64,000 nt of DNA from Yuukianura sp. NJ FZ-2021. Its lineage: Eukaryota. The position numbers were made by a program, and so were the translations under genes. The notes under the pieces are model-generated. The model did not search any database. It saw only the letters and a list, made by a program, of their open reading frames with translations, and was not told the DNA's origin. Every line of letters starts with the position of its first letter. The first letter of the stretch is position 1. This document shows positions 1 to 64,000 of the stretch, piece after piece. Location of the stretch: positions 3,100,001-3,164,000 of the forward strand of contig CM102286.1 of NCBI GenBank assembly GCA_046563655.1, given 5' to 3'.

Positions 1-548
1 CATTTTTTGTATAATGACTAATGTTAATGCTTTTTAGCTAACTTCCAAAAATAAGAGTCATTTTGTGTTTGAAGGCTAACTGTACTGCTACGTCTAAAGT
101 TGAATACTTAATGGATTCATTGACACACTTCCTAATGGCTCGTCCTAAGTGATGGAGGTGGCTTTGGAGCCTTGTGAATTGAATTTGTTTTCATCAGTTT
201 CCAAAATTTCTATAGACAAAGTGTTGTCCCACAAGCACCTATTGCCTATCACCAGTAGATAGCTTTTTAACACAATTTAATCATATTTGTAGCACCCACA
301 TTTTCAATAAATTCCACAGTTCACCACACATCTGATCAACTTTTAGCCTAAAATGTAAATAAAAACATATCTCACGAACCTTGAAGATTTACAATAGAAA
401 GTTGCAGAATAAACGCCTACTGCCTAAAATTTTGTGACCAAAGTTTTGTCCATACAGACTGAGAGTGATTTTGGATCAAGTTAGTTTTTCAACAACTATA
501 AAAAAAAAGTAGTGAAAAAAGAGCAACAAACTTCCCAAATTGAAAACA

Positions 549-3359
549 ATGAGTTCGACTAAATTAGAACCAAGGCGAAAGGCTCGGATGCTATTGGTAA
601 CTAAAAATACTGCCGCCATTGACATCCCTAATAGTAGCTACAGTAGTAGCGACGGTAAGTAGCCGGATTTTATTCATCACTCATTAATTATCTTAATTCA
701 TTTGTGGAATAATTTTTTTTTTGTGTTGTATGCAAAGATGAAGAGGATTCAGTAGAAATGATCCCAGCGACAGAGGAGATGTACTTGTTCAATGTGGCTG
801 CTTCTGGTGACATTGAAAAGTTAAAACAAATTTTAAATACGGACGGAATGCCGCCTTCAGGAATTAGCAATTTAGTGGCTCAAGTGCTGTCAAATGACAA
901 AACCAGGAAGAACAGAAATGTTCTGCATCTGGCCGCTGGATTTCAAGGTAAAACTAATTTAACTCACACTTAAAGTGAAATTTGAAAGATAAAAAGTGTA
1001 TTCTCTTTTGCAACACTTTTTTTTAGTTTTGTGCAAAATCTTTTTCAGGGGAACCGTCATGCGCAGAAGAATGCGTCACCCTGATATTGCAGTTTCTTAA
1101 AAGCCAAAATACGTTGGAATCAGAATTTGAAACTTTCATTAATGCGGCTGATGACGATGGAGCAACTCCTTTGTACTTAGCCGCCAAATATGAAAATATG
1201 GGAGCCTGTAAAGTGCTTTTAGGTGGCGGAAGCGATTTAGACAAACCGTATGACTTATGACATTTCGAAACAACTTACGATTAGTTAGCAAAATTCAAAA
1301 TTTCAAAATACTAAATTTGGATACCCACCTTTAGAAACAAACAAGGAAAAACTCCGATTATGAAACTGTTTAAGAAAATGCCAAGCGTCATTGCAGATCT
1401 AATCAGTGAAAGAGGTGGGCTGAGTTATTATGTTGACGGAGAGCGGCAAATTGTAAATCTTCATTTTCGGTATAAAACAAAGAAAAATTTTGCCAAATTT
1501 TAAAATTTACTGCAGAAGTTTTTAAAGAAAAAGTTATTTGCAGGTCGATGATCTCCATTCCAATGGAAGCGGACATTTTGAAAAAGTCTCCTGGACTGTA
1601 CCGCGAAATGGACTTACTTTCAAATTTGTCATATACACCAATTGAACAACGCTACAAAATTTTAGAGATCACGCATGTCAAAGCATTAGTTTGGATCAAA
1701 TGGCAACACTACAAGTGGTTGTTTTGGTTGGCAAGAGCGTTTCAGGTCAGATATGAAACTTATTAAATTTAATTTCCTAAATAAAAAATTTGAGAATTTT
1801 CAAATTCGCATTTTTTACAACTCCGCAAAATTTTCTTCTCTTTTTAGATCTCATGGTTTCTACTGTACATTACATACCTCCTAACATTGTACCGAGTACA
1901 ATGTCCGTTTCCTGGAAGCAGAGTTTACAATTTTAGTTGGATTGCTTTGGAACCGTCTTCTTCCTATTTCAATTACTCCGCAGCTCATACTCAATCAAGT
2001 AAAAAAGTTAATACGCATATTCAGTGTAAAAATTCGTTTAAAAATGAATGATTTATTTAGTTTCCGAGCGTAGCTGCGCAACTCCGACTTTGCAAATCAT
2101 GGGATGGCTACTTATGATTAGCGCCGTTGTGGACGTTTTATTAATTGAGGGCTACCCAACAATTGTTCGATTTCGTAGAAAATGGTTTGCAGTCAGAAAG
2201 TGGACTTTCAAAAATACGGTGAAGCAAATTATTTCGCTATTTCGAATATTGCACATGGAAAAGTTGACGTTTCTGTTATCCATAATTATTACAACTATGC
2301 CAATCAACTTTAACACCGATTTTGTGAGCCCCGAAGCCCAATATGTCTTTGCATCGGTATTCCAAATTATTCTACAAAACAAAATTCTAAGTCGACATTT
2401 AGAATTATACGGTGAAATGTTGATTTTGTTTGACTTTTTTTTAGCTTGGAATGTTCCTAGCTTGCTTCCATATTTTTCTCCAATTGGGAAAATTTCCACA
2501 ACTGAAGGGATACATCAAAATATTTACAAATGCAAGTTTTACGAAGTGACCAAACTTTGTTGAAATTTTATCTCTTCAAAAATTTTATTTTTTCAGACAC
2601 TGACCACCCTCTGTATTGTTCTGCTTCTTTATGGATCTTTAATTTTTGCTTTTGCAATGGTTTTCTGTATTTTACTTCCGGGGGTAATTTCCTTTGCATC
2701 AAAATTGAATTGAATATTTTCTATTTTTTTGAAAAAAAGCAACGAATTTTTCCATTTTTGAAAAAGAAATTCTTGTTTTCTGTTTGTTTTTGAATTTAGG
2801 AGGTTACGTATGCATCACCATTTGAAGCATTATTTCGCGTATTTACATTTACTATTGGAGAAGTTGATTTTGAAGCAACATTTTATGGTGAAGAGGCGTC
2901 GCCACCAGCATCTTTTGTCGTTGCTATTTTGTTCTTCGGAAGTGCAATTGTCGTACTGCACATTGCACTTTTAAATTATCTCATTGGGCTCACAATTAAT
3001 GAACTCCGGGTAACGCATACGTTTAAAATTTTGAAATTTTTCAATTTGAAAATTTGTCATTTCCTGAATTTCAGGAAGTTTGGAAACAAGCAACTTTGTG
3101 GAAGACGTATACTTTCCTGTGGCAAATTTTCCTTTGTGAAACTTTTATTTCCAATTTTCCGTTTTCCGTTTTCCAAAAATTTTTGTACAAACGGATGGTT
3201 CTGAGGTGCAAGTATGAAACAGCTGAAGATGCGGAGAAAAGTAGTAAAAAGTGTTTCTATAAAACCAGAATGGACCAATTGCCTAAATATATTCGACATG
3301 AAATTAGAAACCTGAATCTTCCATGGATCCCAAAGAGTAGTAGTACTGCCAGCATGTAA
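549..3359 (+). CDS. TRPA-like (painless/pyrexia/water witch-type) ankyrin-repeat cation channel, multi-exon
   Basis: ATG 549, first donor GTAAGT at 655. Ankyrin-like exons (LFNVAASGDIEKLKQIL, NVLHLAAG, DDDGATPLYLAAKYENMGACKVLL). HVKALVWIKW pre-S1 motif. Pore/S6 segment SPFEALFRVFTFTIGEVDF...IVVLHIALLNYLIGLTINEL. Stop at 3357-3359. Internal exon boundaries are approximate. Confidence 0.75.
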
Positions 3360-4659
3360 AACTTGTAAACCTGCAATGGACAAAGTGACATTGAAAATAA
3401 ACGTTTATACTCACAATTTTTTTCACACCTATGAAAACTAAATAAAAATGCGTGATGCTTGCAATTACTCCATCAACTCAACTCTAGTGTTCAAATTTTT
3501 TACGGTCAAAGTCTCAAAGTCATATTCAATTTCATTTGTTTGTTTTAAGATTACCAATTTCTCTGTAAAGCTTTGTCGCTTTGTTCAGATTTGGTTCGTG
3601 ACCGTTTCAAATTTCTAAATTGGTCGTCTTTTTTAGAACAAAGGGAACAAGAGTTATATTTCTTTGTGTTGAAAAGTCATTTGAAACAGAAGTGTTTTAA
3701 ATTTAGAGCAACCTTAGCACTAACTTATGGTGTCGCTGCACTTAAAAAAAACAAAATGCTTTGTTAAACACAACAGAATACAAATCTAAAAATCCAAGGT
3801 ACTTTTGTCCTAGATAGCAAAAAACGACAAAGTGGAGCCGTTGGGGATTTTTGTACTCGGGTTGTGCAAAGGACTTTAGAATTTGCGATGTCTGCGAACA
3901 TAAACTTTATACTCTATGCAGATAATAGTAAAAAGTTAAGGTAGTCCTTATGGACTACCCTAGCAGCTGATAATTATTATCCAAGATGGTCTTCCTAAAT
4001 TGCGAAATTTGCTAATTTATACCAATCTTTCAATCTTTTCCTAGAAAAGCTGAAAAAGTTTGCAAAAACATGACAAAGTTAGGTACCCGTCTGCAAAAAT
4101 TTCTCTATGTGCCAAAATTCACCAACGAATAAACTCATTTTTTCGTCCAGGCAGGAGATGTAGACCGGGTACCTCGAAAAACATGATCCGGAATTTTTTG
4201 CGTCTCTTAAGCTTACTGACACTTCAGGGTGTAAAATGAATATAATGTGTGCAAGAATGAATGGGTTTTGCACAACGAAAAGCTTACAAAAACTATTAGT
4301 GGGTAACTTAATCCAATGTTGAAGGAAATCCGTTCAAGGCAACGTGCAAAAAATTTGCTGAATCATAACCTCCGCTGCATGTGGCATCGGAAAAACTTTA
4401 TTTTTATGTAGACGCCAAAAAGTTGCGAAAACAACAAGCCATGAGGTTGGGTGCGAAGCGATGGATGTACTTAAGCAGGTGAAAATCAAGGTGACTAAGG
4501 TTTATGGAATCCAACATAGGCGACAAGAGTATAAAATACGTTTGCAAAAATGCAAATTTTGACTTAAAAAACGATTAGCATTGTACTTGGACTGTCCAAA
4601 CGTTCATAAGGCTACGTGTCTTGGTAATTAGTTTTTAGTCTCCACTTGGTATAGTAAAA

Positions 4660-5338
4660 GGGTCCATGCCAATACATCGAAAAAAAGACATCGAAACGAA
4701 AGACATCGACACAAAAGACATCGACACGAAAGACATCGACAATAGAAACACATCGACAATGAAACACATCGACAAAAAAGACATCGACCAAAAAGACATC
4801 GACAATAGAAACACATCGACACAAAAGACATCGACACAAAAGACATCGACAATGAAAACACATTGACACAAGGGACATAATCCGTATAATTAAATAAGCA
4901 AGGAAGTTTACGTAACCTAAGTGAAAAAAACACTAGTAAAATTTTGAAAAGTCCACCTAAGCCAGACCTAACAAGTGACCCTACCGACGTAATCACTATG
5001 GCGTGCTTTACCAAACCTAACGCCGCGCCTTCGGCGCGGTACCGCAAGCTTACCATACGTCATCAGTATTGCCAGACATATTTTTTTTTTCAAAATTTGA
5101 AGAAGAATACGCAATTTCATTTCCTGGTATAAAAAATAAAATTTCTGTCGATGTCTTTTGTGTCGATGTGTTTCGTTGTCGACGTATTTCTATTGTCGAT
5201 GTCTTTTTGGTCGATGTCTTTTTTGTCGATGTGTTTCATTGTCGATGTATTTCTATTGTCGATGTCTTTTGGGTCGATGTCTTTCGTGTCGATGTCTTTT
5301 GTGTCGATGTCTTTTTTTCGATGTAATGGCGTGCTTCG
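4660..5338. mobile_element. Foldback/MULE-like non-autonomous element with long tandem-repeat TIRs
   Basis: Left arm (4665-4870) is made of ACATCGAC-core tandem units and is the reverse complement of the right arm (5147-5333, GTCGATGT units). Identical 8-bp direct repeat TAGTAAAA at 4652-4659 and 5339-5346. Confidence 0.9.
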
Positions 5339-6775
5339 TAGTAAAATTGAAATTTCGTGACTTGAACGTTAGTTAACAAATGAACAGCTTTGATGACTTG
5401 GAGATTTCAAGTCCATAAAAGGAGTTGCACCAGGCGGAGATGTTTTGATGTTGTTGTTTTTTTTTCCAAGTAGTGGAACTTGTTCGAGACGTCACTGATG
5501 ATTTCATAGTTGTGTGGAAACAAAGACTAAAGTGATGTCATGTGATATCGAGTGAACTTGGTCATGGGGCTCTCCACGCTCGAATCCGTGACGTAGGAGT
5601 CGTTTCTGGGAAATACCCCTATTTGTAAAATTCTAGGCTACGAGTTCAAACTGCATGTTTTTTTGGCTCTCTTTCCCTAAACCAGAGTTCCGCACCGCTA
5701 CGGTACGAAACTATGGTTTCGGAAACATTGATGTCGGAAACATTCTACTTCGCCGTAAAGTGAATGGTATGTATAGCTACTATACATAAAAAAATATTTT
5801 TAATTTCCATAATACAATAATACATAATCAAACATCATACATATATTCTCGAAAGTGTGTAAAATGACATGTATCTTGTTATTTATTATGTATGTACAAT
5901 GTAAGATGTACCTGAATGTTGACCTTTCAGTCAGAGTTTGTTCTACATTTTCTAGCATCATCTATTACGAAAATCATGCTAAAAATTATTTCGGAGTTAA
6001 TTTTCTTTCTAGTTTTTACAAGTTTCTGATGATTATATTTCAACAACGAGTGAGTACCGAAATAGTGAAAAAAATTATATCTACTGTAGGAGAAGTGTCG
6101 AATAGATCCGACTTTTAGTATGGTACGGAGCGTAGGTATGTTAAACCTTCAAATGATTTTGCACGTTTTCAGTGCTACCGCAAGTCTCCCGTTTTACACC
6201 GCGCAAAATATTGACTTGTAAGAACGTTACATTTCACATTTTGTTTACATAAAAGCGAGTCATGGCTCATGGGTGCAAATGTTTCAGAGATATTAGATGA
6301 CTCTGGAGTTAAAAGAAAATTCAGAATCTTTTTAGTACTTGAAACATAACGAGTTGAAATTTACAATAGACAAAAATTAGCTTACAGACATAACAAGTAC
6401 ACATTGTACACTTACTTCAATATATCACATAATGTATACGTGTATCATGTATGCAACACATCGGTACGTTTAAGTAGATGTGTACACATGTATATTGTCG
6501 AATGTAAATTTCAAAATGTTTCATTTTTTGTTTCCTATGCTATGTTTCACTTTAATACCTTAATATTTTCAGAATTTCTCAGCATTTTGGTTTGTGGAGA
6601 AAGCAATTTTAATTTTGCAGTGCGTAAATGTTACCGTAGACCAGTAATTCGGATCTCTACGGTAAATTTAATGGTTTGAAAGCAAAATTGCGGAATGAAT
6701 TCTCGGAAAAACTTTTCGCAGCCAACAAGGGAGGCTACCCCACTTCCGCTCCCCATTTACCCCACTTTGGTTCGT

Positions 6776-6876
6776 AGCCAATCAGAGGCTCGGAAAATGA
6801 CGCACCCTATGTTGAGCTCCACAAGGAAAAAACCACTTGTGTCGTCGGGTGGTTCTTCGATGACTCATATAATAAA
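6776..6876 (+). promoter_or_regulatory. Putative Jun promoter: CCAAT box, CRE-like TGACGCA, AP-1 site and TATA-like box
   Basis: AGCCAATCAG at about 6776, TGACGCA at 6798, TGACTCA at 6861-6867 directly followed by TATAATAAA. A likely non-coding first exon ends near 7106 (GTACGT donor), with an acceptor TTTGTAG at about 7715. Confidence 0.55.
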
Positions 6877-7766
6877 CCCCTCTTTTTGTTTGTTCCATTT
6901 CACTCCCAAATTTGAATCTGCTCAGCTCAGTACCGGATACTTTGGTAGAAATCTTGGTTCAAGTCATCTTTTAGTCCTAAGAAACAACGACAATTCAAAG
7001 GTCAAACCTCTGTGACATCAACAACAACACGTTGCTTCATCTCCTGTGATTTTAGTTTCATTTGGACACCTTTACTGCACGGAATTCACCCAAAAAGTCA
7101 AAAGTGGTACGTTTTTGCAAAAGAATACAAATTTGAATTTGGCGCCGTACTTTTCTGAAAAAGATTTGAAAAAATGCTCACGAAATAGCTTATTTGGGAA
7201 AAATTCTACCTTGAATTCAATCAGCGCGTTTACAATTATCGTCAACCTGTTTAGTTCAACCACAATTTTAAATTTACGTTTCCTTAAAATTTAGCATTGA
7301 GCTCACATTAGGGTAAATTTGACGTACAGTTTCGCACTTCCAAAAATGAATAAGTTTTGTGGTTTTTCCAAAGTCATGTTAGTTTGCTTTTTAAGTGTGA
7401 ATAATTTTGAAAATATTTTTCCTAGAACGTAGAAGGTTTTCTTTTATCTTTTGTCAACAAAGAACTAAAAAGCCCCAGAGCCAATTGTGTACCAAGAGGC
7501 GGCAAACGTAATGCTATTTTAAAATGAATGGCATTACTTCGTGTATTAGATAGTTAATTTCCGCTGGAACTAAGATTAGTTTAACTAGACTCACAAAATT
7601 TCATTGCAAAACTGAAGTAGACACAACGTTAATCGCAATATAAGCTTTACATTCTGCACAACTTGCATAACCATGAGATTCAATTGTTATAATTGTTTTC
7701 TATTTTTCTTTGTAGAGGTTGATACCCACCCGTCCATTTCCGGCCGTTGTTCGTTTTTTAAACAAA

Positions 7767-8609
7767 ATGGAACCCTCCTTCCTCTACAACAGTAGTCAGA
7801 CAATGCAACTAAAGCGGAAGATGACCTTGGACTTGGACACTAACAGTGTCATCAAGAAAACGAAATCATCACTGCACACGCCTAGTGAACTCCTGCAATC
7901 CCCGGACCTCCAGTTGCTCACCATTGGGACTCCAGAAATGGAAAAATTCATTCTCCAGAGCCAGACTTTACAAACACCTAATCTATCCAGTAACTTCTTC
8001 TTCCCAAAGTCAATCTCTGAAGAACAAGAAGTCTACGTCAAAGGATTCTCAGATGCACTGGATCGGATCAAGCAGCAAAGTCAACAACGTTCCATGTACT
8101 CTACTAATCCTAACGTCAACAGCGTCAACGTCAACGTCGTCAAGTATGAACCTTCCATAACTTCCTCATCTGGATCAGCTGATCAAGATGACAATTCTCT
8201 TCTATCTGACATTCCGGAGTCTGAAGATCAAAACTCCAGTTGCTACGAACCATCTGAATCTACGTTCCCCACAGATCCGATCAATATGGAGACGCAAGAG
8301 AAGGCTAAGCTTGAACGCAAGAGACAAAGAAACCGAATTGCCGCTTCTAAATGCCGTAGGAGAAAACTGGAGAAGATTAGTAAGCTGGAAGAGAAGGTGA
8401 ATCAGCTGAAGCGGGAGAATTCGGACTTGTCCGGAGTTATGAACAAATTGAAGGACCATGTAGATAACCTCAAGGAACAAATTATGAAGCATATGAACAG
8501 TGGTTGTAACATTATGGCAGCAGCCGGAAGTAGTGGTTCAGCCAGTGGTCAACCAAATTCCAATACTACTAATGGTAATAACGTTAGTAACAACAACGGC
8601 TTTGCCTGA
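7767..8609 (+). CDS. jun: Transcription factor Jun (AP-1 bZIP), intronless CDS
   Basis: Delta/JNK docking motif LKRKMTLDL; LLQSPDLQLLTIGTPEMEKFI (c-Jun S63/S73 region); EEQEVYVKGFSDAL; bZIP PINMETQEKAKLERKRQRNRIAASKCRRRKLEKISKLEEKV...HMNSGC. Confidence 0.97.
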   Translation: MEPSFLYNSSQTMQLKRKMTLDLDTNSVIKKTKSSLHTPSELLQSPDLQLLTIGTPEMEKFILQSQTLQTPNLSSNFFFPKSISEEQEVYVKGFSDALDRIKQQSQQRSMYSTNPNVNSVNVNVVKYEPSITSSSGSADQDDNSLLSDIPESEDQNSSCYEPSESTFPTDPINMETQEKAKLERKRQRNRIAASKCRRRKLEKISKLEEKVNQLKRENSDLSGVMNKLKDHVDNLKEQIMKHMNSGCNIMAAAGSSGSASGQPNSNTTNGNNVSNNNGFA

Positions 8610-10215
8610 AACACATTGATTTTATGTCTAACTTAAGTTAAATAACTTAACTAAAAGCTAAGTTTAAGTAACCACCATAACCAAGTCTCCTCATGTGACG
8701 ATGTGATGAAAACGGAAGTGTCTTGTCTTTTATTTTATAAAGAAAAACCTTGTTGTTGTGTTTGCTTTAATTTTCTATATTATATTAATTATGTAATGTA
8801 CATTATACATATTCTAGTGAAAACACAAATTAGTTTATATTATATTTGAAAGAATACAGAGAAGCCTATTTATATTAATTTTATTTAGCTGTTTAGTAAT
8901 GAAATTGGACTAAACTATAATGTGGCTTTGTATCTTTCAAAAAAGCAATTTACTTTCTAAAAATTTAGGAAATTAGTTCTAAAAAGTATATAACTTTGCA
9001 AGGCCAGGCTCAAAATTCTTTCAAGTACTATGCAATAAATGACTAAACTAAAAGTAAACACTTGTATTAATTGAGAGATTAAGTTTAATGCGTCAATTTA
9101 CACTGATTTTAATTCTTGTCACATAACTAACCACCATAATTACGCTACTGATTTCATATGCGTCTTTCCAAAAGTGCTTCTGTTTGCTTCAAGCAAACCT
9201 CAAAGCACAAAAGAAACTTTATGTGAGTTACATAATGCAATGCAACTGCGACTTTACCAAAAAATTCTAACTCTGTAAACAATGCAATGTTAACAACAGA
9301 AGTCAGGATAACCACAACGCTAGCAATTTCTAATTTTAGCTGTCAAGTTATAGCCAAATGCAAATTGTCGTTAAAAATTTACATTGACTTCTATTCTTAA
9401 GTTGGAGAGAATTTGTGCATTTATTACGACATTTTAAAATAAATGGAACTTATAAAATTTAAAAAGTTGGAAACAAGTATTATTTTTTTTTGAAAATGTT
9501 AAAGGGCGAGTTTAGGACAAAATATTTTGTCTAAAACGCAGATTATTGAAACCATGGAGCAGAAATCTAATCTTCATCTGCATATTTGTTCCGTTTGAGT
9601 CCCATTGACGTCAGAAATTGCAAAATTAAATTGACATTGACTTTAGCAGATAAGATAAAATTTAGGTGCTATGCGACACTTTAGAGGTGCGAAAAAGAGG
9701 ACGAATGACAAGTGAAAGTCAAAAAAATTGTATTTTATATTTTAGATTCAAAATTTTGAATTTCAAATTATGTACTACGCAGATGCATTTTATTGTGCGA
9801 CTTAATAAAAACAACAGCAGTGATTTGTTATGGCCCTTACCCCTGTATCATGGACGACATAAAATTAAATTTCTCGTACGATTTCAGTTAACAGCATCAA
9901 AACACGATAAAATTTAAAAATTTTGGCGGGAATTACAAACTTGGTGGTTTATTTTCGAAACGTGTATTACGCCTTGTTATTTCTATAATTTGAAGGTCAA
10001 TGACTCCTCGTGCCTCCAGATGAACGCAGCTTAACTAATTAAGTTTTATGCAGTATTTCGAATCAACCCATATGTTTTCGCTACAATGGCACATTATGCA
10101 TCTACTATGCATGGATGATGACAATTCGCTGGAAACAGAATGGCCCCACAAGTATTGTAAAGTTTAATCCATTACAAAATAACGTTAGAGAATTCCTAAA
10201 CTTATCGTAATCGTC

Positions 10216-12573
10216 ATGAACGGAATTTCCTTTGCAGCGGCAATGTTAACCGCATTGCCGTACTTCCTAAGACTAGAAATTGACGAAGTTCGGAACGTAG
10301 ACAGAAAGCAGTTTCGACATGAAGACAAGAAGACCAAAAGATACGATTTCATCGTAGGTTAGTTCGATTAAGTAAAAATATGTGTAGCAAATATGACTTT
10401 AAAAACGGCGGGAATTTTTTAGTGGGAGGTGGAATTGGCGGTTGTGTAGTGGCTGGTCGTTTGTCTGAAAAGTTCAACGTCCTCTTACTGGAAGCTGGAG
10501 GTGAACCACCATCGGGCGCAGAAGTACCCGCATTTCATTCATTCATTGATGCTAACAAGCAAATTAACTACGCCTACACTTCTGTACCACAGGAAAAAGC
10601 CAACAACCGCGTAAGAATTCAAACCAAAATTTTAAAAACTTCGAAAAGTTTATTTCAGTTCATTTTGGCACAGAAAATTGGAGAAGTCCAAGGAAAAATG
10701 CTTGGTGGAAGTGGATCTTCCGGAGGACTCATCTACAGCAGAGGCCATCCGTATTTTCAGAATTTTTTTTTGAAAGTTTTTTTTTTACTCCAAAAATTTG
10801 AAATGCTTTAAAATTTTGATAATGTTGTTCTTATTTTAATTTAGAAAAGATTATGACAACTGGGCAAGAATGACAAAAGACCATAGTTGGAAATACAGCT
10901 CGCTGTTAAAATATTTCAAAAAAGCTGCTACTTACCACGGAACATGGCCGCAGGGGTGTAAGTTGGCGCGTTTTCTATTCAAATTTCGTTCACAATTTGT
11001 TTTCCGAAAAAATTTTGAATTTGTAATTCGGATCTTTTCCTTGCATCAGCTCATCATGGCAGTAACGGCCCAATCCATCTTGTTACCAGCACTCATCCAA
11101 TTGTCCCACTCTGGCTAGAGGCGGGAAAAGAATTAGGTTATGAAACAGTCGATCCAAACGCACCACAGCGGGAAGGTTTAATATTTCAAAAACTTAACAT
11201 TTCAAAATGAAGGAGTTCAAGAAATATTTTCTTCACTGAATCTGGTGTGCTTCTGTTACAGGATTCAGTCCGGCAGATGTCATGCGCGAACATGGCCGAC
11301 GCATTAGTACTTACAATACGTACGTCCAACCTTACATGACTTGGAGAGAGACATTGACCGTCCTCCGATACGCTTTTGTACATAAAATTTTGTTTCGCGG
11401 CTCACATGCCAGGGGAGTTGAATACATCCGACATGGAGTCAAACTAAAAGCTTACGCTACAAAGGAAGTTATAATTTCCGCAGGCGCATACGCCACTCCA
11501 CTGCTTCTCTTCAGGTCCGGAATCGGACCGGAAGAAGTTCTTGCAGCGGCAAATATAAAACAGCGAGTACATCTTCCTGTTGGCCGAAATCTGCAAAATC
11601 ACCCGGGTGTTGTACTTGGTCCATTCAGTGTAACAGATCCATCCAAACTTTCAAATGTTAACAACAATTTGACCGAAGAGGACTTTAAACTGTACTTAAA
11701 AGGGAAGCGGGGAACGGTAATGTCAGAAGCCGGTTTAGGGCCAATCGCTTTGCTGGTTTCGCCATTGGCAAAAGCCAGAGGAGAATCTGATTGGCCCGAT
11801 TTTCAATTTGTTCACGTAGCAACAAACTTCGCGGGAAAGGCTCCAAATGAACCAGTGCCTGCGAATCAGTTCTTTTTGATTGCCTTCGTCGGTCGACCGG
11901 AATTTAGTCATCAAAATCTAGGAAAAGTAACTCTGAACCCATCAGCTTATGCAAATAGGTCAACTAATAATGCAGAACTGGCTGTAATCGATTTCAAATT
12001 TTTGGAAAGCGAACAAGACTTTGACGTTTTGAAATACGGTAACAATCGACTTTTTTTTTAATTTCACAGATTAGTGAGCAAAAATTGGCATAGGTTTTAA
12101 AACAGTTTTGAATGTTTAAACTGTTTTAATTTCAGCGTTGAAAACTGGCCTTAAAGTGTTTAAAACCGAACCGTTCAAAAAGATTGGAACAACTTATATC
12201 AAAGACGCTGAATGTGGGCGGAGTCACAGCGTTCACAGTGATGGTTACTGGCGATGCTACATACGATCATATGCACATACGTTTTACCATCCAGCAGGAA
12301 CTTGCAGAATGGGTTATGGCAAAAGAGACAAAAATTCAGTTGTAGACTCTAAATTACGGTAAATTTAACACTCAAATTCAAAAAAAAAGCTGGAAACTTA
12401 GAAAAACTTTAGTTTAAATTCAGTCCTATTTCAGTGTCCTTGGAATCACTGGACTACGTATCGTAGACGCATCAGTTATGCCGCAAGTTACAAATTCAAA
12501 CACAAACGCTCCAGTTATTGTCATTGCCGAAAAGGCATCAGCTGATATTTTGGAAACGTATGATTCAGACTAA
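10216..12573 (+). CDS. GMC oxidoreductase (glucose dehydrogenase [FAD]-like), multi-exon
   Basis: [24 protein letters not shown]-binding motif, [81 protein letters not shown] at 12571-12573. Confidence 0.95.
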
Positions 12574-12712
12574 AAATATTCATCTTGAGCAGTAATAAAA
12601 ACAAGTATAAGTCCACAAAACTACAATTTAAATTAACATTTCAGTTGAAAAGATTAAAAAAATGTAAATCCAGCAAAGTTTTTTTTGGTTTAAATATTTT
12701 CGGTGGCAGTTT

Positions 12713-13558
12713 TTATGGAAATGCCGTAACTAGTTCGAGTAAATTTGAAAAGTAGTAATTTGGCGGGAATCCAAGCACGTCTGGTGGTGCTGGACTTCGT
12801 TTTAGCCAAGCAGTATTGTATCCATAACTTTTAGCTCCAGCAGCATCCCAACTGTTGCTGGACACAAACAAAACGTTTTTCTTCGCAATGCAACTCTCTT
12901 GTTCCAACCATGCGTAAACTGCAGGATTTGGTTTAAATGTCTTAACCGGGTCAACACTAATTACATCTGAGAAAAACGAACGAAGTCCCGCGTTTTTTAA
13001 AACCCGGGAAAGCATTCTGGGTGCTCCATTAGACAAAATGAAGAGTTTGCGTCCTGATGCTTTCAGTCTCTCGAGTCCTTCCCTGACTTCTGGGTATGGT
13101 GTAAGATGATACCAAGATCTTAGAAGATACTTTTTGTCTGAAGAGGTCAAAGTTCTATTGTAGAACTGCAGAGAATAGTCCAGTGCATCTTTAGTAACTT
13201 CCCAAAAGTCAACATATCGGTTCATGCTGTTTCGGAGCCATGAGCAACTCAGCTGCTTTTCTCTCCATAGTGCAGTAAAACTTGGCGGGAGATTTAAATG
13301 TGCAGCTCTCAAACTAGGAACCGTAGCGACGTCGAGTAGAGTTCCGTAGGCGTCAAAAGCCATTGCAGTATACTGCCCCGCTCTATTCAGAATTATACAA
13401 AAAATTCGCTAACAATTTTTTTCCACAATTTTTCATAATTTTATCAAAAAATAAAATAAATATTACTTTTTTGCACAACAAACGTTGGTATTTGTTGTCA
13501 ACCAGCTCCATGTTGGACACACAAAGGCGATCACAGTTGACACCAAGAAAAATTTCAT
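12713..13558 (-). CDS. L-2-haloacid dehalogenase (HAD type II) with signal-peptide exon; join(13467..13558, 12713..13382), 253 aa
   Basis: FDAYGTL nucleophile motif, WREKQL, LSNG, FKPNP.VY, FVSSNSWDAAGAKSYG. Upstream exon MKFFLVSTVIAFVCPTWSWLTTNTNVCCAK joins in phase 2 across an 84-nt GT-AG intron (13383-13466). Confidence 0.88.
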
Positions 13559-14177
13559 TCTAGAGTGCTTATTTTCTTACTTTAAAAATTCTTTGGTGTT
13601 CAAATTCTCATTTTATTGTTACTAAAAATTGAATTTAATCAACCATAAAGATACTGACAACTATAGTATTTAAAAAGGAGATGAATTGTCTAACTTATTG
13701 AAGCTGCACATGTGACTGAATTCATTTTAATGTAAAATGTACTCCACACAATGAAGAACCATCAGCAAAGTCAGTCATATAATTCATCATTACCTTAGAA
13801 ATTATTTGTATACTCCAATTGGGGAGAATAATGGCGTCAAATCAATGGGCTTATGGAATTTGCAAACAGAAAATCCTAGTCAATTTGAACTTTCTAAAAC
13901 GATGTGGTGAAGGAACGACAAGAAAAAAAAATCTTGACTCGAAATTCAAGATTTGGAAAAACTGGTTTACGGATATTCGCCTTTACCAACAACATCCTAC
14001 GTCTGAAATGCAAATTGAGAATGTTGCCATTACCTTCATCAATGAAGAGAATGAGGGTCACTACTACGAGTTTGCAATTTCAAGAAAAGTTATGACGTCA
14101 CACCGTAATTCCTTGATGTGGTATCTTTTCTCTTGTTAAAATTGTATATTTCTTAATTAGGAATTAGGTAGTAAACT

Positions 14178-16538
14178 ATGGGCTATCGGTGGAGTAGACA
14201 ATCAATTGGAACTGGATTATTCGTGTTTGCACTGCATTTACTCATTCTTGGTAAGCCATTAGGTTTTTTAACTTAAAAATTGATTTCACGATTCGAAAAT
14301 CTACAATTTTACACTAAACGGTGGTGAGGTGAATATTATTAATTGAAATGTGGCATAGTCAGGAATACAGAAACTCAAACACTACTTCCGAATTCGTGTC
14401 CGTTTAACCAATTTCGATGCTCGGATGGATCTGCTTGGTAACACTACTTTTCAAATGCTACGAGATTCTACGCTGTCAATTTTAAAATTCTAAAACTACA
14501 TTTTGTTAAATTTTAAGCTTACTATCCGAAAAGTTGTGCGATGGACATGAGGACTGTCCAAGCGGCGAAGACGAAACCGGAAATTCACAATGGGATTGCA
14601 GTTTGACAACGCTGAGTACTGCCTGCAGGTAAACACAGGAACTGAATTTCAATTGCCTGAACTTAATTTTGAAAATCTGATTGAACGATGTAAGATTCGG
14701 CTTTTAAATAAAATTTTTAGTTCGGACGAGTTCCGCTGTCGTTTTGGGGGATGCATCCCAAAATCTTTACAGTGCAATGGAAAAGTAATTTTAAAACAAC
14801 TTAAAAAACATTCAAAAGCAGTAAGTACAGGAAACGTTAATTGAGTTTGTGAACACTTTTAACACTCTAGGCAGACTGCTGGGGAGCCACAGACGAGTCA
14901 ACTGACCTTTGCTTCACAAGGTATATGTCAAAGGTCAACATTTCTTAAAACAATTAACATTTTAACAATTTAAAACTGGAGTTTTTTTTTTGCTAGACCG
15001 ACAAGGAGACCTCAAAGGCCCCAACCAACTACAAGTCGAACCAAATTGACCTCACCATTCCCTACACACCCAACCGCCACAATTCAAATTTCTCAAACCA
15101 TAGACTCTAATGAAGAATCTCATCATTTTCCAAAATTAAAACCGACGTCAACTTCTGAACGGCCAAAACATTCTTCAGCAGTAGAGGATGCTGATGGCAC
15201 AATTTCTGGACAACCTTCGAGTTCTTGTGAAATTTTAGTGCCTCCAAATGGTGCCCAAGTTACGTGTGAATTGAACAACTTTCCAGTCAAATGCACTTCG
15301 TTTCCCTCTCCAGAAGGCACTACTGCTCAATACAGGTGAGTTTAAGTAAAAGCGTTTCACTTTTCCAAAAATATCCAAAATTTTCAAATGTTTTAACTTC
15401 AAGATGCAAGCGGTTTTGGGGTTCGCCAAAAACGGGAAGCCAAACTGCATCTCGAATTTGCCAAAACGGACAATGGAGTCGTTTGAACAAAAATTGGAAA
15501 TGTTCGTTACAATGTGGCGAAGCTGGCTCAACTGCAACTGGATTCATTGTTAACGGATACGATTCTTTGGTGGGACGGTGGCCTTGGCACGTCGGTCTGT
15601 TTCAAGAAAACCCGCCAAATTCTGGGAAATTTGAATTCTTCTGCGGCGGGAGTCTGATTTCACGCCGGAGTGTTTTAACAGGTATTGGAAACTAACTCAT
15701 AGAATTCATAGTTTTAAAAACAAAAATTATGTACATTTCTACTTATTTTTCTTTTTTGAACTAGCTGCTCATTGTATAACAAAAAGTCAAACGTCAGAAA
15801 AACGCACCGACAGAATTCTAGCTCTGCTGGGAAAGCACAATCGAACTTTTAATAACGACGATGCTTATGTGCAGCAACGAGAGGTCATTGACCTAGACAT
15901 TCCAGAGTACTACACACCGAAATATTATGATCAAGATATTGGAATCATTTTGTTAGACGAGGTTTGTTGCTAATTCTTATGTTTTGAATTTGGCGCAATT
16001 TTAAGTTTTTTTTCTAACTATTACTTCAGGAAGCTGAAATTAGCGAGCGGGTACGCCCTGTCTGTTTACCAAATGACGAAGAAGAACCAGAACCAGGACT
16101 ACGCGGAACAGTATGTTTCATAATTTCAGTTTTTTGAATTTCGAAATTTAATTTGAAATTTTCGGAATTTTTTAGTTAGCTGGTTGGGGTCGGTGGGTAG
16201 ATCGTTCATACCCGGAGAACTTGCAAATGGCGGAACTGCCCGTTATTTCTGTCGGTGAATGTCGAAAGTCACATAGCTCTCTAGCTGCGCTGTCGAGGAG
16301 TACGACGTTCTGCGCAGGTTACAAGAATGGCACAAGTGCTTGTGATGGTGACTCCGGTGGGGGACTTGTGTTTGAAGACAATCAGAAATACTATGTTCAG
16401 GGCATTGTTAGTGCAGGAATCAATTCACACGGACAAGGAGGAGGATGTGATCCCCAGTTTTACACAATTTTTACAAAAGTCGGGAAATTTAGATCTTGGA
16501 TTGATCAAGTTTTGGATCAGAAGGAAGGCAGGATTTGA
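14178..16538 (+). CDS. Modular serine protease (LDLa repeats, Thr/Ser linker, CCP/sushi-like module, trypsin domain); ModSP-like
   Basis: Signal-like exon 1; LDLa motifs CPFNQFRCSDGSC...CDGHEDCPSGEDE and EFRCRFGGCIPKSLQCNG; activation site IVNG; catalytic triad motifs TAAHC, DIGII and GDSGGG. Confidence 0.9.
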
Positions 16539-17781
16539 ACCAATTTAAAACATTGATCAGTAATGGACCAATAAACTCATTTTTCTAAAATCGAAACAGA
16601 ATTTAAAAAAAAAACTGAAAATAAAAACTTTGGTTGTTGCTTTATTAAGAAAAATTTCCCCCGAAACAGTGACCCAATTCTGTGACATGAATCAAAAGCA
16701 AAACTGAAAACCAGAAATTGGAAATAATTCAAATATAATTAAATGGGGTTATTAGGAATGAAACTTTTCCTTTCCTTGTGGTGATTTTCCTACTACGATA
16801 TGAACATCTTACAACTTATGTACTAAACTGCTGTTATCCAGATAATTACCAACATTAACACGATAGTTTCGTACTCGAAATCAAGCAAATTTGGGATGCC
16901 CAAAACTCACTTCAATCAAAATTTTATCGTTAGGCTAACATAAAACGATTTTATTGCAATCTAATCTAATTTAACATAAGCACCAGAAATGAAAATTCCA
17001 TCCAATGCTCCGTTTTGTTGCTTAAAACGAAACTGGTATCTACGCATAAATGGTTGAAGAACGAGCGGGAAGTTGGACTTGAATGCTTGCTTTTGAACTG
17101 ACGTGACAATCTTTGACCCGGTCATTTCCAGTTCGATCAAGTAGCGTCTATGAATATTTAAAGTATGACTCTTCTGTGTCAAATCTTATTTTTCAAACTG
17201 AATTTGACATTCAGCAGGTTCTTTGACAAATGATTCAAAACTGTTTTCCAATTTACATAAACAAAACTAATTATCACAAAACTTGATATTCATCTCCAGT
17301 AAGGATTCTATTTTAAAGTTCTTTTTATCTCAAACAAAGCGGTTCCAGTTTTTGTTAGTTAAAGATTATAACCAGGATTTAAAAATTTGTTGCATTACCA
17401 AAAACAAAATTTTCATAATTTTTTTTACTGCAGGTTGTAAATTCTGAACAACAGAAATTCCTTGGCCCTGTTTCCTTTTTGTTTCACTCCAAACGTTCTT
17501 GTTTTTAAAAAGGTTGTTTGAAATTTTTGAGACGTCGGCACAGAATTTACGTTATCTGAACTGCGTATTGTTGACTCTTAACAAAAAATCTCGTTGCTGA
17601 ACGCCAACATCCAGTTCTTATCCTAAAGAAAAGTTCATCTTCTTATCATTATGGGAGCTTCTAGTGTTTTAGCTTTGAATGAAATGGAACATGATTCCCT
17701 TGGAAGTGACTCTGTAACACAAAAGTCAATAAATGGAGACGTTTCTTCCTTCATCTTGGTTCAGAAATCATTTGAAGAGTC

Positions 17782-20466
17782 ATGGAAGATCATTCAGAAA
17801 TACCTGACAAGGAGCAGTTCAAAGGAAGCGACAATTCTGGACACTTACTCAATGTCCATGGCCTTAACCTCACTTTGGTCACAGAGAAAGGCCAAAAGTT
17901 TTCACTTACTGACCCAGTTCAAGATTTCAAAAATCCGGGTAACAAAACACAAAATTTTTGTGCACATACATATACGGAATTCAAATTTTTTAATTTTCTT
18001 TTTCCAAAATTTTAGGAGGATGGGGCACGAGACACACACTTGCTGTGATGGGATTCCTAGGCTTTGCTGCCTCTTTTGCAATGCGAGTCAATCTGTCCAT
18101 TGCAATTGTGGCAATGGTTGTTGCCAATACGTCTTCAACTGACAATATCCATTTTATTAAAAATGAACCAGAACGAACATGTCCGGAATTATTTGAAGAG
18201 GAGACGATTAGCAGAAATCTGACAAGTGTTAGTGACATTCCAGTGGGTGAATTCAATTGGACGAGTGAACAACAAGGAACCATACTGGGCGCCTTTTACT
18301 GGGGATACGTTTTACTTCAAATTCCGGGCGGGATTTTGGCAAAGAAAATTGGCGGGAAGTGGCTCTTTGGCTTTGGAATGCTCATCAGTTCCATCTTTAC
18401 ACTTCTGACGCCCTTGGCGGCTAGACAAGGAATGGGGCTCCTGGTTGCTTGCAGAATCTTACAAGGCCTTGGTGAAGTAAGACGATTTGCAGTATTTTAA
18501 AACACATTTTAGTACAATTCTTAGCATTTCAAAAAATACCGTAAAAAATTTCGAAAATCAATTGCTGACTATCGGCTGAGGGCTGACTTCAACTTCAGCT
18601 CAGTTTTTAAATGTCCCCGCTAAATTTATAAAATATGTTGTTTTTTTTTAAGGGCGTCAGTATTCCAGCAATGCATGCCTTGCTTGCAAGGTGGGTGCCA
18701 CCGCTTGAAAGAAGTAACGATAAAAATTTTGGAATTAAATTTGGTTTTGAGCCAGAAAAAAAACTTACGAATTGGTTCAAATTTTCAGGTCGGTTGGGGA
18801 CGTACATTTATGCTGGTCAGTAAGATCAAGTCGAATTTTTTGAACACTTTTCTGGAACTTGCTGAATTCTTTTTTTCGTTTTCCAGGTCAACAGTTTGGG
18901 ACAATCATTGGATTGCCACTTTGTGGCTATCTGATTAGTGACAAGGCCCTTGGTGGTTGGCCTTCTGTTTTCTACACAATGGGTAGCCTTGGCGTCATTT
19001 GGTTTGTTTTCTGGGCATGGCTAGTCCATGACAAGCCACAAGATCATCCAAGAATCTCGTCACGGGAACTAAACTACATCCAGAACACCATCGGACTACA
19101 AATTTCCAGCGTAGGTTGCAATTTTAAACAAACCAAAATTATACCTCAATTTAAAATCAAAATTTTTGCAAAATTCTTTTAATGTAGCGTAAAGTTCCTA
19201 CGCCATGGAAGAAGATGCTGACATCCATGCCAGTAATTGCAATTCTTGTGGCTCATATTGGGCATGACTGGTAAAGTTACTTTATTTGATTGGCAGTTTA
19301 ATTCAACATTCCAAAAACATCTCAATGACACAACCTTCGAATGATGACATCTTAAAACTTGTTTTTCTAAACTTTTATTAGGGGAACGCATACTTTACTG
19401 ACCGAACTTCCAACGTACTTGGGTACAGTACTGCATTTCGATATCAAATCGGTAAATGCTTTGAAATACTAATTCCTAAAAAATAAAAAAAACTAAACTG
19501 CATTATAGCAATAATATTTTTGGATTTTAGAATGGATGGATCAGTGCTTTGCCCTATTTGATGATGTTCGTGGTTAGCCTAGTATGTTGTTGGTTGGCTG
19601 ATTTTCTTCTGGAAAGAAATATTGCCAGTACAACTACTGTACGGAAACTGCTTAACTCAATTGGTTTGTCCAGAACCAAATTTGAACACAGACCGTTTTA
19701 AAAACTGACTTGTTACAGTACTTTTGACATTAGGTCATCTTCTACCGGCGTTATCTTTGATTGGAGTGGCTTACAGTGGATGCGACCGTGTTTTGACCGT
19801 GATCCTTCTAACGGGGGCAGTAGGTATGCTGCACTGAAATTTCTAATTTCAGTAAACTTTTACCCAAGTTTTTTAAGCTTTCTCATCCCGAAGTCGTGTG
19901 GTTTTTTAAATTTTGCTTTGGAATTCAGGTTTAAGTGGTGCCTGTTATGCGTCTTTCAACGTAAATCATGTGAGTCATCATTTTTAAGTAATGGTCATTG
20001 GAGAGTTAACAAATTTCACAAACTTAAACTTTTGGCTTGGGCAGATCGACATTGCCGCAAATCATGCTGCAGTGATGATGGGAATAACAAGCGGTAATTT
20101 CCAATTTAGTTCACAACCGACAAGGCAAATTTTTCCTGCAATTTTTATGTTGTGACTTGTCACTTCAGGATTTGCAAATCTGATGGGAATTGTTGCCCCA
20201 TATGTGGCTGGAGTGATTATAGGCAACGTTGTAAGATAAAACGTCGCTTGCACTGTCACTATCGATTTGATTGTTCAACACTTTCATGTTTTTGTGGATT
20301 AATTGTGCAGGGAAGCCTGACCCAATGGAGGCTCATATTTCTAATCGCCGGTGGGATTTATATTTTCGACAATACTTTCTACCTCGTCTTTGCTTCTGGA
20401 AAGGAACAACGCTGGAACAGAAACAAATCAGAACAAGAGGAGGAGCTCAAATCCAATCCCATCTAG
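17782..20466 (+). CDS. SLC17 (sialin / inorganic phosphate cotransporter-like) MFS transporter, multi-exon
   Basis: MRVNLSIAIVAM, FNWTSEQQGTILGAFYWGY, GVSIPAMHALLARWVPPLERS, GWPSVFY, LLTELPTY, NHIDIAANHAAVMMGIT, QWRLIF. Exon 1 (17782-17938) joins the exon at 18016 in phase 1. Confidence 0.93.
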
Positions 20467-21288
20467 AAGCTAAAAAAAATATGGCAAAATTTTGGACAAA
20501 TTTATTACCACGGAGCGTTCATTCTTAATTTGATTTTTTAATTTTGCATTAACATCATATGCCAATTGTAGGGTTTAATAAAACAAAGTTCAAATTTTAG
20601 AGATTATAATCTACGATAAATAGAATATGAGTTCATCGTTATGTACGTTAAGGGAAATGGATTTGAAGTGCATTGTGACTCAAATCACTTAAAAGTTAGG
20701 CATAGCGTTGGAAATGACGCATAATTTGAATTTTTAGATGTATTAATAATTCGGCAATGTTAAACTTTTCCGAATACTTTGGCTAGACCTTATGCCATAA
20801 TTTTGGTATAGTAAATTAAAACTCGCTTTTAAAACGGTCAACTTGAGCGTAGTATCGTCGCAAGTCAAGCGGAGTTCGTTATCACTTAAGTAACAGTTCC
20901 AGGCCGATTGTTTGCTTTCAGTATTGATGGGCATGATTTAGCCAGACAACTGTTGCGACATTACACCGAAAGTGCAAAGCCCAAGGTTGAAGGTAATTCC
21001 AACTTCTCTCTACTTAGTCATCTTTTGGTTCGAAATAAATTACAACGAATTTTCAGAAACAAAAAAATGGATTAGAATTTGGGCGATAGTTCAACAATAG
21101 AGTGATTACTCAAGGTGCACCTAGCTGGGTACTGATAATGGTAAAATTAAATGGATCAAGATACGTCCACTCCAGAAGATAAGATTCGATATAAAACTAC
21201 TAGTGGACGATTCAATAGTATATTCAGTTTGTACCTTCGAAGTCTTCCAGCATTTCATTTCATCAACGGTTAATCAAAATCGAAAACG

Positions 21289-22292
21289 ATGGCGTTCGGA
21301 AAAGTCGCTCTCTTTTCATTGACCTGCCTGGCATTTGTCAACTATTCAATGGGTAAGTAGTTTCCATTTCAAAATTAAAGTTTCATATGCTTACTGTTGA
21401 ATTGCTTTTGAAATGGCTAATCTCGTGACTATACGTTTACAGCTGAGTGTACTCCGACGAATCCGCCCACCACTACTATTACATTGGACGACATTTCTCC
21501 AGTTGGCACGCTCATTAGGTAACAACTTGGCGTGTTTTGATTCTGTAAGAGAAGAATAAGGGCTAGGTGAAGTTGATAGTGAATTTTTTCTTTAGCGCTT
21601 TTGACATTACGTCCGATGATCGAACTTCATTTCAAAAACCCAGTATTGCAACAGCGGAAACCGATGCGTACATTGTAGATTATTTCGATGGCGCAGATCC
21701 TAAGGTTACGAATGTACGCATTTCTACTGGACCCGAATTTGGAAATTTAGTTGAACATCACGGTCTAGAAGCAGTATTTGTCCCAGGCATCACATTTAAT
21801 TGTGACAACAAGGATTTTCCACTCAGTGCGGCACAAATCACTGTAACCCTGTCCGATAAAAACAACCAGATTCCCATCTTCGATGCTCCAAACGTCATTA
21901 ATTTTGACCTGGCACTCTACAACGAAACCGCTAAGACCCCATTAGGCGTCTTCAACATCACTGATGCTGACATAGATGTGGCGAATAAGGATGTAAAGGT
22001 AGAAATAAAAGAAGGAACAACCACCGTAGTAACTGTCGAAACTGGCGATTTCGCTAATGGCGTAACTCCATTCACCGTAAGATTAGCCTCACCAATTGAC
22101 CCTGGTCAATACAATATTACACTGCTTGCAACAAATGTGGGACTTGGCGAAGGCGCCGAAACTAAGACACAGACAAATACACACACTATTCAACTCTACT
22201 TTAATGCTCCATCCAGCGCTATCCAACAAGCCGGAACCTTCATCATGGTTGCCATTCTCTCAGTTGCCTCTCGCTTCGCTGGCAAATACTAA
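21289..22292 (+). CDS. Small secreted or GPI-anchored cadherin-repeat protein (3 exons)
   Basis: Signal MAFGKVALFSLTCLAFVNYSMA; cadherin-like motifs LDDISPVGT, VTLSDKNNQIPIF, ITDADID, YNITLLATN; hydrophobic C-terminus (SSA...FIMVAILSVASRF) with no cytoplasmic tail. Confidence 0.7.
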
Positions 22293-22543
22293 AGCAGACA
22301 GCTTAAGATTACCTTATTATTGCGAGATTTAACAATAAACTCTGTGGATTATGATTGAAATATGAGTCAAAATTCATTACTGTTCTTCTTAAAATAGCCA
22401 AATTATGCAAATTACTTAACAGAATTTTCTTATTTTCTTCCGAGAGACGATTACCACGGTGAATTGTTTACCCTGATTCTGAAATAAATTCGAAATCATT
22501 TCCTACAAAAGTTGCCCTCAGCAAAACAATGCATTTTTAACAC

Positions 22544-22765
22544 TTGAATGCCTTCGCGGAACAAGGGGCAAACTGGAATTTACAATGTGAGTTTCCAAGG
22601 GCAACGAGTTGCGAATTGGCTATTCTGCTGAAATCGCACAAGAAAAAAACCGCTAAATCGCCCCGAGAAACCGTTTTTTCGCCTGATTTTGTTGGTTAGA
22701 AAATTCAAAAAGAAAACGTCAAACAACGATTTACAGTTTGTCCCTCGTTCCGCGAAGGCATTCAA
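22544..22765. mobile_element. Short MITE, TIR TTGAATGCCTTCGCGGAA
   Basis: TTGAATGCCTTCGCGGAACAAGGGGCAAACTG at 22544 is inverted against CAGTTTGTCCCTCGTTCCGCGAAGGCATTCAA ending at 22765. Same TIR family as 25053-25691. Confidence 0.8.
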
Positions 22766-22916
22766 TTACACGCGTAACCTTAATTCGTAAGCTTATCGAC
22801 GACGAGTATCAATACACTAAATGCTTGAAAGGCCAAAATAGTAACTACAAGACAAACTCATTACATAGGTTATGGTTACTATTAACTATGGAAAAGCATT
22901 TAAGAAACCAATAATA

Positions 22917-25900
22917 TTAGACTTGGGTCGCTGGAAGATTTTTTGAATTTGTACGCACGGTTTCGAAAAATTGCTCAGAGAGGATCAGTGACGGGAGGTC
23001 AATAGCTGATTTTGTTCTCCTAGGAAATTGACCTGTGTGAGGCTTATGACTTATCATAGTCACTCCGGCAGCATAAGGTGAAAACAAAGAGTGTTGTCTA
23101 AGGCGCATGGGTTTTGCAGAGGAAACATAAAGTGAATTAGTATGATGGCTGATGTTACTAGTGAGGACGCCGGTAGGTATTCCGAAACTGCGCATGGCAA
23201 GGCCACCAACTGCAGTTCCATTTCCAGTTCGAATTTTTGTGTAGAGTGGATTTTCTTCCGTTAACAAATTCAATTTGGAAAATGATTTCTGAAAACAAGA
23301 ACAAAGGCGATGAGTTGTAAAACACAAAAATTTTGTTTCTTTCAGAAATGAATTAGGTTGGAATTTGCATAACCATCTCTTTGAATTTCAAGTCCAGTTC
23401 TAAACTGCTCCTTTTTATTTAAAATTCCTGTTTTAAATTAAGTCATTTTGTAGATGCGACAGCAGAGAATGGTTATGTGTAAGGCAGAACCATGATAGCA
23501 AAGGATAGTGGAATTGCTAGAGAAAAGAATTTTGAAAGTTGTATTTCCAACTACCTACGGCATTAAGCATTCCATACTAAATAATTTTCACGTTTTCCTG
23601 AAAGTTGCCTATTTTGGTTTCAAAAATTGCATTTTTTCCAATCCTAATTTTATTTTATTTTATTAAATTTTAAATATTAAAATCTGAATCCAAAACTTGT
23701 AGAACAAAACGAGATTAACAATCGCTGTCCCAATGTACCTCGAACTCATATGTTTCAGGAAATCGGCTATTACGTTACATACATCACTGATACGCTTGTC
23801 AGTCTGCGATTGTAAATTGGGGTTTATCTCTTCTGCAACACTAATTCGTTCATCATTCTTTACAGCTGACTACTACGTGAAGTCGTTTAGTGGCGATCTA
23901 CTTTTTCAATGCAAATTTCAACAGTCGCTGATGAAGTTCCAACTTTTCACCAATTATTTCGTTTTTTAAAAATATATTCAATTATGTTTTGCTAAAGTTT
24001 TCAAAAACGCCTTCTCCTAATTGTTTATTTTGTAACTCAAAATTATTAGTATTTGCGTTAAAAACAACTTTGTCGTAAATCTTTAGAGAATCTGTAAAAT
24101 ATCAAATGAGAACCCCACATCAAACACATCCTATACAATATTACAGTTCAACTCAAAACGATTATTAATAGCGAAAGCTATTAATAATCTGATCATGTCT
24201 GTCTGTCTGTCTGTCCGAGTCGCCAAATTATCTCGGAAACTACTGGTCGGAGTTTATCCAGGTTTTCACCAATGGACATTCCATGTCGGCCGCCAGATCA
24301 AGTTTAAATATCATCCCGATCTTTGACCTTTTACCGGGTCAAAGGTCAAGGTCATTGACCTATAAAACTGGGTAAAATGACCCTAACAAAAGTTGTTCCT
24401 CTCATTGAGGGGAGCAACGTTGGTATACGAAGCATGGGTCTCTGACCATTCCAAGGGGGTCAAAACCGGGATGAAAGGTCAACATCCCCCCACACAGTAC
24501 ATTGGATAGGGAAGCCGTCTATCGAGTGCTCATTCCATGCCATGGAGTCTATACGCCAGCCAACATGGCATAGGGTACCCCCACTCCCCCTGGGGAGAGG
24601 GTGTGGGCGAGAAGGTAAGGGAACCCACCCCCACTCCCCCGGGGGGGAGGTTGGGGGAAACACGCCCACTCTCCCGGGGAGGGGAGTGCGGGGAACACAC
24701 CGCGCTCCCTGGGGTGCGGAGCAAATAAGTGCGGGGGACACCCCCACTCCCCCTGGGGGGTCGGAAAAGTGGGGGGACCCACCCCCACTCCCCCTAGAAG
24801 GTGGGGAATTGAACACAAGCCCCGGGACGTTGAAGTTCCATTCAGTGAGCTTGAAAAAACCGCCTTATCGCTTGAGCTATTCGTTATGAGCGGTTTACAA
24901 CCGGTTTATTATGTAGTATTATTATACCAGAAGAGTTATAGTTTGAATTTTTATTTTTGATCCTTTGTTGATTGCATTTTCTCGTCTAAAATTCAGTTAC
25001 AGGGAAAATCAAGCGGAATTTTTGTTGCCAGAGTTACATTACTTCGAAATTAATTGTATGCCTTCGTGGAAAAAGGGTCAAACCAAGGCAACTAAACAAA
25101 ATGACACACCGCATTACTAAGGTAGTCTCACGAGCCGTGTTTTAATTGTTTTTTTTGCGAAAGTTATAGTGGGGTCGATTGTTTGTTTTTTACATTTCTG
25201 TGACAACGTTTTTCTTATGTTGGACAACAAAGTAAATTCATCCATTGTAACCATCCGTTGTAACCAATCATCAGACCTGTAGTTTAGATCGGTTTAAAGA
25301 TTGGAAAATGGAATTATACAAGTTTTACGCTTATAATTACTAAAAATTCATTACAACTCAATGGCAAATAGTTGATTTTGTGCCAAATATGGAACAGTGG
25401 TTACAAGTAACACATATCGTTACCCCAACCAACTTTTGCACAAATTAATCTCCCTGGATACCACCCCACTATAACTTTCGCAAAAAACAATTAAAAAACG
25501 GCTCGTGAGACTACCTTAGAAAGCGCGTGTGTCTTTTTGTTTAGTTGCCTTGGGTTAAACTCGTTTCAGTTTTTAAAACATTTTTAAACATTTGTTTATA
25601 AGTGCGTTAATTCTAATGCCAGATTTTCGGTTGCCCCGAGAAACCAAAATTCTAAAACGAGTTCAACCCTTTTTCCACGAAGGCATTCAATTACTGATAA
25701 AATAAAGGGATTAGATAGATCGGAAAAGGCTGATTGTATAACGCTGACGGTGACAATAATTTTTCACAGTAGCTGACTGTAAAAGTGAGAGTTCGGGATT
25801 TTGGGATCTGACGGTACTGTAATACGGTAGCCCGTGTTTGCTGATTGGAATTCATTTTTACACTTCCTACGTTACTTATGTGCTAATTGCATCATGTAAT

Positions 25901-27864
25901 TGTACTTAATTGACTTCGATTGGCAACATAACCTAATTATAGTATAAGTTAGAACCAAATAATCAAAGTAGAATTTAATTAACTGGTAAATTTGTAGGTA
26001 AACCTAACAGCCAAATTTGCAATTTCGTGAAAAGAATCAATTTGCAACAAAAAAAAGTTTTTAGTTTCAAAAACAATCTCAATCCGCATCATTTGTTCGT
26101 TGATCCTACAGTACAGTAAAATCCAGAGACGTGTTTCAAAGAAAGAGGACTTTACTCTCATTTCTTACTGTAAGCAGACGCCGTTAAGGGCTACAGTACT
26201 ACAGTGCTATCGTCAGCGTTTCCCGCTGTGTCTATTAAGATTGGAGGGGATTCATCAGCAGACTCAAGTTCAGATTAGGAATAGAATCAATTTTTACGCT
26301 GTACCATTTAGTCCGATTCGTTCCGTACATTTGCGTTCAGTTATCGAAATTGCTATAAGCAACGCAACTTTTTCGAATTAAACAACGGATCAAAAATAAA
26401 AATTCAAACTATATGAACCCATTTAATAAACTAAAAAAATAAATCTTCCATAAAGGCTGTTCCATGTAACGCTAATCCTGGACATTACTACTGGGTCTGC
26501 TAGAACGGAAGAATGAAAAAGCCGAATGTGCATCGCGTTCCAACCGAAAAACAAACAACTTTTAGAAAATCACCCCGAGTTTCACAAAATTTGGGGACTT
26601 TAACACATTATCTACAACGTTTTATACGACTTAATCAACACGGAATAACTGGATTGACTTTGTACAAAATTGCGTTGTTTCCAACTACCTCAGATATCGT
26701 CATCTTCTCAATGCATGAAATACCATCCCACATCCCACCCAAATTTGCTCATTGCACAAAGAATTTGTGTAACAATTTCGTGACAAGTCGCCATTTTCAA
26801 TAACCATAGTCAACTTCCTCACTTTTCTACTTTTCATTTTTGAAATTCAACTCAGATTTCAAATTCGAACTGCAAAACTCACGGAGAAAGCAAACATACA
26901 GTGAGCGTCAGCTAAACGAGTACCACATTATTTTATTTCCATAGAAACGAATTAAAACTCATGTAAACAAGAGGCGAAAGCCAAAGGTACCTTTGGCTTT
27001 CGCCTCTTGTTTACATGAGTTTTAATTTTTTTAATTTTTAATTATATGTCCAGGATTAGCGTTACATGGAACAGCCTTTATGGAAGATTTATTTCCTTAG
27101 TTTATTAAATGGGTTCTTAGTTGGGTTAGCTTTAGGCCTGTTTAAGCTTAATTCATCTCGTTCACAAATACGCTATTATCCCTTCAATTTTTGGTTATCT
27201 TGAACGTATAAAGTCTTTATACTATCTAAATTCCTATCTGCACCGTTAGAAATTCTGATGTTTGTCTGTTCCCTTCGTCTATTCTACTTTGTTATCCAAA
27301 GTTTGTGACGCAGAATTCTACACTGATTTCACTGTCCTTTTCATGCAATACGTTTGCTGTCTTTACAGAACAAATGTTTTCTCCGAAAATATACTCGGTT
27401 TCTCCCATGATAAGCAATTCGACAGTGAAAAGCTTTCGAGAGAAAGCAGAGTTTAAACTTACAGGAAATACTTGAGGCATAGAAGATTCTGACATGGGAC
27501 AAGAGGCACGATGCTCTTCACAGAACTTGGGTTGATATGGCTCCAGCATTCGAATTTTGCCCCAGCGATTGAAGAAAAGAGCAATGGCTCCAATCCATAG
27601 CAACATAATACCCATCACTATGGCAACTTCTTCTCCACGGATTCCTAGTCGTGGTTCTGCCGATGTGTCGGTATCATATTCCAGTTCAGTGTCATAGGCT
27701 GATGGAGTTGTCAGAACAGGATCTTGGTCAAAACCGTCATAGTCCATTGTGTCGTCGTACATGACTGCGCCGTCATTTTCGTAATTATCGGTATCTCGTA
27801 GGCTCGAATTTGTTTGAGTTTCATTTCCTAACGTTGCGGGATGCTTAAACATTGAATATGGCAT
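22917..27864 (-). CDS. Single-pass membrane protein, DUF4808-like; join(27463..27864, 22917..23288)
   Basis: IRGEEVAIVMGIMLLWIGAIALFFNRWGKIRMLEPYQPKF motif (family recalled from memory). Phase-0 donor GTAAGT at 27462 and acceptor TTTCAG at 23289. Last exon contains RLRQHSLF and RRTKSAIDL. Start codon and any extra exons are uncertain. Confidence 0.65.
24161..24925 (+). mobile_element. Helentron-associated (HINE/DINE-1-like) non-autonomous element with GC-rich core
   Basis: 5' palindrome ATTATTAATAGCGAAAGCTATTAATAAT, then (GTCT)n microsatellite and ATCTCGGAAACTAC (DINE-1-like). Partial subterminal inverted repeat GCTTGAGCTATT near 24870, and 3' stem-loop CGGTTTACAACCG. Confidence 0.65.
25053..25691. 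mobile_element. MITE with TA TSD and an internal ~90-bp inverted repeat
   Basis: TA|ATTGTATGCCTTCGTGGAAAAAGGG ... CCCTTTTTCCACGAAGGCATTCAAT|TA; internal arms 25084-25173 and 25464-25552 are near-perfect reverse complements. Confidence 0.85.
26417..27115. mobile_element. MITE-like element with ~70-bp terminal inverted repeats containing a 78-bp perfect palindrome
   Basis: 26417-26485 (AACCCATTTAATAAACT...CCTGGACAT) is the near-perfect reverse complement of 27046-27115; perfect palindrome at 26950-27027. Confidence 0.8.
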
Positions 27865-29810
27865 GAAATTTGAAGCGTTGACGTTTCTGCTCTTCGAGAC
27901 TCCCATTAAAGTCAAAAGAAAAACTTAAAATTCTCGAGGTAACACAAACTAAGAAAAAATATTCTCATTAATGAATGTGAGCTTCAGCTTTTCAGAATTC
28001 AAAATTTTTAAACACTTCACCTGTAGTGGTGTTGTCGGTTTTCTATATTTGGGATCGTTTCTTATAGGCTAAAAGCGTTCCAATCTTGCAATGTAGAAGA
28101 CGACTAATTTCAATTTCTAAAATTCTCAAAACTAGGGTTTCGAAACAACTTTTAGAATTATAAAACAAGAGTGAGTTTATCACTCGACTTTTTCGCTTTC
28201 ACATTCCACGGAAGACTAAAATCTCCAAGGAACTTTCTCTTGTTCTTTCCTTAACTTTCAACACTTCCAAGTTTCTCCCCTCTCAAATTACTTAGTAGAT
28301 TTCCAATCATTTCCAAGACATTTTAGTAGTGCTAAAGCTGTGGGTTCATCTACTAACTTCTAAGAAAAGCAAAGGAGGACGCCTGTCACATGTAATTGTG
28401 TCCATGTCACCATGGAAACAGTGACAGTGACATGGAAGCAACTCCTTCCTTGTACATATGAGTAAAGGCCAATTTAACATGGCATGAGTCCGGGTGACTC
28501 AATAAGTTATATTGGGAAATTAGTCATTTCATTAGACTGCCACACCAAATTGTTTTTCCAAATTGCAATTTGTACAGTTCGATATCAAATTATTTTGACC
28601 AAAATTCAACTTTTTGTAATCTAAAACCTAAAAATGCTTTTTGAGGAAAGCTGTCTAATCTCACTTACAGCGCCACAATTCGTGTCACATACAACACAAT
28701 GGCATTAACTGTAATCTATACAATGACACTTATATTCTTTATCTAAATGTTGAATATTCGCAAACCGGTCAAATGACCTTGACATGTTAGTGATAGAGCG
28801 TTTTCGTGGCAAAAATTTATTACTCATGCAATTGACAGTTTTCGAAAAGCAGTTTGCCTGTTTTTCAAATAATCGAGACGAGATAACACTTTGGAAAGGT
28901 GGATTTTTGTTGTTGCAAAAGTTGCAAATTTTGGCCGATTTGAATTGGAGCAAGGTTTTTTAACTGGCAACGTCAGTGTTTTCACCGAATTTTGGAAAAC
29001 ACGTAGATGATGATTGACAACGGATATGGCTTAGATTATTGCTCATGTTAACGCAATGCCTTCTGACCTTTGACCTCCAGACATTGATGGATTAGCGTCG
29101 TAAACCCATTGGGTTTTCCCCACGCTAAAGCTTTACACATTCTGGCATGCGCACTTGTCAAAAAAGGAATACGTCCAGAATCTTGCCAGAATTCTAATTT
29201 GTCGAGACCATTTTAATATTCATAAAATTTTGGAAATTATCCAGTAATTCTCTACTCAAAATAGAACACCTCGGTTTTCAATTTTCCCCATTTCCGCACA
29301 ACGCTCTAAATTACGGTAAATTAAATTTGCAAATTGGTGCAATTAAGCATCGACAATAAAATTTTGCGATAATCATTTTTTTCGCCATTTCCTGCAAACT
29401 CAATACCATTTCATAAAAGGTATCCCAATTTCATGTGTCATATTTTTCCGCAGAATTTCGGATTGTGATACGATGAGGGTTTTTCGAAGGAAAAAGCTCT
29501 CGAGTAGAACGTAGATAACCTATCGATCCAATCGATACGAAATTTGGCCTTGCAAAATTTCTGGAAAAGATTAAGCCTGCACGCCAAAAAAATGCGACAC
29601 CCAGCAATTTTAGCTTTCTGTTGGAACAATTAGGTTTCAATATTGTGAAATCTTAAACAAAATTGCTTCCAAATTTTCAAAGAGAATGTTATTAAACATC
29701 CAATTTTTTTCCCCCAATTTCTCCAGCAAACTAAAGAAAGACTTATTATAATTTTCTAACTTCGATGCCAAATTCCAACTGTGTAGGTTTCATTCCAATT
29801 CGCGATTGGG

Positions 29811-30039
29811 GTAAGGTTTATCGACCATCATTGTAGGCGCACAGTGTAGCCAATCAGCCGTTTTCAGCGCCTACAATGGGGGGCAACAGTATGCGGCAAC
29901 TTATGTTGCCACTCTAAGTTAGATGAAAGTGGCTACTTAAGTTGCCACTTAGGTAAGTCGCCCATTGTAGCCAATAAAAATGGCGGAGTGGCTACACTCC
30001 GTGACATGTGCGGCTACAATGAGGGTCGTTTATCCTTAC
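29811..30039. mobile_element. Short MITE with internal CATTGTAG/CTACAATG repeats
   Basis: GTAAGGTTTATCGACCATCATTGTAGGCGCACA is inverted against TGTGCGGCTACAATGAGGGTCGTTTATCCTTAC; subterminal repeats occur in both orientations. Confidence 0.7.
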
Positions 30040-30337
30040 TTTAGCCCAATCCGTCTCTCCATCATCCGTTATACATTTGACAAGTTTCATCATGTTTTTT
30101 ACGACGTAGAGTCCGGAAAAGGCGTTACCTTTCACCCGAGCTACGAAATCCAAGGTTACAAATTACAACCTTGCATTTCCATGTCCCATGAAAAATAAAG
30201 TAACAAAATGAAACGAAATTGAATTCGGAGTTATGATGACTTTCGCTGATATCCTTGACAGAAGGCACCATTTAATTCTGCACAGCGAAAACAAAAACCA
30301 GATAATGCTTAGTTTCATAAAAAAAAACAGCGTTTTC

Positions 30338-33120
30338 CTATCTGTGATCCACGGGAAAAGAATGATAAGAACAAACGTACGATGAAAAGCAAACGAGATC
30401 TCGGTAATGGACAGACTGGAACTGGACAACATCCTCCTCCATGTTGTTTTGAATCACAACGTTAAGTGCAGGACGTGACGCCTTGTACATCATCGACTCC
30501 AACTGTTTTCGTATGTAATGGCAAGCAGCCTTTGTAGCTGACCCGAGTGTGATGTAAATGACGCTGAGTTTGCGACAAGTTGTCACTAGATCAAAGATGC
30601 CGCTAGAGATTTCCAGTGGACGGTCATTGCTCGGACAGTAGATGAAGAGTCGCTCCAATTCTGGGCAGCTCTCCAGAGCTTCAAAAAGAGGATTCAGAGA
30701 GCCAATATATTTTTGTTCCAAGCTTAAAAACAAAAATTACGATTGGTAAAAAAATATGACATCAGCATGAATGTCATTTTTTAAAGAAGTATTTACCGGA
30801 AGTCTTTGAGTTTTCGTAAATACTTGAGAGCGACATATAAGCCATTTACGTAGACACATTTTGCGGCAGGTCCTAAGTCCTTTATACGCAGTGATTCAAG
30901 GCTCGGAGTCCTTTTTGCAATCTAAAAATTCAAATTGCAAATTGAGATGAGTCATAGATAAACTGATAATTTTAGGAAAATTACCAGCTTACATCAACAA
31001 GGAATTGACCGGTTACAACCGGCACTCCATCCAGAGTCAGTCTTTTCAAATTGGTCCATCTCCCAATACTACTCAAGGAAGCAGTCAATAATTTCGCACC
31101 GGCTTCCCTAAAACAGAAATAGTCGAACTTCAAATACTGCAATCCACACAACAAAACTAATGTATACCTTCGCGTGAAACCGATTTCAAATTCGTCAATG
31201 TTTGGACAGCACAAGGTCAAGTAGTCCAACCCCGATATTGATGTCGCCTTTGATCCGGCAGAAGGTTGTCTACTTTCCCTCCTTCTCTTCCCAAAAAGTT
31301 CGCTTGTTAATGCTGATGAACTTGAAGCAGATCCTTCTAATACTTGCAGATTCTCGTTCCTGTCTTCGTTTGACTCATCAAAAAGCGCTAACTTTTGCAA
31401 ATACTCAGCCATCACAGTTGGAGACTTGATTTCTAAGTTTAAAAAACACCTAAGTCTAATTGAATAAAACATTAAACCAAAAAGTTGAAATTCAACGCTT
31501 ACCGAAAAGACAATAAAGAGGAAGCGATAATTTTCGGAGATGGGGCAAAGAGCCGATCTGTACGCAGGCGCCCGGGTAAGAATGGACGCCGTCATCAGTT
31601 TCTGCAGCTTCAGAGACATTTATAGCAGTCAATAATGGATGGCTCTGAACAAATTCTTCCCAATCCTTTTTGAAAACGATAAGTAAGCTGTGAGCATGTC
31701 GGGAAAACTTTGAAAGAATTTGGGCAGTGAAAACAAAAATTAACTCCAACCATTCTGTAGTTGAAAGCTGTTGAGCGGAAGGACTCCAAATGTGAAGCTT
31801 CATGTAGCCATCTATTCAAGGATATGATTCGATTGTATCCATGCGTCACAAAAAGATGCTTGCACTATACCATTTGTAGAAAATCAAATTGAGAATGAAA
31901 ATTAGCTCGATTTTCATGGGTTTGATTTGAACAAATATTATCTTACGGATTTGAGGTCAGAGGGATCAAGCATTTTGAGAACTTCGTCCACCAATGGTAG
32001 ACAGAAACGTTCCAGAGCCTGGCAATTGAGTGATGGCCACTCCGCACGTCGATGAAGGTAATTGCCCAGTATAAGTGCTGAAAATTTTAAACAAAACGTT
32101 GTATAATGGAAATTGCACAAGATTTCACATACCCCTTGGTCTGCACAAGTCAAGATCCAGTAAAGAATGGTCAATCCATAGATTACGGACCAAATCCCCC
32201 TTCGGACGTTCTTCTTCCAGAGAAGTTCCATCTTTCAGTTGAAACGATTTCAGAATTCGAAAAGTCAAAGTTGGGACATGAATTCGCACTGGTTCATTGG
32301 CAGATAATACGAATGTGTGAAGACGTGGAAATTGCATTTCAGGGTGAAATTCTTCTTTTCTGTAAATCAGTGAATGCTTCCGCTCGTTGTTGGTTTTCGG
32401 GTTACTGAAAATCCAAAGCTCCTCCAAGTTCGTGCACATTGAAATGAGGTAGCAAAGAGAACAGTAGGAGGACACAATTAATTGTGTGCTGTTAAAGGCG
32501 TCACGGACATGGATAAGAAGAAAACGGAGCAATCGGAACTTGTCTTTCAGTGCTAGTAATTCTGCCCATATAGTTTCGTAAGGTAATTGTGGCATTCGGT
32601 CTCTCCTTGGTCGGATAAGAGCTTCAATGGTGTCATCCCATGTCCAAGACAAGGAAGTAAGTGCTGACACTTCTAGAATTTGACTCAAATGGTTCCAAGA
32701 TAGCGAAGTACCAGCGACATGAAGCTCCTACGAATTAAGTTACACATTTAAAATATATTTAAGTGTTTTTTAAAATGAGGTGAAGGCATGGTGTACAATA
32801 ATTCCAACCTGTAATGACTTCATTTTTAAGACGACGTCTCGAATATTGAATGACGGGATCCAATACACATCGTTCAGTGTTAATTGAGTGACAATCAACG
32901 CACGATTTGGTTCCATGAGAAAACGAAGGACTGGTTGTCTTAAAGCACCACAGTTCCAAGGAATAACTATCCTTCTGCATATGGTTACGTCTTGCAGCAG
33001 CCGATCGAATCTGGAACATGTAGCGGCAAGATTTACAACATCTCCAATATTAATGTATGAAACGATCTCGAGAAGGATTTCGTCGCTCAAATCCGTAACA
33101 TTTTTACAGTTTCCGTCCAT
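30338..33120 (-). CDS. FBXL18: F-box/LRR protein, FBXL18-like, multi-exon
   Basis: N-terminal F-box LSDEILLEIVSYINIGDVVNLAATCSRFDRL; LRR-type segments (LPHLRKLSLP, WTNLKRLTL); C-terminal RPALNVVI motif as recalled for FBXL18. In-frame stop upstream of ATG 33120. Confidence 0.72.
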
Positions 33121-33787
33121 TTCCTTGTAACCGGACAAAACGAACTACTGGATAGTGGATGTCAAAAAATCAGGCGTCCCTGAATGGTAGATAGAACAAT
33201 CTAAAATCACAGAAAAACAGTTATTAATAGTGCGACAGGTAAATATGCCATACTAATTTCAATTTGTAATCAGCTCCTACCCTTCGCTAGTTTGTGCAAC
33301 CCAGCAGCACATCAGGGGTCAGATCAGATCACGGGTCAATTGTCAACAGTCTCTTTCTCTTCGGTGTCGGTCAGTTCAATACCTTGCTTGTAGTCGTAAA
33401 CTACTATCACACCGGACAAGGCATCGCGTCGTATCCACAATACCGCAAGTAAGGGTTCTCTACAAAAAAAATTGCGGTAATTTGCTAATATATTGTGAAT
33501 GTTTATTTATTGAAAAATTTCTAAAACAATGAACATAAAAATAAAATTGAAAACCGAATACCGAAGTGCAAATTCCGAAATCCTTGCTCTCCCGCACTTG
33601 AATTCGAAATTTGTATAAAGTAAAACGCTCTCAGATGTTTTTAATAGTGTATCTTCGCATATGCTTGTCAAAAATTTGAAAATTCCAAGTTCAAAAGAGA
33701 TTTTTACTAAAAAATTTTTAGTAAAAATCCTTTCATTTCTCGGAGAAAGCAACACTGGTCAATTCTCAGATCACCTCAAGAATAAAT

Positions 33788-35123
33788 ATGGCCGCCACGA
33801 CGCGTATCGGTAAGGAGAAATTTAACTCGTACATGGTAATAATAATATTGGACACTTTATTACCGAATATACACGGTGCATCCTCACATGAAATTTGTTT
33901 TAAATAAATTTTCAATAGGTTGGATTGGGTGCGGGGTAATGGGTAGGTGGATGTTGCAACATTGTATGGACGCCGGTTATCCCGCCTATGTTTTCAGTAG
34001 AACTCCGGCCAAATGTCAGCCATTAATTGATCGAGGTAAGTTCGAATTAAAAGTCAAATAAAAACCATATCTATACTCATAAAATACCAAATTTGAATTG
34101 ACTGTTACATCTTTTCCAGGTGCTGTACTGTGTTCTTCTGCTGCCGAAGTGGCCAGAAATGCTGATGCTATATTTAGTATCGTCGGATACCCAAAAGACG
34201 TTGAGGAAGTAATGCTTGGCAGTCAAGGTGTACTGGAAGGTACGGCCAGCATCAAATACGGTTTTAAGCAACAATTACAAAATCTATTTATTTCTTAGGT
34301 ATCAAATCAAAGGACGAAGGCAATCGAAAGAAAACTGTAGTCGTTGATATGACCACAAGCAAACCGGAGTTGGCTCAGCGTATCGCTTCCCAGTTAGCGG
34401 AAGTTGGTAGTCATGGACTCGACGCTCCAGTTTCTGGCGGTGACATTGGAGCTAAAGAAGGCCGACTGGCTATTATGGTCGGAGGTACTGATGCTGGTTT
34501 CGAACGAGTCAAAGACATTCTCCTGTGTATGGGCAATCCAGCAAAAGGCGGCAAAGTTCAACTGGTAGGAGGACCTGGCAGTGGTCAACACACAAAGATG
34601 GCTAATCAAATCCTAATTGCAACAAATTTACTCGGAGTCGTAGAATGTACGTTTAAAGTTGTCGAAACTTACTTTTGCTTTTTTCATCACCTGTTACATG
34701 TACATTTTATATCTATTTGCAGCACTCCTGTATGCACAGAAAGCAAACTTAGATGTAGAAAAAACTTTGCAGCTAGTTTCTGGAGGAGCAGCGGGAAGTT
34801 GGAGTCTGAGCAACTACGGCCCTAGAATGCTCAATCGAAATTTTGACCCTGGTTTTTTCGTGGAACATTTTGTTAAGGTAATCGATTCATTGTGTATTTT
34901 GATTTTGTAACTTTGAACAAATGTTAGCCTAACATTTGTATCTTAGGATATGGAAATCGCTCTGGATGAAGCTAGACGGATGGAATTAAGCTTACCTGGA
35001 CTTGCTTTGTCCCATCAACTTTATGTAGCCCTTAAGGCTCAAGGTCACGGAAGAAAAGGTGCCCATGCACTTCTTCTCGCTCTGGAACATTTAAATGGAA
35101 TTCGCGCCAACGAGACATCGTAA
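33788..35123 (+). CDS. NAD(P)-dependent beta-hydroxyacid dehydrogenase (3-hydroxyisobutyrate dehydrogenase-like, YkwC/plant type), 6 exons
   Basis: [80 protein letters not shown]. Confidence 0.92.
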
Positions 35124-35249
35124 CTGTTGTGTTTAATTATAGACGACTTATTTTTCATTCACATGTTGTAGTAGTTACCGAACAAGTTTTTATTTCTTTC
35201 GAATTTTCTAATGGACTTTGGTCCTGGTTTGAGCAGTCATTTCAGGAGT

Positions 35250-37857
35250 TCATTTTTGATCAGCCAAATTCAAATCCTTAGAAATTATAGTAGCACTGTT
35301 TGACATCACACTTGAACGGTTTTTCTGGAAAGTTTCGATTGCCAGTGGCCGTGTTTCCGTCCAATCATACAAAGCCTTGTAAATTGGTCTGACGAATTTC
35401 ATTCTTCCCTGTTCAGTTATGAGGGCAACCGCCAGAGGGACAATCTTTGCGTATTTTCCTTTTAGGCAAATCATGATCCACCTGAATCGTCACAATTATT
35501 CAATATTAGTTTTGAAATTTATAATTTAGCTTTATATTTTTTTAAAATTTGAAATCTTACAAAAATTTAATTTCGGTATTGCCGGTTGCTGAAAGATTGT
35601 AGGCTTGATCCAGTGCTTCAAGTTTTTTGAGTCCTAAACTTACAGCTTCCTCGTTTAGTTGTGCCAGGAATTCCCAGAGTTGGTGTGACCCTAGTGTAAA
35701 AGCGTCTAAATCGGACGAACTAAATGGACATGGAGTCGAGTCTGCGTTCCAAGCCATCCATCTTGTTTTGAGTTCTGTCGCGACATCAGCCAGAGTACGG
35801 TCATACCTGGACGAATTACAAATTAGACACGACTATTTCAAAAAATTAGGTTATGTGTGAATTTTAAATCCAGTAACTCACTGTGGTTCAAAATTCGGTA
35901 ATCCCGTTCCAAATAGCCAAGTATCCCAATCGATTATTTCAATTTCAGCGGATTTCCCATTTTCGACAAAGAAGTCTTTGAACATTGAGCGGAATTTGGC
36001 GGTGTCCACAGACTTGTAAGCATTTTCCCAAATATATTTTTTCAGGAATCGTTCAAATGTGGCTGCATTGAAAAGATGTCGTTTTTTTTTAGTTTGCATA
36101 TGTAAACTTTATTGACTTACATTTTCCACCGACAACTTGTTCCAAGTAATACAGGAATAAGAAGCCCTTTTCGTAAGGAACCACTGAAAAACTGTTCATG
36201 GGATTGACACCGGCCAAATTCGGTACAAGCGAAGTCATCGGATTGTCAGTGCCCATAGCACGGATTGATTCTTTCAGTTGTTTCAATCCACCGATGGCAA
36301 GGAATTGTCTAAGAAATTTTTTTTTAAATACCGCGCGTAAGACCGATTAAATTTATAAATTTGGCGGGGAACACGAAAAAACTTACCGAAACGGTTCTCC
36401 ATGAATGTTGCCAAGCACTCTCCTTTCCAAGTAGACAGTGATGCCTTCGTTGAGCCAAAAGTGTTCAAACGTTTTATTGGTGACGAGGTTACCACTCCAA
36501 CTGTGAGCAATTTCATGAGCCACGACATTCACAAGCGATTTGTCTCCAGCGATTACTGATGGAGCGATGAAAGTCAGGCATGGATTCTCCATTCCACCGG
36601 CCGGATAACTCGGAGGCATCACAAGAAGATCATATGTGCCCCATACGTATCTAGAAAACCGTAAATAAAATAAAATATGTAAATTTTTCTTAAAATTTGC
36701 CAAGTTGGGGGAATTTGAAAAGTTTTCTTACTCTCCTAGGAACTGTTCCTCTGCTGCCAATATTTTTTCTGTATCTTCGAACTCATAGGCAGCAGCATCC
36801 AGTACTTCTTTCTCTGCCCAAACACAACTTCTTGGACCGATCCTCTTAGATTCCAGTTTCCCAATGACCATGGCAATGAGATAGCACGGAATGGCGACAT
36901 TCTGGACAAAGCGATGCTGGTTGAAGTTAGATCCAATGTCGACAGTATCACCTTGCCTGACGGCTCCCATCAGAACAGTCAAGTCGGATGGTGCAGTGAC
37001 CTCAGCTGTGTATGAAATTTTGACGGATGGAGTATCTTGACATGGAATGATGGACCGAGCTTGAATGGCCTAAAATAATTAACATAAGCTTCAAAATTTT
37101 ATATTAATCGTAGTTAATTAGTTAACTCAAAAAGCATACAGGAACGCAATTGATCGAATTACCGAGCACTTGGTAAACAAGTATGGATGCTGCTTGCCAG
37201 CCGTTTGTTCTTTCGCCAACCACTGAAGAGCAGTGCATTTAGGAGTCGTTTCATAGTCAATCACAATTGATAACTCCGTCCAATCTCTAAAAAAATACAA
37301 TTTGGAAAAGTTTTTTGAAGAAAATTTTGAAGTTGCAACTTGTGTGAAAGAAGCGTGAAAAGTTTTGGATTTCTACGTGTTTGGTAAATTGATTTCCAAA
37401 GGACTGCCGAACGTGTCAACGAAGGCTCCAACCTTGTAACCCAAATCCGATTCATCTTTCACGAGTCTGACCGACTTCAAATTCAATCCTAGTGTATCGA
37501 ATATCTAAAAAAAATCAAGTTCTTCCTAAAATTGAAACTTGACAACTTTTATATAAAAACACGATTGACATACCACTGACGTAGCCTTTGAATCAACTGA
37601 GCGACGTAAATTGTATTGGACGGAGCCTTTCAAAATTTTCGTTTCAAAATCCACGTGCCATTTGATGTGCATCGATACATGTTGAATACTTTCTGGAAAT
37701 CATTTCCAATAAAACCCGTTAAATATTTACACGCAAAAATGATTTTTTTTGGAAACATGTATAATTTTGTTTTACCTGGATTTGAAAACGAATTCGGATC
37801 ATTGTCACTCAAAGCACCGGGCCGGTTGCCTTTCTCCCAAAAATTCAGTTGCGACAT
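35250..37857 (-). CDS. LTA4H: Leukotriene A4 hydrolase-like M1 zinc aminopeptidase, multi-exon
   Basis: DPNSFSNP N-terminus, [22 protein letters not shown]...WLNEG (HEXXH-X18-E), [15 protein letters not shown]. Confidence 0.9.
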
Positions 37858-38820
37858 TTTTATAATTTAACTTAAATTAAACAAATCACAGTTAGTTTTG
37901 AACTGTCAAACGCTAAAGGTTAAATCTTTTTTCAAGTATGTACTACAAGCCCATGTTTATCTCACCAAACACTTTACACCTTGTGAAAATAGAAATTTTG
38001 TCAAATTCTAAAATTCTACGTGGTTGAAGAGAGGAAGCTTTTTCTTCTGTACAATCCCCGTTGAAGAAGGTTGGAAAACGTCTTGTCCGTGACGTGAATA
38101 TGACATGACATCCCGAACTGACATACAATTGACATCTTTTGGCTTTAATTTTCACGTTTGATTTTTAAATATTTACCTTTAATTTTTTTTGCCCCAAAAA
38201 ACTTGTGTTTTATGAATCATTTCTGCAAAACCGAAATGCTGCTGTTAATATAGGCTTTCTCATGTCAATTTTTTTAAATTGCGCCATCAAGTTTTAGAAA
38301 GTGGTAACTAGTCGCTGCATGAACCTAGAGAATATTAAGCCGGATTATCATCATGTTCAAAATTCTGGTGACCCTTGACCTTTTGATTTTAGAAAGGAAT
38401 CAAAACAACAACAACTTTTGTATCCTTTCTGATTTGACAAAGATTGCCGCTGTTGATTTAGTTAAGTCTGGTTGGCACGTCTTCAAAACATTTCAAAATG
38501 CGTCACAATGTGCTTTATCCTAACTTTAGTCCAATGCATTGGACATTGCAATGTCCAATCTCTGAGTACAGCAAAAAGTGTTTTGAATTACCTAAAGTGG
38601 GAACAGGGATTGAATCTTGTGTATAGTACTGGAATTGTGAATAAAAAGTGCCAAGGTCAACCTGTTGCTTGTGTACATACTACGATGAATAATTCCGAAA
38701 CATCTTTTGCTATAATCAGTTTGCCAGATTTTAGTCCTTTAGCAATTGCAAGTGAGTAAAGTTGCGTAAATTATGAAGTTTCATTTGTAGCGGCTACTTC
38801 AAATTCAAAATTTTTTCAAA

Positions 38821-40873
38821 ATGTCGTTTCCATTTTTGTTTAAAACCAACTTTCGTTTTGCTTCGATCTGCACAATCACACTCCTTCTGTGTATAGTCGC
38901 AAGTGATGGCGCCAAAATTTTATTTTTCAGTGGTTTGTCAACCTACAGTCATCGCATCTTAGTTTGGCCATTGGTAGAACAACTGGCTGCCCGTGGCCAT
39001 CAAGTGACATACTTGTCAGCATTTCCCAATCGTGAACCAAATCCAAATGGTGTCCAGGACTTTGTACCGTCAGGACTAACAAAGTTCTACACTGGAGAGG
39101 GCGTCATGAACGTCAATCTACTCCATACAAGATTCCAAGGAAAACTGGTAGAAAAGTGGGGAGAAATGCCGGACTTTGGTGTACTAATTTGTAAATTAAT
39201 TTTGAACAGCCCTGACACTCAAGAGTGGGCACAAACTGCTCACTTTGATTTGATTTTCATCGATGCTCTTCTTAACGATTGTGCCTATGCTTTAGTACAC
39301 AAATACAAAGCAAAACATATCATTTTAGGCACAACAACAATTTTTACATGGCAGTACGATCCACTAGGAGTCACTCCCGAAACAAACTGGATTCCAGATT
39401 TCATTCACCATTTTCCGGCTGCAGAAAACATGACATTTCTACATCGTGTTTTCAGTACATTGGAAAATCTCCGGTGGCATTTTGTGTACAAGAACAACTA
39501 CATTCCCCAAATAGAGGAAATTATTCGAACTGATTTTGAAATGGATGATTTCCCGCCAATTTCTGAAATTCAAAAAAATATCAGTCTTTATTTTGCCAAT
39601 ACTCATTTTAGTGAGGAATACGCAAGAGCAGTTCCGCCTTTTGTGATTCCCGTTGGAGGAATGCATCTACGTCGGAACGATACGAATCGAAAAATACCTA
39701 AAGTAAAATACTTAATTTGGAGGCGGGAAACACAAAAACTTGAAATTTTGAATTTCTCTTTGTTACAGAAACTTGAAGAATTTGTACAAGGTGACAACGG
39801 CTTCATTTACATTAGTTTTGGCACCGACGCGCGCATTTCAACTTTACCGCCACAAATATTGCAGTTCATTTTCAATGCACTTGAAGAGTCAAAGTTGCCG
39901 TGTATCTGGAGATGGGATGGAAAAATTCCAGAAAATGTTCCGCATAATGTACTCATGTCGAAATGGCTTCCACAGCAAGCACTTTTGGCACATCCAAAAA
40001 TCAAGTATACTTTTCAATGCAATTTAAAAAAAGAATTTTTATAGATTCGTTTTTTTCGGAGTTGATGTTGATGATGCCATTTTGGCTTTTTGATATGACT
40101 TTTTCAGAATGATGATTACTCACGGTGGACTTTTGAGGTACGTATTGCTGTTTTGCTTAATCAATGAAATGTGTATTGGTTTAATAATTTGTCGTTGATA
40201 ATTTTCAAAATTCAAAATTAAATTTCAAAATTTTGTTTTTTCAAAGCATTCATGAAGCAATTCACCACAAGGTTCCGTTGCTTGTGATACCAATATTTGC
40301 AGAACAGGACTTCAACGCTGAGCGTGTTCAGCGCAAAGGTTTTGGACTAAAACTGGAAATAACATCTCTGACGCAAGAGGATTTGTCAAGTGCAATTTCA
40401 GCATTACTCACTGATGTCACGTACGCCCGATAAACTAACTAAATTCCTAATGAAAAGTTGAACCTTAAAACAAAATGTCTTCGATTTTAATTTTTAGATT
40501 CAAATTGCGAATGGAAGAAGTGTCTAAAATATTTGAAGACCGGATGAATACACCTCTGGAAACAGCAGTTTGGTAAAACCAAAATGGTTTTAGAAATTGA
40601 AAACTTTTCAAGCAAACGTAAGTTCTGATTTGAAAACTTTTTAGGTACACGGAGTATGCTTTACGCCATGACACATCGTTGATGAAGCCTTACGCGATTC
40701 ACCAAACTTGGTATCAAAGACGACTGCTGGATGTTTGGACTTTTCTGTTTTTAGCAACGCTTCTTTTCTTTTTCTTTTTATTTGTCATTGTGAAAAAGAT
40801 TTTAAAATTTATCATAAAATGTTTTACAATTTGTCCTCCAGAATCTCATGCAGCAAAACCAAAAACAAATTAA
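38821..40873 (+). CDS. UDP-glucuronosyl/glucosyltransferase (animal membrane-bound type), multi-exon
   Basis: Signal peptide then AKILF...SHRI; GFIYISFGT; signature WLPQQALLAHPKI...ITHGGLLSIHEAIHHKVPLLVIPIFAEQDFNA; C-terminal TM (LLDV...) and KPKTN ER-retention-like tail. Confidence 0.95.
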
Positions 40874-42411
40874 ACATAATTCGGTTCAAATTTTTTAACC
40901 AAAGTTCAGTCAGTGCTCTATTTTTGTTTCGCACATTGACAAATTTTGTTATCCGTGAGTCATTACACGCCAAAGCAAATTTAGAAGTAATAAAAATTGC
41001 AACAAAATTTCAACCTTGTTAAGTTTTTATTAACCCTGAGTTTTGAAACCTATAATCCATACGTTCTTGAAAGCCTGAAGTGACCACCAGAAAATGGCCA
41101 ATGTTAGCATAACTTGATTTGATAAAAACTTTATTTCAGTACCATTTAACTCAAACCAAGATAAGTAACATTATCACCTACTAATAGCTAATCCAATGTA
41201 ATAGTTGTTTTTGCAATATTTATCTTGGCTGAATTCCAATTGTCAGATTGCAAATGTCAACCACTTGTCATGGGTTTGGTTTGCGCAACAATCAAGGTTT
41301 TGGCATTAAAAATGATGGCTAAAATCTATCCCAAGGTTTTCAAGGTATGCTTGTTACGCGTGCATCACATGCGTTAAAAATTCCGTTATGGATTCATATA
41401 AAAAGTGCAACTTTTGAATTTGTCGTGTCCTGCGTCCTGCCCGGCGTATTCACAAAATTTAGCCCTGTTATAAATTAAAAGAAAACCTCAACGAACGCCA
41501 TGTTTTTTATGCTTCACACTCCAATTGCAGTAGCAAAAATTACCATAGCCTAACTCATTACCGATTACAGAGGACTAACATAGCCTAATAAAATATAATC
41601 AAATTGTTCCACATTAACTTATCATATCCTTTGAACTTAAGAAGTTTGTGCATACTGCATCTACATTTTTTCAAGTGTAGTGTCCACTAAAATCGGGTAA
41701 AAAAATGAAATTCCTGAGGTTCATAATGAATACTTATTCATAACTACGTAACAATTAATGATTAATTACTAATGAAACTAATTGAGAAAATATGCTAAGT
41801 TGTTTTAAAACAGATTACTTTAAATTGGATTTCGCAATTGCTGTAAAGCAAATCCATTTGGTGCAGAAAACTTGAAAAATTATCTACGTGGCATTTCAGT
41901 CTTTGCAGCTTATGTTTCAGTCATTGAATTCATGCTAGATAAAGTCCAACTAAAACCAAAAATAACGATTGACCTGACGTGAAATTTTTGTTTTCCGCAT
42001 TCAGAAGTAACTTGAAGACTTTGAACAGCAGATGACGGAATTCACAGAATTATTGATTCCGTTTTTAAGGGATTTCCATCATCATTTGAGTTCGAAGCCC
42101 ACCAAACTGTTTATTGGTTAACTGATTCAAAATTATGCTTGCAAATTTTTGCACACCTTGAATGACGAAAAAACGGTTGATTTAACTAATCCCAAAAAAC
42201 ATCAGGAAAAATATAGCTGATAAACTTGAAACAATAACCACTTAAATCAATGGTACAAAAATGTTGAAAACTTGGAAAATACAAAACCAAGCTGGACGAG
42301 ATAACAATTTCTAATTAATTTTCAAAGTGACGATTTTTTCTCTATAAAACCATGGACACTGCCAAATGAAAAATTATTCTGCAAACCAATTGTTTCCAGA
42401 AAATACTCATC

Positions 42412-44826
42412 ATGAAAGCCGTATTCCTTCTTGGCCTTTTGGTGGCCGTAGCTGTGGCAAAGAATTGTAAGGCTCCAACAAAAATTAAAAAAAAAATAGT
42501 CAAAATCCGAAAAAAATTAGTGTAAACTGATTTTAACCTGAAATTTGTTTTGAATTGCTTCTGCAGTGCCCCAAAAGCCAAGAACTTTTGGAAACTTTGG
42601 TCCTGATGTCCCAAGGTCATTCAAGTCGTACAAGGCAAAAGACCAGATTGTCCTCAACAGCGCAGATCCAGTTGACGCAGCAGTCGAGTAAGCTACTTAC
42701 TGATGATGCTGTTTTAAAATTCAAAATTTTGAAAATGCTAAATTTTCATTTTACTTGATAGATTTTTCACACGAAAATCCGGCTTCCCTGCTGCCCAGAC
42801 GCACATCGCCAGCTACCACACCGCTGGACACAACGGAGTGACTCACGTTTACCTCCAACAGATCGTCAACGGACTCCAAGTCGTCAACGGTGTCGCTAAC
42901 GTCAACGTTGGTCGCAATGGGCAAATCCTCTCCATTGGAAACTCATTCTTCAACGGACCAGCACCAAAATGTAACCTCAAATTCAACAAAAAGCTAAATT
43001 TTTCTTCAAATCAACAGTCTTCTGATTTTTTTTTTGTATTTTGTAGCCTCCCGCCCACTCCACTCCATCGTTGATGCCCAACAAGCTTTGGAAGCCATCA
43101 CTGGCTCCAAGCCCGGCAAACTCAACACCGAATTCCCAGCCAGCTTGAAATACATCAACAATGGCGAGAGCTTGGTTCTTGCCTGGGACTTTGTTTACGA
43201 AACCGAGGATAACATGTAAAAAAAAAGTTCAAATCCTAAAAACTTTGAACTTTAGGCTTGAAACTTGAAATTTTGATGTCACTTGAACCATAGGTACAAT
43301 GCCATTATCGATGCCACGACCAACACCGTTGTTCAACTCGTCGATTGGGTTTCCGATGCTGCCTACACTGCTTACCCACTTGGAATCAACGATCCACTCA
43401 GCGGAGATCGCGAAGTCATTGTTGACCCAGCTCATCCAGTTGCCTCTCCCTTGGGATGGCATTCACAGGGTGATGGAAATGACTTCACCGATACTCAAGG
43501 AAACAACGTCTTCGCTCAGGAGAACACTGGTAAGGAACTAACTTTTAATAACTAAATTCAAAACGATTTCTAACCGTGCCAAATTTGAATTTTCTTAAAG
43601 ACGGTACTTCTGACTGGGAAAACAACTACAGACCAGACGGAGGAGCTGATTTGATCTTTGATCCAGCACTTGACTTGACCGAACAGCCAGCTCAATACTT
43701 GGATGCTTCCATCACCAACTTGTTCTACTGGAACAACGAGATCCACGATTTGTTCTGTAAAAAATATTTTTGAAAACTATGTTTCAAATTGTTTCGAAAT
43801 TTCAAAACTTTTGGAAATCTTATTCGAATTTGTTTTTCCAGACGTCTACGGATTCGATGAAGTTTCTGGCAACTTCCAACACAACAACCTCGGACGAGGA
43901 GGACTCGGAAATGACGCAGTCATTGCCAACGCCCAAGATGGTTCTGGATACAACAACGCCAACTTCATGACCCCACCCGACGGAAGCCAAGGACGCATGC
44001 GCATGTACGTCTGGACTCAGACTAACCCATGGAGGGATGGAGATTTGGACGGAGGCATTGTCGTAAGTTACAAAACCGGGAAATATTTGAAAATCAAAGA
44101 AAAATCTACTTGAAAATTACCTAAAAATTTTGTAGATGCACGAGTACCTCCACGGTATCTCAATCCGTCTTACCGGAGGACCAAGCAACGTCAACTGTCT
44201 CGGATTTGGAGAAGCCGGAGGAATGGGAGAAGGTTGGGGAGACACCTTTGCCACCATCACTCGAGTCACCGCAGAGACCAGCAGTAACCAAGTCTATCAA
44301 ATGGGAGACTACTCCAACGGTGGTTCTGGAATCCGAAACTACCCATACTCCACTGACTTCGACGTCAATCCATCCACCTACGCATTCATCACGCGTCCAG
44401 GATACGGTGGTGTCCACGCCAAGGGTAAGCGAATTCTTCCACTAGATGGCGCTATTCGTCCGCTCAATTCTTGCTATAACTCAGCGTTGGTTTGTGATTC
44501 TAGGAGAAGTCTGGGCTGTCATCCTCTACGAAGTCTTCTGGCAATTGGTTGAGGAAAGTGGATTCCAAAGCGACTGGTTCGACGTTGAAGCTGCAAACCC
44601 AGGAGGAAACATCAAGTTCTTCCAGAACGTCATTGACGGCATGAAGCTCCAGCCATGCAACCCATCCTTCGTTGAGGCTCGTGATGCCATCTTGGAAGCC
44701 GATGGAAACAACTACGGAGGAGCCAACACATGCGCCATGTGGCGAGGATTTGCCAAACGTGGTCTCGGAGAGGGAGCCCGCACTGGTGGAACTGAAAGCT
44801 TCGATGTTCCAGCTGAATGTCAATAA
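42412..44826 (+). CDS. Secreted fungalysin (peptidase M36) with FTP propeptide, 9 exons
   Basis: Signal [19 protein letters not shown]-like [78 protein letters not shown] zinc motif, [37 protein letters not shown]. Confidence 0.95.
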
Positions 44827-45560
44827 GCACCAAAAAACGATAAAAACAAACTAGTTGTTCCAAATTAAAACATTGAATTGGCAGTGACATCGATATGCAT
44901 TGAATAAAATTTGCGGAAGATCTTGACATCAATCCAAACAATGATTCTTTAATTCAATTTTGCTTTAAAAAAATAAAATCATTTTCAAGTGATAATGTCA
45001 AAACAGAGTTGTAAGTTTTATATTGACCAATTGTATAAAGGGACTTGTCCATGGTAAATTAGATGTTATGGAATGTTAAATAGGCAAGACTAAGCGTCTT
45101 TTTACAATGGCAAAGAAAGAAATTTTTTTTTCAGGAAAATGATTGAAGATCATTTTACATACTAGAGTGGAAATTAAACTACTATAACAATTTAAGGAAA
45201 AGTTCGGATTTTTTTTTGCTGTGAAGATAATTTTTAGATGAACTTTTAAAAGTTTCGAGTACGCGTACGTTTGCGTCTCAGCCGCAAGTTTGGACACGGA
45301 TGAAGTGTTGTGTTATTGTAGATGGCGCAATAGTAGTTTTCTCTTCCGTAGTAGTTGTTGTGTATCAAGTGAGATGGGCTGCCGTAGCTGTATAAGATGG
45401 TCTATAAGAATTTGGTTGGAAATAGGATTTTGGCGGGAAATAATGCGGGGACGACTACTGGTGGCTTGGTGGGGCAAAGTAGTTATGAACAGTAATTGGA
45501 GGTTGATTTGCAGTAATAGAGTTGTAAGGATTCGTGATTGGTGGGGCATATCCATAAGTA

Positions 45561-46681
45561 CCGTATTTTCCCAAATAGTACACCTGGTGTACTAATTTTG
45601 TTTTCGACTTCTGGGGGTGGTGTACTATTAGGGATCTGGTGTATTATTAGAGACGGTGTACTAATTAATTTTTTAAGAATGAGGATTTTATTCTTAACTA
45701 AAACGTTTAGGAATCAGGAGAAAATAATTTCTAAATTACTAAAAACTACTCCACTTCGTTCTCAGAATCCCTATCCACAGTGTCCAAGTCGTATTCTTCT
45801 TCTCCACTTGAGTCAATTAACACAGTTTTCAACCAGTCACAGGTCAGATCATCGTTCATCCAACCATTTGATGAATGGTTTCAGCTTTGTTCCGTCACCT
45901 TTGGCCTCTAGAACAAGCGTAGCGTGTGCCTTCTCATTTCCAGTCGACTTTAGTTGAACAGTTTTAGATCCAGTTGGAGCAATTGTTGTGTTACTCAGCA
46001 TGTCGAACAACAGACTGGTTTCGTCCATTGCAATAATTTGTGATGGTTCGATCTTCGTTCTGTTTCCGTTATCCAATCCGTAATCCAGTAAAAGAGTGAA
46101 TCATCCAACTCAGGGATCAATCGTTTCCGTCCACCGCCGATCAACCTTTTGTGTTTGACCTTGGATGATTTCACGTTTGACACTATAAACAAAATACTGT
46201 TTCAGTACGAACGTAATAATGAGGAAAAAATTTTATTTACAATAATTACTCACCTAAAGCATTTTCCTTTCTAATCCATGTACGAATACTCTGTCGATCA
46301 ATGTTGTATTCTTTAGCAGCTGCAGAAATTGATTTATCCTTGGCCAATTTCAACACTTTCAATTTGAACTCCAGGTCAAATGATCTTTTTTTTTGTTGGG
46401 AGACATTTTAAGTAAGAATACGAATGTTAAGTAAAACAATTTGAGGAGAAGTAACGTGGAGATAAACACAACAAATGAAGACCTATAATATTACTAGCTC
46501 AACTACCTTCTCCGGGTGTTATACTCCTAATGCTACATTACCAACGACCCTGGTGTACTATTAGAGACCTGGTGTACTATTTGGGACGGTGTACTAATTA
46601 ATTTTTCGGCCCCTGGACCTGGTGTACTATTAGGGACCTGGTGTACTATTTAGGTATGGTGTACTATTAGGGAAAATACGG
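45561..46681 (-). mobile_element. Internally deleted pogo/Tigger-type (Tc1/mariner superfamily) transposon
   Basis: TIR CCGTATTTTCCC.AATAGTACACC with TA TSDs at 45559-60 and 46682-83; subterminal GGTGTACTA repeats. Transposase remnants: HTH (SFDLEFKLKVL...AAAKEYNIDRQSIRTW), GGGRK, and DDE_1 start MDETSLLFDM...STGNEK. Confidence 0.93.
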
Positions 46682-47173
46682 TATTGTACATTTGTGGCAT
46701 CAGCGGTGGCATAGGCATAACATACTGAGGTTGTGGGATTACCAATGGCGTTTGAATGATAAGAGGATAAGGTTGGTGGCTACGGTAGGAAGGCGGCGGG
46801 TAGTACTGTTGAGGCGGGGCACCGTAACCATAGTCGTTATATTGATACGGTGGTGGTGGATATCTGGATCTGTATCGCGAGTAGCCGTATCCTTCATCCA
46901 TATCCATATAACCATAGGCTGGTGTTGTGGTTGTATCTGGAGGAGGAGTGGTAGTGTCTGGAGGTGGTGGTGGAGGAGTTGTGGGAGGTTGAGTAGTACT
47001 TGAGTAGCATTTCTTGTACTTTTTTTTCCTATAACTTCTTGGAAATCGTAGATGATGGTGGTTGCCGGAGTTAGGCGGGTAGTTACCGGTAGTGAAGTTT
47101 TCGTTGTTCCACGCCTTTGCCAGCATACCGCTTCCATCACCCTGGAATGGAGTTGGACCGGGACCAAACAATT

Positions 47174-48031
47174 CCCGGACTCCAAAGGATGGTCACTAAC
47201 GGCCTGATATCCGAATATCCTAACGGACTGTTAAGAATGGACAGTCACTATTGGCCAGCCTCCGGCAGATGGTCGCTAGAGGGCCATCACCAACGGCCAC
47301 ATACGCTAATTTACACTTAATACTGGACGGTCGGTCACTAATGGACATTAACACATCTTGCTTTAGTTACTCAAAATTTGCTTTACTTACGTTACTAAAA
47401 ATCTGTAAATTTTCATTGCCTGAAGCAAGGCGTCAATGTCCATTAGTAGCGACCATCCACTAACTAGTGTTCAGTAAAGTAAGTGTCCGTTTGGTGACTG
47501 TCCTTTAGTGATCATTCGTTACTGACAGTCTATTATTGACTGTCCGTTTGGATGTCGGGCCGTTAGTGGCCGTCCATTATAATTAGGGGGTGTAAATCCG
47601 GATTTTTTTATTTCGGATATAAATCCGGATTTTGTTTTTCCGGATATAAATCCGGGTTTTTGACGGATGCGGATTCTTCCAAATCCGGTTTTGAAAAAAA
47701 TGGAATCCGGGTTCGACGGACTTTTCGTTTCATTTCAAGATAGTATGGAGAATTGGAAAATTGATGTCGAAAACAGAAATACTGAGTTAAAATAAAAAAA
47801 ATCACTCTGAAATCAAGTTAATCAGAAAGGAGTATTCCTGACGTCCGTTATCAATTTTTTTTGCTAGAGTATTAAACCAACGTTGTCCATAATTTTGTTA
47901 CTGCAAATATTGTTATGGAAAATCCTATATATTCTGAAATCCGGAGTTTTTAATAAAAATCCGACAAAATCCGAAATCCGGATTTCTCGAAAGCAGTAAC
48001 GGATTTACACCACTAATTTTAATTGACTGGT
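47174..48031. mobile_element. Non-autonomous TIR element inserted in the pseudogene exon (hosts a nested hAT MITE)
   Basis: GGATGGTCACTAACGGCCTGATATCC is inverted against GGATGTCGGGCCGTTAGTGGCCGTCC; repeated GTCACTA/TAGTGAC motifs; absent from the paralog at about 54580. Ends are approximate. Confidence 0.7.
47584..48015. mobile_element. hAT-type MITE, nested
   Basis: Termini TAGGGGGTGTAAATCCG and CGGATTTACACCACTA; 8-bp TSD ATTATAAT/ATTTTAAT (7 of 8 match); subterminal AAATCCGG repeats. Confidence 0.85.
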
Positions 48032-48289
48032 TACGGACCAAAAGTACCGCCAGATATGCCATCAAATGGAGGAACTCCAGGATCACCTAAGAACGAAAAT
48101 CATTTTCTTGTCATTCCCAATAACAGTCAAATCATTTAATTAAAACTAAAACTTGTAGTGTAACGTTTCATCAAAAATTTTAGCGCATTTTAAACTGACT
48201 CTAAGAAATGACTAAGTTCATGAGCTATGGTTCAGGACCAAATTGGTTTTATCCAGTTTTTCCCAACCAAAAAGATTAACAATTACACC

Positions 48290-48463
48290 TGAAAACCAGT
48301 AACTTTAAATTTTAAACTAGTACACAGTATTTTTCATAACCATCAACGATAACAGTTAATTTAGCAGCGTAATAATTTTATGATTTTGTAAAGATTTTAT
48401 TCTGAAAAACCTGCGCACTGAGTGGGAGAATAAATTGAATTGAATTGAATTGAATTGAATTGA
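48290..48463 (+). mobile_element. Probable 3' end of a non-LTR retroelement ending in a (TTGAA)n tail
   Basis: AATAAA directly followed by (TTGAA)6; the segment is absent from the paralogous intron (about 54810-54840). The 5' boundary is approximate. Confidence 0.45.
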
Positions 48464-49077
48464 AAAAAAAAACAAAATTATTTTTCATGAAAATTTGGAA
48501 ATGAAAAGAGATGAGCTTCCTGCTATGAATAGGAATAAACCAGGATTAAAAAAGCTACACCTTTTGTAACGTTCGGTAGTTGCTGAAGTAGTGGCGGAGT
48601 CGGAGGAAGGCCGACTCTCTTCTCGGAAGTATTCGTAGGCCAAGTCGAAACCTTGAGATCTAGTGCTTCTGTTCCTGCAGCACTCAGCGAATGCGACTGC
48701 TGGAACAGTATATTCATCAACATCAGGATACTCGGGAAGTTCAAGACTGCCGAGTTCTACAAATTTTCAAAAAAGAAGTCAAAACTTTCAAAAAGAAATT
48801 TGGAAAAACCAATCGTTTGCTGCGCAAATTTAATTGCCACAGGAGATTGCAAACTCACTGAAAATTTGTAGTACGGTCGCATTTTGTTGCTTGAACTTAA
48901 ATCACCTATTTGCAAATGTTTGAAAACTAAACTAGGAACTTTTATTTTGACTTCTTTTTGATTTTAAACAATAACGCGACAACATTTTACTTTTGAGGGC
49001 ACCTATGATCTGCAATCCTATCCAAAATGAAATTGGTTCAAAATTTGGATTGTAAGGGCCCTTGAAGGCCATTACTA

Positions 49078-49400
49078 TTATCACATATGGTGGGCTCTGA
49101 TATAAAGTTACAGTGATTTGGTACTAGTCGTCGGCATCTCAAACGCCGTTCAGCAACCAACATCGGCATTCCTTGCTCAGTGAACGTAAACGACATTATT
49201 ATTAACAAATGCTAATTACGCTAATAACTATGCTAATAATTATTACGCTATTAATAATTACGCTAATTATTATAAATTATAAATTACGCTAATAATAATG
49301 TCGTTTATTTTTAAAATCTGAATTTGCCCATATATGCCATTTGGGTGAAAACTCGAAAGTGCACTGCAGCTGTTAGATCAACTCCCATAATATGTGATAA
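49078..49400. mobile_element. MITE with TA TSD and internal AATTACGCTAAT tandem repeats
   Basis: TIR TTATCACATAT..GGG..TGAT at both ends, TA at 49076-77 and 49401-02; the empty site is visible in the paralogous promoter (GAAGGCCGTTGCTATTTCAAGCC at about 55520). Confidence 0.9.
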
Positions 49401-50232
49401 TATTTAAAGCCTTCAAGGTCTCTCGTGTTTTTCAAAATACAAAATAGAAAGTTACAAATATTTAAACGTCGCTGAACCTGTGGCAGAGAATTGTAAGGCC
49501 CAACAAAATTTTATAAAAGTTTTTTTGCCAAACTCAAAAAAATTAGTTTGGGATCACAGAGAGTTGTCAAGCTTGCTGGGGCTTCTAACAGACCGTTCAA
49601 TCGTCCTAATTTCATAAATTCAGAGGGGAAAAAACCGCTTGCACTTTTTTTTAAGGTTTGCGCTTACAATTTCTCAGCGAAAGAATTAACCTACAGCTCA
49701 ATTTTGAAACAATAAAATAGACTCTAAAACCTACATTTCAACCCAATTTTCCAAAATGCACCGCAACAGAAGGGAGTAGTGTTCCAAGTCTAAAGATGAT
49801 TGATTTATTATTGACATTGGTGGCACACCCTAATCAACACTGGGATTATTAAGTATAGTTAATTAAACTAATTAAACGTAAGAAAAAAAACTTTCTCACA
49901 ATGCTAAAGCCTCAAACCACAATGGCCTATTAGCAGTCAGTACTTTTCGAAATTGAACCTGTGAAAGTTTTTTTTGCCAAATTCAAAAGCTTGTTTAGGA
50001 TACAGTTTTAATTGAACCTCTAGAGTTTCAAATGAAATAGAGTTTTCGGTGCTTTCCAAATATTATGGAAGTCAGAAGGCAGCAGGACTGCAGTAATTGC
50101 AGGCAACCTTGTTTTACACACTAGTTGAAATTCGACTAAAAATTACAAATTATAATTAAAAAAATCAGATTTTTTTTTACTGCAGAAATAAGTTTAGACG
50201 AACTTTTTGAAGAATTCTAGTACGTTTACGCT

Positions 50233-51471
50233 TCAATTGCAACTTTGCCAAGTGACGGCTTCACACTCCGTCAAGGTCATATTTTTTAGCAAATTCCAAG
50301 CACTCAGGGGTGTATCATTAAATTGATTTCTTAGAAATTTCGTAATGTAGTTCTCCAATAACTCTGCTTTCATTTCTTTCGACTCTCGCAGCTTTTCCAA
50401 CGCATTTTCCGGTGTAACATATCTCGACATGGCTTTTTGCGCCAAAATCCGAAGTTCACTCATTTTATATTTGGTAGCAGCGCCAAACACTTTCTTTTCC
50501 AAACCTATACAAGCAATACCATTAAACTTTTGAAAAATAGTTTGAGTTTTTAATTGTACAAACAATGTTACTTTCCTTTGTAGGAGTTGGAAATTTTTCA
50601 ATTTTGTATTACCTTGGGTTACTTCCTGATCGAGTGTATAAATGTGTCGAAGGACCTCCTGCATAGTTTCCCGGTCTGTTTCTTCCAATTGAATTTTCAC
50701 AATTGCTTGGGCACGCACTTTCTCCGCTATCATGGTTTCCAGAACTGGTGACTCCATGGCAACCAGTCCACTCGAAAATGGAATCAAGTCGGTTCCTTCT
50801 GCATTGAAACTGAAAAATGTTTTGCTCAGTGCCAATTCCTTCTGTAATAAAAGACTTCTTTGATCAGAAAATGAACAAAATGGTGTTGGAAACTGGATTG
50901 CTCGACTACTTTCCTCTTCCCGTGAACTTTTGGAGATTATTTTGTATCGAATTTCGACAAATAATTTAAGCACAATTGTTTTGTCTGAAATAACTCCAAG
51001 ATAAAATTCTCTTCCAGTTTTGGGTAAACTGCAGCTAATCTCACTACCGGAGGAAAAGTGGTTTATTCGCAACCCAATCCCACAGTCTGTATCGAGTTTG
51101 GTTCCATCCGAGGTAAAAGATTCTAGCGTCACTTTTCCGGCTACAGCTCCATGTTTCCCAGTAGACAGAGTCTTCAGGTAAACGTTAAACTCCTCCCCGT
51201 AGGGACCACCAGTAGTACTACCTAATCGTAAGGTCCAAAAAATGTCTTCCACTGGTGTACCAACTCCAGAAAACTGCGGTGTCTCAGCCCTATCATACAT
51301 AAAATCAATGTTGTGGATTGTCCATGTATAATTGAAAGAAGTAATTTCCGCCTGCGTTTGACCCCAATTTTGTCGATTTGCCACAACGAGATTTCCTTCT
51401 AGTGCGAAAGCCTTCAACGTCAAGGCCAACACCTCCAGAACAAGTAAAAGGGGAAGCTTTATGAAGTACAT
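50233..51471 (-). CDS. Divergent MATH-BTB (SPOP/roadkill-like) protein with N-terminal hydrophobic leader; probable in-frame intron 50505-50612
   Basis: NWGQTQAEITSFNYTWTIHNIDF resembles SPOP MATH beta-1; BTB motifs SPVLETM, ETMQEVLRHIYT, AATKYKMSELR; BACK-like VTPENALEKL. The 108-nt GTAATA...TATAG AT-rich segment is in frame. Confidence 0.75.
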   Translation of the reverse strand: MYFIKLPLLLVLEVLALTLKAFALEGNLVVANRQNWGQTQAEITSFNYTWTIHNIDFMYDRAETPQFSGVGTPVEDIFWTLRLGSTTGGPYGEEFNVYLKTLSTGKHGAVAGKVTLESFTSDGTKLDTDCGIGLRINHFSSGSEISCSLPKTGREFYLGVISDKTIVLKLFVEIRYKIISKSSREEESSRAIQFPTPFCSFSDQRSLLLQKELALSKTFFSFNAEGTDLIPFSSGLVAMESPVLETMIAEKVRAQAIVKIQLEETDRETMQEVLRHIYTLDQEVTQGNTKLKNFQLLQRKVTLFVQLKTQTIFQKFNGIACIGLEKKVFGAATKYKMSELRILAQKAMSRYVTPENALEKLRESKEMKAELLENYITKFLRNQFNDTPLSAWNLLKNMTLTECEAVTWQSCN

Positions 51472-52045
51472 TTTGAAAAGTTGTCTAAAAATGAAACAAC
51501 AAGATGAGTTTTCCACCCGAATGCTAGATTTTTATACTCCATTGAATTTCCTGTTGTTTTAAATTTTAGTTAATGCTCAACATTTTATCACATGGATACA
51601 GGGAGTCCTCACAATCACATCTCTTCCTGCCACTTGTTGCTAGACACTGACATAATAAAAACTACCTAATCCGAATTGACACATAAAAAACGTATTCTTG
51701 AAAACTAGATTCTGGTAATCAGAACCAGTATGTCTATTCGTACGAGAAATTATGCCACAACAAGCGACCGGAAACGCGCGTAATCTATTTTCTTTCTGTT
51801 TAAATGGAACAAAAATCATTCTTCGCAAACTGACTATCCTGTACCTCGTCATAACAAAACTGTTTGCATAGACTCTTTTATTATTACTATTTCTAAATTT
51901 AATTCTATTTCTTTCTATTTCTAAATCTATACTATTTCTAACTGTATTAATAGTATTTTACAAAACGTTCACAAAACTGTAATATCAATTTATTTAGTAA
52001 CAAATGGTATCAAACTCGTAAGTAAATGCATTTTTTATAACATGT

Positions 52046-55000
52046 TTATCGCGAAAATGAACGTACACGACCTTTGCTGTAAACACTGACACTGGACGAA
52101 ACCGAGACTTTCTCAGTCGCTTCTTGTTCATATCCATCACCTTCAGAGTCGTAATCGTCTGGATAAATTTCTGCCTCAGAAGAATCTGATGGAGCTACAG
52201 TCGTCGTCGTTGTCGTTGTACTTTTAGGTGTGGTAGGTGGCGTTGGTGGTGGAGTAGAAATTTCAGCAATAGTAGTGTATACTGGCCGTGAAGTTGTGGT
52301 TGTTCGAGAATGTCGTTTATACTTTCCCGCCGAAGTTTCACTGTAGCTACTATAGTAGGACTGGAACGGTGAAGGTTTTGGTGATGTTGGAGCTTGTGTA
52401 GAATACCAGTACGAGTAGTGATCTTCAGGAGGTGAATAAGTATAGAGAGTGGTAGTGGAGGGAGGGGGTGTGGTATAGGGGGCGGGAGTAGTAGCAGAAA
52501 TATGGTAAACAATCTGTGGATATGGCGTTGTGGCGTACGTTGTTGGAGTTGTTGTTGTAGGTGGCGCTGTAGTAGTCGTCTCTTCCGTAGTTGTCGTAGG
52601 TTCTGTAGTTGTCGTGTATGGAGGGGCTACTGTAGCTGCATAAGATGGTACATAGGGATTCGGTTGCCAATAGGAGTTTGGTAGAGACGAATGGTGACTT
52701 GGTGGGGCAAAGAAGTTGTGAAAAGTAGCTGGAGGTTGATTTGCAGTGGCATGGCTGTAATGACTTTGTATATTGGGTGTGTGATAGGTGGGCGGAGGAG
52801 GGGGTGTGGGATAAGGGGAGTTAGTATGGTAAACAATCTGTGGATATGGCGTTGTGGCGTACGTTGTTGCAGGTGGCGTCGTAGTAGTTGTTTCTTCCGT
52901 AGTTGTCGTAGGTGCGTAAGGAGGGGCTACTGTAGCTGCATAAGATGGTATATAGGGGTTTGGTTGCCAATAGGAGTTTGGTGGAGACGACTGGTGGCTT
53001 GGTGGGGCAAAGAAGTTATGAGCAGTAACAGGAGGTTGATTTGCAGTTACATGGTTGTACTGATTTTGCATATTGGGTGTGTGATAGGTGGGCGGAGGAG
53101 GGGGTGTGGGATAGGGTGCGGGTGTAGTAGCAGGAATATAGTAAACAATCTGTGGATAAGGTGTTGTGGCATACGTTGTGGGAGGAATTGTTGTTCTTGT
53201 TGTTGTAGGTGGCGCTGTAGTGGTCGTTTTTTCCGTAGTTGTCGTAGCTTCTGTAGTTGTGTATGTAGTCGGAGGAGGTGCGTAATTTGGAGTGGGCGGG
53301 GCTGCCGTAGTTGCGTAATATGGAGCTGGTGGGGCTGGTGGAGTTGCATAATATGGAGTGGGAGGGGCTGCTGTAGTTGCGTAAGATGGTCCATAGGGAT
53401 TTGGTTGAGAATAGGAATTTGGCGGGAAATATGGCGGGGACGACTGGTGGCTTGGCGGAGCAAAGAAGTTATGGACATTAACAGGAGGTTGATTTGCAGT
53501 GGCATGGTTGTACTGATTTTGCATATTGGGTGTGTGATAGGTGGGCGGAGGAGGGGGTGTGGGATAGGGTGCGGGTGTAGTAGCAGGAATATAGTAAACA
53601 ATCTGTGGATAAGGTGTTGTGGCATACGTTGTGGGAGGAATTGTTGTTGTTGTTGTTGTAGGTGGCGCTGTAGTGGTCGTTTTTTCCGTAGTTGTCGTAG
53701 CTTCTGTAGTTGTGTATGTAGTCGGAGGAGGTGCGTAATTTGGAGTGGGCGGGGCTGCCGTAGTTGCGTAATATGGAGCTGGTGGGGCTGGTGGAGTTGC
53801 ATAATATGGAGTGGGAGGGGCTGCTGTAGTTGCGTAAGATGGTCCATAGGGATTTGGTTGCGAATAGGAATTTGGTGGGAAATATTGCGGGGACGACTGG
53901 TGGCTTGGTGGAGCAAAGAAGTTATGGACATTAACCGGAGGTTGATTTGCAGTGCCAGGGTTGTACGGAGCCTGCATTGGTGGGGTATATCCATAAGGAT
54001 TGTACATTTGTGGCATCGGTGGTGGCATAATATACTGAGGCTGTGGTGGTGGCATAATATACTGAGGCTGTGGTGGAGGCATAATATACTGCGGTTGTGG
54101 CATCTGTGGTGGCATTATGTACTGAGGTTGTGGCATTACATAGGGTGGTGTCTGAATGATAATAGGAGATGGTTGGTGGCTCCCGTAGGAGGGTGGTTGG
54201 TAGTACTGCTGAGGTGGGGGCGGTGGGGCATCGTAACCATAGTTGTTATATCGATACCGTGATTGTGGATATCTGGATCTGTATCGCGAATAGTCGTATC
54301 CTCCATCCATGTCCATGTAACCATAAGCTGGTGTTGTGGTTGTATCAGGAGGAGGAGTGGTAGTGTCTGGAGGTGGAGTTGTCGTTGGCGGTTGAGTAGT
54401 AGTTGAGCAGCATTTCTTTTTGTACTTCTTTTTCTTATATCGTTTTGGAGGCTGGTAGGTGCCATAGTTGTTGGGCTGGTAGTTACCGTAGTTACCGGGA
54501 GGGTAGTTACCACTGTTACTCGATTTGGCCATCGTATAGTTCCCACCACCCTGGAATGGAGTTGGACCGGGACCTGGAAATTTACCGGGACCAAACGGAC
54601 CGCCAAATATGCCATCAAATGGAGGAAATGCAGGACCACCTAAAAAGGAAAATCATTTCCATGTCATTTCCAATAAGGCATATATTTTTTTTAAACTAGA
54701 ATTTGTAACGTTTCAACAAAAATTTGAATTCTGGCGCATTTTCAAATTGACTTTGAAAAGCGACTAAGCTCATCTTTTCAGGACCAACTTGTTTTAATCC
54801 AGTTTTTCCCAATCAAATCAACCAAGATGCAAAATTTTTTTAAATTTGGAAATGACTGGAAATGACTTGCCTGGCACGAATGGGAATAAACCAGGATTAA
54901 AAAAGCCGCCCTTACTGTAGATGCCGTAAGGAAAGCCCCAGAATGGAAATTTGTAAGGCGGGAAAAAGACACGATCTTCTGCTTGAATCGTGGAATTTGA

Positions 55001-55350
55001 ATCGTCATAACCTTTTCTGGCGTTTGGTAGTTGCTGAAGTAATGGTGGATTCGGTAGAAGACCGACTCTCTTCTCGGAAGTATTCGTAGGCAGAGTCGTA
55101 GCCTTGAGATGATCAATCATAAAATTTTTCAGTGCTTCAGTTCCTGCAGCACTCAGGGAATTAGAATGCTGGAACAGTATACTCATCAACACCAGAATAC
55201 TTGGAAAGTTGAAGACAGCCGAGTTCTGCAAATTTTCAATAAAGAAGTCAAAATTTTCAAATAGAAATCAAAAAAATAAATTGTCGCCCATGCAAATTTA
55301 GTTACCGTAGAAAATGGCAAACTCACTGAAAATTCGTCGTACGGTAGCAT
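52046..55350 (-). CDS. Secreted Pro/Thr/Tyr-rich repetitive (extensin/mucin-like) protein, 3 exons
   Basis: ATG 55350; exon 2 from 55226 carries a signal-like segment (FPSILVLMSILFQHSNS); GC-AG intron 54640-54870; a long final exon containing the 828-aa ORF with PQPQYIMPPP, PTT and PPY repeats. Confidence 0.8.
52480..53955 (-). repeat. Coding tandem repeat: units of 453, 453 and 300 bp plus a fourth diverged unit
   Basis: Anchor GTTGATTTGC at 53941, 53488, 53035 and 52735; the first two units are nearly identical. Confidence 0.92.
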
Positions 55351-56297
55351 TTTGTTGCTTGAAATTGAACCACCTAAAATTTTAAAATGATTGAAAACTA
55401 GAAACGTTTTTGAAATCTTAAGCCATAATACGCCAACATTTTCGATTTCACAGCGCACCTATGATCTCCAATCCTATCCAAAACGGAATTGGTTCAGAAT
55501 TTGGATTGTAAAGGTCCCTGAAGGCCGTTGCTATTTCAAGCCCTCAAGGACTTCCGTGTCTTTCTAAAGACGAAATAGAAAGTTACTGTTATTTAACCTA
55601 CTTCACAAGAAAAGGAAAAGTAAAGGTGTAGCTTTCACCAGAACCAAAATTCAATCTGTATTTTTAGTTTTGTTGAATAAAAATTGGATAGGTATAGCAT
55701 AAGCATAACACTTTTCAAAATATTGATATTCGTTGAATATTTTTTGAATGAATACTTTTGATGGAAATCGGTACTAAAAGTGATCTAGGTTTAAAATGTA
55801 CGAAAATAGGTAACAGGATTCTGATCGACATTGACCTGAATTCTTTAGAATATGTTAACAAACTCTTAAACCTTAATCATTAACCGTTTTTGTTTTATAT
55901 GTTAATGTAATGATATACATATGTAAAATGTCACTTCATGTCTACCATTTCAAACCTTTAACTTAACATTAGAATAGTTAATTCTGCTCATAATCAGGAC
56001 AATTTCAGAAAACGCGAAATTTTCAATTCGATTTAGAAAACGGTTTCAAAAAGAAGTTAATTTTTTGGTAAAAACTCTGATGTAAGCAACCACAACGATT
56101 TCCGTTTCTAATGTACATGGTTTAGAACTGCCTAAATTGAAACATTAAATCTTCGGTTACTCTAATTGAAACTTTAGATGAACTTTAGTCTGTAATTTAA
56201 ATCAATTCATGGATTTATGAATCGGCTATATATACATCATACACAAAGGCGATGGGCCGGAGTTAAAATTTCAATTTTCTCGGAATTTTTTAGAATC

Positions 56298-57459
56298 ATG
56301 AAGTCCTTCATTCTAGTCTTGTGTCTCGGCCTTGTTGTCGCCGCCTATGCTTTTCCATCTGGAGGTTATTCATAAAGCGACTTTTACTTTTCCAAAAATA
56401 CATTTCAGAAAATATAAATTCATGTAGTCAAAGTAAAAAAAATATATAATTCAGAAATAAATTTATAAGTTATTCCCCTATTGTTTTAGGGGATGCTCCT
56501 CCTCCAGAATCATCGGAATCGGGAGATGACGCTTCTGTTCCCGAACCAGCCGTCGAGGATGATGATGATTATGATTACAACTCGACTGCCACAGATCCAG
56601 AAGAAATAGTGCCACTTCCTCCTCCTCCACACAGTGATGGTGACGATTTTGCCAATAACACCGTCAGTGGCGAAGAAAACGCTCCAGCTCCAGAAGAACC
56701 CGTTCTGGAATTTGATGAACTCAAGGATCTGGTCAGCGAATTCTCCAACTACAGCAAGAACACCCTCAACACTGAGGATCTTCTGAAACGTGTGACGGAA
56801 CTTGAGAACCAAATCCAACGAAGTTCGCAGCAACTCAGTAAGGACCTTGAAAAAGAACGCAACCAGGTCAGTCAACTGGGATACTTGCTGCTTCAAATCA
56901 GGGAGGTCAAGGCCAAATTGGCTTCGGTTGAAAACAATATCAAGAGCTTAAATACTGGTAACCTCCAATTTCAGTTTGTTTCAATTTTCAAAACTTGAGA
57001 AATTCAATTCCAAAAATCGATTTAGCTGCTCAGCACTTGGGACGGGAGCAGCCATACATACCGGAAGGTGGCCAATTCGATTTGTCGAGAGGTACAAATC
57101 ACCGTTCTTGGGCAACACTCTACCGCAGTCGTGGGCATTCTGGTGAGTCTTCAATTTAAAAAATGTGTGTTTAAAAGTGAGGAGTTTTTAAGTCAACATT
57201 CTGAAAACTGTGTTTAGGTCGAAGCTATCAATTAGACTTCCGAACTTGCACCGTGTTTGACAACTGTTGTAAGAATTTGGAAGATTTGGACAACGACTCG
57301 CAGTCAATCCATACGCACGACACTTGCGTCGAAATGTTTGACGGAAGAGACTGTACTGGAGACAGCCGTGAATTCTATCCCGGATCTTCCGCAAATCATC
57401 AAGATTTTGGAAGTTACAACGATCGCTTCAGTTCAGGAAGACCTTGCAACCGATCCTAA
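56298..57459 (+). CDS. Secreted protein: acidic region, coiled coil and C-terminal beta/gamma-crystallin-like domain (4 exons)
   Basis: TATATA at about 56227; signal MKSFILVLCLGLVVAAYA; heptad region LLKRVTELENQIQ...LASVENNIKSL; C-terminal WATLY...LDNDSQS...CVEMFDGRDCTG...YNDRFSS. Confidence 0.7.
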
Positions 57460-57686
57460 ATAAAAAAATCATTGGAAATAGCTTTTCGTAGAAATCATTG
57501 ATTCTATTCCCAAGAAAATTCAAATTCTGAAAAATAAAATAAAATTTCTGATGTAGTTACCTGGAACTTTCTGTTTTTAATTTTCAATTTTAGCCGTGTA
57601 ATTGAAGTAATTCTTATTCTACTGTAATTGCATAAATTCATTCAAAAAAGGCAGTAAAACTGGAAATTTTAGTTTCATGATCATAA

Positions 57687-58459
57687 AGCCCGTATCACAT
57701 TGCCGACGCACCTCAACTTTTTGCGTTGGATTTGAATCCAACGGGAGAAAAAGGCTATCACATTGGATTTGAGGCTGCGTTGAGTTGACGCGCGTTTTTT
57801 CTCAGCCTCAAACTCAACGCGACCTCAAAATCGGGGAGCTATCACACTGCCTCCTTCCGATTCAAAACTGACGTCGCGTCAAGAAAAGTTGACGCGATGA
57901 GAAGTTGAACTTGGTTCAACTTTTCTTCGCGTCAAAATTGAATCGTCTGTTTTTTTAATTGTTTACCATCTGCTATTTGAACTTTAACTAACTATGACAT
58001 GGTTTAACTTCAGTTTCAAGTCAGGTAATGTCCATTTTGCATTACTGAATCAAAATATCGTTAGAAGTTCCGGCGCCGGACTTGTTATTTGTATTTAATT
58101 ATTTTATTTAATTAATTTATGGAAAAATGGATGAAGAACCTTGACTTTAATGGGAAAGTTAAGAAACGGAAGGTCAAGCACTGAAATTGACCAAGGATTA
58201 CATTTAACCTCAGCTTCTCAGCTGTTCATCCATATCCAATACTTTTCTGCATGTTCCTCATAGGCTATAAGTCATAGCCTAGGATCAGTCATAGTAGGTG
58301 TAGGGAAATCTGTGCGTTTTTTTTGAAGCTGCTTTTTTTTCAACGCCAGAGCTCGCAGTGTGATAGCCTTCGGGTCTGCGTCAAAATCAACGCGCTTTAA
58401 TTCTGAGCGTCAACTTTAAAGTTGACGCACGACGCAAGGCCTGCAATGTGATTCGGGCT
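57687..58459. mobile_element. PIF/Harbinger (Tourist-like) MITE
   Basis: TIR AGCCCGTATCACATTGC / GCAATGTGATTCGGGCT; TAA TSD at 57684-86 and 58460-62; subterminal GCTATCACA.TG repeats. Confidence 0.9.
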
Positions 58460-59460
58460 TAAAGCAGCAACTTTTGGCGTCGTGTGCTTGCGGCGGTAGA
58501 TGAAAAACTCCACCTCACTTCCTATCCTCCTCCTTTTGTGTACATTTGTTTTTTGTTTGTTATGTTTTTAGTCATTTGTTCTTCTCATGACATATTTCCT
58601 TTGAATTTGTCATTTAATTAATCATATTGAATTGAACAGTTGGGTAAGTTTCTTAGTTAAAGAACTGAAGGTCATACGTTCCATTGTTTGGTAAGTAGCT
58701 TGCTGTTTATTGCTTGTATTAGATTTATACTGTCATAACTTCTCAATGTCGCAAGTATTCAACAGGTGGTGAACTCCTTGTCCCTTGTCTCCAGAACCGG
58801 ACTGCATTGAACGTAACTTTGGTGACAAACGACGAAAAAACGAACCAGGTACGTAGTAAGTAATCACGTATTCAATGTTAACTGTGTTACAGAAACGTAC
58901 GTAGTACGGTCTCCCATAGTTATTGTTAATTCGAAAAGTAGGAGCAGGACCTGCAATGGTATTAACTTTCACGCATGGCATATGATTAACATTTTGACAA
59001 TATTCACTGGCTAAATTAATCGTTGTTTTTGATTAGGAGAGTGACAATCATTTGGACCTCGTCGAACAAGTGGAATTCTGTCGCCTTAACGCAAAATGGC
59101 AATAATTGTGGTGGAACAACAACCTGCGGATGTGTCGCGACCATACTTCAACTTCATGCACTTCACGACGCCACATGGAATGCTTTTGTTGGCGGAATTC
59201 GTAAGTCGACGACAAACTAAAAACTGTGAGTGTATTTAGGTAATGAACTGTTTAATATAACTATGTATATGTTGTTTAGATCGTGGCAATTATTATTTTT
59301 GTTCTTGGACCGCCTTGGTGGTTGAACATTGTCAGTTGGTTGGCATGGATCGTTACTAATCTTTTGATCCTCATTTACCTCTTCTCGCTTCAAGAGCGAT
59401 ACACCAGTAATCCGCCAATCAAAATTGTTGTAAGGCTTAAATCCAACTACATCTAAAATT

Positions 59461-59909
59461 CACGGTCATTTCGTCGAATGTATTACAACGAGAAGCGAAT
59501 TTCCCAGAATGAATTTCCACGAAACGAATTAGTTACAACGAAACTTGAATTACAACGAAAGTTGTTTTCAACGAAAGAGGTGTCCAGTTTAATAACCTGC
59601 CATTGCGACCTGCGCCTTCGGCGCGGGAACATAGGAGCTCCTTCATCATATAGAAGCTTACCTAGGTTTAATGTTCTATGCTGTTTCAGTCAGTGAATGA
59701 ACTTATATTTTCTCGCAAAGAAGGTGCGGTGTTATGTTATTAAACTGGACAATATTGATCAGAAGTTGTTGGTTAGGTTTTGCATTCATTTCCTTCGTTG
59801 AATTAGAACTTTTGTTGTAATTCAAGCTTAACTTGTAATTCGCCTTTCATTGTAATTCGCCTCGGGGTCATTTAACTTTCGTTGTAATTCATTCGATGAA
59901 ATTGCGAGC
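59461..59909. mobile_element. Degenerate foldback-type element with TTACAACGAA tandem-repeat arms
   Basis: ATTTCGTCGAATGTATTACAACGA (59468) is inverted against TCGTTGTAATTCATTCGATGAAAT (ends 59902); inner inverted pair TGTCCAGTTTAATAAC / GTTATTAAACTGGACA; no clear TSD. Confidence 0.75.
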
Positions 59910-62900
59910 TCCCAAAAAGCATTGCATAAGTTGGATACAGTTAAATTTTGGGCGTTAAAACGTTTTCAGGAATTCTATTTTTGCGGTGGAACCTGCATCT
60001 TGTACGCCTTGTGCTGCCTGTTCAACTTCATCTTCCTTGATTGGCTTACTGGGGTGAGTTAAAGCTGACGAGACGTGACGTGGCGACCTGCAAATAGCTA
60101 ATGTTATTTACACAGTCAAAAGCCCAATACTAAAATTTCATTTGTCTTGACAGATCTTTGCTGTGGCCAATACCGTGGCTTACGCAGCGTCAGCCTTTCT
60201 TCTTTTCTCCGAATGGAACAGTTTCCGAGCCAATTCTGGTACTTCTCCAGCCGGAACACTTCCCAAGTAATTCAGTATTTTTCGCCTGTGGTGTCGATGG
60301 TTGCTGGTGGTTGGTACAAATGGACCAAATTGGAATAACTTACACTAAAAAGTGGTAATAAGTGAGTTCGATGATTTGCCTTTAATATTTCATTACATTC
60401 CCGCTAAAGCTATGTGCCCTAAACGTAGTAATATTAGAGGTTGCATCTTAGATCTGTTACTTAGTTTTCTTTGGTTCAAAATCCAGATTGTTATTTGCGT
60501 TATTTTTACAATTGTTTTCCCTAAAACTATTCACCATATTAAATTTCGCTTTAATTTGTCACCTTTTTGAGTTTTAGCTAAAACTCATTCCACTTTTCAA
60601 CCTTGAGAAATTTCTGCCGACATGTGAAGCCTGACTTCGGCAACGGAAGTTATGCTCCATCACAATCTTTAATTCCGTCGTCACCTTCCTTTCCGTTGTT
60701 TGAACAATTGAATGGCTAGGTAAGACTAACGTAGTAAGTAATTTCAACCTGTTTCATTCCCCATCATCACTACTCGCATCGTCGCATCTCCTGCTGCAAT
60801 CAACATCCCCTACCTGCCTATTCCCAAGGTTTCCCATTGTTACGGATATTTTCTCATTCAGTTGCATTCTAGGTTTGACACGGGATACATCCTTTGTCTC
60901 CTCCATAAGAATCTACATCAAAATACTTAAAAGAGGCACAAGAGTAACACCTTCCCAGGAACATTTCATTCTATTGTCATCGTCTGTAGAATTTTTCAAG
61001 TCCAAAAGGAAATACAAGAACAGTTAGGATTCTTCGTCTCAAAACTAATTTTCTCATCAAGTCTCTCCATTTGTCATTGGCACAACTGAGCAACCCAAAC
61101 AGCATCTTCCCAAATTGCATCAAAACGCTGTTTTTTAACTCATCTTGGTCCTGTGTAACAATTTTCGTGTCCATTTGTAACATTTCTAACTGCAACTTCC
61201 CAGTACAAACTGCTCTTCTTACAACTTAATTACCGGTGAACATCAAAGTGTCAAGTTTTTTGGGTGGAAAAAATATAAGTTTTAAAAAAAAAAGGAACGC
61301 GTTGTATTAAGTTTGGGACTTTGCGTTGAATTTTTTTTAAGTTTGCGTGTTTAAATTTTTAAATTTTGGACAAATTATTAATATGCGTCATCCATTCTGA
61401 AACTTTTTGCAAATAACGAAATGTGCAAAAATAGAACGGAACTTACCCTACTGCACTACTCACTACTACGACCACGTCCAAGGAGACTCTTAAACAATTG
61501 AGATCTTTATCGCCTTGTCAGATTTGGTCAATCGAAGTCTATTGTCTACAGGAAGAAGTCGAAGGACAAGCCTGCCTACTCCATTGTGTCAGTTTTCTAC
61601 AAAAGTGTATACGTTCTTACAGATTTGTTAATTGTGCAAAAATTGAATTCAAATTAGATGTCCTTAGATGACTGAAAACATACAAGCATGTGACATTACC
61701 AACAAAGAACAAATTTCACAATGAAATTTGCAACTCCACTTTGAAAATTTGGTAAGCGTCAAATTTTTAGCCATTCTAACTAGGTATACTCAAAAAGTTT
61801 TCAAGTTATAAGTTGTGACTAACGTCGAAAATGTATTATGTAACAACTTTTTGAAAAATTTTCGAAATCAAGTATTTATATGCATTTTGTACGGTCATTT
61901 AAATGTGTAGGAATGGCATTCACAAATTTGTGAGTTTGATTTGAATGGATCAAATTTGTTTCAAATTTTTGCCCCATTGACAATTTGTACTACACAGCAG
62001 CATCATAGCGGAAAGTTCAAAAAATCTTTTGTTTCATTTAACATTTCAACTGCAATCAAAATTTTGAAAGGGAAATGTGTCTATTGTTACCTTCATGTAT
62101 CGATATCCTCATCAATCAAGACTGACAGGGATTAACGATTAACTACGAATCCTCAATCCTTTTACATGCAACATATACACAAAAAGTCGCCGGAATTAAA
62201 AAAAAGTGTCATGTCATCTTACGGTCGAATATCTCTTCACTGTTATCATTCATCATTGTAGCGTAGGCGAAATTTTTATTTATAGAACTGCATGATTGGC
62301 ACCTTCATGCAGAAGATGAGCTCCCTGCAATTATTGGCACCTTTGACACTTCATCTCTCACTAATTTCTTAGTCTTGGTACAAACCATTCAATTCATTCG
62401 TAAATTTGTACACCATGTACCACAATAAATTGTGTAAGTCACCGTATGCAACATCTAAGTGCAGTAAGATTCGAAAGTGAAGGAAGTTGTAACCGAAAGT
62501 GGTTTTTAATGTCAACAGACCTTAGGTATTCAGGTAACCAACAGAATAAATTATTCCGTTTGACATTTTATTGACGTTGTTGAACAATTTCATTTGTTGG
62601 TGTCCAAAAAGTTACAAGTCCATTGAAAATTTAAATTTGCTTGGGCTAATTTCGCATTGAGTGCATTACTTCCACCTACAAAGTGTTTACAAATAAAATT
62701 GACAAGTTTACAATGAAAAAAAGAAAGTGAGAAATTTTAACTGACTGGATCCAAGTACTGACACAAATGAAACTCGTTCGAGTTGAAGAAATTCAACAAC
62801 TTTTTTGTTACAAAAGTTAGTTTTTGTTACAACAAAAATTATTGTGTCATTTTTTTAAGAATCTGCGGTAAAAATTTGTTACGTACACAAATTTTGTACA

Positions 62901-64000
62901 CTGTGTTGTATCAAATGTTGTGTTTGTATTCAAGTCTTCAACAATGTATTCTGTGCGGTTTTCCATGAATTTGTTACGCATGGTTCCTATTATGAGCTTC
63001 CGCTAAGCATGGACATGCGCATTCAGTTAAGAGTAATAAATTTGCTTAGTAAATTTTGGATGTAAAGAAAAATCTATAAGATGAGATTTTCCGAACATGA
63101 AAATTTGAAAATTTGAATCTTTAATTTATTTCTACACACTTCTCAAAAAAGTCTCACACCTTTCTCTCCAGTTAAGGACTTTGTAAAGTGGAATAAGGAA
63201 ACTTTCTGAGCTTATAACTTTTGCGTAGGTGTGAAATTTGAAAATTTCTTTTCATTTTCATTACTACAAGCTCATTTTTCTTCAGTTTCCTCGCTTTGAA
63301 GAGGAAGAAATTAAGGAAGTGAAGTGGATTTTTAAATATTCAACGAGCCCTCGATAATTGCTAAGTTTTTGGTCTTTTGTGAACTCGCTTGTAGCTTTTG
63401 GCTGTTGAAAATGAAGGAACTCCGCCTTAAAATCCCATTAAGACGAGAGAGAGATGCGTTTCCAAACTGGAGATTTACAAAGGAATCTGGTTAATCTTGC
63501 CCTAAAGAAGATGTGTTCAACACGACGTTACTTTTGAAAGCGTCCTTTCAATGGATAATGCACGAGAACGCATTTTTTAAAGATCGGAACTAAAAAGCTT
63601 AAAAACGGAAATTTAAAAAAAATGTTTGAAATTCTAAGGCGGATTGAGATTTAAAACTGTCTGGAACATGAATCGTGACTCGCTGGAGGCATGGAGTCTG
63701 TTTAAAATTGAAAATTTGAAAAAACATGGGTGAAGTTACTAATAATAGTTAAGATTTTTTTTAACCTTTGGCGCCCCTCCTAAGTTTAGCCTCTCACTGA
63801 AGAATTTTTTGAAATTCAACTAAAATTATGCAATCTCACGCTGATCTGGGCCCTTCGGAGCCCTTATATTAGACGCGGGTCAAATTTTATACGGGTCAGA
63901 TTTGTTCTCATCCAGTCGAGATCGTGATTTATGAGATTTAAACTATGGTTGTCCCAACGCTTTTCTTGAAAACTCGTTTTTTAAAACTTTTTTAAACAAA

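Follow-up and report, generated by a model that had tools for sequence, protein, structure and literature searches.

A probable two-exon arthropod gene for a bacterial-type L-2-haloacid dehalogenase, with a putative signal-peptide exon

The dehalogenase locus and its catalytic exon

The stretch of DNA analysed here (referred to as the window) comprises 64,000 nucleotides of the genome of Yuukianura sp. NJ FZ-2021. It contains a complete type II haloacid dehalogenase domain encoded on the minus strand and integrated among arthropod genes, the following of which are referred to below:

7.7-8.8 kb: Jun, identified by Pfam
12.7-13.4 kb, minus strand: the dehalogenase
14.4-16.5 kb, plus strand: a protease gene with LDLa and trypsin domains (Pfam)
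about 17.8-20.4 kb: an MFS transporter, identified by Pfam

The stop-to-stop open frame of the dehalogenase is 231 codons long (12713-13408, minus strand). Read from the ATG at 13363, it gives a product of 216 residues (referred to as P0001), in which the nucleophile Asp is already residue 4. The presence of this in-frame ATG in the window leaves room for a cytosolic isoform. A longer model of 253 residues is obtained when a short exon upstream is joined to the frame, and the features of the locus are given below with respect to both products, together with their equivalents in L001, a contig from a related arthropod:

12713..13382, minus strand: exon 2, 670 nt with its stop codon at 12713-12715, intronless and holding the entire type II haloacid dehalogenase domain; collinear with L001 9735-10379
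13151..13159, minus strand: N-R-T sequon (N69 of P0001) in a clade-specific alignment column, a possible N-glycosylation site
13352..13354, minus strand: encodes D4 of P0001, the nucleophile Asp, which pairs with D10 of L-DEX YL
13361..13363, minus strand: internal in-frame ATG (Met38 of the 253-residue model), where a single-exon reading would start; ATA (Ile) in L001
13383..13466, minus strand: predicted phase-2 intron, 84 nt, GTAATA...AATAG
13467..13558, minus strand: predicted exon 1, 92 nt, made up of 30 codons from the ATG at 13558-13556 plus two bases and encoding a hydrophobic leader; counterpart at L001 9556-9650
13505..13558, minus strand: predicted signal peptide (codons 1-18), with K2, a hydrophobic core F3-V13 and then C-P-T-W-S, and small residues at -3/-1
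13559..14384, no strand: divergent intergenic region and presumed promoter, between the dehalogenase (minus strand) and the protease gene (plus strand), the first conserved block of which lies near 14385

P0001 matches two HAD hydrolase families in Pfam, PF00702 (5.3e-20) and PF13419 (8.7e-16). It also spans positions 5-195 of the 197 in the NCBIfam equivalog TIGR01428 ('haloacid dehalogenase type II'), where its score of 193.4 bits (E 4.2e-57) exceeds the 125.4 set as the curated cutoff. The top PDB match by phmmer is the L-2-haloacid dehalogenase 1jud (E 7.6e-47), with residues 1-215 of P0001 aligned to residues 7-222 of the chain. The catalytic set of this enzyme, L-DEX YL, which we take from the mutagenesis literature to be D10, T14, R41, S118, K151, Y157, S175, N177 and D180, is identical in P0001 at nine of nine positions: D4, T8, R34, S111 and K144 align to the first five residues, and Y150, S168, N170 and D173 to the remaining four. 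The domain looks catalytically complete, and activity on haloacids is predicted from this alignment.

The predicted exon 1 begins at ATG 13558, with an in-frame stop six codons 5' of it. The donor AA/GTAATA (13467/13466) and the acceptor AATAG/A (13383/13382) bring the 92 nt of exon 1 and the 670 nt of exon 2 together in frame, which gives the product of 253 residues. The adjacent MFS gene serves as a local reference for intron structure. A heuristic reconstruction infers eight introns of 70-176 nt from 11 gaps in this gene, with GTAA-type donors in six of the eight and AG acceptors in all of them. The 84-nt intron predicted in the dehalogenase matches this local style in its length and in its GTAA-type donor.

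These results bear out several claims of the earlier note, which had been made from the letters alone. The note had assigned the protein to the type II L-2-haloacid dehalogenases and listed their catalytic motifs. It had pointed out that the listed frame begins implausibly close to the nucleophile, described the 92-nt exon with its in-phase junction and contrasted the intronless catalytic exon with intron-rich neighbours. The family assignment is upheld by the TIGR01428 score and the full-length match to 1jud, and the motifs by the nine aligned residues; the exon and its junction read as described, and the MFS gene next to the dehalogenase has at least eight short introns.

Contigs from public sequencing runs also cover parts of the locus. 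X2 record 15, a DNA contig, covers 13353-13532 and the intron is therefore present in DNA, while X2 record 13 covers 12508-12736. No DNA joint at the intron was found among the short contigs of four public runs. In run X5, a high-depth contig of 1084 nt matches 12690-13151 and then continues as unlike sequence inside the coding region, the point of divergence being the sequon codon.

L001 is a metagenome contig of 15,051 nt from an independent assembly, and its dehalogenase is referred to as P0003. The window and L001 are collinear for four genes, namely the MFS transporter, the LDLa/trypsin protease, the dehalogenase and Jun. P0001 and the L001 product are 65-67% identical (65% over 215 residues by tblastx, and 66% over residues 1-211 of P0001 in the metagenome search that gave L001), and L001 retains the nucleophile Asp and all eight other catalytic residues of L-DEX YL.

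An upstream exon can also be read in L001. It starts at ATG 9556 and is 95 nt long (9556-9650), with the donor CC/GTAATA. Acceptors in phase occur at 9721 or 9727, which would give an intron of 71 or 77 nt with the same phase and the same GTAATA donor as in the window. With the first base of the FDAYGT motif as the reference point, the elements of the two genes lie at the following offsets:

ATG: window -201, L001 -197
donor: window -109, L001 -102
acceptor: window -25, L001 -25

What the two first exons have in common is position, phase, donor and hydrophobic character only. Their sequences show no similarity by blastn or tblastx, and similarity between the window and L001 begins at 13367-13375. 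Taken together, the two-exon model is well supported, with splicing predicted from the junction sequences.

A putative leader for the secretory pathway

Signal peptides consist of a basic n-region, a hydrophobic h-region of 7-15 residues and a c-region with small residues at -3/-1. Read by hand, both leaders have the n-, h- and c-regions of a cleavable eukaryotic signal peptide, with a basic residue at position 2 and a hydrophobic core of 11-12 residues. In L001 these are R2 and a core L7-V17, followed by G-V-A before position 19, where the window has T-W-S; the -3/-1 rule was applied by hand at 18/19 to both leaders. The Kyte-Doolittle 9-residue maximum is 2.67 in the window leader as against 1.40 elsewhere in the protein, and 2.90 as against 1.10 in L001.

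A further indication comes from the N-x-T sequon in exon 2. The three closest clade members that contain this region share a sequon at one alignment column (N-R-T in the window, N-S-T in L001 and N-R-T in P0243), whereas among the 225 other rows that have a residue in that column just 3 carry a sequon starting there. The clade-specific sequon is consistent with passage through the endoplasmic reticulum (ER), and the leader appears to route the dehalogenase for secretion.

The leader of a genuine two-exon gene might instead act as a signal anchor, or direct the protein to the ER, the lysosome or an organelle, in which case the enzyme would be intracellular or membrane-bound. The argument for secretion is built on hydropathy and on the hand-applied -3/-1 rule, and the cysteines that follow the leader in both the window and L001 could serve other roles. 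Hydrophobic cores of 11-12 residues are, however, on the short side for crossing a membrane and of the size usual in cleaved signal peptides, and small residues are read at -3/-1 of 18/19 in both species. The sequon suits passage through the ER lumen, but it would suit residence in the ER or lysosome too. A non-secretory destination is on this evidence rather unlikely, and a secretory leader is the reading adopted here.

The earlier note had proposed that a secretion exon was gained by an enzyme family that is cytoplasmic in prokaryotes. The first part of this proposal is sustained as far as a hydrophobic leader exon and an equivalent exon in the syntenic L001 are concerned, while splicing and secretion stay at the level of prediction. 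The second part was too strong. Tat-like leaders, recognised by eye from RR motifs and a hydrophobic stretch, are present in P0098, P0248, P0415, P0420 and P0426, which are 44-45% identical to P0001, and in P0258, which is 41% identical; in a further homologue, P0247, one ORF includes a leader of the Sec type. Since Tat-like leaders are carried by some bacterial or metagenomic homologues, the type II family is not purely cytoplasmic.

Bacterial relatives and integration among arthropod genes

In a word-indexed search with P0001, the best match was P0003 (67%), followed by proteins of at most 48% identity, and every organism name shown among the matches listed was bacterial. An exhaustive HMMER search of 1.84 billion cluster representatives gave 5651 matches at E ≤0.001; only P0243 (54%) and P0003 (67%) exceeded 46% identity among the matches listed. 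In named prokaryote genomes, relatives are encoded by 598 of 600 candidate stretches, with a best identity of 44-47%, and the best of these relatives come from soil metagenome-assembled genomes (Terriglobales, Methylomirabilis, Actinomycetes and Acidimicrobiia). No eukaryote is named among the best 120 matches of the P0001 search or of a clade-profile search, in both of which most entries are nameless. In a look-up of 30 clusters, five were named: three name organisms, all of them bacteria, and two say only '2-haloacid dehalogenase'. In the Protein Atlas, the bacterial homologue P0040 led to bacterial clusters only, which says little.

The window and L001 belong to a clade of five members, the others being P0243, P0295 and P0366; among the matches listed, homologues outside the clade are at most 48% identical. 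Two trees were built, a careful one of 60 rows with IQ-TREE and one of 230 rows with FastTree, neither of which includes named eukaryotic type II dehalogenases. The successive nodes of the clade have the following support in the 60-row tree (ultrafast bootstrap/SH-aLRT):

window and L001: 99/87
with P0243 added: 95/70
with P0295 added: 97/65
with P0366 added: 97/87

In the 60-row tree, the arthropod clade is placed at the midpoint root, inside no bacterial group. In the 230-row tree, it is placed with weak support beside other N-terminally truncated gene calls, and the branch that encloses it has labelled bacteria to either side. Neither tree gave a stable sister group or donor. Members of the clade need not all be dehalogenases, since two of them are changed at catalytic positions: P0243 has I and E at the positions of K151 and D180, and P0295 carries SDG instead of SNG, with Q and T at the positions of K151 and D180 respectively.

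A foreign, bacterial-type origin accords with the distribution of homologues. Horizontal transfer, as put forward in the earlier note, is the best reading in view of this distribution, the intronless catalytic exon and the assignment to a bacterial family; the bacterial-type distribution and the integration in an arthropod genome speak for it, but the nesting within bacteria on which the note had counted was not obtained in the trees. Synonymous sites have reached saturation between the two species and the composition is completely ameliorated, so that such a transfer would lie far back. Full-text literature searches, with subscription journals and supplementary tables lying outside their scope, turned up no earlier description of the transfer of a type II haloacid dehalogenase to an arthropod.

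The placement of the clade outside any bacterial group in the 60-row tree could also be read as that of an old eukaryotic gene that descended vertically and was lost in most animals. Annotated homologues of type II dehalogenases exist in fungi and in some marine invertebrates, and the N-terminally truncated calls of low-GC type found near the clade (P0366, P0333, P0345, P0410 and P0411) may be eukaryotic. Vertical descent is nevertheless decidedly unlikely. No eukaryote is named among the matches listed or the 30 clusters, whereas the same database returned named insects for the neighbouring Jun; the catalytic exon is intronless amid intron-rich genes; and identity stays level across diverse soil bacteria, at 44-48%. 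Old horizontal transfer from a bacterium is thus retained as the preferred origin.

Comparison of the window with L001 shows that the coding sequence is constrained. Over the dehalogenase exon, pN is 0.213 and pS is 0.754. For codons 1-46 the values are 0.225 and 0.825, and for codons 47 to the end they are 0.210 and 0.734, with a dN/dS of 0.086. The case for purifying selection on the dehalogenase, in two diverged species at the least, is strong, and this selection is indirect support for expression in the host.

The same comparison bears on the start of translation. The L001 frame has Ile (ATA) in place of the Met38 of the window, and the start at ATG 13363 is therefore not conserved. The first in-frame ATG in L001 is codon 47, past both the nucleophile and the equivalent of R41. 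Since the first 46 codons are constrained and yet contain no ATG, L001 needs a start further upstream.

If the gene were a single-exon cytosolic enzyme starting at ATG 13363, the apparent upstream exon would be a chance open frame. The window does have that in-frame ATG, the sequence of exon 1 is not conserved in L001, and an in-phase ATG exon arises by chance in a fraction of 0.84 (window) or 0.77 (L001) of 2000 randomised upstream regions. Since such exons are common in randomised sequence, an in-phase ATG exon alone means little and the decisive evidence is comparative. When the exon must be signal-peptide-like and have a GTAA donor, the fraction of the 2000 randomised upstream regions falls to 0.0375 for the window and 0.0205 for L001. 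Both species have an exon of this kind, with near-equal offsets, a shared phase and an identical GTAATA donor. The constrained codons of L001, which lack an ATG, argue against the single-exon reading as well, as does the alignment of full-length bacterial homologues (alignment A2), which carry about 5-10 residues before the FD motif and not two. A single-exon gene is accordingly very unlikely, and the two-exon gene is the model carried forward.

The dehalogenase also has the composition of its host. Exon 2 has a GC content of 0.434 and a GC3 of 0.370, within the ranges of five host exons (GC 0.386-0.466, GC3 0.354-0.500), and far from the medians of 78 bacterial homologue stretches (GC 0.626, GC3 0.748). 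The best named relatives of the neighbouring Jun are insects, at about 42-46% identity, and the closest matches are contigs, among them L001, the Jun of which is 80% identical; the host is therefore an arthropod that lacks closely related annotated species. The contigs of the four public runs (Logan) are mostly 150-400 nt long and polymorphic, and none of those listed bridges the dehalogenase to both neighbours.

Bacterial contamination or a chimeric contig, for which the bacterial type of the protein and the short Logan contigs could be cited, is ruled out, because the same gene lies between the same arthropod genes in the independent assembly, in GC and GC3 it does not differ from host exons and is far from the bacterial homologues, and the L001 copy cannot begin translation without a spliced exon; the worry about a chimera raised in the earlier note is thereby settled.

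Proposed function and known systems

The overall interpretation, which we consider probable while keeping real reservations, is that the locus represents a working arthropod gene of two exons which encodes a bacterial-type type II L-2-haloacid dehalogenase, and that it entered from a bacterium in ancient times and acquired an added leader exon. The gene would have passed from a bacterium into the arthropod lineage long ago. The start codon, along with a cleavable signal peptide of 18 residues for entry into the secretory pathway, would have come from a short 5' exon that was added or recruited. There the protein may be N-glycosylated at the clade-specific N-x-T site. In catalysis, the Asp would attack C2 of an L-2-haloalkanoate and displace the halide, and the ester intermediate would then be hydrolysed to give a D-2-hydroxy acid, as in the bacterial relatives. 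Candidate sites of action are the gut lumen, haemolymph, ER, lysosome and cuticle.

A more specific version is offered tentatively, as a possibility to which we give clearly less credence. In this version, the arthropod lineage moved the captured dehalogenase to the secretory pathway through the added signal-peptide exon and N-glycosylation site, and retains it as an extracellular enzyme that would hydrolyse carbon-halogen bonds of small haloacids, a detoxification route not previously described in animals. The sister copies P0243 and P0295, in which the equivalents of K151 and D180 were lost, would have taken other functions, so that a small animal gene family would descend from one transfer. 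The earlier suggestion of a site of action in the gut or cuticle, and of detoxification of organohalogens from soil or fungi, is speculation that draws on plausibility alone.

The ability to dehalogenate 2-haloacids by hydrolysis is attributed to microbes. If the proposed interpretation is correct, a new enzyme class would be added to the bacterial genes that soil arthropods have acquired for dealing with environmental chemistry, here an enzyme that selection has maintained from before the split of two lineages and that is apparently exported. Through the comparison of two species, the gene would also illustrate how transferred DNA is adapted to eukaryotic expression, by means of a 5' exon that supplies a start and a leader, a conserved phase-2 intron, compositional amelioration and a new sequon. 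There is in addition a consequence for annotation. The prokaryote-style gene call on L001 truncates P0003 at an internal Met, and similarly truncated calls near P0003 may share this cause, in which case eukaryotic genes would be hidden on metagenome contigs.

Among characterised enzymes, the closest comparison is with L-DEX YL from Pseudomonas sp. YL (PDB 1jud, 1qh9, 1zrm and 1zrn), which resembles P0001 over its full length and shares the nucleophile motif, the nine catalytic residues and membership of TIGR01428. The gene described here differs in being encoded by an arthropod, in its predicted extra 5' leader exon and in its clade-specific N-x-T sequon, and the activity of P0001 is a prediction. 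P0001 is only about 44-48% identical to full-length bacterial homologues. The structures 1qq5/1aq6 and 2no4, which we take to be DhlB of Xanthobacter autotrophicus and DehIVa of Burkholderia cepacia respectively, match P0001 at E 9.1e-41 and 1.7e-40 over about 190-210 residues, and the differences are the same as for L-DEX YL.

The bacterial or metagenomic homologues with Tat-like leaders (P0098, P0248, P0258, P0415, P0420 and P0426) share the catalytic domain and a predicted export. Their leaders are of the twin-arginine type and continuous with the domain in one ORF, whereas the arthropod leader would be a separate exon of the eukaryotic Sec type. In the 60-row tree, these homologues group with Acidobacteriota and Pseudomonadota, apart from the arthropod clade.

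Soil and plant-feeding arthropods possess bacterial and fungal enzyme genes that were acquired horizontally and later gained introns and signal peptides. The dehalogenase gene is like these in encoding a bacterial-type protein among host genes, in its host-like composition, in its retention in relatives and in its predicted 5' intron and leader. It joins this known class, that of bacterial enzymes which arthropods have acquired and equipped with a leader exon, and does not break the category.

Gene calls and catalytic residues in the dehalogenase clade

The closest available counterpart of the type II L-2-haloacid dehalogenase gene lies on L001, a metagenome contig from a related arthropod, where it is represented by the gene call P0003. 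P0003, two further members of the clade that contains the window and L001 proteins (P0295 and P0366) and four other gene calls (P0333, P0345, P0410 and P0411) are 171–187 aa long, start at or near the position of the internal Met47 and are missing the nucleophile motif. For P0003, the sequence of L001 demonstrates that a spliced gene was miscalled in prokaryote style, and the other six may be miscalls of the same kind.

After L001, the nearest relatives are P0243 and P0295, both from metagenome contigs, and both are substituted at catalytic positions (numbered by alignment to the reference enzyme L-DEX YL). P0243 has I at the K151 position and E at the D180 position, while in P0295 SDG replaces SNG, with Q at the K151 position and T at the D180 position. 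These substitutions suggest that activity has been lost or changed in part of the clade.

A diverging contig in run X5

In the public sequencing run X5, record 24 is a 1084-nt contig of depth 137 that comes from a different study and matches window 12690–13151 with 22 differences, a match that takes in two-thirds of the dehalogenase gene from its 3' end. From 13151 onward, within the dehalogenase coding region, its sequence is unlike that of the window, and beyond 13255 the depth in the flanks is only about 2–7. The contig could derive from a rearranged or interrupted copy of the dehalogenase gene in a close relative, or it could be a contig artefact.

Other features of the window

10323–12573, plus strand: GMC oxidoreductase gene (PF00732)
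24446–24960, both strands: GC-richer stretch with several open frames and Gly/Pro-rich repeats
42742–44826, plus strand: gene of several exons encoding an M36 metallopeptidase of the fungalysin type (PF02128)
46650–47192, minus strand: repetitive Pro/Thr/Tyr-rich ORF, 180 aa
52046–54652, minus strand: repetitive Pro/Thr/Tyr-rich ORF, 868 aa

The GMC oxidoreductase gene is placed between the dehalogenase and Jun genes; in the comparison with L001 it has no counterpart, the matching interval (L001 10400–11586) being just ~1.2 kb, and the difference is a lineage-specific insertion or loss.

Two exons of the M36 gene match PF02128 in Pfam (3e-34 and 8.1e-33). Since the M36 fungalysin family is found mostly in fungi and bacteria, this may be a second acquired gene within the window.

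The two Pro/Thr/Tyr-rich ORFs, described as very long, have motifs in common and resemble secreted proteins of a mucin-like or structural type; the 52–54 kb region has a GC content of 0.48 and a strong GC skew of 0.52. The stretch with Gly/Pro-rich repeats is probably a repeat element.

Leaders on other type II dehalogenases

N-terminal leaders are also present on other type II dehalogenase homologues: six (P0098, P0248, P0258, P0415, P0420 and P0426) carry twin-arginine-like motifs, as judged by eye, and the leader of P0247 is Sec-like. Exported forms of the type II dehalogenase seem to exist in bacteria.

Follow-up and report, generated by a model that had tools for sequence, protein, structure and literature searches.

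The question raised by this locus is how an intact gene for a fungalysin, a protease of a family (M36) that has been described as unique to fungi (PMC6117016), came to lie in an animal genome, and what its product may do there. The window, by which we mean the whole stretch of DNA analysed, covers 64,000 nucleotides (bases 3,100,001-3,164,000) of a 15.5-Mb contig in the 98.7-Mb, 22-contig assembly of the springtail Yuukianura sp. NJ FZ-2021. In line with a neanurid host, the ND2 protein encoded by a mitochondrial stretch of this assembly shares 97% identity with a Yuukianura (Neanuridae) protein, and the next best matches, from other Poduromorpha, reach 52-55%. A first-pass annotation of these letters had proposed an intron-rich, secreted M36 protease, acquired long ago from a fungus or a bacterium and now used in digestion or defence. 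The best explanation for the data, towards which as a whole the balance tips modestly, is an old transfer from an early-diverging fungus, followed by fitting of the gene to its host and by duplication, with the product secreted as a digestive protease.

The gene comprises nine exons, and the joined coding sequence of 1779 nt is open from the ATG to the stop codon and specifies 592 amino acids (Table 1). The eight introns had been described as short and host-like, and this description was accurate: all are GT-AG and measure 71-100 nt, with a GC content of 0.22-0.28 in seven and 0.44 in intron 8. Spliced alignment of the protein to the raw region returned the same eight introns, which is a check on the script and not independent evidence. 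When exons were scanned singly against Pfam, each of exons 5-9 exceeded the cut-off of 23.3 bits for Peptidase_M36 (PF02128) and these five covered the 368-position profile in order from position 2 to its end (E 9e-8 to 1e-35), and exon 3 matched the FTP propeptide profile (PF07504) with 48.1 bits against a cut-off of 21. Exons 2 and 4 gave no Pfam match and exon 1 was too short for such a scan. Exon 8 did not qualify for the M4 (thermolysin) family, scoring 16.9 bits with Peptidase_M4_C, under the cut-off of 24.4 bits. The N-terminus is basic and then hydrophobic, with a 15-residue mean hydropathy of 2.52, and a metagenomic homologue (L008, discussed below) has a similar one; on hydropathy, this leader is a predicted signal peptide. 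The layout read by the first-pass annotation (signal peptide, FTP propeptide and M36 domain with intact HEYLH and GEGWGD motifs) therefore agrees with Pfam for exons 3 and 5-9, with the leader predicted from hydropathy.

Table 1. Features of the fungalysin locus, in window positions.
Feature	Position	Strand	Evidence or remark
TATA box (TATAAAA)	42343..42349	+	69 nt upstream of ATG; window background 0.13 such sites/300 nt
Exon 1, start codon and hydrophobic predicted signal peptide (aa 1-18)	42412..42466	+	L008 has equal exon size and a phase-1 intron
Exon 2, propeptide start	42567..42687	+	Intron at aa 58, phase 2, common to paralog and L008
Exon 3, FTP propeptide motif (about aa 78-121)	42762..42970	+	Pfam PF07504, E 1e-12
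Exon 4, propeptide	43047..43215	+	An RNA contig from run X8 joins it to exon 5
Exon 5, propeptide end and catalytic domain start	43294..43529	+	Pfam M36
Predicted processing site D206|A207, exon 5	43355-43360	+	Alignment to 4K90 via P0003
Exon 6, M36 domain	43601..43756	+	Pfam; both flanking introns spliced in run X6
Exon 7, M36 domain	43842..44062	+	Pfam; spliced in runs X6 and X7
Exon 8, HEYLH, GEGWGD and H483	44136..44424	+	Pfam, motif positions
HEYLH (H391, E392, H395), exon 8	44139-44153	+	aa 391-395
GEGWGD (E421, D425), exon 8	44226-44243	+	aa 420-425
Exon 9, M36 domain end, C537, C562, C591, stop codon	44504..44826	+	Pfam, alignment
AATAAA at 44903, likely transcript end at 44926	44903..44926	+	Runs X6 and X7, from one study, each have contigs ending at 44926

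Several features indicate that the encoded protein is a conventional member of its family. The order of predicted signal peptide, FTP propeptide and catalytic domain is like that of known fungalysins (MEROPS M36; Aspergillus fumigatus Mep, PDB 4K90; also 7Z6T, 7QFY and 7QP3), the spacing of 30 residues between HExxH and EGWxD is equal, and the predicted processing site has the same acidic residue followed by Ala. Exon 8 matched all four solved M36 chains (E 1e-23 to 4e-22), and from such matches, including those of the relative P0003 (E about 1e-120), a thermolysin-like fold is predicted; a single-sequence AlphaFold2 model of P0003 reached a mean pLDDT of 31 and was not used. Aligned through P0003, the D206/A207 junction falls where chain B of 4K90 ends and chain A begins, and both residues are invariant in 11/11 members of the clade described below. 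The residues H391, E392, H395, E421 and H483, the last of which we take to be the thermolysin-type active-site histidine, do not vary across the 11 rows of the clade or the 81 fungal and 22 bacterial rows. The four cysteines presumably pair as disulfides. Members of the M36 family have a signal peptide and an FTP prodomain, are cleaved at an acidic residue and bind zinc through the two HExxH histidines and the ExxxD glutamate (PMC6117016). By analogy, the leader would direct the window protein into the secretory pathway, the propeptide of roughly 190 amino acids would fold and inhibit the enzyme, and self-cleavage at D206/A207 would release a mature enzyme of 386 amino acids in which zinc would be held by H391, H395 and E421 and water activated by E392. 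Judged by its sequence, the protein is very probably an active M36 protease.

It had been recognized from the outset that such a gene could be a fungal contaminant. Contamination by, or mis-assembly of, fungal or gut-content DNA would account for the fungal identity of the best named matches, and among the contigs listed for a DNA-type run from a separate study (X4) none covers the entire 9-kb stretch around the gene. That same run, however, had depth in 30/30 bins over the gene and its flanks, and two M36 copies lie 326 kb apart on a 15.5-Mb contig with animal genes around them. In the window these include Jun, a GMC oxidoreductase, a UDP-glycosyltransferase (UGT), a BTB protein and a DUF4808 protein (Pfam); Jun has named matches in insects and in one chelicerate, with about 40-46% identity along most of its length, and three further relatives reach 69-80%. 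The introns are AT-rich and of host size, and the same introns occur in a gene with arthropod neighbours from an unrelated metagenome. Transcript evidence came from four of the nine public runs with part of the gene, in every case as contigs. Contigs from a soil metatranscriptome (X8) had introns 4 and 5 removed, those of run X6 introns 5, 6 and 7 and those of run X7 intron 6, although X6 and X7 are RNA by guess only. Splicing was thus seen for four of the eight introns (4, 5, 6 and 7), and introns 1-3 and 8 were crossed by none of the contigs listed for the four runs. Because the gene sits among animal genes on a 15.5-Mb contig and RNA contigs splice half of its introns, we regard it as a host gene with near certainty, and contamination as extremely improbable. 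Two observations on these runs were set aside: joints in X4 from 38822 and 40239 to about 42713 had sides of only 21-23 letters and were treated as repeat matches, and the coverage by X6 and X7 of the M36 gene alone in the 9-kb stretch was dropped as a sign of high expression, since the runs had been found with the M36 gene.

The gene is not alone in its host. A genome-wide search for the M36 family gave 10 exon matches at exactly two loci, the second of which lies 326 kb downstream, with copine, elongase and further host genes around it (named by reading of translations). This paralog encodes 659 amino acids, 289 of 590 aligned residues (49%) are identical to the window protein, and synonymous sites between the two genes are saturated. 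Its nine introns include eight that match those of the window gene in phase and site, one of them GC-AG, although for two of the eight, which lie in the loosely aligned propeptide, the phase is equal and the site agrees within three columns; the ninth is at aa 459. Unlike known fungalysins, the paralog has a hydrophobic C-terminal tail (15-residue hydropathy 2.22 vs -0.16 in the window protein) and is without the last two cysteines, and it carries five N-glycosylation sequons vs none in the window protein. The tail, with small residues, a spacer, a hydrophobic end and no cytoplasmic part, appears GPI-like.

A metagenome scan extended the family beyond this host, with 17 loci confirmed out of 171 pattern matches and 10 of the 17 aligned with splicing. 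The closest counterpart, L008, is 68.7% identical to the window protein over 600 columns, and comparison of the two genes (dN 0.23, dS 1.05-1.23, dN/dS about 0.2) shows that the window gene is under purifying selection. L008 contains all eight introns of the window gene together with the aa 459 intron, and a second locus, L024, which is cut at its 5' end and has two frameshifts, contains seven intron sites, which is all that its span covers. The aa 459 intron is present in the paralog, L008 and L024 and missing from exon 8 of the window gene; the ancestral gene had at least nine introns and the window copy lost one. A 60-nt segment at aa 513 that was called as a tenth intron of L008 was not accepted, as it is in frame, contains no stop and may be an insertion. 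L008 has as neighbours a P450, a CRAL-TRIO-like gene (by reading) and a mitochondrial phosphate carrier with 94% identity to that of the host. A fungalysin gene is thus present in at least one further arthropod, which is probably a springtail. Since L008 and L024 belong to a single assembly, they may represent one animal. The flanking genes of L008 had no match in the window or in five other stretches (L003-L007), and its phosphate carrier maps to contig C8; gene order thus favours neither the window copy nor the paralog as the ortholog of L008. The first-pass annotation had suggested a count of paralogs in related genomes; two loci were found in the host, with a counterpart in another arthropod. 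The 49% identity of the paralog with saturated synonymous sites, and the dS of more than 1 to L008, indicate that the M36 gene is old in its host.

Where the gene came from was approached through its relatives. A protein search with exon 8 passed 937 matches; among the best 120, 83 carry species names, and all 83 are fungi with chytrids at the top. Over the catalytic domain, identity to the window protein was 71.5% for L008, 65-69% for transcript-derived proteins, 61-66% for chytrids (Gaertneriomyces, Spizellomyces, Geranomyces and Entophlyctis helioformis being the nearest named sequences), 60% for Rigifila ramosa, a non-fungal protist that has M36, and at most 51.5% for 77 bacterial M36 rows. 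In the main tree (IQ-TREE, LG+G4; 47 rows including four outgroup rows, and excluding redundant taxa and those unnamed rows that fall outside the clade), the window gene, its paralog, L008, L024 and four unnamed proteins formed a clade (99/99). This clade formed a group with fungi that left out Rigifila and bacteria (98/96) and stood beside the core chytrids (84/96), and eukaryotic M36 were apart from the four outgroup rows (100/99). FastTree analyses of 139 and 272 rows recovered the same clade (support 0.996 and 0.95) within or beside the main fungal group, and a quick mixture-model tree of 79 rows gave it a support of 97 within an unresolved grouping (83-92) that also contained fungi. Seven clade members (P0001, P0003, P0013, P0032, P0047, P0050 and P0121) are transcript-sized contigs and may belong to other arthropods or to kin of the donor.

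The springtail-containing clade has its own stem and is nested in no named chytrid order, and approximately unbiased (AU) tests did not fix its sister group. Making the fungi monophyletic without the clade cost 0.28 log-likelihood units (p 0.5); placements with bacteria (p 0.218), with Rigifila (p 0.303) and with terrestrial fungi (p 0.221) were also compared, and none of the four alternatives was rejected. The catalytic core and zinc ligands are shared with bacterial M36 (Chloroflexota, Bacteroidota, Myxococcota and others), but a bacterial donor, one of the two sources that had been suggested, is the weaker option given the best bacterial identity of 51.5% against about 65% for chytrids and the 100/99 separation of the eukaryotic proteins. 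The age of the gene was supported, and we consider transfer highly probable and, should it have occurred, a fungal donor a good deal likelier than any other on the sequence comparisons. An early-diverging fungus is favoured by the data, without proof. In the maximum-likelihood tree, the phylogenetic check set the clade beside chytrids and apart from bacteria; the AU tests allow other positions.

One alternative to a chytrid-like donor is a microbial eukaryote from outside the fungi, or an unsampled basal lineage of the fungi. The M36 of Rigifila, the several unnamed eukaryote-type M36 that branch near the base and the AU result for a springtail clade outside the fungi would all suit such a source. 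At five of eight clade-typical columns, moreover, the residue of the clade is found in 41-86% of 22 bacterial rows and in no more than 11% of the named fungi (81), a pattern compatible with a donor that branched early or is missing from the sampling. The maximum-likelihood trees nevertheless put the clade in the fungal group, above Rozella, and the top named full-domain identities are those of chytrids (about 65-66%, vs 60% for Rigifila), and we regard a donor of this kind as unlikely. Less likely again is vertical inheritance of an M36 gene that was present in the animal-fungal ancestor and survives only in the present arthropod lineage. The occurrence of M36 in Rigifila and the acceptance by the AU test of a position sister to fungi are compatible with it, and an intron-rich structure requires no transfer. 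It would, however, require many independent losses, and an identity of about 65% to chytrids would seem high for so old a split of a secreted enzyme. No named animal M36 was present among the 83 named of the best 120 matches or among the named clusters of 20 representatives looked up, and the ESM Atlas returned known M36 clusters only, with no animal as the commonest taxon in 9 rows. Wide vertical inheritance across animals, which had been held to weigh against a transfer, found no support among those matches. Springtails also carry many fungal genes (PMC5644144). We consider inheritance from so remote an ancestor very improbable.

For the favoured reading of a fungal transfer, a comparison of intron positions with fungal genes had been proposed. 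The animal introns lie at aa 18 (phase 1), 58 (phase 2), 128 (phase 1), 184 (phase 2), 263 (phase 1), 315 (phase 1), 389 (phase 0), 459 (phase 0) and 485 (phase 1). Six fungal-type loci gave 12 predicted intron sites from aa 200 on, and none of the 12 lay within three residues of the five catalytic-domain sites of the animal genes; the eight introns of the window gene are not at the sites of these loci, which represent few lineages and include no chytrid, and the animal introns could in part have been inherited from the donor. The single long propeptide 'introns' of L009, L011 and L015 are probably alignment gaps and, with one exception in L011 (aa 204), fall beyond the compared stretch.

The first-pass annotation had also noted a codon usage richer in C-ending codons than that of the neighbours, and this held on counting. 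For Phe, Tyr, His and Asn, 98 of 116 codons (0.84) of the window gene end in C, compared with 252 of 559 (0.45) in 11 neighbouring coding segments pooled (Fisher p 1e-15). By the same measure EF1-alpha reached 0.87 (45/52), and eRF3, mitochondrial EF-Tu and U5-116k gave 0.57-0.66. A TATA box lies about 70 nt ahead of the ATG in both the window gene and L008. Codon bias at the level of EF1-alpha together with a TATA box suggests bulk synthesis, and the window protease is probably soluble and abundant. The paralog showed no codon bias (61/142) and no TATA box was found upstream of it; with its tail, it is probably a low-level, membrane-tethered form. Upstream GATA sites (2, 1 and 1 in 300 nt, with 0.44 expected) were too few to be used as an argument for expression in the gut.

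From the codon bias, the TATA box and the biology of the host, we infer that a secretory tissue of the feeding tract, either midgut or salivary gland, may produce large amounts of the protease, which would digest the protein of microbial food. The suggestion that the animal eats fungi or detritus was apt for a soil springtail: Yuukianura szeptyckii, its nearest named species, takes yeast and oats in culture and refuses slime mould (PMC12284588). Neanuridae are without a molar plate and require protein-rich fluid or fine particles (PMC4495557). Digestion in gut or saliva is the most economical role, and we consider it reasonably likely. The same acquired enzyme might have another main job, either warding off microbes at the cuticle or within the gut or remodelling the cuticle or peritrophic matrix at the moult. 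Fungal M36 proteases cleave host matrix proteins and plant chitinases (PMC9866270), and the membrane-anchor-like tail of the paralog suggests surface roles. The EF1-alpha-level codon bias and the conserved TATA box would better suit bulk secretion, as of digestive enzymes, and the host family depends on protein-rich food; we therefore rate this main job as rather unlikely. On the digestive reading, duplication would have given one soluble digestive protease and a second form ending in a GPI-like tail. Perhaps a single chytrid-like transfer into an early springtail lineage, with the gain of at least nine introns and the division into soluble bulk and GPI-tethered forms, gave rise to the main digestive or pre-oral enzyme of neanurids, although we offer this fuller scenario tentatively and doubt that every part of it will hold.

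By sequence, the window protein is a plain M36 member: its enzyme chemistry is not new, and what sets it apart from known fungalysins is its animal host. Transfer of genes from fungi to springtails is already an established kind of event. Known transfers into arthropod digestion mostly concern carbohydrate enzymes, and a secreted broad protease would be a less usual acquisition. In the neanurid Holacanthella, 155 transfer candidates include 96 candidate genes from fungi (PMC5644144), and there too fungal-type genes lie among arthropod genes with early-diverging fungi as best matches. The gene table and candidate list in the available part of that source name no M36 or fungalysin, many entries being 'hypothetical protein', and parts of two supplementary files of the Orchesella paper (PMC4987106) hold no M36 match. 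We found no report of an animal M36, in a search whose coverage of subscription journals was thin, and among the springtail papers listed no mention of fungalysin and no paper joining M36, metalloprotease and springtail. The range of fungalysin in animals thus appears to have gone unreported before. If the proposed history is true, a protease of the type used in fungal virulence has been turned to the needs of an animal feeding on fungi and slime moulds, and the enzyme may help to account for the way in which neanurids, lacking a molar plate, deal with protein-rich food. The locus also provides a dated and testable case, with conserved introns, one intron loss, soluble and possibly anchored copies and a springtail genus amenable to rearing on yeast. 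The pre-pro region is a further point of difference from the fungal proteins, at 206 amino acids in the window protein, where 76 named matches from early-diverging fungi have a median of 312.

A full M36 protein is encoded by the non-fungal protist Rigifila ramosa (P0246), and M36 is therefore not limited to fungi and bacteria among the named sequences. The metagenome assembly that yielded L008, a locus with an arthropod-type M36 gene, holds a second gene of this type at L024, which carries two frameshifts; L024 is either a pseudogene or affected by assembly errors. Pfam scanning of the Asn/Gly-rich ORF at L008 gave no match. In the springtail itself, the M36 paralog on the same contig as the window gene has one GC–AG intron and one additional intron, and its C-terminal hydrophobic tail appears from the sequence to be GPI-like. 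Copine-like genes are duplicated around this paralog, with one on each side.

Intron 8 of the window M36 gene has a GC content of 0.44, above that of the seven other introns, and includes a 14-base match to the presumed insect CTCF-binding consensus. This exact word occurs three times in the genome as against zero for a reversed control, and it is absent from the corresponding introns of the paralog and of the L008 gene. A core resembling it was also noted at window position ~45320.

Depth in X4, a DNA-type run, was 78–332 at the repeat following the M36 gene as against 2–25 across the gene itself. Two proline/threonine/tyrosine-rich ORFs in the window are related, sharing a common N-terminal pattern, and possibly encode cuticle- or mucin-like proteins. 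The hydrolase exon looks bacterial.

Features in the window, at related loci and elsewhere in the assembly
Feature	Location	Strand	Remarks
Haloacid dehalogenase-like hydrolase, long exon	window 12713-13408	-	Pfam Hydrolase, E 1e-20
CTCF-like word (presumed consensus)	window 44439-44452		intron 8
High-copy repeat	window 45423-46927		directly downstream of M36 gene; depth in run X4
Pro/Thr/Tyr-rich ORF	window 46650-47192	-	180 aa
Pro/Thr/Tyr-rich ORF	window 52046-54652	-	868 aa; long internal repeats
M36 paralog	G000:C4 ~3,468,580-3,471,290 (L003:3581-6290)
Asn/Gly-rich ORF	L008:9215-9643	-	small cysteine-rich motif at its end
Mitochondrial ND2-COX1-COX2	G000:C4:7,554,040-7,558,380		within large nuclear contig
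Mitochondrial ND2-COX1-COX2	C10:1,260,363-1,264,703		within large nuclear contig

The mitochondrial stretches on the host contigs C4 and C10 have identical scores; COX1 and ND2 are open and COX2 is apparently interrupted in the one copy read. These stretches represent either recent nuclear insertions or assembly artefacts.
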